Shown here piece after piece: positions 1 through 64,000 of a stretch of DNA of 64,000 nt. Below the pieces are notes generated by a model, which saw only the letters and a list, made by a program, of their open reading frames with translations, did no database searches and had not been told where the DNA came from. The position numbers and the translations under genes are program-made. The DNA comes from Amoebophrya sp. A120 (lineage: Eukaryota > Protista > Dinoflagellata). Where the stretch lies: assembly GCA_905178155.1 (NCBI GenBank), contig CAJINV010000012.1, forward strand, positions 864,004 through 928,003, in the 5' to 3' direction. Every line of letters starts with the position of its first letter. Position 1 is the stretch's first letter.

Positions 1-550
1 TTGCAGCTTGCCGCTCTCTTGCAAGAGAGAATGGGAAACATGAATGGGTATAAAAATAAATATCAAAGCACCCACAATGATGAATCTATAATCTAAACAG
101 CGTTCTTCAGAAAGATTTTGATGATCTTCGAGAAGATATGTTGACGTTTGCAAGTAGAAACACATCGATCACGTGCAGCCTAGATAAACTTCGTTGACTC
201 ATTTGCATTTCATATTCCAGATACATAGAATTAGAATTCCTCTAGTCAACCTTCTGCGCACCCAGCTGGCTCCCGCCAGCACCGGGATAAAGTATACAGC
301 TTGCCGCTCTCTTTCAAGAGGGAAACGTGGATGGAAAGAAGTATTTTCTCAAAGTCCACACTGACGCTAAAATTGGTTTCGCTCCTACTAGGTTCCGCCG
401 GGAAAATTTGCCAGAGAACAAGAGCGACGAAGGCTCTAGAAGTACTCCTGTGGGCAAATGAATCATGGCATCATGTGCAACCTAGAAGTAGTAGACCTTG
501 AATTTTTTTTCTCTTTGTTCAAAAGAAAACTACTACAACCTCCTCACTGT

Positions 551-3500
551 TTATTTATTGTCCGGCGCCACCTGGTGCGCTCCCGGCTGACCGCTCCCCA
601 TGTTGATCCCCATCCCTGAATCACCACCAGCAGAATTGTCGATCGGCGGACTAGTCACAACGACTGTCACCGGTGGACCGACCAAATCCGCTTTTCCGGA
701 TGTCCGTGCGGTCTCATCGACGCCTGCTCCTGGGACTGCTGAGGACGACGAAGCTGCTGCTGCGCTATTTCCCATCGGCACCATCTGTGCGGTGGTCAAC
801 TGCGTCTGTTGTTGCTGCTGCATCTGTGGTGCTCCCTGCTCCATGTGGGATTTGGTGAATGTGTTGAAAATCTGTTCCAGACTCGTGGGGGAGATCGCGT
901 ACTCCTTGATCTTAAACTGGACCTTCACCGATTCCAATAGTCCGAACAACTGCCCAAGTTTCTTCTGGTCGGCGAAGATGCGAAAAGTGACCTGCTCACT
1001 ACCGCCCTGCGAATCGGTGAGGAAAGCGCCGGGGAAGGTCTGCGCCACGTAGTCGGTCAGGGTCAAACGGTAGACGGATTGGGTTAACCTGATTTGTATT
1101 CATTTTATTTTGCGTTGCTAGTGCAAGACCAAGATGCTTGTCATGGAGGACAGGAGCGCGCTGTGAAGCTGGAAATGCTCTACTTGAATAGAATCCCTTT
1201 GTTCATGTTCTGACTTAGAATTATGAAAGCCGCCCGCAACCTAAAAAAGAAAATCGTATACCAGTGCAGAATCACTTTCGCCTTGCAGGTTGACGCTTGC
1301 ATCTCCAGCAGCTCGTCGTTCCGGATCTTGTCCTATCAACTGTAAAAATGTCTGGGTCTGGAAACTTGTGATGCTGGGTGGCGTCTCATGATGAGGCCAC
1401 AAATGCTGGCGCAGCATGACAAGTTTCTGAGCTCCTAGGTGTTGCCTATTCTGCATGACAAACTGCGTTTCTGCATCACAGAAAAGCGGAGCTCTTGGGT
1501 AACGTGCATGACAGATTTAAGAGTCATGCCAGACAAGCATGACAAGCCTGGGAATCTTCCAGACCCAGACATTTTTGCATTTGATATGTCCTGCGGTTTG
1601 CTGCTCAGCCGCGCCACGCTCGCATACGGACTCGCACGCGAGGCGCGAAGTAAGAATTGAATCCGCTGCTGCAGTGGCCAAACTGGGTCGTACTGGTGGA
1701 GCAGTTGGCACAGGTGGATCAGCATGATGTTACTGTTCATCGCATTCACATCATCCGGATTCAACATCGCATTGCTACCCAGAAACGTCGTCCATAGTTG
1801 TTTTTGCTCCGTGAAACTCGGGGACTCTAACTTCACGTACAAATCAAACCCGTTTCCGTACTGCGCCTTGATTTCTGGTATCGATTATGCAATACAAATT
1901 TCCCGTACATGTAAAAGATGCATCACAAATTTATTCCCCAATTTGCCGTGTGAAACTTGTCATGCTAAACTAGGATCGAAGCCAAATTTTACCATGCAGA
2001 GACCGCATTTGTACGTCGTGTACGCGAAATTTACTGTGGATATCGATCCAAAGCACCGCATCACTCCCTGCGTCATGATAGTCACCTTCGTACACAGCGC
2101 CTCGCACTCGTCCATGCTGTGTGTCGTTAAAATCACGGTGCTGTGCTTCTGCTTCGTCGCGATTCTTTGGATGATCGACCACATGTTCCGCCTCGCTTCT
2201 GGGTCCATGCCCGCGGAAGGCTCGTCCAAAAACAGCACCGGCGGGGCGCCGATCAAGGACATCGCGATGACTAACTTCCGTTTGTTCCCCCCGGACAATG
2301 TGCCGGCTTTTTTGTATGAGAGTGCACAACTCCCCCTGCCCCTCCCCCTCATTTGTATAGCATGAGCAGCAACAGAAGCAATGCCACAAATGTAGCTTTT
2401 GCATGACAAATCCGTAAGTGGAATGTAGTCCCATTTGGGGGTTCAAAACTTGTCATGCGCAGAGTGCTTAAAGGCAAGGTGTGGATTAGGTATTTTGCAT
2501 GGCAAATGAGGGAAAGCGGGAGTTGTGAGCTGTCATAGTTTGTGCTTGTGAATCACAAGGTCCATGTCCTGGATCGTTTTGTCAATCGTCTCCTGGATAT
2601 CAAATGCAAAAGTGTCTGGGTCTGGATGATTGCAAATTGTCATGCTAAATCCGAATCAGGCAAAAAACTGTCTTGCATGACAGCCAAAAGTTGTGCACTT
2701 TTGACTTAATCGCGATGCAGTTTCTCATGCAGGATACATAGGCATTGGAAACAAGGCCTCGCAGAATCTGTCATGCTATGTCCTACATACCAGACCTCAT
2801 GGGTTATGAAAAACCTGCATGACAAATCTGGAAATCTTCCAGACCCAGACACTTTTGCAATCCATACTGGAAATACTCCGCCGGAACTCCCTTCACCAGG
2901 GCGTAAAACTCCAGTTGTATCCCAGAAAAAAAGTGTTACAGTTACACATTTGTTGTAGCTCCAGCATCACAAACTTGCTCGGCATGACAGACAAAAACAG
3001 AACTTGCTGCAATGCAGAGATCATAAGGAAAAACACACATGAAACTGGGCTCCTGTGCATACTCGGCATGACAGAGCAATGCTCTCTTGCTTAATCTGCA
3101 ACACAAAGTGTAACTGTAACACTTTGTTCTCGCGATAAGGTGCTCAATCACCGTCATGCTGTCCCAAATCGGGTTGGCTTGGGACGTGTAGCCGATAATT
3201 TTCCTGCACTCGTCCCGTTCTGTGTACATCGAGTGTCCGCCGATTTTGATTTCGGTCTGTTCATGCCGCGCTGGAACCGTGATTCCGCACAACATGCCGA
3301 TATGGCCTTCTCAACTCTTACACTCTCAGCGGTTACATGATTTCTCATGCAAAACGACCACGAGCCAGCAGACGATCAAGCTGCTTCGCATGACAAATTC
3401 TGGGAGGGCTAAATTAATAGCACTAGAATCCGCACCAAATCTTCTGTAAAAATGCAAGACGCGTAAGGTTCTCCCTCGTCTCGCCTGTGCTATTCTTGCA

Positions 3501-6500
3501 TTACACATTCATGAAAAAGTTGAGAATGTAACGTTTGAGAACGCCATACCGGAAGGTTGTGGTCTTCCCCGCGCCGTTCGCACCTAGTAGACCCAAAACC
3601 TCGCCCTTCTTCAGAGCGAACGAAACGTCTCTGACCGCATTGATCGTCGTTTTGTTCTTACACCTATCGAACAGCGCCTTCACGAGACTCGGGCAACAGA
3701 GACAGCAGGAGGTCAAACAGGATTCGCAGCAGTTCTTGTCGCTATCCGTTCTCTCCCCCTCTGCGCCGACGATATCCGCGATTTGGAAGACTTTGTTCAC
3801 GTTCTGGCACAAAACTCCGTACTGCTCTTTCACTGCTTCGTCGGAGATGTTTGACAAAGCAGTGGTTTCCTCGTTGAGGACCCCCTGGTCCCGGTACTGC
3901 CTTAGGTTCACCGGGTCATTTTTGTCGAAAGGAGCGACGGGCTCCATGTACTGCCGGTAGCGGACCTCCTGGGTCAAATAGTCCAACAAAACGACAATGC
4001 TGAAGTACAGGATGATCTCAATTCCCAAATACGTGATCGCCGGCCCCGCGCCGAACCGGTCGAAGATGTCCTGGCAGCACTCAAACGGCGCGACATTGTG
4101 CTCGTCGTACTCCTTCTCGCACTTTGCCCAGAACTATCCTGTGCAAAAGTATCGCACTCGTACTCGTAGTAATTGCAGTCATGCATAATTACAAATTTTC
4201 TTCGCAAGGTAAATCCGCATTACAAATCTTATGTGTCATGCTGACGGAATTTGTCATGCATTTATACAACGAGTACGATACTTTTGCAGTTCATAAGAAC
4301 GCGTCCGGAACCGACTCTGGGGGCGTCCCCTGCCAGTAGTAGGATGTGAAGAAAATCCGGCGGACTCCTTCCCCCAAAGAGTACATGGGCCAGAGACGGA
4401 GTAACGGGTATCCAAGAAAAAAAGTGTTACAGTTACACATTTGTAGTGAATTCAGCATCGCAAATCTCTCAGCATGAGAGAGAAAACTTGTAATGCAGAA
4501 ATCCTACGGGCAAACACCTATGAAAGGAGGCTCCTCTGCATATCCGGCATGCGCATGACAGAGCTTGTCTGTCTTGCTTGGCCTGCAACACAATGTGTAA
4601 CTGTAACACTTTTTTCTTGCGATAACGGGTCGAAGGTCTTTAGTAAGGACCGGGTCGTGTCGAACCGGATTAATTCAAGGAGTAACCCGACCAGGAAAAG
4701 CACAAACCCGAAAATCACATTCAAAACGATAGACACACTCATCGCAGAATCTGCGGACTTGAACTGCGTCGCCACGATGTAGGAAAACATATCATATGTA
4801 AAAACGTCCCCACCCCATAGTCAAATTGGGAACCTAGCAAGACAAATCCGCAAGTTTTGGGAGCCACGCATGAGAAGTTGCAGTCCGTAGTGTAGTGCAT
4901 GTTAGCAAGGACAACCACATCACAAATCCATCTGCTTATCCTGTTTACAGCATTACAAATTCCAAAACGCGATTGGAAATGCCTCTTATGTGGATGCGCA
5001 TTACAAATCTTCCTATAATCGCAAATCTGCATGACAACTATGGGGTGGGGACGTTTTTACTCAGGATAAAACAGCGGCATGGCCGCCGCGAAGAAGATCA
5101 GTAAACAGATCGGCGTATGAACTGCAAAAGCATCGCACTCGTAGTAGTTGCAGTCACGCATTACAAAGCTTTTTCTTGAGGTAAATCCGCATCACAAATT
5201 TTATTTCCCATGCTGAGGGAATTTGCAATGCATTCATAGGAGTGCGAGGATGCTTTTGCATTTCATACGACGCGCCGATCGCCCGGCTGTTGGTGAAGAG
5301 AGTCAAATCAAACGCCTCGAAGAGGAGTAGAATTGTGAAGATCGGGAACAGATAGAGCGAAAAGTCGTAGATCAGGTTGCTCAGCCAGTACCGTGTGATC
5401 CCGTATGCATTTTTGTAAAAGCATCGCACTACGTATCAACCAGCCATGCTCCGGCTACCGCCGGAGCGCAAGGCTGTTTGGCCGGGTTTGAACTGCTTGC
5501 GGACCGGACCACAGCGACATGCATACTTATGCCCCCGCAGCACCGTCTGCGCGCTTCCCGCGCCTAAGGGCGCTCTGCGCAGGGAGGAGCTACCACGAGC
5601 ATTGGGGCAGATGAACAGGAGGCACCTAGATGCCACACCACAGTCCGCTACGCATGCCTTTCGTTAATCAAGGTGAACCAAGAACCGACCCCGCCCCATT
5701 CCCCGGCGCCACTTTTTCAATGACTTCAGTGAGGGAGGGCGGCGCGAGAGGGTAGCGCGAGAGGGTGGCGCGAGAGGGTGCGCGAGAGGGTGGCGCGAGA
5801 GGGTGACGCGAGAGGGTGGCGCGAGAGGGCGGCGCGAGAGGGTGGCGCGAGAGGGTGGTGGGGGCAGGCGCCGAACAAAACAAGTCCGCGAAGGGCCTGC
5901 AATGCTACACATGGGGAATACCATGCGGATTCGCGCCCTCCACTTTGTGTCTTTACCCTCTCGCAGACCCCCCGCAGGCCCTCTCTTTTACCTCTTTTGG
6001 GGGTCCCCGCTAATAGTCCGGCTATACTCGCGGGTAGAGGTCGACAGAGGTGGCCCAGAGGTGGCCGAGAGGGTGCGCGAGAGGTTGGCCCTTATTCGCG
6101 CCACCTCTCTCGACCTCTGTCGACCTCTCGCGCCCCCTCTTTTTGACCTCTCTGCACCCTCTGAGGCACTTAGGCGCCGCCTTAAGGTGGGTCCTTCGGC
6201 GGGCTATACTCGCGCACCCTCTCGCCGACCCTCTCGAAAGGGGTCCCGCGCCACCTCTCCACCTCTGTCGACCTCTTTTTTACCTCTTTTGACCTCTTTT
6301 TGACCTCTCGACCACCTCTTGTTTGCCCTCTGTCTACCTCTTTTTTCGCATGAATATAATATATAGTAATTGCATTACAAATTTCCTCAGCATGAGAAAT
6401 GTGGAATTTTTGATGCGGATTTACCTTAAGAAAAAGACTTGGAATGCATGACTGCAATACGAGTACGATACTTGTTTTGCAGTTCATATCCCGACGCCGT

Positions 6501-9500
6501 TGACAAATTGCTGCACTTTCACTTCCTTCTCCTTCTCTTCCACGATAAAGACCAACGCGAAGCACGAGACAATATCAAGTGTAAAAATGTCTGGGTCTGG
6601 AAGAGTCATGCTGTTTCTGCATGACGCGGAAGGTCTGGCATGGAAGCTCTAGCATCACAGGTTTCGAGAAGCATCCGCAATGCCGAATCCGCATCACAAA
6701 TCCCTGACTTCTTTGGTGACAGAAAGTGGGAACTTTTGCTGCCTATGCATGAGAGATTTTTCTGTGTTCTGAAATGCGCATCACAAGCTTGTACTCTTCC
6801 AGACCCAGACAGTCTTACATTTGATAGACAAACCCGAAGGACAAAACGATCCCCATACCCAAAACAAACGCGGCGTCGTTCAACTCCGCCGTTCTTTCCG
6901 CGGCGGTTGTGGTATCAAATGCAAATTATGTCTGGGTCTGGAATCATGCGGGTTGTGCATGAGTCATGATGTCTGTGATGCGTGCCTTAGCATCACAGGT
7001 CTTTTGAGGGCGTCTCGATGCCTATTCCGCATGACAAATGCCCTCTCCGCGTAGCAAAAATCACATTCCCTTTGCTGCTCATGCAATACAGATTTTTTTG
7101 CAATCCAAATGCAGCATCACAAGTTGTATTCTTCCAGACCCAGACACTTTTGCAATTCATATGTGGGTAAAGGATGCAAGTACGGTATTCTTCTCCCGTG
7201 CTTCCCCGCATCCCTCGCCGCCGCGTTGTGGTACTGTTGCAGGAAAATCGCCGGGGCGTGAATTCCCGTTCCGTTCACTTTGATCACGACATTGTTCTTC
7301 TCACTTATCAAAAAAGCGCCGTACTTGGATTCCTCCTTCTTTGTCTGTTTCGTGTTATGCTCGAGCCAGTATGCATTGCAACTATGTCCGGGTCTGAAAC
7401 ACTAAAACTTCTCATGCTAAGTCTGGATCGTGCAAGAACTTTCTCATGCAGGATAGGAAGGCATGATAGGAATCGCAAAGAATCTGTCATGCCAGGTCCT
7501 GCATCGCAGACCCTTACCTCCCTGTGGGGCATGCAAAACACGCATGATAAGTCTTGTACTCTTCCAGACCCGCCAGACACATTTGCAATGGATAGCCAAT
7601 AATCCAAGTGAATCATTTGCTGGAAAAATCCGTACCAGGCCGGCTGCGGCTGCGTATCAAATGCAAATATGTCTGGGTCTGGAAATTTGTGATGCTGTGT
7701 GGCATATCATGAGGAGGCCACAATTGCTGGCTCAGCATGACAAGTTTCTGAGCTTCTAGGTGTTGCCTATTCTGCATGACAAACTACGTTTCTGCATGAC
7801 AGAAAAGTGGGGCTCTTTGGTAATGTGCATGACAGATTTAAGAGTCATGCCAGACAAGCATGACAAACTTGCATTTTTCCAGACCCAGACATTTTTACAT
7901 TTGATACTGCGTGAGACTCGCCAACGGGCCGGCGAGAGGCGTCGAAGAACTCGCCTGTGCCTGTTGCGTAGTTGTACTGGAATAAACATGGCTGTCGTCG
8001 TAGTTTTTGCTCAAAGCCGCGACTAATTCGCCCTGCTTGGCCGTTTTATCCACTGCCTTACAGCCCCCGTACGGAGACATCGCACCCCACTGCGCGTCAC
8101 CGGTTTTGTAGGTGAACTGCTCACAAGCATCCCAAGGGCAGGAGGACGCATACAGTGTATCATTCGCAATAAACGGCGCGTTGTGTAACCTCAATTCCGC
8201 CCCTAACCCGCTAGTTTCCAGCGCGGTGAAGCTCGCGGCTGGGTTGAAATCCTTCGCACTAACCGCCCCGGTAGCGGCTGCGACAGACCGTCTTTCGCTT
8301 TCGGATTCAATCTCCATGTTGTAGTGCGAGTCCGCGGTTAACTTCAGCCGATATGGGTGTGTCAGGATCGAAATCGTCAAAGTTGAAATAATTTGCAATG
8401 CAGAAAATGCATGACGCGAGGTACGTGTGTTGCAGAGCAGGCAAGCGAGGCCGATTGTAAGCCTGTTTGGGGTTAGAGCTCGAGCTGCTAAAGTAGCATG
8501 AGAAAATCAGTCTTCTTTGCCTAAACAGCATGACAAACTGGATTTAAGGACCACCAAAATTTGTCACGCGCCACTTGAAAACTGGGTCCCAACTGGCATC
8601 CATTTTATGCATGGCAAATCATTTCAACTTTGTCAATTTCAATCCAGACAGCTCCATAGCCTCGGCCAGTCGGACAAAGCGATCTTCGTGATGATAATGA
8701 TGATCAACAAATACACCACTGGACAGGTTAATTGGCAAATCGTCGTGCCCCAGTACCGCTTCCCGTTGATGAACCTTTTTTGCAAAAGCCCGTAGAGCAT
8801 CCGGGTGCTGCTGGGCTGGAGTTCCACGTAGCCCCAGGAACTGGATTTCCTGCCCGTACCCGGAACCGGGACGCCGACGGTTGTGTCGCTGTCCATGATC
8901 GCACCCAGGTTCTCCTTCGACCCGGTTTGGGTTCTTTCCAGTATTGTCTGCGCCAGCTTCTCTTCGCTATCTGCTTGATCCGACGCGACCTTCAAAAACA
9001 CCTCCTCCAAATTGCAGACGAGTAGTTGGTAAGAGATGATCCCGAAGTCCTGCTTTCTCTGCTCTAACAGCTCAAACGCCTTTGGGAACTTGTGGCTCAC
9101 TTCAAAGGGGACCAGAAACAGCATCTCGTTGCCCGCGGTCGTCATCAACTTGCATAAATGTCTGGGTCTGGAAGGGTGCAAGTTTGTCATGCTTGTCTGA
9201 CATGACTCTGAAATCTGTCATGCACATTACCCAAGAGCCCCACTTTTCTGAGATGCAGAAACGCAGTTGTTCATACAGAACAGGCAACACCTAGAAGCTT
9301 AGACACTTGTCATGCTGAGCCAGCACTTGTGGCCTCCTCATGATACGCCAGCCAGCATCACAAGTTTCCAGACCCAGACATTTTCGCATTTGATAGTCGT
9401 CATCAACTTGCAATCATTCTTCGACTGAAACACCTCTTCGTCCAGGAAATTCGAGAATTTCTCCACAATTTCTATCGCCGGCTTATGGGATTCTCAAGCG

Positions 9501-12500
9501 TTACATTCTCAAGTGTTACGTGATTTGTCATGCAAAAGCACCTAAAGCCGGCAGATGATCAAGCTGCTTCGCATGACAAATTTGGGAAGGACTAAACAGC
9601 GCCTAAATGTAAATCTGCGCCAAACTTGTAATGCAAAAGGCGCAATCTTCCTCCTTTCACTTTTGCCAGTCTACTTGCATTACAAATTCATGTAACAGTT
9701 GAGAGTGTAACGTTTGAGAACGCCATACGGCTGCGTGCAGTTGAAGGAGAGGTTGTACCCGCAGCCGTAGGCTTGTTTGAGGAACTGCGTAGTCCCGACG
9801 CACTTCACATTACCGTGCGACATGATCGCCACTCGGTCGGCCAACACGTCCGCTTCGTCCATGTAGTGGGTTGTCAAAACAATCACGCGGCCGGATTTTC
9901 GGGTGCGGAGGAGGTCCCAGATCTCCCGCCGGGCGGAGGTGTCCATGCCTGATAAATTGCATAAGTAATTGTAAATGCATGCTGTGCAATGCCTGCGTAG
10001 TTTTATCCACCATAGCGAAATGGTGATCATAGAGTGATAATTCTTGAATGCATCAGTGGCACCACATGTAGTAGTGAGTAGCTGCCAGTGCTGGCGCAAA
10101 CAAATGTGAATTCGCATCCGCAACAAGAAGTGGATGGCTTCTTACTTCATTTCCATAATCAAAAATACCGCTGCTCGGTTCATCCAGAAAGACCAAATTC
10201 GGGTTTCCCATGAACGCAATCGCCAGGGACAGTTTCCGCTGCATCCCTCCGGACAAAGTTTTCGCCAACGCGTTCTTCTTATCTTCCATCATCTGTTCGC
10301 GTAGCAACTCATCCGCTTGAATCAGCGCGTCGGATCGGCTCACGCCCTTGAAGTACGCGAATAAGAGCAAGTGCTCCAGCACTGTTAAATTTTCCCACAA
10401 TACGGAATGTTGCGGACAAATCCCTACCTTCCCGCGGTTCGCGGAGAGTTGCTGTTTACTGCTCAATCCGAAAAAGGAGCAATCCCCCTTGGTCATCGGG
10501 ATCAACCCGTACAGCATGGAGAAAGTGGTCGTTTTCCCCGCGCCGTTATGCCCCAGTAGAACGAAAATCTCATCCCGGTACATCGTCAAATTGATGTCAT
10601 TCACCGCGACAAACGGCTTTCCGTCCGCGGTTGTGTTCGTGTGGAATTCCTTCCGCAAGTTCCTGATTTTCACGCAGTCATTCTGCTGGTGAAGCTGCTG
10701 CTGCTGGTACGTCGGTTTCTCGAAAAACTTGGACAGAGTTGTGTCGTCTTTGCTGAAATTCGATTCTTCCCCTTTGGATTGCTGCCGGGTCAGTTGCGGT
10801 TCTTGTGCTAAATCTGACGGATTCAGTGCTCCTTTATCTACTGCTCCTGCCTGCAGCTCACTGGTGCCTCTATCCGCGTCGGATTTCGCATCGAAGATGC
10901 CGAACACGTCCTCCTTCCAGAAAGTCTTCGTGAACGGAAAGTACCAAACCCGCGGGATGCCGTACTCACTTGGCGTTACTTGGTCAGCGTAGACGAAGAG
11001 GCACGTGTACCAAATGATTCCGACTATCGACATGAGAATACAGTCTAGGAAGGAAAAATCCGTCGTTTTACTCGTAATTCGTAGCCCCACCGTGTCAATC
11101 GTCACGCCATCAGTCCTATGGACTGCAAAAGTATCGTTACTCGTATATTAAATGCATTACAAATTTCCTCCGCATGAAAAATTAAAACTAAAATTTGTAA
11201 TGCGGATTTACCTCAACAAAAAGATTTGTAATCCATGCATGACTGCAATACGAGTACGATACTTTTGCACAGGATAAGTCCGCATCTCCAGCTCGTACCA
11301 GACTCGCAGAGCATATGTCACAGTTGTCCCCGGACACCACATCACGATGAACCGGCGAAACGCGATCCGTATCCATTGCAAATATCTCTGGGTCTGGAAA
11401 CTTGTGATGCAAGGAAGTGGGAACAGTCAGCACTTTGTAATGCGCTGCCAAGCATGACAAGTTTTTCCGTGGTTCTGAGTTGCGTATTCCGCATGAGAAA
11501 CTTCGTTTTTGTATGACATGCAAGAGGAGCCCTTTGCGGTATCGCAACACAAATTGCAGAGTCATGCCATACTAGCATGACAAATCTCGCAACTTGCCAG
11601 TAGACCCAGATGACATATTTGCATTTGATAATCCGCCCGGCGGAGGTCCAGGACACGTCCAACGTCGGCAGCAACACGGAGAACAAACCCGACAAGCTTA
11701 CGATCCCCGTGCACGCGATTTTTCCGAAGGTTGCGTTGCTGAAGAACGTGGTCAAGAACAGCGCGAACTGCGTGCAGTGCACGGAGGAGACCCAGAAAAA
11801 CCAGAACAGCCACCCCCCACCGGAATACTTCTGCCAGTCCGGGAGAACGGCCCACACCAGCATCAGAATGCACGCAACGAAGAAGCCGAAAATCGTGTGA
11901 AAGATGCTGACCGCGAAGTAATAGGACAAGTCGTACAGGCCCATGATTTATGAACTGCAAAAGCATCGCACTCGTATAAATGCATTACAAATTTTCTCAG
12001 CATGAGAAATTTGTAATGCAAGACCTGCATTTATACGAGTACGATACTTTTGCACGGGATATGATTTTCATCCCCTCCCGGATCTTCAGCTCCTTCTCCC
12101 GTAAAATTCTTCTACGCAATGCAAAAGCATCGTACTCGTAGTAATTGCATTTATGCATTACAAATCTCTTTCTCGAGGCAAAGCAGCATTACAAACTCCA
12201 TTTGTAATGCTGAGGAAATTTGTAATGCGATTTCTACTACTTAGTACGATGTTTTTGCATTTCCTATCTTCCGATCAATGGCAAAATCGGGATGCACAGT
12301 CCGAAAAAGACACTGTCCGCCATGTTATGCAATGTAAATTTCCCGTACATGTACAAAATGCATGACAAATTTCGCCAACTTGCAGTGTTCGACTTGTCAT
12401 GCTAGAGTAGGATTGAAGGCAAGCTTTGTCATGCAGAGACTGCATTTGTACGTCGTGTACGGGAAATTTACTGTGGATACATGTCATCATTTTCGCCCAA

Positions 12501-15500
12501 CACGGCTACCAACCTCGCGTTATTCCAGAATTTCGGAAGGCCGAAATTGATCAGAGCAATGTTGTCCACGTCCGGTTTCTTGCTCGGCGTTGTCACCGGG
12601 ATCGTGAAGTGGTTCGTGCCGAGAAAGCAGTTCAGACTGTCGGAGGCACAGGAGAGAAAATCGTTGACCACGTTATAACTTGCTCAAGCGTTACAATCTC
12701 AAGCGTTCCAATAGAATACGGAAATCTGTGATGCAAGAAGTGCGTGAGCTACCCTACGTACTCTCACAGGATTGCGCATGACATGTTCTTTCGGAGCCCC
12801 AAACCGTCCTAGAGTCTGCCGAAATTTGTATTGCAGAAAGTGGAACAGGAACGCTTTGCGATTTTGTCATGCTCAGCATGCAAGACACAATCCGGATTCT
12901 AACGTAACGCTTGAGATTGTAACGTTTGAGCGGGTTTTACACATTCTGCAAACCGAGGAAACCCGATCGCGCGTACGTGCCGTATGGCGTTCTCAAATGT
13001 TACATTCGCGCCTGTAGTTGCATGAATTTGTAATGCAAGAACGGCAAAAATGAATGGGGGAAGCTTGCGCCTTTTGCATTACAGATTTGGCACAGATTTA
13101 CATGCTGTTTAGCCCCTTCGGGGATTTGTCATGCGAAGCAGCTCAATGGTGGCGATCTTGGTGGCAAATTTGCATGACAAATCATTATCATGCAACAGTT
13201 GAGAATGTAACACTTGAGAACCCCATATCCCGAGGTAAAATTCCGACGCCCGCGGCGCGACTTTGTACTGTGGCGTGTAACCGAAATCCCGACCGTTGAT
13301 GTCTTATGCATTGCAAAAGTATCGCACTCGTACTAATCGCAGTCATGCAAGACAAATTTATTTTTCAAGCTAAATCAGCATGATAAATTTTATTTCTCAT
13401 GCTGAGCTAATTTGTACTATTGCAATACTACGAGCACGATGCTTTTGCAATTGATATGTCCGACTCGTTGGTTCGGATGTCGAATTGCAGCTGGGATTGG
13501 AGCCGTGCCTGCGCCAGGTTGATCGGCGCCGTACCGTCCCCGTCTTCCCCGTCGATGAAGGAAACAGCAGCGCAGAGCATCTCGGAAACCTGTTTGGAGA
13601 CTTGGGTGCCGGAGGAGGCATCTAAGACTGTGATGACCTGGGAGTATATGAGAGTGCGCAACTTCCCCTGCCCCTCATTTGTATTGCATGATCAGCAATA
13701 CAAACACTAGCACACGTGGTGGAGCCCGTGGCTGTGCATGAGAAATTCACCTACCTATTGTAGTACTGTTTGGGCTTCCGGAAAAATCTGTCATGCAAAC
13801 AGTGCCACAGGGAAGCCCTTGGATTTGGGGTTTTGCATCACAAATGAGGGAGGAGGAGGAGTTGCGCACTCTCATAGGGTACTCGGAATGGTTGATCAAA
13901 TCCTTCATGGCGTCTTCGTCCCGAAAGACCCGCACGTACGGCTTCAGCAACGGTAAAGCCGTCCCCATCCGGAGCCACAGAGACGTGCGACTGCAGGGGA
14001 AAACGGTCCCGTCCGAGGTGGTCTGCGTGTCGCACTCGAAACAACTGGTCTCCACCGCGACTTCCCCCTTCGCGCCACCGCGACTGTTCACCGCCTCGCG
14101 ACAGGACCCTTCTCCGTCTCGGTCGGTCGACTGCGAAAACCAGCCGCAGTCCGGCCGCAACTTCGCGCAGTCGCAGGCGGAATTCGCGCTGTCGCAGTTG
14201 ATCGCAAGACGCCGGAGCTGGTTGCTGGATTTCCGTACGGGTTTGTTGTTTTTCAGAAACCGCTCGGCGAAGAAAAGTTTTTCAAACGTCGCGGGGGAAA
14301 AGGGGTTCGCCTGCCGCAGCTGACGATGGACCCGTTCGGAGCGGGACAGGTCGGGTCGGAAGGAAGAGGAGGGAGAAGGTGATGTTGTTGTAACAGCCTT
14401 ATTTATGCCTGGTGTAGTACTCCGGATGTCTCTATCCTCTTGTGCGCCGTGGTGGTAGACAAGATTGTTCTGACTCGTCTTTTGTTGCACACTTGTCGTT
14501 CTCATCTCCTCGTGCTGCAGCCACCGCTTCTGGTACACGTCCCTCACGTGATCTAATAGTTGCAATCCGGTCTGGAAGGACGGTTTTTGCCTGCGTTTGT
14601 TGTCCTTTGCAGCTCGCCTCGCAGCTGTCGCGAATAAACTAGACGCAGTGCTGCCACTTGATTTCGGCGACATCTGCAAGGTGCCGGAGGGTCCAAACGC
14701 TCCTTCGTCAGTATGATCTTCCAGATCCTCGTGGTCCACTGCAATGTCCAAGCCACTGCTTGATGTTTGTTCACGACCGCCGCTATTGGATGAAATACTG
14801 CTGCTCGACATCGCACTGCTGTCGTCGAACATCATCCTTCCAGCGGAAAAATCTCCTACACTCTCTTCTTCGCCCTGCGCTAACCTTCTCCCACTGTTCA
14901 TGGCCGCGACCCGGACCGCGTTCTGCACCACAATCGCGTTCAGCTGGGCTGCAAAGGACTCCGCGACCGAGGCCGGGGGCACTGGCGCGACGTAGTTTGC
15001 GTCCGTAAAGTCCAAGGCGCTGTTCGCGTGCGTCCAGTAGGACACTTGGGTTTTGTTTTTCATGGTCACCCCGTTCGACACGTAGTCCGGTCCGATGGTA
15101 ACATTCGCCGTGTTCGGCAGGACTGTTCTTCCCGGCAAGCTCGCGCCGTCCTGACAGAGGTTCAAACACGCCACGGGGTCGTTCTCCAGGCAGAAGCTGC
15201 TGGCCGTGGTGGGCGCGACCGCGCCGACGACCGCGGTGATGCCCGTTGGGAAGGCACTTGGTAAGCCGAAATTCGCGGTTAAATTCGCGAAAATCGTGTT
15301 GAAGCAGGAATCTTGCATCAAGTTGTACAGCGCGATGGTTAAATACATTTTGTCATCATACCGCTTGTACAAGTAGTTCGCAAACCGCCCCCCGAGCGTC
15401 ATCGCGTCGTCCTGCACACCGGGGGACACGCCGAACGTCTGCACTCTTGGTGCCCACGCCGGTTGCTGCCGGGACTGCAGAATCATCTCCCGCCAGAAGG

Positions 15501-17228
15501 TATCAAATGTAAAAGTGCCTGGGTCTGGCAGATTGCCAGGGTTGTCATGCACATTCTGCATGACTCCTGATGTCTGTGATGCATGCCCTAGCATCACAGA
15601 TTTTGTGAGGGCTTCCTGATGCCTATACCGCATGACAAATGCTCTTTCCGTGTAGCGAAACTTGGACTCTCTTTCCTGCTCATGCAATACAGATTTTTTT
15701 AGAATCCAAAATCAGCATGACAATTTGGATTCTTCCAGACCCAGACATTTTTACAGTTGATAGAAGGGCACGATGTCCGACATGGCGTCAATAAAACAGT
15801 CTATGCATTGCAAAAGTATCGTACTAGTATAAATTGCATATACAAATTTTTGCAAGAAGGAAAGTGGAATTTGTAATGCTGTTTTGCCTTAGGCAAAACA
15901 TTTGTCATGCATATTTGCAATTAGTACGAGTACGATACTTTTGCACAGGATACAGTCGAACTTTGTGTCGTAGTTTTCCGGCAGCGGGTATGCAATACAA
16001 ATTTCCCGTCAGATGTACAAGATGCATCACAAATTGCGCCAATTTGAAGTGTAACACTTCTTGTCATGCTAAACTAGTATCCCAGTCAAGTTTCGTCATG
16101 CAGGCACCGCATCTGTACGTCGTGTATGGGAAATAGAAATTTACTGTGGATAGCGGGACCTGCTGTTCGTCGCGCCAGCTCGCGATATCAAATGTAAAAA
16201 TGTCTGGGTCTGGAAGAACGCAGCTTGTGATGCTGCATTTGGATTCCAGAAGAATCTGTATTGCATGAGTACCAAAAGGAGTGCAATTTTTGCTACTCCG
16301 AGAGGGCATTTGTCATGCGGAATAGGCATCAAGAAGCTCTCAAAAAATCTGTGATGCTAGGGCATGCATTACAGACATCAGGGCTCATGCAAAACGTGCA
16401 TGACAAGTGTCAGAATCTTCTAGACCCAGACATTTTTACAGTTGATACGCGAAAGACTCCACGTATTCGCTGCTACCCAGCTCCTATCCTGAGAAAAAAC
16501 TTTCTCAGTCCCAAACCTTTGCAGATGACTCAGCAACACAAATTTGCTTAGCATGACACGGAAAACCTGTGATGCGTCAGACTCAGACACAAGAAATGAA
16601 CACACATAGAGATAAAGGCGACTTTCTTGCACGTCGAGCATGACAAAAAACTGTCTCAAGGAAATTGCGCATCACAAGTTGAGACTGAGACCGTTTTTTC
16701 TCACGATAACTCTCCGCACTGAGCCGGGAACGGGTCGAACGCGTAGTTTTGTTGGATTTGCTATGCAATACAAATTTTCCGTACATGTACAAGATGCATC
16801 ACAAATTTCACCAGTGTGAAGCGTAAAACTTGTCATGCTAGAGTAGAATCGAAGCCAATTTTTGTCATGCAGAGACCGCATGTTTACGTGTACCGGAAAT
16901 TTACTGTGGATATTTGCCGGGTTTTCACGTTCACGGTCTGGTACGGTTGTTCGAAGATCCGCTCATCGATGAAAAGAATGAAGAAGGTCGAGAAAAATAG
17001 CATGAAAGCCGGGCAGATCAACGCTCCCGTGATGGTGCAACAGGAACGCGAGGAGAGGAGGAAGTCCTTGATAAGCAAAGTCTTGATTTGGTCCAGGTAG
17101 AGAGAAAAATTGGAGGTTTTAGAGTTGTTGTAGTCAGGTTGTAGGGGTTGCTGCTGGGGGGCGGGCAGCGACTGCTGCTGCTGCGACATTGCAGCCGCGG
17201 GCGGCGCCGGGGGCTCTGTTGAAGCCAT
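551..17228 (-). CDS. ABC transporter, subfamily A (full TMD-NBD-TMD-NBD); about 33 TIR introners plus 2 GT-AG introns
   Basis: NBD1: [37 protein letters not shown]2: [50 protein letters not shown]-type LEEVFL and SLEQIF motifs. Start MASTEPP at 17228, stop at 551. Canonical introns 1089-1261 and 9949-10168. Confidence 0.93.
1334..1586. mobile_element. TIR introner, family A
   Basis: TIR TATCAA.TG.AAAAATGTCTGGGTCTGGAA; DR TGTCC; removal gives KPQDKIRN. Confidence 0.92.
1886..2042. mobile_element. TIR introner, family B
   Basis: TATGCAATACAAATTTCCCGTACA...AAATTTACTGTGGATA; DR TCGAT; removal gives CFGSIPEIK. Confidence 0.92.
2315..2537. mobile_element. TIR introner, family C
   Basis: TATGAGAGTGCACAACTCCC arms; DR TTTTG/GTTTG. 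Confidence 0.88.
2598..2866. mobile_element. TIR introner, family A
   Basis: DR CTGGA. Confidence 0.9.
2918..3137. mobile_element. TIR introner, family D
   Basis: AAAGTGTTACAGTTACAC arms; DR AGTTG/AGGTG. Confidence 0.88.
3301..3548. mobile_element. TIR introner, family E
   Basis: TATGGC.TTCTCAA arms; DR GCCGA/CCGGA. Confidence 0.88.
4135..4295. mobile_element. TIR introner, family F
   Basis: TGCAAAAGTATCG.ACTCGT arms; DR AGAAC. Confidence 0.9.
4409..4624. mobile_element. TIR introner, family D
   Basis: DR ACGGG. Confidence 0.9.
4790..5068. mobile_element. TIR introner, family G
   Basis: GTAAAAACGTCCCCACCCCATAGT arms; DR AAACA. Confidence 0.9.
5116..5267. mobile_element. TIR introner, family F
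   Basis: DR CGGCG/CGACG. Confidence 0.88.
5404..6488. mobile_element. TIR introner, family F, with nested insertion
   Basis: DR TCCCG. Confidence 0.85.
5435..6364. mobile_element. GC-rich insertion nested in an introner (possibly Helitron-like)
   Basis: Interrupts family F element 5404-6488; terminal hairpin GCTCCGGC-TACC-GCCGGAGC; tandem GGCGCGAGAGGGT 13-mers at about 5739-5856 with related reverse-orientation copies at about 6100-6340. Confidence 0.6.
6573..6826. mobile_element. TIR introner, family A
   Basis: DR GACAA. Confidence 0.9.
6913..7161. mobile_element. TIR introner, family A
   Basis: DR TGTGG. Confidence 0.9.
7370..7594. mobile_element. TIR introner, family A (diverged)
   Basis: DR GCCAG/GCCAA. 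Confidence 0.85.
7655..7906. mobile_element. TIR introner, family A
   Basis: DR CTGCG. Confidence 0.9.
8352..8658. mobile_element. TIR introner, family H
   Basis: GAAAT.G.CAAAGTTGAAA arms; DR GCCGA/GCCTC; removal gives WPRLKLT. Confidence 0.85.
9143..9395. mobile_element. TIR introner, family A (atypical left end)
   Basis: DR GTCGT extended to 17 bp. Confidence 0.85.
9484..9727. mobile_element. TIR introner, family E
   Basis: DR CGGCT. Confidence 0.9.
11117..11276. mobile_element. TIR introner, family F
   Basis: DR AGTCC. Confidence 0.9.
11370..11630. mobile_element. TIR introner, family A
   Basis: DR ATCCG. Confidence 0.88.
11949..12061. mobile_element. TIR introner, family F (short)
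   Basis: DR TGATT. Confidence 0.9.
12113..12266. mobile_element. TIR introner, family F
   Basis: DR TCTTC; ends TAC...CTA. Confidence 0.88.
12326..12479. mobile_element. TIR introner, family B
   Basis: DR CATGT. Confidence 0.9.
12674..12939. mobile_element. TIR introner, family I
   Basis: GCTCAA.CGTTACAATCTCAAGCGTT arms; DR CACGT/CACAT. Confidence 0.87.
12983..13227. mobile_element. TIR introner, family E
   Basis: DR TGCCG/TCCCG; orientation opposite to 3301 and 9484. Confidence 0.88.
13305..13456. mobile_element. TIR introner, family F
   Basis: DR TGTCT/TGTCC. Confidence 0.88.
13647..13876. mobile_element. TIR introner, family C
   Basis: DR GAGTA/GGGTA. Confidence 0.88.
15501..15762. 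mobile_element. TIR introner, family A
   Basis: DR GAAGG. Confidence 0.9.
15802..15952. mobile_element. TIR introner, family F
   Basis: DR CAGTC. Confidence 0.9.
15989..16152. mobile_element. TIR introner, family B
   Basis: DR GCGGG. Confidence 0.9.
16186..16447. mobile_element. TIR introner, family A
   Basis: DR CGCGA; orientation opposite to 15501. Confidence 0.9.
16485..16708. mobile_element. TIR introner, family J
   Basis: TGAGAAAAAAC..TCTCAGTC arms; DR GCTCC/ACTCT. Confidence 0.83.
16762..16912. mobile_element. TIR introner, family B
   Basis: DR TTTGC. Confidence 0.9.
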
Positions 17229-18195
17229 CTTACTTGATCTGGCGATGTCGGATAGTTTTTACTTTTAGAGTTTGTGAAGGTAACGAGGACAGACTACAAA
17301 CGTGTAAAGAACAATCTGCTCCGCTCACCGATAGGACAAAGATTTCGCAATGCGTAGTATTTCAAAGTAGGTTTCAGGTCGTACAGGAGTAGTTGTAAGA
17401 GTAAGGGAAACTGACACTGAATCAGGAGCACTTAAGGCAATCTAATAGATACTTCTCACCCAAAGAGCGCACCCCCCGTGCTCGCTCTGTAGCTGCTGTC
17501 GCCTCGCACAAAAAGTGGGAGTTGGTAAAGAGAAAGACTCAGAAGCAGCAACACTCAGACACAGACTCGTCACTCTCTCGTGAAATAATTGCTTCGCTCT
17601 ACAAGTTGTGCCCTCTGCTGAGAGTGGTGCTCCCTCGTCCAGGGCCTACTCGCCTTCCTTATCTTCATGAACACGACTTGGTGCGCTTCTCGTCATCCTT
17701 CACACAGACTAATAGTACTTGGGGAACTGCGTGCGTTTTAATGATGTGGCGCTTTATGAACACGTCCTGCGTTTGAACAAACTGAAAATAAATCATGTCA
17801 GCAGGAGAATGAAAATCATGATGGGGCAGGGAATTCGAAGAAGGGAGTGCATGATGGGGAAAAGGCAAAGTTTTGGTGTTGGTCTCATGAAGATCCAGCA
17901 ATGAAGAATAGCCGCTGGTCTTTTATCACGAGAGGACCTACTCGGGTAGAGAATTTGTCTGTGCAAAAACAAAAAATTGATTGAAATATGTGTGCGTACA
18001 ACAGGCTGGAATAAGAAATCAATCTCGATCTAGAACTAGCTTCAAGTAGTTCAGGGTAGAATAAAGGACTACTACAAGAAAACTCTAACGCACTGTAGCT
18101 GCTCTAAAGATGGAAAAGCGTTTTATCGTTTTCATCCCAAAAATCGCTTCAGAATAAATGAATCGTTCGACGAAAGCAACGAGCTGTCCTCCTTG

Positions 18196-21100
18196 CTAAG
18201 ATAAGTCAAGCGACTCCGGGTGGACACCTTGCTCGGCGGCGTTGTAATTTTTACTCTGCTCCGCTGCCGTCATCCCGGAAGTAGACGATGAAAACCCGCC
18301 TGTTAAAAACGCGGAAATTTTTGCCGTGAAGCTGCTTCGTTGTTCCTCCTCTTGTGGAGAAACGCCAGCGCCCGCTTCTTGTTCACCCTCGTTCGTCGCC
18401 TTGTTATTTCGCCCGCCCAGGTGGGTGGTGTCCGCCTCTACTTCTTTCTCACTGTCGTCCAGAACGACCGGCACTACAGAGGGGGCTCTTGCTGTCGCTG
18501 CACTCCGTCTACTCTGTTTCCGTTTCACCGAAGAAGCGGCGAACTCCTCAGGTGTCATCCATTGTTTTTTGCTGTTCTTTTTCTTTGTTCCATTATCGTC
18601 GCTATCTGTAGTAAATCCACCCCGCGCGGCCGCCTTCGTCCTCTTCTTCTTAGTACCTCGTTCGTCCGTCGTAGTACCAGCAACTGCCTCGTTGCTGTCC
18701 CCCGCGGCTCTCTTGCCCGAAGTAGAAGATTCTTCGTGGCAGCTGCAGAGGAACCAGCCTAAACAAGCGGAAACTACAAGAACGCCGATAACAATAGTTA
18801 AAACCACCCCTACCATGGCCCAGCAGGGGTGCAGATAGCCACTGAAACACGGGATCAGGTACTTCTTCGAGTCGTCAAAAGTGCTCGCGCTCGTCGTGAT
18901 GGTCGGCAGGACTGGTCGTGACACGGTTTTGTTTTCAAAAGTGATGTCGTGTTGTCGCTGCTGTTCATTTGAAGTGCCTGGTAAGTTTTCAACAGCACCA
19001 CGACCAGGTACATCTTCGTTTCCAACTCCTGCGCCGACTCCAGGGGCCGGTCCTGGTTCTTGTGTCTTCGCGTCATAATTTTTGCCGTCTGTAGTGGAGG
19101 CAGTACTAGTCAAGTCGTTGTCTTCTGTCGTTCCAGGAGAGTTTGTAGATGAAGATGGTGTCGACGTCGTGGTCTCATCAACTACAACTCCAGGAGATGA
19201 ACCGCTGTCAACTACTTCCACCAGCATGCTTCTCTCCAAAAATCTTGCAAACCCCGGCTCCATCCAGTCGTTATTCTTCGACGGCAGGTCCTCTTTCACA
19301 ACGCTATCAGGTAGCGGCATTCGCAACAGCGCTTTTTCAGGAGAAGTGCCCTTCTCTGTATGCGCCTGCTCCTTGATGATCCTGGCCAGAGACCAGCACC
19401 AAAAACTGCCGTCCCACAGCGGATCCCCACCCTCCTTCCAATAGGGGTTCGATTTCGATTCAGAGAGGCAGTACCGGGGCTGATAATTGGGAGCGGTGGA
19501 AGCAGCAGCTGTAGTACTTGTTTCGCTGCAGTCTTTATCAAGTGCAAAAGTGTCGGGGTCTGGAAGATTCCGAGATTTGTCATGAATATTTCTCATGACC
19601 CATGATGCCTGTAATGCATGACCTAGCATCACAGACTTTTAAAGGGCTTTCTGATGCGCCTTTCGCATGAGAAATGCCGTGTCCGCGTAGCACAAACTAG
19701 ACCCCTTTTGCTGGTCATGCAATACAAATTTTCCTAGAATCCAAAAACAGCATGACAAGTTGCAATCTTCCAGACCCAGACATTTTTGCAACCCATAGTC
19801 TTCGAAAACGTGGGTTTCGTCCCGGGCCATGCGGCCGTTCCAGTAGAAATGGGCGCGGAACTTGTTTTCTTCGTAGACTGTCATGTACTTATCCCAAAGA
19901 TCTCTGATCCAGTCGAGCTTCTTTTCCCTAGACCACCTATGCAAGAAAAAAACTGTGTATGTAAGTGTAAATTCGTGTTGCAGAAGATGCAACAGAATTA
20001 CAGCTGTCATGCCAGACAGCCATGAAGTCCTCTTTTCATGTGTGTTTTCCCTTACTCTTACAAACCATGCATGACAGGTTTTCTCTGTCATGTAGAGCAA
20101 ATTTGTGATGCTGTTCCTCAAAGAAAGTTACACTTACACAGTTTTTTTCCTGGATACCACCCCGCCTTTCCGCACTGCCAGGCAGTTTTTATCAAACGGA
20201 AAAATCCCCCTTCCCCATATCGAAATGGAAATCTGTGATGCAAGATTTGAGGTACCAAATCGACTTGTCATGCTAGAAGGCCAAGAGCCGCAGTCGTGGT
20301 CTCGTTTGCAGGCAATTTGTGATGCTGTTTCCCACTCTCAGCCGCCTCCTATCATGCTGAAGATGCAAGGCTCTCCCACGCCACCCAGCACTACAGTCCG
20401 CATCTTTTCCCGTGTAGCATGACAAAGCTGATTTGTGACAACAAATCTGCATCACAGATTTCCGTTTTGATATGGGGCGGGGGAATTTTTCCTCTCAATA
20501 GTTTTGATCCTGTCATCAACCGCCCAAGCGCCGGCGGTGCTCCACTCCCCGGAAATGCTGTTTCCGAGTTCCCAGGTTCTCGACAATTTGTCGGTGACGA
20601 AGTTTTCCGGATCTGGGATAACCATCCAATTGACATAATTGTGGAAGTCGAAAATGGCAGATCCGGATCCCGCCTCGGACAGATGTTGCCCATTGTCATT
20701 GTGCGAAAAATCTTCTTCAATCGCGGGGGCCCTCTGCGTCGGGAAGCCGTCGTGCCATTCTCGAAGCGGCTCTGCGAAGTTTCCATTTTTGTACAGGTAA
20801 TCCACGTTTTTCTTCCATGAACTGTCATGATCCTGCAGCACAAGCAACACCAGCTCGACGTCTGGGCTCAGATTCACCTCTGCCGCTTTTTTCCGGACCA
20901 TCGGGTAGTAGTGGTGTATCCACAGTAAATATTTTCCTGTACATGTAGATGTACAAATAATGGGGTTTCTGCATGAAAAATGTTTTGTTTCATAATTTCC
21001 ATTCAGCATGACATTGACAAGTGGCATGCTACAAGTTGGTGACATTATTTGTGATGCATTTCCGTTTCGTACATGTACAGAAAAGTTGTCAATTGCATAT

Positions 21101-23630
21101 GGTGCAACAGAAATTCATCGACTTTTTCGTCCGGGTGTTGGTAGTCTTGACTTTGCGGTTCGTTTAACGCTTCATACATGACAATCAAACCGGGGTATTG
21201 CTCGTTCACTTTGTTGATCCATTTGAAATATCAAAGGCAAATAGAAGTATGTCTAGGTCGTCAACTGGAAGAGTGCAAAGTTTGCCGTGGTGCATCTCCT
21301 AGAATACAAAGTAGTTGGTCTGTATCTGTAATGCGCCCACAAGCATCACAGATTGATTGCACAGGAGCGCCTTTAATCATGCCTATCCCGTTTGAGAAAG
21401 TCAGCCTCTGTGTGGTTTGCCGTCCATGCAACACAGATTTTTGTCCTGTACTACTCCAGACTTGTAAATAGCATCACAGGTTGCAAATGCAATAGCAATA
21501 TTCCAGACCCACTCAGACACATTTCCAATGCATATGAACGCTCGCTCCGTGATTTTTTCCATGTAGGTCAGCCACGAGCCGTAGGGTATCTTCGGAGGTT
21601 GTTGTCCGTATAATGCGTTTTCCTTTTCGAACGGGTTGCAATCCGTGTATCAAATGCAAAAGTGTCTGGGGGTCTGGAAATGTCATGCACATTTTGCATG
21701 ACTCCTGATGTCTGCGATGTATGCCCTAGCATCACAGGTCTTGTGAGGGCTTTCTGATGCCTATACCGCAAGAGAAATGCCCTCTCGCCGTGGCCAAAAC
21801 CAGACCTCTTTTATTGTTCATGCAATACAGATTTTTGGATAATGCAGACGCAGCATCACAAGTTGCATTCTTCCAGACGACCCAGACGTTTTTGCATTTG
21901 ATACCGTGTAGAAGCACGCATTTCTTCCATCATCCGTCTTGGCCGTCTTGTAGCCCGTATCCTGTGCAAAAGTATCGTTCTCGTACTAATTGCGTTTATG
22001 CATTACAAACCTTTTCATCAAGGCAAATCCGCATTACAAATAATTCAATTTGTAATGCTAAGTGAATTTGTAATGCAATTCATACTAGTACGATACTTTT
22101 GCAATGCATACCCCGCGAACCCCTGGTCTTCGATGCCCACGCCCGCAATCGCGTGCATGTCGATAAAAACACGCATGCAGCGCTCGTAGAAGTAGGGCAG
22201 CAGGCTTTCCAAAACCGCTAGACTGGAACCCACCGCGAACCCCTCCTGGTTCCACCAGATGGGTGGTGGGAGCCGCGGGGAATTCATTTCTTGGTGCGTC
22301 GTACTGTTGTTTCCATTCTCATCAACAGCGGCAGCTGTAGCCGACGGTATGTCATACCCCTTATTCCAGGTTGGATGCGCTTCCTCATCGTTCCACTCGC
22401 TGAAAAGCCAGTAACCGATCGGGATTCTCAACACGTTCACCCCAATCGAGTGCAAGTCGTCTAGTAATTCTTCCGGCACGAAGTTTGCCCAGTGTGCGTG
22501 TAGCAGCGACAAAGCGTGTTGGCGCGCTTCGTGCTCCAGGTCTTCATCATGCTGTGGTAAAAGTGCTCCTGGATTCTCATTCTTCCCTTTTTGCAGTTTC
22601 GTTTCAAAATAAGGGATAAAGCGCTCGTGAATGATCTGCCACTCGGCCATTCCCCAGCAGTCCGTGTCCGTGTTGGCTCGGCCGACTATGGCGCTCTCAA
22701 GCGTTACATTCTCAACTGTTACATGAATCCGTCATGCAAAAACACCATCATCATCCTCACGATCAAGCTGCAGCTCCGCATTAGAAATTTGCGAGGGGCT
22801 TCTAAACCGCGCCTAGATCTGCGCGGAATTGGTAATGCTACAGGTGCAACCTTCCCCCTTTCACTTTTCCCATTCTTGCATCACAAGTTCATGTAACAGT
22901 TGAGAATGTAACGTTTGAGAACACCATACCGAAAGTGTCGTCATTGCCGCTGTCGTACACCCACCCACTGAACATCCAGCCCTCCATATCCAGGAAAAAA
23001 ACTGAGTAAGTGTAAATTTGTGTTGCAGAAAATGCAAAACTGTTACACTTGTCATGCTGGACATGCATCAGAGGCAATTTTCGTTCGTGTTTTCACGTAC
23101 TAGCGACGCATGACAGGTTTTCTGTGTCATGCAGAGCAAACTTGTGATGCTATTCCTCCAAAAAACTTACACTTACACAGTTTTTTTCCTGGATACTCCA
23201 GTACCAGCCAGGACCCCAGGTTCGCGCCAAGCGGGCCCCAGGGCCCGCATTGGGAAGGATCGGCCATGTTGGTCATAGTCGACGAGTGTGATTCTGATTG
23301 TGCTAGTTGTGCTCGTTGTTGCTCAACAAAAGCAAATCTTCCAGACGGAGGTGCCGTGGGTAATATGGAATGGCTCTCTGTTGTCTGTCCACCTGCTGGG
23401 CGTGTTTTTTGTTTTTCATTTTCATCTCTTCTCGTAGAAATAATACCGGTCCTCCTGCTCGTCGCATGGAACGTTTTCTCGAGACGCAACGCAACAGCCG
23501 GACTGCTCGTCGACGTGGTGTGGAGGATGAAAACGGCAAAAAGATGAAAGCCGGGGGAAAATACTGCTCCTCGCCTCGACGAGCCTCGCCGTTTATCTTC
23601 GGCAGCTCGTTGGATTAGGAGTGGCGACAT
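18196..23630 (-). CDS. Glycoside hydrolase family 5 (exo-1,3-beta-glucanase/cellulase-like) with C-terminal TM helix; 9 introners
   Basis: Spliced motifs GANLGSWLVLEGWM, GVNVLRIPIGYW, VFIDMHA, YEALNEP (acid/base), DFHNY, SGEWS (nucleophile). TM segment WAMVGVVLTIVIGVLVVSACLGWFL. Confidence 0.88.
19536..19797. mobile_element. TIR introner, family A
   Basis: DR GTCTT. Confidence 0.9.
19938..20156. mobile_element. TIR introner, family K
   Basis: GAAAAAAACTGTGT..GTAAGTGTAA arms; DR CCACC. Confidence 0.9.
20190..20500. mobile_element. TIR introner, family L
   Basis: GGAAAAAT.CCCC..CCCCATATC arms; DR GTTTT. Confidence 0.9.
20917..21099. mobile_element. TIR introner, family B (reverse orientation)
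   Basis: Begins TATCCACAGTAAAT; DR TGGTG. Confidence 0.87.
21229..21534. mobile_element. TIR introner, family A (degenerate)
   Basis: DR TGAAA/TGAAC. Confidence 0.75.
21648..21903. mobile_element. TIR introner, family A
   Basis: DR CCGTG. Confidence 0.9.
21958..22110. mobile_element. TIR introner, family F
   Basis: DR GCCCG/CCCCG. Confidence 0.88.
22687..22928. mobile_element. TIR introner, family E
   Basis: DR CCGAC/CCGAA. Confidence 0.88.
22987..23195. mobile_element. TIR introner, family K
   Basis: DR CTCCA; removal gives WLVLEGWM. Confidence 0.92.
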
Positions 23631-23984
23631 GATTGATTCTCGTGGTGACTTGATCTTTTTTGCGCTTGCTGTACAAAAGAACTTCTTCTATGTGAGATCA
23701 CTCCTGAAGGTATCGTAATTTCTACTGAGGTGGGTGCGTTGTACTAGCGTTGTATCATCTTTGTCCTAGGGAACAAACGTCAGTCCACCTGTGATTGAAA
23801 GCAACAATTCGGTATACGATTTTGCGCTCTACAACTTCTTGTGTGCTCAGATGTTGATGAAAAACGCATCGTACATTTACACCAAGCTCGATTTTTTTGG
23901 TTGTGTAGGTACGATGAAGGTACTTAAAACAACGAAATCAAGGGGCACGACGAGCACGAAAGCAAGAAGAGCAAGATGCACGAC

Positions 23985-24026
23985 GAGCACGACTTCTACA
24001 GGACGAGGAGCATAAGGACGAAATTT
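23985..24026 (+). repeat. 42-bp junction motif, copy 1
   Basis: GAGCACGACTTCTACAGGACGAGGAGCATAAGGACGAAATTT. Confidence 0.9.
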
Positions 24027-24028
24027 TT

Positions 24029-24149
24029 GCACTCTTATAAATGCATTACAAATTTCCTCAGCGTGAGAAATTTGTAATGCGGATTTACCTTGAGAAAAAA
24101 ATTTGTAATGCATGACTGCAATACGAGCGCGATACTTTTGCACAGTATA
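24029..24149. mobile_element. Family F introner, left end truncated at the 42-bp motif
   Basis: Right TIR intact; left TIR begins mid-sequence (GCACTCTTATAAATGC). Confidence 0.75.
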
Positions 24150-24205
24150 GGTTTGCGAGATTCTCGCGAGCGGAACGGTGATCGGGCGCACCCGGGCCCG
24201 GCCGA

Positions 24206-24314
24206 TATCCAGGAAAAAACAACCATCCCCATCCATTTTATGCATCACAAACACAAGACTTCATACATGGTTTGCATGACAAATTGGATGGGGATGGGTT
24301 TTTTTCTGTGGATA
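24206..24314. mobile_element. TIR introner, family M
   Basis: CCATCCCCATCCA arms; DR GCCGA. Confidence 0.9.
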
Positions 24315-24459
24315 GCCGAACGAAGCCGACTTCAAAGACTATCCGATCATGGCCGCGGATGAAACCGTGGGCACGATCGGCGTGCTAATTTACGCTGTGA
24401 AGAAGGCCGACACCTCGCGGGCCTCCCAAGCCGTCGGGTCCCGGACGAGCCTCCGCACG

Positions 24460-24782
24460 TATCAGACTGTCAGGATTGAAATCGACAAAGGTGAAATAAC
24501 TTGCAATGCATAGATGCGATACCACTTGGGACTGGGAGCCCAATTGTTCAGCGGTGCATGATAAATTTCGACGTCATTAAAATCCAGTTTGTCATGCTGT
24601 TTAGCGAAAGCAGGCATCCTTTATCATGCTAGTTTAGAAGCAGCCCTATCCCAAACCCGAAGCTACAGGTTCACAATCGGCCTCACTTGCTGCAATCCCT
24701 GCAAGACAGTCACTTCGTGCCGTGCATTTTATGCATCACAGATTGTTTCAACTTTGTCGATTTCAATACTAACACACCCATA
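24460..24782. mobile_element. TIR introner, family H
   Basis: DR GCACG. Confidence 0.9.
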
Positions 24783-24893
24783 GCACGCCGGTCGCGGGTG
24801 GCAGTTCCTCGTCGAAGGGACTGGTGCTGCGCGTGGACAAAGTCGCGGAGATACCAACGGCGGCGTTGAGCAAAAAGCAGGGCGCACTCAGCA

Positions 24894-25149
24894 TATGGAC
24901 GAGTTCTCAAATGTTACATTTCCAACTCTTACACGAATTTGTATTGCAAGAATCGCAAAAGTGAAAGTCAAAGAACGGAGGTCGTTGCACCTGTAGCATT
25001 GCAAATTCCGCATGGATAATTTCGGTGCTGTTTAGCCTTTCCAAAATTTGTCATGCGAAGTAGCTTGATCGTGGCGAAGATGTTGATAGTGATTCTGCAT
25101 GACAAGAAATCGCGTAGCATTTGAGAATGTAACGCTTGAGAACGCCATA
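24894..25149. mobile_element. TIR introner, family E
   Basis: DR CAGCA. Confidence 0.9.
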
Positions 25150-25419
25150 CAGCATCCGGGCGGGATACGGGACCGATCCGCAGACCTTCAAGTTGAGGAC
25201 GCAGGAACAGGTTTTTTTTTATACATATGACAAGTCTACTGCTTCTTTTTTAATTATGTATCGCTATTGGTTGTGTAGAAGATGTGACTGTAAGTGTAAA
25301 CCCTTGTTCAGACGCTGCAAGTATAAAATAAATCACTTTTTTTAACAGAAACCCAAAGTGCCGGACGGGCAGAAGACGGCGCGGGCGATTTTCCAGCAGA
25401 GTGTCCAGCTGGGAGAGGT

Positions 25420-25461
25420 GAGCACGACTTCTACAGGACGAGGAGCATAAGGACGAAATTT
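25420..25461 (+). repeat. 42-bp junction motif, copy 2
   Basis: Identical to copy 1. Confidence 0.9.
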
Positions 25462-25643
25462 CGCTTGGTTATATGGGGAGGTACCTCTTCAATATGGGGA
25501 GGGGGGATTTTTCCTTGCGATATCTTGTTCTTCATCTTCCCCGCCTGCGCTTCCACCTCGCGACCATGCTCATGGAGGTTATGGAAGGGCCAGGTGAGGA
25601 TAAGCAGGACCACGACCAGGAGCACGTCGCTTCTTGTTTTCAA
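25462..25643 (-). pseudogene. 5' fragment of a gene running into a truncated family L introner
   Basis: Hydrophobic ORF segment LLVVVLLILTW followed by a single L-type TIR arm (ending near 25522) cut off at the 42-bp motif. Confidence 0.4.
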
Positions 25644-27689
25644 TAAATAAAATCAACCCTTTGCTCGCCTCTTATGGCCTGCGAGTAACTGTCTGACATA
25701 TACAGCTAAAGAATCCTGAGAGCAAGTCCTTTGCGAAAACTCCTGAGAGCTTAGGCACTACAACAAGACCAAACACCACCCGTTTTAGCGGTGAACGACC
25801 AAGTGTAGGGAGTCGCACAGTATGAGTGAGTCCGAAAACTCACTGCTGCTGCGCTTCAGATAAGCATCACACTACCTCCTCATCCGTGTGAGCAGATCAA
25901 CCTCCAAAGAGCCGCCAGTGCTGAACAACCCGCCTCACGTGCTCAACCTGACGTCAAACCGGATCCAAGAACCACAGCGCTACCAGGGGTCTCGCTGACT
26001 CTCGAACCGCCGGAGCGGAAGGAGAGGTATACCGACGCCACCGGGGGCCACAGGAAAACACGGAGTTATGCCCTGCGCCGCCAGTTGCCACCGCCTAGGC
26101 TTGGAGCCTTGCCTTTTCTTTTCTTTTATATGAGTTTTCTCCTTTCCAGCCCGGCGGGTGCTGGAAGGTGGCGCGTTTTTCTTTCTTTTACTGTTTTGCG
26201 CTCTTGAGTTTTTTTTTTTTTATTCTTTGGTCCCAATCTTGGCACCTCAAAGAATCTTTTAGGAGGTTGCGCGATAAAAGGAAGAAAGTCACTGGGGGTT
26301 TTCATCTTTGCAAAAGATCCGCCGGCCTTGCCAGCCCTAGTCTGCCCATTGGCCAAACGGGAAAAAAAAAAAAAAAGAACAAGCCCCACTCTCCCCCCCC
26401 GATGGACTAGATTCTTGCTTTCCTCAGAGTGGTGAGGACAGAAAGAATACTTTATGGCAACTACGGAAGATCATCAGAAAGAAAAGTAAGAATCTCGCAA
26501 AAGAAAAAGACACCGATGGCATCTCTCAGGCAAGAGCAAGAGCTGGACTGCCTTTAATACCTGGCTTTCACCTAGGCATTACAGACATTCTAGCGGAACA
26601 TCAAGAGCTGGAGAGCTACATCTAGAGCTTCAATACAAAATCAAGAAAACGGCTCCTGGTGTTCATTTTGTTCCATTGCAAAAAATCCCGCTGCAGGTTG
26701 TATCGTTCATTTTCATCTTTAGGTGTGGGTTATAATCAATGCTCTTTTGTAAGTACAACATCATCTGCTGTGTGATCAAATAGATCAAGATCAAGAGTCA
26801 AAAAAACAAGCGGTGCAAGACAAAAGAATTTGCGGAACCGCAAACAGTGTGCAAAATGTCTGGGTTGTTTCTTCCGACATGAGAGTTGAGTTTTCAATAA
26901 ATAAAATCAAGTATAGTTTCTTTGCCACTCACACCTTTTCAACTTGTGATGGGGGTGTTGACCACTCGCACTCTTGCAGAGGACGGGGTCTACTACCTTT
27001 ATTTTTTGTATATGCATACGACTCCAGTCCACATTTCGAAAATGCAAGAAGAGAAACATCTCCAACGACCCACAGATGACCCTTCCATACAGGTTCAGGC
27101 CGCGCCGAGGGTGCTGCAGCTGGTAGGCTTCGGCGAGACTGTTTTGGTTGTGAAACAAGTCCGCCAACACCGCAGCATGCGGCAACGTCTTCCACGTCAA
27201 AAGCTGCTGACGGCGCGACATCATCTTCACCATAGCTTAATATTACTTTGCTCCGGTTCTTGCGGTTTCTTTCTTGATGCGTTCCTGCCAAGACTGAAAG
27301 CCGCTTGATATTCTTTTTCGGACTCGAGTACAAAAGCAACTACACTGGGTGCCGTAGTTCTTTGGTGGATTATACAGACAAGATGTTGAAGGACGTGAAG
27401 ATGCGGTAGTTTATTTCCGTAGTACAAGTTCGCTATTCTTGCGTTTTTCTAAAAGCTTCTAACTCTGTAGTTGCTTTGATGTGGGTTTAGGTTTAGCTTA
27501 AGCTTTAGTGCATGCGTATAATAACTGTCTTCTAAACTGGTGGAGTGGAGGTCAAGTGGTGGGGACGATGGGTTTTGTACATCGTCTGACTCTGACTACA
27601 ATGGGACTGGTCTGATTCATATCTTTATCTTCAATGAAGATCATATAGTGGGGTAGTAACTACTTGCTCCACCGGCACTGTCTGCTGCA

Positions 27690-27759
27690 AGCAAATCTGT
27701 CATGCAAGACCAAAGGCACAGGCATTTATACGAGTACGATACTTGTTTTGCAATCCATA
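27690..27759. mobile_element. Family F introner remnant (right arm only)
   Basis: TACGAGTACGATACTTGTTTTGCAATCCATA|GGTCT. Confidence 0.7.
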
Positions 27760-28340
27760 GGTCTGTTGTGGTCGCTATGTAGGGGGAGGAGGATGAAGCA
27801 GAACCGCCGCCAAGGTTCAACCCCATGCCCATGCCGCCATGCGGCTGCTGGGAGGTTGTGCTAGAGTTGTTGCTCATGCTGTAGGTGTTTCCCGGCCGGT
27901 TATTTTTAAAACGAGAGGATGAGGAGGAAGCTCCTGCACCGGTACTGCTGTTCGTCGTGGACTGCGAACTTACCGTTCTGGCCAAGAGCCCGGTGGAGAT
28001 TACGTCAAAATCATCGACATCGTCGTCGAAGGTGAAGGAGGTGTCAAATGGATTATGATTTCCTGGTGGACTCGCCGTGGCCGCCGAGTTTCGGAGTTTG
28101 GATTTCGAATTGTGACGTCTAGCTGCATTTCTTTGTTGGTGTTGTGAAGAAGTTGAAGTAGAAGAAGACACTCCGGGAGGGGAAAAGTCGTCCATTCACC
28201 GACTTTTGAAGTGCAGTATTCAGCTCGTGGTCACTAGTCACAGCCACACCGGAGCAGCTAGAGAATCTGCTCGGTTGGTGAAAGTGGAGTTTCTTGGCGG
28301 ACTACTTTGATGTGATTGGTGACCGCCCATTGGCGCATTC
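27760..28340 (-). pseudogene. Duplicated 5' fragment (upstream region plus exon 1) of the MFS gene
   Basis: ORF MDDFSPPGVSSSTSTSS...YIATTTD is near-identical to 45878-46322; similarity continues upstream (about 28196-28340 vs 46323-46470). Confidence 0.85.
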
Positions 28341-28371
28341 GCGCATCAGCAGGGCGAAACTCTAATAACGA

Positions 28372-28413
28372 GACCACAACTTCTACAGGACGAGGACCAT
28401 AAGGACGAAATTT
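28372..28413 (+). repeat. 42-bp junction motif, copy 3
   Basis: 39/42 identical to copy 1. Confidence 0.85.
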
Positions 28414-29221
28414 TTATTTTAAATTTAATTTTACTTGTTGCTTATGCTTGTTTAGTTGTACAACAAAAAGCACAAACAAGAGCGCGCTACTCACGCAGCG
28501 GAAGTAAACGGGAGACGAGTAAAAGCTCGTGCTTATAATTTTCTTAGAGTCAGCGAGGCTACTAGGGAATTTTTACCACGTTAGTGTTACAATCAAAATG
28601 GGGTATTTTTTTTGGAAAGCTAAGTAATCTTCGTACTTCTGCAGTTCCGGGTGGTGCCCGAGAGCATGCTGCATCCTGTTACACCTGGTAGGTGCGGGGG
28701 GGAGTTGGCGTTGGGGGGGTAACAAAACTAGAAATACAAAAAATGAAGGAAGAAAAATACGCTATAAGCCACCTCGACAGGCAAAAAAGCATACGTTGAG
28801 AGCAGGACACGGTGGGGTTCTCATGCTGGGGTTAAAATGGTTTGAAGTGAAAAAAATGGTTCTGTAAAGAGATAGAGTTTTTATTTTTGTACTTTGTAAC
28901 GATGAAAGCAATAATATTTTTACGAAACGGAAAAGCCTCAAACGTGGTTTAGCTTTAGCATTCATGGAAAGAAGCACCGTGCTGAAAGGTGAAGATCATC
29001 CTTACAGAGAGACTGTTGCCGAAGCATCATGCTGATACTGTGATGTGAAATGAAACTTACATGTGAATGAGCATCCTACTCCTCGACTACAGAAATGAAA
29101 AAGAAAAAGTCCTGCTGGGCGGTCTACTGGGAACTTCAACTTTTTTTCATGTCGTAGTTGTCCTACATTTTTTACAATAGATCTGATAAAAAAATTTCAA
29201 TTTTCAATCTTGCATGCCCTC

Positions 29222-32200
29222 CTAACAACACCCGGGCGGCGCCGTTGTCGCCGGCGCCTCAGTCGCAACAGCGCCGTCGTCTTTCGGAGTTAGCGACTCT
29301 TGCGCCTTTGGCTCCGCAGTGGTAATCAGCTCGCCGATGCTTGTCTCCGTGGCCTTGGTGAAGCTGTTTTTGAAAAACACGGTTTTGTGCGCCTTGCCAA
29401 CCCACAGCATCAAACCCGGGTACTTGTCGGTAGCAAACAGCAACTCGAGCAGCTCCGGGGCGTGTATGGAGTTCTCAAATGTTATATTCGCAGCTCCTGT
29501 TACATGAATTTGTAATGCAAAAGCACTATGATCATCCTCACGATCAAGCTACTCCGCATGACAAATTTGCGGAGGGCTAAATAGCACTCTAATCCGTCCC
29601 AAATCTGTAATGCAAAAGGCGCAATCTTCCTCCTTTCACTTTTGCCCTTCTTGCATCACAAATTCATGTAACAGTTGAGAATGTAACGTTTGAGAGCGCC
29701 ATAGCGTGCAGCTGAAAGTTGTCTTCGCCGTTTTCCGCGAGCAGGCCCTTCGGGTTGGTGAAAGTCAGGAAAAACAACTTGTCGCTGAGCACGGTCTTGG
29801 GCGAGCTGGGGTACTGGTTCTCGAAGCACACCACCCTATGCAATACAAATTTCCCGCACATGTACAAAATGCATGACAAATTTGTCTAACTTTGAGTGTC
29901 AAGAAACTTGTCATGCTGACTAAGATTGAAGGTCAGTTTTGTCATGCAGAGACAGCATTTGTACGTGTACGGGAAATTTACTGTGGATACACCGCCCAGG
30001 GAAACACCGAGTCCTTGAACAGCGCCGGCATGTTCTTCCCAAACCCCCCGGGCGCGGACACCAGCATAAACGGCTTATGGAAGCGTCAGGATCGAAATCG
30101 ACAAAGTTCAAATGAGTTGTCATGCATAAAATGCGTACGAGTTGTAACCCAGTTTCGAAGTGGCGCATGAGAAATTTGGGTAGAGCCGAAATCCAGTTTG
30201 TCATGCTGTTTGCGTAAGGAAGACGCCTTTTGTCATGCTACTTTAGCAGCTCAGTTTCTAGCACCCCTCAACAGGCTTAATACAATCTGCCTCACTTGCC
30301 TACTCTGCAAGACAGGCACTTTGTGGGTTGCATTTTATGCATGACAAAGCATTTCAACTTTTTCGATTTCGATTCTGACACACTCATACGGCTGGTCCGC
30401 TGGGTACTCGTCCGGGTTGCTGTTGTCGTTTTTACCGGTCATCCACCGCGCGCAGTTGGTCAAGTCGTTCTTCTTCAAATTTTCGTCGGTCAGCGTGTCA
30501 ATAGCCAGCAGGTCCCGCACCTCGTTGTTGTACAGAACCCCGCCCTTTTCGAAGCAGTAGGGCTCCTTTTTATCGGAAACCGGGTGGCTTTCCGCTTCCA
30601 CGTCCTGGATCAGCGCCCGGGCTTCGATGCTCAGGGTCGCTTTCGTTTCGGAGAAGTAGTAGGGCCAGCGGCTGGGCACGATCAAATCTTCGGGCGTGCA
30701 GTCGGGCGAGGGCGGGTGCTTCACTTGGTCCACCATCGACAGGCCTGCGCCGCACCACTGCAGCCCGCCCGGCGCCTCGCGCGAGGCGAAAGCCTCTTCC
30801 CACCCTTCCTTGGAAGGTTTTTCCACGTTCAGGTAGACGGCCGGATTGCCAAAGCGGTCCCGGTCCGGCCCCGCCGGGCAGTCCACCCAGTCCGCGCTCT
30901 GCGCGGTGCCCGGCGAGAGAGCGTTATGCCTTGCAAATATGTCTGGGTCTGGAAGATTTTTGCCAGGTTTGTCATGCATATTTTGCATGGCCCCTGATGC
31001 CTGTGATGCATGGCCTAGCATGATCACAGATTTTCAGAGGCCTTCCCGATGCCTATTCCGCATGAGAAATGCACAACTCTCCTCGTAGCACAAACTGGAT
31101 TCCCATTGCTGGTCACGCAATACAAATTTTTTCTAGAATCCACAGACAGCATCACAAGTTTGCATCCTTCCAGACCCAGATCGATATTTGCATTTGATAC
31201 GCGTTTTTCACGTACAAAGTGGTCGCACCCTTGCCCACCCACAGCACCATGGGGGCGTAGGAAGGCGGAAATCCCGCGTCGGCGGGAGGAGGAGGGTCAG
31301 TTTGTTCTTCCCCTGCTTCTTGTCCGTCAGTTGTTGAAGATCCTGCCACCACTGCTTGTTCCTCTTCCTCATTAGAAGTAGAAGTACTACTACTACTCCA
31401 CGTGAGCAGCCGGTACAACTTCTCTGCCTCCTCGCCGTCGTCTTCCGCAGCCCGAAAGTTGTAGTTGTTCGTCGTGGAAACGAACGTGGTTTTCGGGTAC
31501 TCCGAGGTGAAAAACATTTTGGATTTCTTCCAAATTTCCGTAAACACCTCCACTGGGGTGATCACCCAGTGCGGCTTAAACGGGCTCTTGTTTTCGAAGC
31601 AAACCACTGCCCACGGCGTTTCGTACTTCCGGATCTTGTCAAACTCGGAGGGGACAACCCCGCCCCCGTCCTCCTCTTCCTCGGGGAGGTCGTTCTCAAG
31701 GTCAACATTCTCGTCGCCCGCGGTAGAATTTGATGTTCCGTGGCCGGCATGTTGAAACCCCCCCGCCTTGGCCATGTTCTTGCCGCAATCCGCCCAGGAT
31801 GCCTGCGGAATGTCTTCGTTCTCGTACTTGCCGCAGTGCTATGAGAGTGCACAGCTCCCCCTTTATTCCCTCATTTGAAAGGCATAAGCAGCAACACAAG
31901 TGCTGGCATACATGCAGCTTTTGCATGACAAATTCACGACCGATTCTAGTGCTGTTTCGACTTCCGAAATCTGTCATGCAACTAGTGCCAAAGAGAAAAG
32001 CGCGGATTTGGTGTTTTGCATGACAAATGAGGGGCCGCAGGGGGAGTTGTTGTGCATTGTCATAGGTGCTCCATGAAATGTCCGCAATTTTCGAAGCGGT
32101 TTGCCTTCAGGTTGGCGTCCGTGAGGTCCTCCAGATGAAGCAGCCCGGTTTTCACCTATGAATGTGCACAACTCCCCCTCCCCCTCATTTGTATTGCATG

Positions 32201-35200
32201 AACAGCAATACAAACACCACCGCACATGGAGCCTTTGCATGACAAATTCATGCGCCTAGTGTGGTACTGTTTGGGCTTCCGGAATCTGTCATGCAAACAG
32301 TACCACGCAGCAGCGCTTGGATTTGGTATTTTGCATGACAAATGAGGGAGACGAGGGGGGGCTGTGCAGTTTCATATCACTTCGCCGTCATACAAAATCC
32401 CCCCCTGCTCGAAGCAGTACGTCTTGCCGGGGCCGGTTTTCTTTTCCAGGGTCTGCAGCTTTCCGCTAGCGTCCGGGTAATGGATTTCATCGTACAAATA
32501 ATCCGGCCAGTAGCTGTGCTGCGCCGACGGGTTGAAGGTAGCCACGTCCTCTTCGGTGCAGAAGGTCAGCTATCCCGTGCAAAAGTATCGTAGTAATTGC
32601 ATTCATGCATTACAAATTTTTTTCTTAGGGTAAATTCGCATGACAAATTTCATTTCTCATGCTGGGGAAATTTGTAATGCATTTACACGAGTGCGATACT
32701 TTTGCAATGCATATCAGCCCTTTTCTGGCAACCCCGCTGGTCAAGAGATTTAGAAACGCGGTTTTGTCGATGACTTTCGTCGGTTTTTCCTGGTTGAGAA
32801 ACACCTGCTCGTTCCGGTTTACAGTGGTAGTAGACGTCGTCGTGGTGCTCGTCGTGCTACTCACACACACGACGCTGTCCGGCTCGAGGACATACCCGGG
32901 ATTGCACTTGTCGGCCTCGCACCCCGGCTCCCCGTTCTTGGGGCAGGGCCACCCGATTAGGTCGGCGCCAAACGCACAGTCGCAGTGGTTCAGTTGGCAA
33001 ACCTTGTTCGTGTTTCCCGGGTCATTGGGCTCTGTGATCTCGTGCATCAAAGGGAAAAATCCCCCCTCCCCATATCAAAACGAAATTTCTGATGCTGGAA
33101 CTGCGTACACAAATGAGATCTGTCTTGCTGTAAGGAATTGTGGCCAGATTCTCAGGCTGTTTAGGAGCGCACGAGTCTAGCTGTATAGCATAGGAAACGC
33201 CTGCCCTGTAGGCCAACCAGCATGACAAATCGCACCCATAATGCGGCTCATCCCTCAGCGCTTGCCTTCTTGCAAGACAAAAATGATTTGTGACCACAAA
33301 TCTGCATCACAAATTTTCCCAAGGATGCCTTTTCAATAATGGGGAGGGGGGATTTTTCCTTGCGATATCGTGCGAGCCCTGGTCACACTGGCCCGGCTCG
33401 CACCCGGGGGTGGACAAATTTTCCGGGCAAAACTCCGCGCTCTGCAGCGGCACGCCGTTGAAGCACTTGCAGTAGTTGGCCACGCACTCCTTCGAGGCCA
33501 CCTCCTTGTGCGTGCCGGGCTCTTCGCAGGTGTTCTCGACGCAAATGGCATTTCCATCGGGCACCCCTTCAATCTTGTAGCCCTTGTGGCAGAACTTACT
33601 TTCAGGCCAGCACCCAGGCGTGACCCCGTGCTCCGGGCACAGGGCACTGTGCTCTAATGGTAATCCGAACTCGCAGTAGCACTGGTTGAGCGCGCACAGC
33701 AGCACTTCTGGCGTTTCGCCGTTGTCATCAACCACCGTCGAGTTCTTCGTTGCCGCTTCGTCCACCAGGCTGCGAAATCCCGACCAGCAACCGCCGTTCT
33801 TGCAGCCAGGCGTGACGCCGTCCTCGGGGCAGCGGGTCGCCGACTGCAGGGGCTCGCCGTAGCTGCAGCGGCAGTGGTTTTCCACACACTCTGACTGCCT
33901 GGTCTCCTCGTTCACTTGGGACTTCCAGCCGGGGCCGTAGCCTTCGCTCGCCAGATTCACACAATCAAGCGGCGGGGGCGGTGTCGTGGTGTGGATCAGC
34001 GTGTAGGCCGCGGCGATGCGGGCGACGTCGGCGCTGGGCGGCGCCGGGATCGCGGCGTCGTCCTCGTGTACCAGCATGGACCGCAGCAGCTGTTTCATGA
34101 AGGTCCAGGTGTGGCGGCAATTTTTCTCAGGATCGTTTACGACGTAGCCATCCAGCAGTGTCTCACAGTCGTAGAACTTGTAGTAGTAATCGTCGTTTTC
34201 CACCACGTCGAAAGCCAAATCTGTTTCCGCTTTCTCCCGCAGGTTCTGCAAATCCAGCCGCCACTCCAGCCAAAACCGCCAGGAGTTCGCGCGCTGGTAC
34301 CGGTGAAACCCCTGCGCGTTAGCGCGCTGCCGAGCTTCGATCTTGGTGCTGTAGAAGCGGGCCGCAGAGCCGAATTCGCAGAAATGTTCTTCAAAAAACC
34401 ACTCTTTGGACGCGTATTTCAGCCGACAACCGTCGGCACTCTGAACCTCCGCGGAAGCCTCGTACGCTTCGCGGACGGCTGCGTTCTGATTCCCGTGTGA
34501 CAAGGAGAGGCACCGGCTATCAACTGCAAATATGTCTGAGTCTGGAAGATTTCTAGATATGTCATGCATATTTTCCATGACCCATGATGACTGTGATGCT
34601 GGCCGTAGCATCACAGATTTTTAGAGCGCTTTGTCTTTGTGATACTGATACCTCTACCGCATGAGAAATGCCGTCTCCGCGTAGCACAAACTGGAGTCTT
34701 CTTGCTGGTCATGCAATGGAAATTTTAATTTTTTAGAATCGAGAGACAGCATTACAAGTTTAGAATGTTCCAGACCCAGACATATATTGCATTTGATACC
34801 GGTCCCCGCGGTCCAAGGTGAGATGCACCTGGAACCGGCGGAAAACGTGCTCGTGCAGGTAGTTGGTAACCACATAGTCACCACTTCTGTCGGTGTCTTT
34901 CAGGTAGTTATCAATCGAATCGGTGTCCGCATCACTGATCTTGGCCTCGACCTTTTGCATGAAGGGCGGGAACGCGGGGAGGGCTTGGCCAGCTTGGTCC
35001 CCGTCAGTGTCCTTTACCACGGGGCGCAGGACCTCTTCGAGGGTCTCGATGTGAATGGGGGTGACAGGGACGACGCGATCGGGCAGCGCGAGGCTGTATC
35101 AAATGTAAAAATGTCTGGGTCTGGAAGAATGCAACTTGTGATGCTGCGTTTCGATGTCTAAAAAATCTGTGTTGCATGAGCAGCAAAAGGAATCTAATTT

Positions 35201-37995
35201 TTGCTACGCGGAGAGGGCATTTGTCATGCGGAATGGGCATCAAGAATCCCTCAAAAAACCTGTGACGCTAGGGAATGCATTGCAGGCATCATGGGTCATG
35301 AGAAATATGCATGACAAATCTTGCATTCTTCCAGACCCAGACATTTTTGCATTTGATACCCACAGGGGGGCTTGCGGCTCCGCGGGGGTGTTCGTTGGCA
35401 GCCAGTGGTTGAATCCTGTGTCGAACTCGATCCCGAGCGCGGGCGGGTAGGCAGCTTCCTGCGCAGCACCTTCGTGGTTCACCAACATCGGGTAGAAGTC
35501 GCTCCTGGAACCGTAGCCCATCTGGCTGGTGCAATCGTCTAGCTCGGGTGGCAGAACAACATGGGTTTTCCAATGGTCCTCGCTGGAAATCCACTGGCCC
35601 TCCGAAGGCTTGTCGCACGTCGCCTTTAGGGCGTCCGTTCCGCTATCAACTGTAAAAGTGTCTGGGTCTGGAACATGCTGACACTTGTCATGCACGTTTT
35701 GCATGAGCCTTGATGTCTGTGATGCATGCCCTAGCATCACAGATTTATATTTTTTCAGAGCTTCTTGATGCCTATTCCGCATGACAAATGCCCGCTCCGC
35801 GTAGCAAAAATTACATTCCTTTTGGTACTCACGCAATACAGATTTTTCTGGAATCCAAATGCAGCATGACAAGTTGCATTCTTCCAGACCCAGACATTTT
35901 TACATTTGATATCCGCGGCAGTTGGACGTTTTCCACTCCCCGTTCGGGCGGTAGCGGTCGAGGTAGCCGTAGGTGTCGCACTGGCCAAGCAAGACCTGAT
36001 ATCAAATGTAAAAATGTCTGGGTCTGGAAGATTGCAACTTGTCATGCTAAATCTGCAGCATGCAAAAATCTGTGTTGCATGATTACCAAAAGTCGTCCAG
36101 TTTTGACCAAGTTGGGAGGTAGTTTCTCATGCAGGATAGGCATTAGAAAGGTCTCGCAGAACCTGTCATGCTAGGTCCTGCATTCCAGACCTCATGGGTC
36201 ATGGAAAAGCAGCATGGCAAATCGCGCATTCTTCCAGACCCAGACATTTTTACATTTGATACCTGAGCCCGGTACTTGTTGAAAAACTCCACGGGAATGT
36301 TGCTCACCAGCATCCATCGCTGCAGGAAGTCGCAGCCTTTTCCGCGGCCCGTCAGGACCAGCTGCTTCTCTACGCGCCCCAGAAGCCGGCCAATCAGGAC
36401 GTCGAAAACCTCAAAGGCGGTCTGTCCTATGGCGTTCTCAAATGTTACATCCTCAACTGCAAGGATACATGGTTTGTAATGCAAAATCACTATCAGAATC
36501 GACACGGTCAAGCCGCTTCGCATGGCAAATCCCCGAAGAGCCAAACAGGCCGAGAATCTTTGCCAGATCTGTCATACAAGACGCGCAAGGTGACCCCTTT
36601 CACTTTTGCCAGTCTTGCATCACAAATCCATGCAACAGTTGAGAATGTGACATTTGAGAACGCCATATGTCCTGAACTGGACTTGACGTGTCCCTTCAGG
36701 GCTTCGGCGTTGGACGTGTCGGCATTTCCCTCAGCGCCCGCCCACTTAAATTGCGAGGTGTCAACCACGTCGGCGGCAGCCGCAAAAAAGGGGACGAGCA
36801 CGTGAAATCGTTGATACTGCTCCTCCTTCCCGTCCACTAACTCTCCGTCTTCCGTTTGCCCGTTGAGGTCCTCGAACTCAGTCGCAAATTCGCTGCACAG
36901 GTCCTCAGTTCTTGGCTTCACGTTGTCGCTGTACAGGCTTGGAACCACGACCAGAAGCCGCCCGATCGGCCCGCCCTCGTCGCGGAAGCCCACTTGATCA
37001 TCAATATACCGGCTCACCGTGCGGTTCCAGTAGAGACTCTGCTCCGATTCGGGAGAGAGGAGGCCCTGATCAACGGTTGCGTAAGCCTGGATCTCCTGCG
37101 GGGCCTGGGGGACGAACTTACCCACGGTTCGCTCGCACTTCACGTTGTACTTGTAGTGCCACTGCAGTTTTTGTTTCTCCTTCAGCTTCTGCTGCTGTTC
37201 TAGGAAGGTCGTCGCGCTACTGGTACGGTCCTGGTCGTTCTCGTGGTCATATTTCGTGCCGTTCGTCATAATTTCCTCTACTCCGTTGAATATCTGACGG
37301 TCGCCGAGAGTGATCGGTCGGTGTCCTCGTGTGCTATTGCTCGGAAGAGCTGTGGCCGCGCCGCTCACTTCGTCAAGAAGCAGTAGAGAGTTGTGACCTA
37401 CGTCCTCACTTGAAAGCAAGTTCCTCGAGTTCTGGTGCTGTCCCCTTGTTTTCGCGTGTAGTTTCAAGAGACTTTTAGAAGTAGTTGTACTCGTCCGCTG
37501 GAGTAAAGAACCTCCTGCTCCTCCTGCTCCGCGACCTGAAATTTTAATGCTTTTCCGTGAAGTGGTCTCGGATGTGTCCTCGTCTTCTTGCGCGACGAAA
37601 TGCTTACTCTTCGTGGTCTTGCTTCGGAACGATGCTGCCGAACTCGCCGTGGTTCCTCCAGAAGTACTCTTCTGCAAAACTTTTTGATGGGTACTTGCAG
37701 GCGTAGTTTTCATTCCGGAGGTGGAAATTTTCTTTTTATCCATCACCTGCATCGCGGACACCAGCACGCCGGCGTTCCCCAAGATCAAGCTGATGCTGAT
37801 GCTGTCAGCAGATGACTTCCATGTTGTAGTAGAAGTCGCCAGCAGTAGAGAAACCCGCACTAGGTGCTGTAGTTTCAGCTGCGTGCCGCGAACGGCGCTT
37901 CGACAGCACGTGGAGGTGCTGAGAGTAGTCGACATGGTTTTCGTTTTTGTTCTTTGCAATTGACTCAGTCGGGGTGGTGGAAGAACAAGAAACAT
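29222..37995 (-). CDS. Large secreted/surface protein with Cys-rich repeats and an internally duplicated domain; 13 introners; start uncertain
   Basis: Repeats like CVENHCRCSYGEPL..CPEDG, CALNQCYCEFGLPL, CVANYCKCFNGVPL, CQLNHCDCAFG. Paired segments YCFEKGG/YCFEQGG, VVCFENK/VVCFENQ, VLWVGKG/MLWVGKA. Ends PPGCC*. Confidence 0.7.
29465..29703. mobile_element. TIR introner, family E
   Basis: DR GCGTG. Confidence 0.9.
29837..29989. mobile_element. TIR introner, family B
   Basis: DR CACCC/CACCG. Confidence 0.88.
30076..30388. mobile_element. TIR introner, family H
   Basis: DR CGGCT. Confidence 0.9.
30925..31199. mobile_element. TIR introner, family A
   Basis: DR AGCGT/CGCGT. Confidence 0.88.
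31840..32064. mobile_element. TIR introner, family C
   Basis: DR AGTGC/GGTGC. Confidence 0.88.
32157..32376. mobile_element. TIR introner, family C
   Basis: DR TCACC/TCACT. Confidence 0.88.
32571..32713. mobile_element. TIR introner, family F
   Basis: DR TCAGC. Confidence 0.9.
33045..33367. mobile_element. TIR introner, family L
   Basis: DR TCGTG; left end is CA instead of TA. Confidence 0.88.
34518..34798. mobile_element. TIR introner, family A
   Basis: DR CCGGC/CCGGT. Confidence 0.88.
35097..35358. mobile_element. TIR introner, family A, with no recognisable DR
   Basis: Flanks GGCTG vs CCCAC; frame is still restored by removing element plus 5 nt. Confidence 0.85.
35644..35911. mobile_element. 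TIR introner, family A
   Basis: DR TCCGC. Confidence 0.9.
36000..36261. mobile_element. TIR introner, family A
   Basis: DR CCTGA. Confidence 0.9.
36428..36667. mobile_element. TIR introner, family E
   Basis: DR TGTCC. Confidence 0.9.
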
Positions 37996-38621
37996 GTAAG
38001 TAATTGAAACAGAACAAAAAACTCGTTGTGAAAGTGAAAAATTGGGTACCTGCTCCTAGTGGAGGTTACTATAGTAGACCTGTAGTAGAAGGGAATTTTC
38101 AACTGATTGACCAAAAAGTGAGGCAATCAGCACGAGCGCGTTGGAACGATTGGTAGAATTTCAACGACAGTTCTTGGCAACTTCTGTGCCTCTGCAAGAA
38201 CCAAACAAAGAAACGAAGACCTGTTTAAGTATTTTATGACAGAACCACGACAAGCATTTCGTGCGACACTACTTGCACGAAGCTTTTTTGTTTCTTTGGT
38301 CATTTTGCTTTGAACGAAGATGAAGACGAGCAGGGCTGTATTGAATGAAAACAAGATGAGAAGCCTGGCGGCTTTTCCGTGACGGGTTGTTGCACGAAGG
38401 AAAAGGACGACAAACGTATGGCGAAGGACGACATGACGACTTTCATTTTTTACCATGTACTAACATAACACTTTCATTTCATTCTAACACACGATTCCTG
38501 ATCGCTGCAATGACTTGGAACACATCAGTAGAACCGCACCTAAATTCAATTTAGAAATTGTCATGTCGCTTCTCAGAGTGAAAATTGTTTGTTCTCAAAC
38601 ATTCTCCACAACTCGTCGCTG

Positions 38622-39878
38622 TTATTCATTCACTTGCGTGACCCTTCCACAATCGAGACACTCGTAGCGAATGTAATCGCGGGCCATTTTGCCCGCTGGA
38701 ACTTTCCCGAAGGTCCGCAAACAGCGGCCCACGCCGCAGGCCGGACAGGGGACGGTATCTTCGTAGTTGATTTTCTTTTTCGGCGAATCGTTTCCAAATA
38801 GCCCTTTCGATGCCTGTTCCAGCGCGACTTCCGGATTCTCCTCCAGCAGAAGGTATTCCAACGGGATTTCTCTGCCGAGAATCCTGTTTCGAAGGTCGTC
38901 TAGCGGTAATTTGTGCCAGCTGAGTTTCTGCTCCGTGCTGAAGGTCGATGGAGGGGGGGCGGAGCGCGTCGTTGAAGAGGTTCTTGTCGGGGCTAGGTTC
39001 GTCGCGTCATGATGATTTAGCGCAGGTTGTAGAGCTATGTTTTTAGCATCATGATCGCCCGCCCGACCAGTTGTATCTTTCGCCTCGTCGCTCTTCTTTG
39101 CCACCGAACTTGAGCTTGATGAGGGGGACGAGGAGGAGGAAAAAGACGAAGAGGCAACACTAACTGTTGGATTTTTCGAATTTGCAGTTGACAACACCGC
39201 CGAGAGCTTGTTTATTCCATCCTCCTTGCCTCCTGCTCCTGCCGTTACTGATGTCACACAAGAAGTACTACTAGAGCTGGCATTTTTGCCGCTACTCGAC
39301 GATGCGGCTTCTGCGCTGGCTCCGATTCTGATTTCATCTCCAACTACAACTGCCGACGATGAAGCAGACCCCGAGCAAGGTCCCCGCGGTGGCGGGGGAG
39401 GTAGTGGTATCGCTACCCCTGCTGTTACCGGTACAACCGGAAGCGCGCCGCTTGCAGTAGTACTACTTCCACTAGAAGCTGATCTTCCCCCCGTCGGCAC
39501 CCCCGTGAGGACTGCTGGAAGAGCCTGAAACCTCTTCACAATTCGCAGCACCGCCGCCTTCCTTGACGCAGCCGTCTTGCACTTCCGCTCCAGAAGCTCC
39601 ACGAGCTCTTCCACGACGGGTTTCTTGATTGTTTCGAGATCGTCTTGCTGGCCCGCAAAAGCATCTTGTTGAGTCTGCGCAGTAGAAGATGTTGAACCAA
39701 ATATCGTTTTCAGTTTTTCGATCCACGCGTCCGGCAGTTTTCCCCCGTCGTGCTGAATACTGACGGCGTTGTTTTTTCGTACGTTTTTCCCGCTTTTTTG
39801 CAATCGCTGCTCCAGGGAGGAGGGCTTCTTCTTGTTCGGGCCGGATTTGGCTTTGCTCGTCTTGCTCTTGGGCGGCAT
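38622..39878 (-). CDS. TFIIS-like protein with C-terminal C4 zinc ribbon, intronless
   Basis: LRNRILGREIPLEYLL (TFIIS central-domain-like) then CPACG...YECLDCG. Likely ATG at MPPKSK (39878). Confidence 0.6.
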   Translation of the reverse strand: MPPKSKTSKAKSGPNKKKPSSLEQRLQKSGKNVRKNNAVSIQHDGGKLPDAWIEKLKTIFGSTSSTAQTQQDAFAGQQDDLETIKKPVVEELVELLERKCKTAASRKAAVLRIVKRFQALPAVLTGVPTGGRSASSGSSTTASGALPVVPVTAGVAIPLPPPPPRGPCSGSASSSAVVVGDEIRIGASAEAASSSSGKNASSSSTSCVTSVTAGAGGKEDGINKLSAVLSTANSKNPTVSVASSSFSSSSSPSSSSSSVAKKSDEAKDTTGRAGDHDAKNIALQPALNHHDATNLAPTRTSSTTRSAPPPSTFSTEQKLSWHKLPLDDLRNRILGREIPLEYLLLEENPEVALEQASKGLFGNDSPKKKINYEDTVPCPACGVGRCLRTFGKVPAGKMARDYIRYECLDCGRVTQVNE

Positions 39879-40961
39879 GATTGATGTTGAGGTCGTCGCT
39901 GTTCCTACGTGCAAGGTACAACCGGTCGTGCTATAGATCGACAATTCATTAGAAGTTTTAATCATTTCTGAATGAAAACTACTTCTACCCTCGCAAGTTG
40001 TAATGTACTCAGATTTTCTTGATTTCACAAAGAACGTAATGCGGCCTGGTGGCAATGGACATACTTTATAAATATTCAAAGAAGCACAAATACGAATAGT
40101 TGAACGTGATCGAGGATACCTCCAGCTTCACCACGACCGCAGCAATGCGGTAAAAGGGCCACGATGCTTTTTCTCAGATCGCACGACTTACATCAACGCT
40201 CGCCCAGCATCGAAGACGACTCAACGACAACTTCATCTGGGCATAAAAATATTTGGCGATCCTCCAGCTTCTAATTCGATCGCCTCTAAGTGCTAGAGGT
40301 CGCGGATCTTGCTCTTAGAAAAAGCTTCACAGACCCCTGCTGCTGCCCACTTTCGGTAAAAACCTGCCAAATGAGACCCGGCTTATCTGATAAATAGAGA
40401 AACAGGAAGGCGCTGTTGCTGATGATCTTTGAATTGACGTATATACAGTGTGACAGGAAACAAAGCCGCGACCTTCGAATCGATTTGTCAATGGCGAAGT
40501 TGTCAACAAACCGAGAGCAGGACAAGCTCAAAATAATTCGGGGCATTAACAGAAACATTTTTTTCGCTGCTGCTTTTTTGGATCATAATCAACGTCAAAG
40601 GTGTGGTGCTGTCGTAGATTGAATCAGAAAGAAAGGCTGTTGCTGTGTACTAAAGAAACTAGGCTGTGGAAATGGTATTGGTAAAAGATACAGGCATAAT
40701 ATCTGCTAATCGTCAAGTAGAAGAAGGTGAAGAAGGTGTAGCAAAGCGTAAAAGCTACTTGTACTTCCACCACCAGTTAAAGCTGCGGCTACATTGTTTT
40801 TGCTCCTCTGTCTACAAGTAGATAGCGAGCGTATGTGTTGGTATCAAGTGGAAGGAGCCGGCAGTAGTTACAGTGAAGATGCGACTAAGAATCTCGTTTA
40901 TTCTAACTATAATAAAATTGTTTGAAAGATTGTGATTTTCCCAAACAAGCACGAACCGTGT

Positions 40962-42080
40962 TCACACGGTCCGCTTAATGCAGACCGCGTCCATCTTCCT
41001 CGTAAATTCCCCCTTCACCCGCGGAATACGGTTCGTTTCCAGCCCGACCGTTGGATCTGCCTTCCCCATTTCCTTCTTGTAGATGCTCGTGTAGGGGTTT
41101 TTGTCGTAGTTCCACCCGTTTTTGGTTTTCTCCGCGATGACCGAGTGTAAGTCTTTTGATACCTGATAGAGTTTGTGATGCGTGGTGCGGCGCACATCAT
41201 TGAAATTCATTTTCATACCATCGCGAAATAAAATGCCATGGTTGTGATGCACAAGTACAGGAGGTGCGCATCACCACGACAAGCACATTAACGGAACCAA
41301 AATTTTCATACTTCGATCGGGTGCGATCCCTCGTAGAATTTTTCTACGGTCAGATTTGTCTTCACACCGTCGACACTCGCGACCGCTGGGGCCTGGTAGA
41401 AATACTGCGTTGAGGTGATGCATATGCCTTGCAAAAGTATCGTAATCGTACTGCTTGCAACTGTGCAACATGACAAATGTTGTCCTTCCGGTAAAACAGC
41501 ATGACAAAGTCTAGTTCTCATGCTGAGAACATTTGTATATGCATTTATACGAGTACGATACTTTTGCAGAGAATAATGTAGGCCTTCTGCTTCAGGCCCT
41601 TTGTCGTGCTCATGTCCCCGCTGTGCCCGAAGAGCAGGTTTGCGTCCATGCCATTGTAGCGGATCAGGGGCTCCTTCTCCAGCTCGCGCAAAATCTCCCT
41701 ATGCACTGCAAAAGCATCGCACTCGTAGCACTTATCGTAGCCATGCATTACAAGTCTCTGTCTTGAGGTACATCCGCATTACATATTCCATTTTTCATCA
41801 TCCTGAGGAAATTTGTCATGCGATTTCTACTAACACGATACTTTTGCAATTCATACTCCTCCTCCGCAGACGAGACGTTCCCCGACGCCGGGGCCGTGGT
41901 GGTCTTGGAACCCCCGGTTTTGGCCTGCATGCTCTGCGCAAACTCCCTTGGGTCGCGGAAGGCGGACTGGGCGATGGAAGTTGGCGTGGGATAGGTCATC
42001 TTGCCCTTTGCAACCAGCTCCTTGCCAAACTGATCCTCATTGAAATTGTGGATCAGCACGCCCGGCCGGAAATCCGTCAT
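40962..42080 (-). CDS. Small protein with N-terminal GVLIHNFNED motif, possibly an axonemal microtubule inner protein (CFAP107-like)
   Basis: MTDFRPGVLIHNFNEDQFG resembles the NWE motif of ciliary MIPs. Two family F introners and GT-AG intron 41163-41311 (HPIE|VSKD in frame). Confidence 0.5.
41423..41575. mobile_element. TIR introner, family F
   Basis: DR ATGCA/ATGTA. Confidence 0.88.
41700..41855. mobile_element. TIR introner, family F
   Basis: DR CTCCC/CTCCT. Confidence 0.88.
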
Positions 42081-42778
42081 GGTTTCAGATTTTTTCAATG
42101 AAGAACCGAAAAAAAAAACTACAACGATGTGGGGATCAGATCACATTTTTAGTGCCACCTCGCTCTGCTCGCACAAGGAGAGGTGGAAAACGAGAAAATT
42201 TCCGTTAGTGTAGTCTTCGTGTAGGAGGTACAACGTAGAGAGCACTCATGCTACTCGATTTCGACGAAGTAGCCGACGTGGTTCTTCATAATTTTCAGTC
42301 CTCACGTTCGATTGCGTTCCCCCCTCCCAAAGTTGAAACAACGACGTAATCCTAAAAATCCTACGACCCACGTCTTGCACTTATTCAATAACGTCAACAA
42401 CTTCGTCTCATCTTCTTCATCCTACAACGACACCGATCATACTTACTACACGTACACAGAGGGCAAGGCCGGCCTACTACGCAAAAATCTCTCGACGAGA
42501 ACCCAGAAGCAGAAACCCAGCTCAAAAATCTGTTAGTCTTAGTTTCTACTGCGATGACTTAAACTTCACCGACGGAGACGAAACAAGGCAGGGTATTACT
42601 GGACAACATGAGTACTACGAAGATACACCCAAACCAGAACAGCAGTTCTCCAAGCGTTTCTACTTTGACGCAGTGCAGCGCCTGGCCTTCGCGTTTGATT
42701 CAGTTTGATTTTTCGAAGTTCTGCAAATTTTTTTGTCGCTACTAGCTGCTTTAGTTTCCAATCGGATGGAAAGCAAAA

Positions 42779-45700
42779 TCAATCCCGGATGGGGCTCCCA
42801 TAGGTGTGATTGATCTTGGACGAGGAGGTCGTCGTGTAGTGTTGTTGCTGGGTAATTATATTTTTACCAGCGGAAGTGGATGTTGACCCTGCCGTGGCGT
42901 AACTACTGCTGTAGTCATGGTCCATATTAACACCGCCGGCCGGGGATACGACATCCGCTAAGGACGTTCTGTTCTCAAACCCTCCTGGATCGAGACTTTT
43001 CGAGCCACCCGCCGCAGAACTGCTATCAAAGTGGATGAAGTCGTCTCTTATCGTGAAGTACGTCAGGAAGTTCACAAACGCACACAGCAAGAAGCAGTCC
43101 AACGCCCTCCCGATCGCGACGTCCTTCCCGAGAACCTGCATGTAGTGGGCAACAATGATGGGCGCAAACCCCTTGCCCAAGTCGTCCGTCAACGTCACCA
43201 AGCCGCACACCGTGCCCCGGATCTGGCTGCCGTTGCAGTTTAGCAGTAAACCTTTCACCGTCGGCCCTGTGATCGCACCGAAACCCGCGAAAATTGCGAG
43301 AACGTAGATTAACAACTGCGTGGTCGTGTAGGCGGCGTTATTACTAGATGTTTCTCCGTTCTGTTTCCGATCGGTTAAGGAAACTAGAAACAGGATTCCG
43401 CGGAGGCAAAACCAGACGATGACCGCTGGAACGGAGGAAAGCAAAGCGAGGTTCCTCGGGTTGAATTTCGAGAAGTAGTTCGCGAGCCAGGACGAGAGAA
43501 TGACCAGGACCATGCCAGACGCCTATGCATTGCAAAAGTATCGTACGGTACTAGTTGTAATCGCATTACAAATTGGCTCAGCATGACAAATGGAATTTGT
43601 CATGCTTTTTTGCCTTGGGATGGAGTTTTGTAAATGCATGACTGCGATTGCTACGAGTACGATACTTTTGCACAGGATAACACCATGAAGATCCCGATCA
43701 CGTAGGTGGCTGATTTTAGTGGGTAGTTCAAATCGTGGTGCATGTAATCCAACACGTACACCTGTACCGTCGCCCAGGGCACGCACCCGGGGATGGACTG
43801 GAGCAGGCACAGGCTTGTCGTGGGGTTATTCGTTACGCCTCGGTAGAGTCGCTTGTGCAACTCCAGCTTCTTCCATTCTTCTTTCAGCTTGTTCGCTTGG
43901 CGTTGCTGGGAGGAAGGGGTGGAGGGTGGAACTATTGCATGATTTAGTCCCGCTGCTGCGTTGCTGGGAGATGTTGTTCCTGCTGTATGGTTGTGCTGAT
44001 GGCGCCCGGACATGATGGGGGAGTGGTCCAGATTATCCATCTCGCCGGGGAAAGCGTTTTCAATGTCCGTATTACTGCCGGAGTTCGGGTATTGATGCGC
44101 GCCATTTGATGTTCCTGCACTGTGCTGTCGATTAGAAGTACCACCTCCGGCGCCCATGTCATCTCCCACAATCTCCGACGACCTAGATCGCTGCTTCGAT
44201 GCGCTTCGGGAGAGTCTGGGTCTTTCCCGTTTCGGCTCTATCACCGACAAAACTGCGAAGACCGAGATCACCAAAGACGGCAACGCGATGAGAAAGAAGA
44301 CGAAGCGCCACCCAGTTTGCGTCCCGATGATGCCGGAAAGGAAGGTGCCGATGCCAATCCCCGCGGCGGTTCCGGAGGCGACGAGGGTGCCGATGAAGGC
44401 TTTCCAGGAGGGCGGGAAAATGTCGGCGAGGACAGAGTAGATGATAGGGTAGGAACCGCCGACCTGTGAAAGCGTAGATCATGCTAATGTATGATTACAA
44501 CTACAGGAGAAATGAAACAGCAGCTGTTCCTACTCCTGGGTAGCTTGTTGCACCTAATGACGTGAAGGCTAAGTAGGCAAAGTATCTTTTAAACCAATAC
44601 CAATCAATCTATACACTGATCCCCGTCAAAATCCTCTGCGTCATGAAACAGTAGAAGCCAAACAGCCCGTTGGGAATGAAGATGGTCAACAGGCACGGTA
44701 AAGAGCCTACCCAAATGACCAGCACCAGTAATCGCACTCGCGGGTACACGTCGGCCATGGGGCCGATGAGCAAGGTTGCCAGCCCGCCGAGGATGAAGAA
44801 CCCAAATTGCGCCTCACCACCCAGTTGCTGCAATTTCCGGTGGTCCACGCAACTGTCCTGCTGTTTTGTGTATCCTGTGCAAGAATATCGCACTCGTACT
44901 CGTAGTAATCGCAGTCATGCATTACAAATCTTTGCCCCAAGGTGAAACAGCATGACAAATTCCATTTGCCATGCTGAGCTAATTCGTAATGCGATTACCT
45001 CTACTAGTACGATGCTCCTTTTGCAATCCATATTGTGTCGTCCGGAAATTCCGCTTGGCACGTTTCCCGGAAAAAATCGTCCGCAATGTCGGACAAGTGC
45101 GGGCTGGCGAGGTTCTGATCCGCAGAAAGGAGAACGACGGAGAGGGTCAGCAACCCCGCGGAAAACCGCATGTACTTCGGGTTTCTGCGGTAAACGGAGT
45201 CGTCGGGGGAATCGTCGTCATTTGCTAGTTGTAGTGGTCCCCCACCTCCCGGACTTCTGTAGTCATCAACCGGCGTGGTTTGCATCAGCCGGCTCATCTG
45301 GCTATCAAATGCAAAAGTGTCTGGGTCTGGAAGGTTGGTTGGAACTTGTGATGCTAACTTTGGACTCTAAAAAAAAAAGTATTGCATGAGGACCAGCAAG
45401 AGGAGTCTAGTTTGTGCTACACGGGACGAGGGCGTTTGTCATGCGAAGTAGGCATCAGGAAGGCTTCTAAAAGTGTGTGATGGTAGGGCCTGCATCACAC
45501 ACAATCCTGGGCAATGCAAAACATGCATGACAAGTCTCAGAATCTTCCAGACCCAGACACTTTTGCATTCGATACTGGCTCTGCGTGTGGCTGTCATCGG
45601 AATACTGCAGCATCGACAGCATGTATCGCAAGAAAAAACTGCTTCCCTGTGAACTTGTGATGCAGAAAATGTATCTCACAGGTGTTTGTCTTGCTACACA

Positions 45701-46322
45701 TGCAAGACAGTGGCTTTGTGCTGTGTTTTCCCTTCGGAGCGCTGCATGGCAAATTTTCTCTGCCATGTAGAACAAACAAACTTGTGATGCAAAACCTGCA
45801 AAATCCTTACAGTGAAACACTTTTTTCGTACGATAGCATGCCATTGGTCGGGGTGGACGCGCCGTGGAGGACGTTGGGGTCTGTTGTGGTTGCGATGTAG
45901 GGGGAAGATGAGGAAGCGGAACTACCGCCGCCAAGGTTCAACCCCATGCCCATGCCGCCGTGCGGCTGCTGAGAGGTTGTGCTAGAGTTGTTGCTCATGC
46001 TGTAGGTGTCTCTAGGCCGGTTATTTTTAAAACGAGAGAATGAGGAGGAAGCTCCTGCACCGGTACTGCTATTCGTCGTGGAAAGTGAGCTTACCGTCCT
46101 GGCTAAGAGACCGGTCGAGATCACGTCGAAATCATCGACATCGTCGTCGAAGGTGAAGGAGGTGTTAAATGGGTTATGATTTGTTCCTGATGGACTTGCC
46201 GTGGCCGCCGAGTTTCGGAGTTTGGACTTCGAATTGTGACGTCTAGCTGCATTTTTTTGTTGGTGTTGTGTTGAAGAAGTCGAAGTAGAAGAAGACACTC
46301 CGGGAGGGGAAAAGTCGTCCAT
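42779..46322 (-). CDS. Major facilitator superfamily transporter, Spinster-like; 4 introners plus 1 GT-AG intron
   Basis: LLSADQNLASPHL, GPMADVYPRVRLL (motif A-like), RILTGIS|VGGSYPIIYSVLADIFP, GWRFVFF, QSIPGCVPW, DDLGKGFAP. Canonical intron 44464-44614. Confidence 0.88.
43524..43679. mobile_element. TIR introner, family F
   Basis: DR ACGCC/ACACC. Confidence 0.88.
44871..45032. mobile_element. TIR introner, family F
   Basis: DR TTGTG. Confidence 0.9.
45303..45574. mobile_element. TIR introner, family A
   Basis: DR CTGGC. Confidence 0.9.
45624..45835. mobile_element. TIR introner, family N
   Basis: GAAAAAA.TG.TTC.CTGT arms; DR GCATG. Confidence 0.88.
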
Positions 46323-46554
46323 TCACCGACTTTTGAAGTTCCGTATTCGGCTCGTCACCAGTAGCAGGCACGGCAGGAGCAGCTAGAGAATCTGCTCGGC
46401 TGGTGAAAGTGCAGCTTGGCGGACTACTTTGTGATTGCGATTGGGACCGCCGGTCGGCGCACGCATTCGCAGTTCACGTCGTACACGTTACACCTTCACC
46501 TATGGCATAATTATAATAATACAAAATCTGGTCCGGGCCTCCGTATAAATATAA

Positions 46555-49500
46555 TCTATAGGAGGCCTCTACTAAAATAATTCTAAACGAATGTGCTTAG
46601 AAGGTCTCGTCTAGAAGCTTCGTGTAACAGATTCAACGCTTCCCCTGTATCTCTACGCCATACCGTCGCGCAGAATGTTACGCTGCACGCCCTGGCGAGC
46701 AGCAGAACAAAGCCGCGCATCAACTTCAGTGCGATTCTGATACAGAAAGCGTCGACAAGCTCGACTGCCCCTGTTTTCACGCCCGAAAACAGGGATCAAC
46801 TCCTCGGCCATCACTTTCCGGCATGGCAAAAGTGATGGCAAAAAGCTTCCTGGCCATCCCTTTGCCTTCGCTCGGGCAAAAGTGATGGCCGGGAGCTCCT
46901 TGGCCATCACTTTTTGCCCTTGCTTTTCGCTCGGGCAAAAGTGGTGGCCAGAAGCTCCTCGGCCATCACTTTTTACTCGGGCATGGGGCACGGGCTCCTT
47001 GGCCGTCACTTTCGTTCCGGCCGGGCCAAAGTGGTGGCCAAGAGCGCCTCCTGGGTGGGCCATCGTTTCCGGTCGCCGGGCAAAGCGATGGCCCAGGGGT
47101 CCTTGGCCATCACTTCGCGGACGGGCGGCGCAAAAGTGACGGCCGCGAGCCCCTTGACCATCATTTTTGGCCATCACTTTGCCGGTCGGGTCCAGCAAAA
47201 GTAATAGGCAGGCGCTCCTCCTGGGCCACCATTTTCCGGCCCGCCGGGCCAAAGCGATGGCCAAAAGCCTCCCCTGGGCCATCACTTCCCGATCGGGCAA
47301 ATGTGATGGCTGGCCAAGAGTTCCATGGCCATCAATTTTCGCTCGCTCAGGCAAAATTGGTGGCCAAGAAGAGCTCCTTGGATGGGCGCCGCTTTTGGAC
47401 ATCACTCTCCGGTCGGGCAAAAGTAACGGCAGGGAGACCCTTGGCCATCAATTTCCCTTCGGGCAACCAAAAGTGACGGCGCGGCCAGGAGCCCCTTGGC
47501 CGCCACTTTTCTTTCGGGCAAAAGTGAGGGCTGCGAGCTCCTTGGTTGCTTGGCCATCACCTTCCGGCCGGGCAAGAGTGAGGGCCAGGAGCCCCCTGGC
47601 CATCGCTTTCCGGTCGAGCAAACGTTACTTCCTGTCCCCCCCGGCAAAAATGGCGGCCAGGAGTTCCTTGGCCATCCATGACCTTCCGCCCGGGCGAGCA
47701 AGGTGATGGCCACCCAACAGCAGCTCCTCGGCCACTACTTTTGGCGGCCATCGCTTTGCTTCCGGTCGGGCAAAAGTGAGGGGCGAAAGCTCCTTGGCCA
47801 TCACTTTCCGATCGGGCAAAAGTGGTGGCCGAGAGCTGCTTGGCCATCACTTTTGGCCATCGCTTTTCGCCCGGGCAAAAGTGATGGACAAGAGCTCCCC
47901 GGCCATCATTTTCCGGCCGAGCAAAAGTTGTGGCCAAGAACTTCGCAGCGATCACGTTTGGCCACCACTTTCCGGGCGGGCAAAAGCGATGGTCAGAAGC
48001 TCCTAGCCCAGCCGGGCGGGGCAAAAGTGACGGCGAAGGGCTCCTTGGCCATCACCTCCGGTCGAGCAAAGTTGAAACTAACTTTTGGCCATCACTTTCC
48101 GGCCGCCCGGGCAAAAGTGGTGGCCAAGAGCTTGGCCCCCACTTTCCGGTGGGCCCGCCGAGCAAAACAAAGTGGAGGCCAAGAGCACTTTCGGGACCGA
48201 CGGACAAAAGTGATGGCCCGGGGCTCCTTGGCAATAACTTTTGGCCATCGCTTTCCGGCCGGGGCGGGCAAAAATGGTGGCCAAGAACTCCGCGGCGATC
48301 ATTTTTTGCCACCAGTTTCCGGGCGGCCAAAAGTGATGGCCAAAAGCTCCGCACCTTGCCCGGCCGGGCTGGGCTGGCAAAAGTGACGGGCGGCGACGGG
48401 CTCCTTGGCCACCACCTCCGGTCGGGCAAAAGTGAAACTTTTGGCCATCACTTTCCGGCCGGGCAAAAGTGGTGGCCAGGAGTCGGGCGAAAATGATGGC
48501 CAGGAGCTGCTGGGGCATGCATCGCTTTCCGCTCGGGCAAAAGTGGCCACTTTTCGCTCGGGCCAAAGTAATGGCCAAGACCTCCCTGGCCACCGATCAC
48601 TTTTGGCTGGCAATCGCTTTCCTGTCGGGCAAAAGGGATGGCCAAGAGCTCCCTGGCCACCCATCGCTTTCCGGCCTGGCAAAAGTGATGGCGAAGAACT
48701 CCTCGGGCGTCGCCTTTCGGCCGGGCACACATGATGGCCAAGAGCTCCCTGGCCGTCAAAGTGGCCATCGATCGCCTCTCGGCCGGGCAAAGGTGATGGC
48801 TGGCCAAGAGCCTCGCGGCCATCGCTTTTGTTTCGCTCGAGCGAAAGCGATTGTGGCTATCGCTTTCCGGTCGGGCAAGGGTGGTGGCCAAGAACTCCGC
48901 GGCCACCACTTTTTGCCATCGCTTTCCGGTCGGGCAAAAGTGATGGCCAGAAGCTCCCTGGCCATCACTTTTCGGCCGGGCAAAGAAAAACAATGGCGAC
49001 AACTCCTTGGCCATCGCTTTAACTTTTGCCCATCACTTTCCGGATGGGCAAAAGTGGTGGCCAAGGGCTCTTTCCTTGGCCATTACTTTTGCCCAGCGCT
49101 TCCTTTCCTGTCGGGCAAAAGTGTTGGCCAGTAGTTCCGCTGCCACCGCTTTTCGCCCGGGCATGCGAAAGTCCTCGGCCATCACTTCCGGCCATCGCTT
49201 TCCGGTCGGGCAAAAATGATGACCATGAGCTCCCTGCTCATCCATTTCCGGTCGGGCAAAAATGATGGCCGAGAGCTCCGTGGCCAGCCATCGACTTTCG
49301 CTCGTTGGCCATCGCTTTCGTTCCGGGCGGGCAAAAGTGGTGGCCAAGAGCTCCCTGCGCGGGCCATCGCTTTTGGCCATCGCCTTCCGGCACGGTCGGG
49401 CGAAAGTGATGGCCAAGAGCTCCCTGGCCGTCATTTTCGGCCATCACTCAGCCACTTTCTTTCTTCCCGCGCGGGCAAAAGTGTTGGCCAAGAGCTCCGC

Positions 49501-50100
49501 GGCCACCACTTTCGGGTCGGGTCGCGCAAAAGTATTTGCCAAGTGCTCCATGGCCATCACTTTTGCTCATCACTTTCCGGTCGGGCAACCGAGCAAGAGT
49601 GATGGCCAAGAGCTTCCAGGCAGTCACCTTTTGCCACCTCTTTCGTTCCGGCCGGGCACGCTTTTGCCTCTCGGCTTCTGGTGCATGGCATGGGCGGGGG
49701 GGCGCGAGGCAAAACCGCGCGAACAAGCCCCCGGAAGCGTGAGTCTCATCCCCATCCAGGGGCGGGGGCTTTCTTTGCGCCGGCCGCCGAAGCCGCCCCA
49801 GAATAAGCTTCGCAACCGGCCCCCTTCGCTTTGCTTGCCGCGTGCGGCTAAAGGGCTGACGGCGGGCCGGCGTCCTGGACGCCGGACCGCAAAAGGCGTT
49901 AAAGCGGCGAGGCCGCTAGGGCAAGCGCAGGCGCGGCAACGATCTTCCTCGGGACAGGCAGCGCTATATATACTTTTCAACCTTCTAGCCGCATTCTACT
50001 CGACCCCACGCCAAACCTTCTAAACACATAACCACCTTTAGAATTATTTTTAAATCTACTAGCCCAGCGGGCGTCCTGGACGCCCGCGTCAAGAGGCTAG
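46555..50100 (+). mobile_element. Non-autonomous Helitron-like element
   Basis: A|TC at 46555; 9-bp hairpin GCGGGCGTC-CTG-GACGCCCGC (50067-50087), 9 nt, then CTAG|T at 50097-50101; imperfect subterminal inverted repeats about 46573-46605 / 50015-50052. The 5' end is less certain. Confidence 0.65.
46790..49670. repeat. Degenerate minisatellite with a self-complementary unit of about 45-50 bp
   Basis: Consensus about GGGCAAAAGTGATGGCCAAGAGCTCCTTGGCCATCACTTT(T)CCGGTC, dozens of copies. Confidence 0.9.
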
Positions 50101-53011
50101 TATTAGTACTAAGTTCTTTGTGTTGTAGAAGATCACAAGCTATTCTGATATCAGCAAAACAGCTTCAAATTTCACTTTCTTCTTCTATCGTATCAAATAA
50201 TAGGAAAAGCTAAGTTTTTTTTCTTGCACACAATGCATGCTCGGCCTGATACTGAATTTTTACCAAACACTGCAACAGAAACAATGAGGGACGATAATTG
50301 CTCGCATGTTTACGTGCCATATGGACCAGTGTGAGTAGGTCTTCAGACCAACGACCTGATCAGCTTGTGGTCGCTATTCATTATTTCCCTCAGGTGCTGA
50401 TGTGATTTCCAAGTAACGACCTCCACTGGGGAAAACCTCCTCTCATCTCTGTCGACTGTGCCATCCCTGCTGATCCGAAAGAGCAAGAACCTCCTGCACG
50501 CGTCGATACAACTCATTCTGTGGATATGACATCAAACCTCAGCTAGCACTACGAACTCCTGAGCGAGATCGACTTGAAGGCAGACGGTGCGATGATCGAA
50601 CTTTTTATCCTTCCATGCAAGCACCACCTCCGTCTCCGATATCGGATCTTAATTTTTCTGACACCGACGAGGTACTACTAGAGCATTCCCTAGACAACAA
50701 CGAACTTCTCTCCATAGCACGACAAGACGCAAGACCAAGACAAATGGCAGTGCTTGTCGTGTGACACGTCACATCCGCAAGGAACGATCCCAATCAAAAA
50801 TTTCCCTCCCGGAACACTGCTGTCCGTCGACGTGCGGGGGGGTGTCCGCCCGGGAAGCACAGAGCATTGTCGATTTTGCCGCACCAGACGAGAACGAAAC
50901 ATCTCAGTTTGCGTCTGTGAAGTTGAAGTTCTCTTGAATTGTAAAATTTATCCTCGCAGCCAAGATGTCTCGTTGGAAAAACATCAGGACCTAAAGGTGT
51001 ATCAAGCTCTCGAATTTTGACGGATTGTAGAAGTAGACAGAACGACAAGAATCTCCACGGTGCCCATTGAAATTTCCGCCTGTTTCTTGACTCCGTTATC
51101 CAAATCCCGCTGGAAAATCGGATTAGGGTAATTCGTACTTCTGCAGTTGAACTGCTAAACATTAACATTCCTGAAGTGTAGTGAGCAGAGAGGAAAAACA
51201 TCAGAGGGTAGAAAATCATAAAGGGAAAAAGCTCCGAAACAATGTGCGTTTTAAGTTTGTCATTAGGTTTTTGCTAAATATCGAAAGAAACAACTTTTCA
51301 TTACTGACTCCATATTTAGTGTGCTGTATTCTACTGAAATTGCGAAAGCGAAACTGTGGCTTTGGTATAATTCCGGTGCTTGGGTTGGTACATAATATAT
51401 TGAGGTGCGAATTTCAAGCTGCAAGTATCCATTCTAGTAACCATATTCAACAGCTGTGCTTAATACTAATTCTAGTTCCAGCAAATCAGCTCAGGAAAGC
51501 TGCGAAGGAGTTCAGATTTTTATCCTCCGACAAAACTGCTACTGCAACATTTAGAAATGATGCCCTAGTAGGTATCCGGCGTTTTCAGATCCGAAGCCGG
51601 GGCCAGGATATTCTCCATGGTCTTGCGCTTGGATTCCTGCTCTTTCGCAAAAACTTCCGCAGATTGGAGGTTACCTGATAATCATTTTCTTGCGCAGTCG
51701 GCATTACCAACTCGGCTGCTCATGTACTTTCACGCATCACAAAAATTTTCTGGTATTCTATTGACGTAATTACAACGTTATGCATGACTACAAAAATTCA
51801 CCGTATACCTATCTTGTAGGTGGTTCCGATGACATTTGCGGATTCCTTACGCGGGACCCACCCAGAGTACCCCGGAATGGAGGCAACCGGCTTCGGCGGG
51901 ATGTCCAGCACACCCAGGCGCTTGCGCTCCTGTTTCAGGTTTGGTAAATTTCATTTTCATATTCTTGTCATGCACATCCGCGCATTAGAAACTCGTTTTC
52001 TCATGCGAAATAAAACGCAAAACATTATTGACATACCTCGCCCATTTTCATGCTGGTTGCGTAGTGGTATTCTGCCAAGCGCATTTCTCTGTTTGCCGCC
52101 GCGGAGTACTCGTTCTCCTTTTCCTCTCCTGCGATTCTCTGCAGATCCGCCTCCGTTTGCTGCTTCAAAACGAGCGTGCCCTGTTTCGAAGAAGAGTTTT
52201 TGATTGATGTTTTGCTGCGAAAGATCAGAAATATTAACTACGCTTTCTTTCACTTTCTCATGCGGCGCTGATGTGCACCAGAAAAGAAGTACTATACCGC
52301 CAATCCCGCGTTAAAACGCGCGGTACCACCATCTGGCTTTGCGGGCTTGAAAAGCCGTCCGGAAGACTGACTCAAAAAAGTCAGACTCTGCTGGGACATC
52401 TTTTGATCTTATTTCCGACCGACGAGAGTGTTCTCCTTCGACTCTCGGGTTGAGCTAGTTGCTATCGAAAAAAGCGGGCAAGAAGGTTGTGACGTTTCGG
52501 TACAGAGGATTCAACAGGTTTCAATAAACATGCGCTTCGATATTGATATGAAGGGTACTGCATGGTAAGATGGGGAAATGTGAAGAAATCGACGTGTCAG
52601 TTGTGGTGTTCAAGCCCGACATGACGTCGAAGCGAAGTGCGGTGGATAACAGCTACAATGCTCTCGTTGCTCGAAATCAAAAAGATTTCATCAATCTCTC
52701 TATGTTCCTCTCGTTTCGACTCTCTCAAGTTCTGCATGTTCTATGCTTTTTCGCATCCCCTGATGACGTAGTGCTGATTGTACTTCTGCTATGTTTTGGT
52801 CTCGTTCTAAGGGTGAATCAATTCGATCTCTCTACTGACACGAAGTGTTCGAAAGAACATACTCTTTCATTCAGTTGACTTTTGATTCGTTGTATGCAAG
52901 GAGCTGCATGCATCGTCGCCGCGACGATCGACTAAATACAAGGGTGTAATCCCAGCAAGACGTGTAGGCTCTTTTTTCTCATAGGATGCATCGTGGTCTT
53001 CCAAACGACCA

Positions 53012-54911
53012 CTATCCAGCACCCAGTAAGATACTTGCAGCTAAATCCGCGTTCCCCTTGGCCTGCTTCAACGCACCAGCACACTGTGCCTTGGGAAACC
53101 CGAGGTTCATGAGGTCCTTGATTTTCTCGTCGTCGGTCTTTTGTGCTGGCTGCGCGGCGGGTGAAGGCTCTTGCTGATCGTCGGCGCTGAGCACCTAAGG
53201 TGGGATTTTCCATAGGCTGTTCAAGTTCAACAATCTTGATCTTCGCCTCCCCGCATGACAAATACAAATTTCTCATGCAGTGAAAATATCTAGTAGAACA
53301 TTATACCGCTTCCATCGCGTCCTGCAAGTTACTGTTCCCCGTTGCCTATGCACTGCAAAAGTATCGCACTCGTACTGATTGCAGTCATGCATCACAAATC
53401 TCCTAGCTTAGGTAAAGCAGCATCACAAATTTCGCTTTTCTTCTTGCCAAAGTAAAAGTTTCAGTTTGTGATGCAATTTATACTAACTGTAACTAGTACG
53501 ATACTTTTGCAATGCATATTGCTATACAAGCCTTTTTTGCTGCGTCCTCGGAGAATCCCATCGCGACCAGCTGCGACACCATCGCAGGGTCGGCAGTTGT
53601 TGGTCTTTTACTCACTGGTGCATTATTCGCCGTTGTTGCCGAGGTCCGATTTGTGTTCTGTGATGCTGTCAGACCAGCTGCAGTTGCTGGCGGTGGTGCT
53701 GGACCACCTGCTGATGCTGACTTTGCGCCGGAAGCAGATGCTCTGCTCGCAGTTGACGCGCCTATTGTGGAAGCAGCTGGCGCTGGTGACTGTGATGCTG
53801 GAATGGTGGCATTCTTGCCTTCCGAGGTGGAAGAGCTGCTCAGTCGGCCAGAAGACGTGACGTTATTACTTGCGGGTGGCGGTTTTTTCACCTGGTGTTG
53901 AGTGTTGTCATGCCCATTCAGGCATCAGCAGCGGGATGCGTTATGCATGGAACCGATAGTACGATATTGAAGAGAATAGAATGATCTGTGGACTAAAGTG
54001 AGTCATCTACAGCTCTTTCTATTTGTACGTCATCCGCCAGCACTGCCCCCTCTTCCTCTATTCCCTGGTCCCCTTCGGTAAGTGGCGTCAACAACGGCAT
54101 GTCTCGCTCCGTCGCGAGATGTACCTCGTCGCTGTCGCCCGGATCTCTGGCGAAGGGTTGCGTACCTGCCATGTCGTGCAGATCCACTATGGAGTTCTCA
54201 AACGTTACATTCTCAACTGTTACATGAATTTGTGATGCAACAATTGGAAAAGTGGAAGGGGAAAGGTTGCACCTGTAGCATTACAAATTCCGCACAGACT
54301 TAGGTGCGGTTTAGGCCTTCCCAAATTTGTCATGCGGAGCAGCTTCATCATCATCATGTAGTGGACACCCGCACCCAGCGCCACAGGTCAAGGATCCCCT
54401 CCCCGGGGGGTGGGCGAGGAAGCACTTTCGGCGACCTCATCATACAAAAGCCGAGCGCTACCACGGCAAGTCGCCCCAATAAAAGTGCCAACCAGTCGGG
54501 AGCTACCCACCACACCTGATCAGTACAGCCCGGCCAGCTAGCCGAGCGCGACAGCCCAACATACAGAACGATCCAGGACCCGACCCATTTTACGCCATAC
54601 GTTTTTGCTCTCACGGAAGAGACGACGTACCCCTTTGGGCTAAGGGGCGAGACTCTCCCTTAAGCCGCAACCCCACCCGGACAGGGGAGGCTGGACCATT
54701 TGTGCCTTACCTGCGGCACGGACGAAAAAGGCAAGTGCGCGGACCACAGATGTCAAACCATTGGAGCAGCTTGATCGTGAGGATTGTGATGGTGCTTTTG
54801 CATGACAAATCATGTAACAGTTGAGAATGTAACAGTTGAGAGCCCCATATCGACCATCAAGCGGTTGCACTGGTCCACACACGTGGTCTGCATCTGCAGC
54901 TGGTTGCCCAT
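53012..54911 (-). CDS. Protein with two UBA domains and a possible N-myristoylation start (MGNQ)
   Basis: DPAMVSQLVAMGFSEDAAKKAC and DEKIKDLMNLGFPKAQCAGAL...AASILL. Two introners; GT-AG introns 53195-53306 and probably 53892-54028. Confidence 0.72.
53347..53518. mobile_element. TIR introner, family F
   Basis: DR TTGCC/TTGCT. Confidence 0.88.
54188..54849. mobile_element. TIR introner, family E, with nested retroposon-like insert
   Basis: DR TCCAC/TCGAC. Confidence 0.85.
54346..54762 (-). mobile_element. Retroposon-like insertion (SINE or LINE 3' end) nested in an introner
   Basis: 10-bp duplication GGAGCAGCTT at 54336-54345 and 54763-54772; (ATG)4 tail on the minus strand. Confidence 0.7.
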
Positions 54912-55177
54912 TTTAAATGGATTTATTTTGCACGGGTGCAAACTGAGTCACGGAGTAGTACAAGTAGTCACCCACTAGTTCCCGCTGATGAGACTGATGC
55001 TTGTGCTTCCACAACTAAAACGATGCCTTCCAGTTGCCCGACCGGAGTGCGCTTCTCAACAGTCTTTGGCTTTCTACCCCGCAGCGCCACACTCATTTGC
55101 AACAAGGGCTGAGCCAATCCTACTCTAACTTCGTCCAGGTTCCTCTTCCTTGCGCCGAAGTAGATATGGATGTGTTG

Positions 55178-57280
55178 CCTTCAAATTATCTACCTCGCGT
55201 TTGGATGTGTGTCCCCTCTTTCTCTCAGCAAACCTCTCTCCTGCAGTCGTTTTTGAACAAAAGGCTCGGAGAGACATCAATAGACAGAGGTGTCAGCCAG
55301 GCCGTGTTGCAAACCGGCACTTCCACTTTCCGTGGTCCTCATTCACACTGATGGTGATGGTCCCTCTAACTTTGAAAAACAAAAACTGATTTTTTTCAAT
55401 AACGATAATTGGAAGAACGAACTCAAATGTTCTACGTGCTTTTACCTTCGTCGTCAGTCTAGTTCTGCTACGGGCTCCTGCAAAAAAGAAAGAACGTCCG
55501 GTCTCTTCGTGCACTGCACGACAAACTGGCCTCAGAAACTACAGCGGAAGTAGTACTTAGAACAACTACTTCCTGCGTTTCAGGCCGCCGCGGTCCCAGG
55601 AATTTCTCGATCTTAGTGGAGCATAATTCATCTGAAGACACCGCATATGAAGAATGAACGTAAGTGCGACCGCCGAGCAAGCTGCACTTCTGGCGCTGTC
55701 CGCGAAGGAGAATAAGACCTCCAGGACGAACAACAGCTCGTCTCGCCAGACAAACAAAAACTTGTGAAGAAAAGAACTAAATCAACATATATTTTTGCGT
55801 ACTAGACAGGAAAGTGAGGAAGTCTCAAAGTCAGCTACACCACGACTACACCAGCTCATTTCCATCCACATGACTTCCTCATGCTCGCTCCTGCCCTTCA
55901 TCCCGCCCGGTACTGTAGCTCTGGCGGTCGCTGTTCTGCGCCCATTACATTTACACGACCACCTCCGAACCCGGATGCAGTAGTTCCCGCACCTGCTGTG
56001 CCCCCGTTTTGCGGCGTGCAATTGTTCGAGGCCACGCTGTTTGGGACGGAGGAAGAAACCTGCAGCTCAAAGGTCACTTCGTCCTTCTTCCTCTTCCTTG
56101 CCTTCAAATCATTTCCCTCGCGTTTGGAAGTATTTCGTCCCCTTATTCTCTCAGCAAACATCAACTCTCCTGCTGCAGCGGTTTTTGAACAAAAGGCTCG
56201 GAGAGACATCAATAGACAGAAGTGTCAGCCAGGCCGTGTTGCAAACCGGCACTTCCACTTTCCGTGGTCCTCATTCACACTGATGGTGATGGTCCCTCTA
56301 ACTTTGAAAAACAAAAACTGATTTTTTTCAATAACGATAATTGGAAGAACGAACTCAAATGTCCTACGTGCTTTTAGTACCTTGTCGTCAGTCTAGTACT
56401 AGTTCTGCTACGGGCTCCTGCAAAAAAGAAAGAACGTCCGGTCTCTTCGTGCACTGCACGACAAACTGGCCTCTGAAACTACAGCGGAAGCACTTAGAGT
56501 TAGAACAGAAACTACTCCCTGCGTTTCAGACCCTCGCGGTCCCACGAATTTCTCCATCTTAGTGGAGCATAATTCTGAAGACACCGCATATGAAGAATGA
56601 AGGCAACAAGTTCTACCGCCGAGCAAGCTGCAGCTCTGTCTGCGAAGGAGAATAAGACCTGCACGAACAACAGCTCGTCTCGCCAGACAAACAAAAACTT
56701 GTGAAGAAAAGAACTAAATCAACATATATTTTTGCGTACTAGACAGGAAAGTGAGGAAGTCTCAATAAAGTTATCTAAACCACGACTACAGCCTATTTCC
56801 ATGCTGCAGATGATTTCGTCATGCTCGCTCCTGCCCTTCATCCCGCCCGATACTGTAGTTCCGGCGGTCGCTGTTCCGCGCCCATTACATATACACGACC
56901 ACCTCCGAACCCCGCTGCAGTAGTTCCTGCACCTGTTGTGCCCCCGTTTATCAAATGTAAAAATGTCTGGGTCTGGAAGAATGCAACCTGTGATGCTGCA
57001 TTTGGATTCCAGAAAAATCTGTATTGCATGAGTACCAAAAGGAATGTAATCTTTGCTACGCGGAGACGGCATCTGTCATGCGGAATAGGCATCAAGAAGC
57101 TCTCAAAAAATCTGTGATGCTAGGGCATGCATCACAGACATCAGGGCTCACGCAAAACGTGCATGACAAGTGTCACTATCTTCCAGACCCAGACACTTTT
57201 ACAGTTGATACCGTTTTGCGGCGTGCAATTGTTCGAAGCCACGCTGTTCGGCACGGAGGACGAAACTTGTAGCTCAAAAG
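55178..57280. repeat. Tandem duplication of about 0.9 kb (about 55178-56075 vs 56102-57280) covering the 3' end and downstream flank of the 56838-61025 gene
   Basis: Long near-identical stretches, e.g. GTTTTTGAACAAAAGGCTCGGAGAGACATCAATAGACAGA in both copies; the second copy carries introner 56949-57210. Confidence 0.9.
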
Positions 57281-60200
57281 CCGCGTTGAGGTCATCCTCA
57301 TTCTGTTTTGTCCCTGCTTGTTGTTGTTCCCTCCCGGCGTAGGTAGAATCGTCGTGTGAGGATGATGTTGAACTACTACTGCTGGAAGTTCTTGTCCCGT
57401 GGCTTTTATCGCTCCTCCGATCCACATCCAGTATCTCTTGTTCGTCAAACAGCCTGTGGTTGAGGCGTGACGTCGTGAAGGAACTAGTACCGGCCGAAGA
57501 TGGTTTACTGTTTGTACTGTTCCGATTTTCAACCTGATTTTCGGACGATCTGCAGCTACTGTAGTTTTGCTGTAGTTCATCTCCTGCACCAACAACATGA
57601 ACATATCCGGGAGAATTATACAGCGCGTTGCTATAATTTTCCTCCGATGCGGAAATTCTTGCTGCGTTGTAATGGTCGTAATCCGAGTCGAGCGGAGAGG
57701 ATTCAATATTGCCGTTACAAATCCCGGCTTCGTCTTCAACACGACCTTGTTCGTACAGTAAACCCGCTTCTAAATCCTGAAAGGCGCGTATCGGGTCGTT
57801 GATTTCGTCATCTTCGTGGTCCTTGTAACTGGAAATCAAGGTCGTGCTCGAAGTCGACGATATAACCCGCTCAGCTGTTACAATCTCAAACGTTACAATA
57901 GAGTCTGAAACTTGTGTTGCAAGAAGTGCATTATCTAGCCAACTCTCATAGAATTGCGCATGACAAGTTTCGGAGCTCCGAACCGCACTAGAATCTGGCG
58001 AAATTTGTATTGCAGAAAGTGCAACGCTCTGCGAGTCTGTCATGCTCATCATGCAACACAAATCCCAGATTCTATTGTAACGCTTGAGATTGTAACGTTT
58101 GAGGAGGTCATAGACGAGCCGCCCTTTTTCTTCAAATTGTGCCACATCTGTTTGAAGAAGGAACTGCTGGACGATGATCTAGCAACTGTAAAAATGTCTG
58201 GGTCTGGAAGATTCTGACACTCGTCATGCAGGTTTTGCATGAGCCATGATGTCCGTGATGCATACCCTAGCAATATAGATTTTTTCAGGGCTTCTTGATG
58301 CCTATTCCGCATGACAAATGCCTTCTCAGAGTAGCAAAAATTGCATTCCCCTTGCTACTCATGCAATACAGATTTTTTTGGAATCCAAATGCAGCATCAC
58401 AAGTTCCAATCTTCCAGACCCAGACACTTTTGCAATCCATATGATCTGGGTTGTTGTAGCAATAGCAAATTCTTTGATAAAGAAGACGGCCCTCGTGGTC
58501 CCGCTGTTGACATCGGACTTGCGATTATTTGTCTCTCGACGTCCTCTCCAATGTTGATCCCCGTTTGAATCACCCTGGTGTCCACTCTGCTATCCGGCGA
58601 GGGGCTCGGCGACGGAGAAATCGACGGCTGTCGCATTTTCGCGTGAATATCTCGGCCGAAAGTTGATTTCGAGAGGAACTGTTTCGGTCTGGGCGGCTTG
58701 TAAAACGTACAGTCTGCATCGTTTGTTGTTGACATGCGGGGGATTCCGTAGTTATCTTCATCTTGATCATCTTCTGGACTGGAATTCAAAACTCTTGTAG
58801 AAGTGGTTCGGCGATTATTTGAAGATGATCTACCACGGCTGCTCCTGTCCGTTCCAAATGGCGACCCTCGCGGCCAAGAGCTCACCGTCGATGTGCTGAC
58901 ACGGTTTAAAGATTATGCATTGCAAAACAAGTAACGCACTAGTATAACTTGCATTACAAATTTCGGCAAGAAGAAAAGTGGAATTTGTAATGCTGTTTGA
59001 CCTTAGGAGGAACATTTGTCATGCAGTTTTGCAATCAGTACGACTACGAGTACGATACTTTTGCACAGCATAAAGAGGATGAACTGGTGAAAGAGTTTGC
59101 TTTCCTATTCGCAAACACGTTCGCTTTCTGTTCCGCCAACAGCTTTATGAAATGCAAATATGTCTGGGTCTGGAAGGTTGGAACTTGTGCTGCTACCTTT
59201 GGACTCTACATAAAATCTGTATTGCATGAACATCAAAAGAGGCGTAATTTGTGCTACGCGGAGAGGTCATTTCTCATGCGGAATGAGCATCAGAAAGCCC
59301 TCGCAAAATCTCTGATGCTAGGGCATGCATCACAAACCTCATGGGTCATGCAAAATCTGCATGACAAACTCCTGCATTCTTCCAGACCCAGACATTTTTG
59401 CAGTTGATAAGCTTTTCTTGCAGCAGGTACCGCTGGTTGCTGACCGCAGAGTCGGTCGGCGAGGGTGTGCGGCCGTGGCGGGTAATGGTAGTAGTACCAG
59501 TTGTCCCAGTCGTCGTGGTCCTGCTGGTAGTTGTTCCGAAGGCAAAAGCGGCTGAACCCGCTGTATTTGTAGTCGAGGTTGACTTGGACTTACTCAACAT
59601 TCCCCCACCACCGCCGGAAAGCACAGAGTTTGCGATTTCCGTTGCTCGTGCGGCGAAGTTGGTGAAGGAATTTCGCTGTTTTAAGAGTCCAGAACAACTG
59701 CTCTCGTCCTTCACGACACCCTCCGCGTGTTTGATTTGGGCCTCGTCAAAGAACACCGCGGTCGTTGAGGAAGTAGGGTGCTGGTCGTGACTTTTCCGCA
59801 GAGAGCTGGTCGATGTACTCTATGAACTGCAAAAGTATCGTACTCGTATAAATGCATCACAAATTTTCTCAGCACGAGAAATAAAATTTGTAATGCAGAT
59901 CTGCCTTGGGAACAAGATTTGTAATGCAAGACTTGCATTTATACGAGTACGATACTTTTGCACAGGATATACTCCCGGGCCACGTGACCCTGGCCGGGAA
60001 ATTCAAGCCGATGTTGGCGAAAAAAGATTTGCTTCTCGGTCGCATTCCGGTTGCGGAGGAGGAACCACCATGCCCGTCGGAGGTTGACGTGGTGATCCTG
60101 ATTTGGTTATCCTGTGCAAAAGTATCGTACTCGTTGTATAGCAATAATCGTTCGTTCGTTGTGGATCGGCTCTGCCGACCGGGTAACCCAACGCCTTGCA

Positions 60201-61025
60201 TACAAATGACCGACTTAGGCGAACCCCGTTACGGGACGGGGTTACAATAATGCATTGCAAATCTTTTCCCTAAGGTAAATCAGCATTGCAAATTTTATTA
60301 TTATTTCTCATGCTGAGGAAATCCAAATCTGTATTGCATTTATACGAGTGCGATACTTTTGCACTGCATATTGGTGGTGATCCTGATGACGTCCTTGCCC
60401 GTCAACATCTCGTCCGGGACTTGCCCTACGAAAAAAATCCGAATCCGACAAAACTATCGTACGAAAAAAGTGTTTCACTGTAAGGATTTTGGAGATTTTG
60501 CATCACAAGTTTGTTCTACATGACAGAGAAAATTTACGATGCAAAGCTCCAAAGGGAAAACACAGCGAAGCATCCACTGTCTTGCATGTGTCCCATGACA
60601 AACAGCTGTGAGATGCATTTTCTGCATTACAAGTTTAATACAGTGAAACAGTTTTTTCTGGCGATAAAAACAGACTCGCCTTCATCGTCCGACACCCGTC
60701 GTTCCTCCGACCGATTCCGCTGAAACCGGGGGGAGATGATGTCCGGGTCGTTTAACAGCCAGGAGGTCAGCGAAACGCGCGGCGGGTCGTCCGGGATGGC
60801 GATTTTGGTGATGGAAGAAAACTCGCTGATCGGGCTGGCGTTTTTGGTGCCGAGCCTGCTTCTGGAGGTAGACCGAGACGTGCGGACAGACCGGTTGGAG
60901 TAGAGGCTGCCGGCTGTACGGCGGGAGGAGGAGAGCAGGGCGACCTGGTGGGTTTTGCTTTTGTAATTTTTTCCTTCTGCATGACGATGCATGAACAGGG
61001 TCTTTGCAAGACCAAGATGAAACAA
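56838..61025 (-). CDS. Ser/Thr-rich hypothetical protein with 8 introners; start uncertain
   Basis: Successive low-complexity minus-strand ORF pieces separated by TIR elements; ends ...PPELQYRAG*. Confidence 0.6.
56949..57210. mobile_element. TIR introner, family A
   Basis: DR CCGTT; empty site in the duplicate at 56004-56008. Confidence 0.93.
57861..58112. mobile_element. TIR introner, family I
   Basis: DR GACGA. Confidence 0.9.
58180..58441. mobile_element. TIR introner, family A
   Basis: DR TGATC. Confidence 0.9.
58914..59072. mobile_element. TIR introner, family F
   Basis: DR AAGAT/AAGAG. Confidence 0.88.
59146..59409. mobile_element. TIR introner, family A
   Basis: DR AGCTT. Confidence 0.9.
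59821..59969. mobile_element. TIR introner, family F
   Basis: DR TACTC. Confidence 0.9.
60108..60370. mobile_element. TIR introner, family F, with nested 96-bp insert
   Basis: DR TTGGT. Confidence 0.88.
60149..60244 (-). mobile_element. 96-bp retroposon-like insertion nested in an introner
   Basis: 7-bp duplication CAATAAT at 60142-60148 and 60245-60251; (AACG)3 tail on minus; hairpin AACCCCGT/ACGGGGTT. Confidence 0.6.
60455..60666. mobile_element. TIR introner, family N (orientation opposite to 45624)
   Basis: DR AAAAC. Confidence 0.9.
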
Positions 61026-64000
61026 GACTCATGAAACAAAAACAACGAGTAGAATCATACCATCTCTGCGCCCTCTGGAAAAGGTTGTGATATTGCTCCC
61101 AAGACCGCTAGTTGTACCACGTTCGTCGTGGGCACAATTCGCACGGTCACCTCCACGAAGCCGGTTCCATTTTTCTTTTCTTTTTCGAGTCCCGTCTCCT
61201 GACGATCGAGCGCGACTGTGTTTCTCTTTCTTGTGTTCCGTGCTACAAATCAATGGCCGTAGCGTGCTTCATTCAATTCATGGAAAATGAAATCGATGCG
61301 CGCCCATAAAAGGCAGAAGTGTGGCTTCACAAAAGGCAAAAAAAGGGATACTCAGAGAAAATTTTTGCGCAAACTCAAAGAACACAAACGTGAAACAAAG
61401 CGCAACTCAATGTCATCTCACTGCTCACCGTCTCACTCACAAGACCAAAGCTCTCAAAAGAATCACACGACCCAACATGCAGACCACAAATTTCACTCTT
61501 CTCTCCCTTTTGCTCGGCGGAAATGGAAAACAAAACTAGACAAAACCGTTGGCACCGCTCACCAATTGTTTATGTAGTAGTCTGATTCCATTGGTCGGAT
61601 TCCATTAGTCTGATTCCGTCTACTAAGTCTGATTCCCTCTCATCTTACCATATAATTTATACCGAAGTTCAGATGACAACAACTACAAGCATTTCCTTTT
61701 ATTTTATTTTGGAGCACATCACATGTAATATTCTGCGCAGAAATAATGTTGATCTTTTTCTTGCTTTATCCGGCGACCGAAGAAAGTACTAGAACTGAAT
61801 TCTGGTTCATTCAGTTCTCCTGTAGCTTTGACCGAGAGATGAAAACGACCGCTACCAATCGATCGAGAGGTGCTGGTGGCGTCTTCAACTCAACCAAAAA
61901 TGCAAGAGGAACAGAAGTTCGCCCCGCAGTCAGTCTTCCGCACGACCGGCAACATATAGCACAACAACGCGAGAAGTTGTTCTAGTACTTCACCAGTAGA
62001 TAGATGCTGTCGCGAAACAAGTCTGGATTTCCACCTGCCTGCTCCGGTCGCAAATTCAGACTCACCAGCCGGTTGATGTCGCTAACCTGCATTCATCCGC
62101 CCCTACTTGGAGAAACAAACACCAAATCAGTGTGGTCTAGCAGGTACTACATCGACCAGGCGCACCAGTCGAGGCAATGGCAATGCCAATAGATATGCAT
62201 GTAACTATATCAATATTTAGCCTAGTATAGAAAAGTAAATAAGTTGCTCGCGATGAAATTATGCCTTTCTATTATTATTATCGAAGCCACAGGTGATGCC
62301 GACCACTGTGCACAAACATCGCACGCACAAGGGGCCCATTGGATCTCAGTGCATGGTAGGATCTGTCACGGCAGGATCTCTCGCACCCGGAGTAGGTGCT
62401 CTTTCGGTCCCTCTCTCCTATCCCTAGGAGTGCCCTCACGGCTCGGAGGCGCGTCGGACGTAGTGCCTCGCGAACACCAACACCTCCCCACGACTGCCGT
62501 TGATTTTCGTCCGATTTGGAATTGCGCTGCGTAGCCACAGCAAGCATTTGCATGTCTGGGGGCGCTCAACTCGTGGGCGGTTGTGCGCCGCCAGTGTGTT
62601 GCTGTGTGGCCGTTTCAGTGGTGCCACAGGGCTCGCCTGTCGTGGCGCGCTCTTCATATTACCGACCAACCGGGTGGCCGCGCACTATCAACGGTCGGCG
62701 CTATAATTCTCGGTATGGGCTTGGCCGAGCTCGGATAAGGGGCGGCATCCGGGAGGGTGGGGTGGCCAGCCATCTGGGTGGCTGCGCTCCCCTAACGGTA
62801 GCGCAGCTGCGCTCGTCGGCGGTGCCACTCGGCTTGCTGCCCGGTCGTGTCCCGCGGTCGCGCGAGGTGCAGCCGCGGCACCCGAGTGGCAGGACACAAT
62901 CAGCACAGCGGCGGTGTGCCTTTTTGTTGCGAGCCTGCGAAGTAGCGCAAGCGCATGGGCCAGGGAGCTGCTTGCTGCTCTCCGCAGAACAACAAGGCCT
63001 GCGCGTATATATGGTCTTCTACTAGGTGACATCATGAGAGGCGTCGGCCCTCATTCACTGGGGCCACTCTTTCAACCTACCAGATCTACTAACCGCTTGC
63101 CCTGATAAGCATGCGGCCTGCTTCTCCCCACGTTACGACCGGGAGATCTCCTCAGGCGACGGCCTTCACAGGAGGTAAATTATGCCTTTCTAGACGAGCT
63201 TGCTCCAACTCATCCTCACAGCCTGAAAGCCTCGCTGGCGAGAACAACAACAAAAAGAGCTCGGCCTGGGGGCAGTCGGAGCATTATTTGCGTCAAGAAA
63301 GAGGTAAATCGCCCAACTACAAAATTTCGTTTGCAAGTTGTAATCTGCACAAAATTATAGCTCTGCGCTTGCCAACTTGTCAAACTTCAAGAATAGTAAA
63401 TGTGTCTACTGACACTACTACGTAGCAACCCTAAAATGACAACAGATCCTCGGACGCGGCACTAGAGATAGCTCCTGCTACGTACTGGCGCTACGAAGAT
63501 GAGGCTGTTGCGTCTTTATAGGCGTATGAAAGATAACTTGGCTGCCTTATTCCTTTTTCTTGAAGATTAAAGCTGTTGCTCTACCCAATCTATAGTCATG
63601 GCGTCAAAAGAACACGTGTAGCAAGGCAGATGTAGGTAAATCCTTTTTCCAGATCATGCACAATGTAGGTAAATAAAAGTAGATGTAAAGTAGTACGTGA
63701 GGAGGCTCCTTCAGTCTTCGGCGTAAGGCTTCATATACATATTGCTCCTGTAGCTTGGAATCTACTAGCAGAGTAGAGTCCTTGTTTATGTTCCTTTCCA
63801 GACAGTTCGGATTCTAAGCACCATGATCGGGTGCTGTGCGCTTCCGCTTTCTCTCATTTTTTCAATATCTTTCAGACGAGACGTGCCCGGCAATTTGATT
63901 TATGTGCCCGCGCTACCCATAATTGGCAGGCCAAACTTATTGATTTCCCGACCAGCAGGCACGATGCCACTGCGCAAACGGCGTCCACACATTCCAGCAC

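Follow-up and report, generated by a model that had tools for sequence, protein, structure and literature searches.

A 42-bp direct repeat in the Amoebophrya sp. A120 genome: a probable insertion target duplicated twice around copied host gene segments

In a 64,000-nt stretch of the Amoebophrya sp. A120 genome (the window), a 42-bp sequence recurs between fragments of host genes. This sequence is very probably a native target that was duplicated twice, and not the end of a mobile element. Our preferred account of the locus, which we consider probable, is that two insertions occurred in succession at one nucleotide, immediately after AAATTT, that each of them duplicated the same 42-47 bp native intergenic target, and that the inserted DNA was made by target-primed copying. 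Three observations support target duplication indirectly: the identifiable donors of the inserted DNA lack the sequence, the genome holds no copies of it elsewhere, and its divergence keeps pace with cargo age.

Structure of the locus

The three copies of the 42-mer (P1, P2 and P3) enclose two stretches of inserted DNA, cargo B between P1 and P2 and cargo A between P2 and P3. The gene labels 'C2-like' and 'MFS' come from the original prediction; Pfam scans of single exons and ORFs from the flanking genes and the cargo exon gave no match. The features, in window coordinates, are as follows.

23127-23630, minus strand: ORF beside the left flank (from the ORF list)
23631-23984, no strand: left flank L, native intergenic DNA upstream of this minus-strand ORF, whose start is near 23630; the flank has no second genomic copy, the 42-mer excepted
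23985-24026, plus strand: P1, an exact copy; P2 is identical to it over exactly 42 nt; putative left copy of the younger target duplication
24027-24028, plus strand: two extra T at the junction of P1 and cargo B (donor ...GTATC/GCACTC, window ...AAATTT/TT/GCACTC)
24029-25419, plus strand: cargo B, copied in one contiguous piece from a plus-strand gene segment of contig C4
25420-25461, plus strand: P2, an exact copy; the C4 homology runs on into its first 4 nt (GAGC), which makes this a 4-nt microhomology junction
25462-25478, plus strand: 17-nt filler at the junction of P2 and cargo A, containing a second copy of ATATGGGGAGG, which is also present 20 nt downstream (alignment to L-type introners)
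25479-25526, plus strand: L-type introner tail, the last 48 nt, left part missing (introner alignment; query 18-65 has exact copies elsewhere)
25527-25635, no strand: orphan DNA S1a, originally called the 5' piece of another gene; no further copy in the assembly
25636-26910, minus strand: R1, a later 5'-truncated retroposon inside cargo A, body about 25657-26889, with the 21-bp target duplication GTTTTCAATAAATAAAATCAA at 25636-25656 and 26890-26910
26911-27689, no strand: orphan DNA S1b, with only its self-match in genome and window
27690-27759, minus strand: about 70 nt of introner joined to the 'MFS' gene fragment; the intact gene lacks an introner there
27760-28346, minus strand: copy of the 'MFS' gene 5' end (upstream region and start of the coding sequence), matching the minus-strand gene at 45878-46470
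28347-28371, no strand: 25-nt unassigned stretch between the 'MFS' fragment and P3; the homology to 46424-46476 stops here
28372-28413, plus strand: P3, with three mismatches, putative right-hand copy from the older target duplication; native flank R lies beyond it
45878-46470, minus strand: donor of the 'MFS' gene fragment; no 42-mer lies beside it

Copies and borders of the 42-mer

As originally described, the three copies share one orientation. Two are exact matches and one is divergent; no chance copy is expected (100 shuffles). The flanks of P1 and P2 are unrelated on both sides. P3 has the same right border as the other two, and its left border may reach 4-5 nt further. The original prediction proposed a genome search for the motif. 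This search, which tolerated up to three mismatches on 34- and 24-nt cores, found the 42-mer in the 115.5-Mb genome only at its own locus, and the motif is absent from public metagenome contigs. Because the three copies at the locus are the only ones in the genome, the 42-mer is not the terminus of a multicopy element. It is also missing at both ends of the copied segments in the C4 donor and in the 'MFS' gene donor.

One match outside the locus covers 21 of 24 nt within an exon on C2 and is probably due to chance. Degenerate copies in the cargo, the flanks and the inner joints of cargo A did not rise above shuffled controls. An Rfam search gave no match except two weak miRNA-like ones, both to an introner hairpin, and a structured RNA gene or spliced-leader gene was rejected on that result.

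The recent cargo

Positions 24029-25280 correspond to C4:4200347-4201596 with 8 substitutions, and positions 25292-25423 to C4:4207366-4207490 with 4, which gives 12 substitutions over 1371 nt (0.9%) between cargo B and C4. The two halves of the donor are 5.8 kb apart in C4, and the DNA between them consists of multicopy elements that stop exactly at the homology border. A patchwork copied from two templates was rejected for this reason.

The left end of the cargo is 19 nt into an introner, and its right end is 2-6 nt beyond a 5' splice site. The abrupt appearance of foreign DNA within an introner, reported in the original prediction, is found at both junctions: P1 is followed by TT and an introner that lacks its first 19 nt, and P2 by the filler and the 48-nt L-type tail. 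Introner DNA makes up about 58% of cargo B, so that introner breakpoints are not a significant mechanistic signal; finding all three left ends in introners is expected about 1 time in 5. A link to an introner-homing retroelement was also rejected, the junction after P1 being 20 nt from the GCATTACA box and not adjoining it. The C4 locus and the window both have a neighbouring transporter-type gene, and the neighbour of the C4 donor has an MFS_5 Pfam match. The two regions were considered as paralogous blocks and rejected as such, the matches being to introners only.

The older cargo

The interval between P2 and P3 is a patchwork older than cargo B. The duplicated 'MFS' 5' end was correctly recognized from the start, with 27760-28337 aligning to 45878-46461; its donor is 17.5 kb away on the same contig. 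Fragment and parent are 88.8% identical with gaps counted and 92.1% identical by substitutions alone (45 of 571, or 7.9% divergence). The search for source loci was successful for cargo B and for the 'MFS' piece, whereas about 0.9 kb of orphan DNA has no source in the assembly, either by a genome DNA search or by sensitive blastn and tblastx within the window. Of the DNA first described as unassigned, one part proves to be the multicopy retroposon R1 (1.2 kb).

The cargo fragments retain introners and a GT-AG intron. Because of this retention, copying took place at the level of DNA or unspliced RNA, as was originally proposed. A poly(A) tail is seen at neither cargo end, and the 25 nt located 5' of the 'MFS' fragment bear no resemblance, by eye, to the dinoflagellate spliced leader. 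Neither cargo carries any attached retroelement sequence, poly(A) or spliced leader, which counts against the preferred account.

Ages and order of events

P1 and P2, identical at all 42 positions, flank the cargo that is 0.9% from its donor. P3 differs at 3 of 42 positions (7%), close to the 7.9% of the 'MFS' fragment, and all three substitutions sit in P3. Motif divergence follows cargo age pair by pair, and the two cargoes show about a nine-fold difference in divergence from their donors. The original view that one site took in host DNA repeatedly is supported. The uniqueness of the motif, its absence from donors, the lack of an inverted partner or hairpin and the age-matched divergence all fit a duplicated native target.

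The ancestral order would have been L-P-R, with a single P in native intergenic DNA between two minus-strand genes. Two separate insertions at the right end of P would each have left a second copy of it. In the older event, a patchwork of about 1.66 kb was presumably inserted with duplication of 42-47 bp; it would have comprised the filler, the introner tail, the source-less DNA, a partial introner and the 'MFS' gene 5' end. In the recent event, a 1.39-kb contiguous and unspliced C4 gene segment was probably placed between two perfect P copies. R1 appears to have landed in cargo A after the older event.

Resident elements with similar junctions

R1 is a multicopy element of about 1.2 kb, with copies at C8:3318469 (99.9%, direct BLAST) and C4:7365167 (99.7%). 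Many R1 copies share one common end and vary in length at the other, and their targets finish in ATCAA. The target duplications are 16-21 bp long, and in the window copy the truncated end shows an overlap of 5 nt. At another locus (L006), a copy of R1 is stacked with X, a 1.38-kb multicopy element; the duplications measure about 11 and 33 bp, and their left borders are within 3 nt of each other. Among copies of X, the target duplications are 33, at least 25 and 76 bp long, and two variable nucleotides precede the fixed end in most copies. ORFs of the X family have no Pfam match. The length of P (42-47 bp) falls within the range of these duplications (16-21 bp for R1; 33, at least 25 and 76 bp for X). 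The junction types of R1 and X, extra nucleotides versus microhomology, are those found at P1/cargo B, cargo B/P2 and P2/cargo A.

Mechanism of insertion

The junctions of the cargoes are asymmetric, with two extra T between P1 and cargo B, the GAGC overlap between cargo B and P2, and the stuttered 17-nt filler between P2 and cargo A. Target-primed copying could produce this pattern in four steps. The two strands would be nicked 42-47 nt apart. The 3' end at AAATTT would then prime the copying of a foreign template, and the start junction would gain 2 nt or a stuttered filler. Microhomology (GAGC) would rejoin the far end of the new copy to the other nick, and fill-in would duplicate P. Retro-type elements elsewhere in the genome make 33-76-bp duplications and stack, and target-primed copying is therefore favoured.

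The likeliest agent would be the machinery of a resident retro-type element, given the 21-76-bp target duplications and the same two junction types in this genome. A retroelement enzyme may well have done the copying, although we stop short of calling this probable. Its template could be unspliced or antisense RNA, or possibly DNA. The cargoes have opposite orientations relative to P, the C4 gene being sense on the plus strand and the 'MFS' gene sense on the minus strand, so an RNA route would require an antisense transcript of one of the two genes. DNA templates account for the retention of every introner and intron no less well than RNA does.

The main rival to target-primed copying, which we consider unlikely, is template switching on DNA templates in the course of replication or break repair, by FoSTeS/MMBIR, by SDSA that uses ectopic templates or by polymerase-theta end joining. 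A nascent strand would leave after P, copy other chromosomal DNA and return 42-47 nt behind its point of departure, and it would do so twice. This process readily accounts for cargo of unspliced genomic type, with introners, an intron and upstream sequence, in either orientation. It also accounts for the GAGC microhomology and the locally templated stutter filler, and one donor is only 17.5 kb away on the same contig. However, the two events differ in age (0.9% versus about 8%) and yet share an exact right border and a left border within 5 nt, and random fork collapse would not predict recurring borders. Mobile elements of the genome show the same long duplications and stacking, which speaks more for an insertion pathway than for sporadic repair.

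We tentatively suggest that A120 may have a genome-wide insertion pathway that reuses the same nick, pastes copies of about 1-1.5 kb of any template and re-copies 25-80 bp of target. The cargo of such a pathway may be pieces of mobile elements at other loci, and here only unspliced host gene segments.

The original prediction took the 42-mer for a mobile-element terminus, or for a recombinase or rolling-circle site through which host DNA is captured in a Pack-type, Helitron-like or integron-like manner; we rejected this reading as very improbable. It would explain why three copies in one orientation and with the same borders punctuate unrelated host fragments, and the AGGACGA sequence present twice inside the motif could bind a protein. 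However, the motif is restricted to this locus at up to three mismatches, and neither donor carries it. No inverted partner was found in 20-33 kb, where every copy is a direct repeat, and the motif has no hairpin or cruciform and folds, with its surroundings, no better than shuffles. No transposase-like ORF lies between the copies (ORF list), and the divergence of the motif goes with cargo age, a pattern that fits a duplicated target.

A single complex event, in which one chaotic round of synthesis kept coming back to the target and copied P anew at every joint, is just as improbable. One stalled 3' end that re-annealed at one place could give the three copies common borders, but the cargoes would not then be expected to differ about nine-fold in divergence, nor all the substitutions to be confined to P3 while P1 and P2 are identical. 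Least probable of all are chimeric joins in the assembly, which was built from ONT plus Illumina data (PMC7789003), since the substitutions and indels between both cargoes and their donors (0.9% and 8%) show that these are separate genomic copies, and a later retroposon with intact 21-bp duplications lies within cargo A.

Implications

If two insertions did duplicate one native target, a small parasite genome copies pieces of host genes to other places, leaves very long target duplications at one nucleotide, and revisits the same spot. If the suggested genome-wide pathway exists, the locus would reveal that it shuffles host gene fragments, including 5' ends and upstream regions, into new contexts. 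Chimeric genes and new exons could then arise by a route distinct from capture by Pack-MULEs, Helitrons or L1 retrocopying. The Amoebophrya genome is known for its invasive introners, and if the two-insertion reading holds, the locus bears on the reshuffling of gene fragments and regulatory 5' ends in this genome as well as on the enzyme behind its 25-76-bp duplications. Both dated cargoes consist of host DNA whose donors can be identified, which makes the locus a clean case. For annotation, 'repeat-spacer' patterns may look like capture arrays and yet be insertion scars.

Comparison with known systems

The locus resembles Pack-MULE and Helitron capture in that pieces of host genes with introns were copied to a new place. 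In TIR transposons and Pack-MULEs, terminal inverted repeats bracket the capture and the target duplication is short and of fixed length. Helitrons have a 3' subterminal hairpin with CTRR and a 5' TC, insert at A/T and make no target duplication. The locus, in contrast, has no terminal inverted repeats, no 5'-TC or 3'-hairpin-CTRR ends and no multicopy family. The 42-mer folds no better than shuffles and behaves as a duplication, and the repeated motif is part of the recipient site and not of a vehicle. The terminus of a multicopy element would recur at many loci on a conserved body. The order repeat-cargo-repeat-cargo-repeat in one orientation recalls integron cassette arrays (attC/attI). In integron-like systems, the incoming DNA and the recipient site both have the recombination site, whereas the repeat described here is absent from the donors, unstructured, without a nearby recombinase and confined to a single eukaryotic locus.

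A processed L1-type retrocopy is spliced and has a poly(A) tail or, in dinoflagellates, a 5' spliced-leader relic; the cargo of the locus keeps introners and a GT-AG intron, and no poly(A) is seen. FoSTeS/MMBIR and polymerase-theta insertions share with the locus a patchwork of DNA from elsewhere, microhomology, stuttered filler and a short duplication of the recipient site. They differ in that borders recur here in two events of differing age and that the pattern is also found around the mobile elements of the genome.

Penelope-like elements form 'tails' and tandem insertions. The length of their target duplications varies with the distance between first- and second-strand cleavage (PMC8557442), and the reference list of the same paper points to exceptionally long target duplications for rotifer R9. 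Unlike the products of target-primed retroelements, the cargoes of the locus are unspliced host gene DNA without element sequence or poly(A), lie in opposite sense and used the same nick twice. The likeness to non-LTR and Penelope-like target-primed insertion, including trans-mobilised cellular RNAs such as L1-type retrocopies, lies in the direct target duplication that flanks the cargo and in the extra nucleotides at one junction and microhomology at the other, an anatomy that the resident elements share.

The 42-mer as a probable duplicated target

The 42-mer motif, P, is present in three same-orientation copies, as the original prediction stated, with a chance expectation of none in the window. 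The identity between P1 and P2 is limited to exactly 42 nt; on both sides of each copy the flanking sequence is unrelated. The right border of P3 is the same as that of P1 and P2, and its left border is possibly 4-5 nt longer.

Features of the locus (positions in the window, G000:C12:864004-928003)
23985, +: P1, exact 42-mer
24027-25419: segment I2 (cargo B), between P1 and P2
25420, +: P2, exact 42-mer
25462-28371: segment I1 (cargo A), including R1, between P2 and P3; its parts follow
after P2: 17-nt filler holding a second copy of ATATGGGGAGG, the other copy lying 20 nt downstream
directly after the filler: tail of an L-type introner, 48 nt
after the introner tail: orphan DNA, 109 nt
25636-26910: retroposon R1, including its 21-bp target duplication (25636-25656, 26890-26910)
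after R1: orphan DNA, 779 nt
27690-27759: about 70 nt of introner, before the 'MFS' gene fragment
upstream of P3: copy of the 'MFS' gene 5' end (source 45878-46470)
between the 'MFS' fragment and P3: 25 unassigned nt
28372, +: P3, 42-mer with 3 mismatches

The published A120 assembly comprises 115.5 Mb from ONT plus Illumina reads (PMC7789003). A search of this genome with the 34-nt core and both 24-nt halves of the 42-mer (up to 3 mismatches) returned only the three window copies and one 21/24 match to the left half, on contig C2 (L044:1501-1524; G000:C2:2965195-2965218). This sole near-match outside the window is probably due to chance; it sits in an open exon, 9 nt past the end of an L-type introner. 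The public metagenome contigs scanned contained no match, and no further degenerate copies were found in the cargo or flanks. The 42-mer has no hairpin, inverted partner or Rfam match. It is absent from both ends of the copied segment at the cargo B donor and from beside the 'MFS' gene donor. An imperfect 33-bp tandem repeat (79% identity) at 23926-23991 terminates in GCACGACGAGCACG and shares the first 7 nt of P1, which places the left border of P in locally repeated sequence.

P1 and P2 show 0/42 differences, and cargo B diverges from its donor by 0.9%; P3 carries 3/42 differences (7%), and the 'MFS' fragment differs from its parent gene by 7.9%. Because the divergence of P matches that of the adjoining cargo, each motif copy appears to be as old as its cargo. 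Uniqueness to the locus, absence from the donors and aging with the cargo are properties of a target-site duplication. They speak against the original view of the 42-mer as a mobile-element terminus, and P is probably a twice-duplicated target rather than a vehicle or element end. Its length (42-47 bp) is unusual, as is the finding that two insertions of different age have an identical right border and left borders within 5 nt.

Origin and order of the insertions

Cargo B matches contig C4 in two parts: 24029-25280 corresponds to C4:4200347-4201596 (8 substitutions) and 25292-25423 to C4:4207366-4207490 (4 substitutions), with two extra T between P1 and the start of the match. On C4, a 5.8-kb spacer, rich in GC and containing minisatellites, divides the parts. 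Multicopy element families make up this spacer, and the end of one of them coincides exactly with the homology border. A two-template patchwork is thereby ruled out: the C4 gene segment stands in the window as one contiguous copy of 1.39 kb, as it was before the C4 insertion. The C4 insertion would thus be younger than about 0.9% divergence, or polymorphic. It lies in an intron of the donor gene (L045/L046, G000:C4:4201597-4207365) and contains 185-, 214- and 33-bp minisatellites besides the multicopy elements; one family is found elsewhere as pairs about 6 kb apart, a spacing that suggests terminal repeats.

The I2 copy starts 19 nt into a 140-nt introner, retains three more introners and a GT-AG intron, as predicted for the captured fragments, and terminates at an exon plus GTGAGC, of which GAGC is also the first 4 nt of P2. 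Introner elements bearing inverted repeats and direct repeats of 3-5 nt are abundant in the A120 genome (PMC7789003), and the window content agrees with this description. At 55249-56849 the sequence is duplicated in tandem (period about 935 bp; exact blocks of 141, 103 and 75 bp).

Cargo A is an older patchwork. The predicted duplication of the 'MFS' 5' end was recovered (88.8% identity with gaps; 45 substitutions/571). The introner end at 27690-27759 falls exactly where the intact gene (45878) has unbroken exon, apparently a presence/absence difference between paralogous copies. Of the source loci sought, those of cargo B and the 'MFS' fragment were located; for about 0.9 kb of cargo A no donor was found in the assembly, where the 779-nt orphan DNA has no second copy. 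The labels 'C2-like' and 'MFS' are putative and come from the original prediction; scans covered single ORFs and exons.

From a starting arrangement L-P-R (L and R, native flanks), the older insertion I1 would have duplicated P, and the recent insertion I2 would have re-duplicated its left copy. Insertion of R1 would be the last event. A single complex event is at odds with the nine-fold age difference between the cargoes.

Comparable insertions in the genome

R1 was probably active recently, since copies on three contigs are nearly identical (relatives on C8 and C4, 99.9% and 99.7% by direct BLAST). One end of the family is constant, ...CCCTTTGCTCG on the window + strand; the opposite end is variably truncated, with a 5-nt overlap. 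Its target duplications (window copy and loci L005-L015) measure 16-21 bp and always have ATCAA at the end, often with TCAA twice. At L010 and L011 (G000:C6:1305966-1309527; C128:1521-4836), a 562-bp internal R1 piece lies within sequence directly duplicated at a spacing of about 2 kb, and the flanks are common to both loci.

For the pattern at P, comparison beyond the window covered L006, L056 and L058. At L006:1490-4052 (G000:C4:7365156-7367718), an R1 copy directly adjoins a 1.38-kb member of a second multicopy family, X, giving two stacked insertions at one site. The X member is bracketed by a perfect 33-bp duplication and the R1 duplication is about 11 bp, their left borders lying within 3 nt of one another. 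One end of the X family is fixed, TACTGTGTATCAGG, and in most copies two variable nt come before it; the other end is truncated, with a microhomology join in the one case examined. X target duplications are 33 bp, at least 25 bp (L056, G000:C12:825089-829453) and 76 bp with 2 mismatches (L058, G000:C10:2562165-2566016). At L058 the target and the fixed end TACTGTG overlap by TACT. Given this shared anatomy, the long duplications, the stacking and both types of junction found at P characterise insertions in this genome.

Proposed mechanism of insertion

We propose that the strands were nicked 42-47 nt apart. The 3' end at AAATTT| would prime synthesis on a foreign template, giving a start junction with TT or stuttered filler. 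The far end would attach at the other nick through microhomology (GAGC), and fill-in would duplicate P. The X-family ORFs gave no Pfam hit.

DNA-templated template switching is a serious rival for the origin of the insertions, because three features count against an RNA template: the cargo at P is unspliced, neither element sequence nor a tail is attached to it, and the two cargoes lie in opposite sense relative to P, so that an RNA route needs antisense RNA for one. The left ends of all three gene-derived pieces fall inside introners; we give this no weight, since about 58% of cargo B consists of introners and such an outcome would arise in about one case in five.

The steps of nicking and priming proposed at P have the same geometry as target-primed reverse transcription. 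In Penelope-like elements, variable duplications are ascribed to variable second-strand cleavage (PMC8557442), and very long target duplications are known for R9 (PMC8557442).
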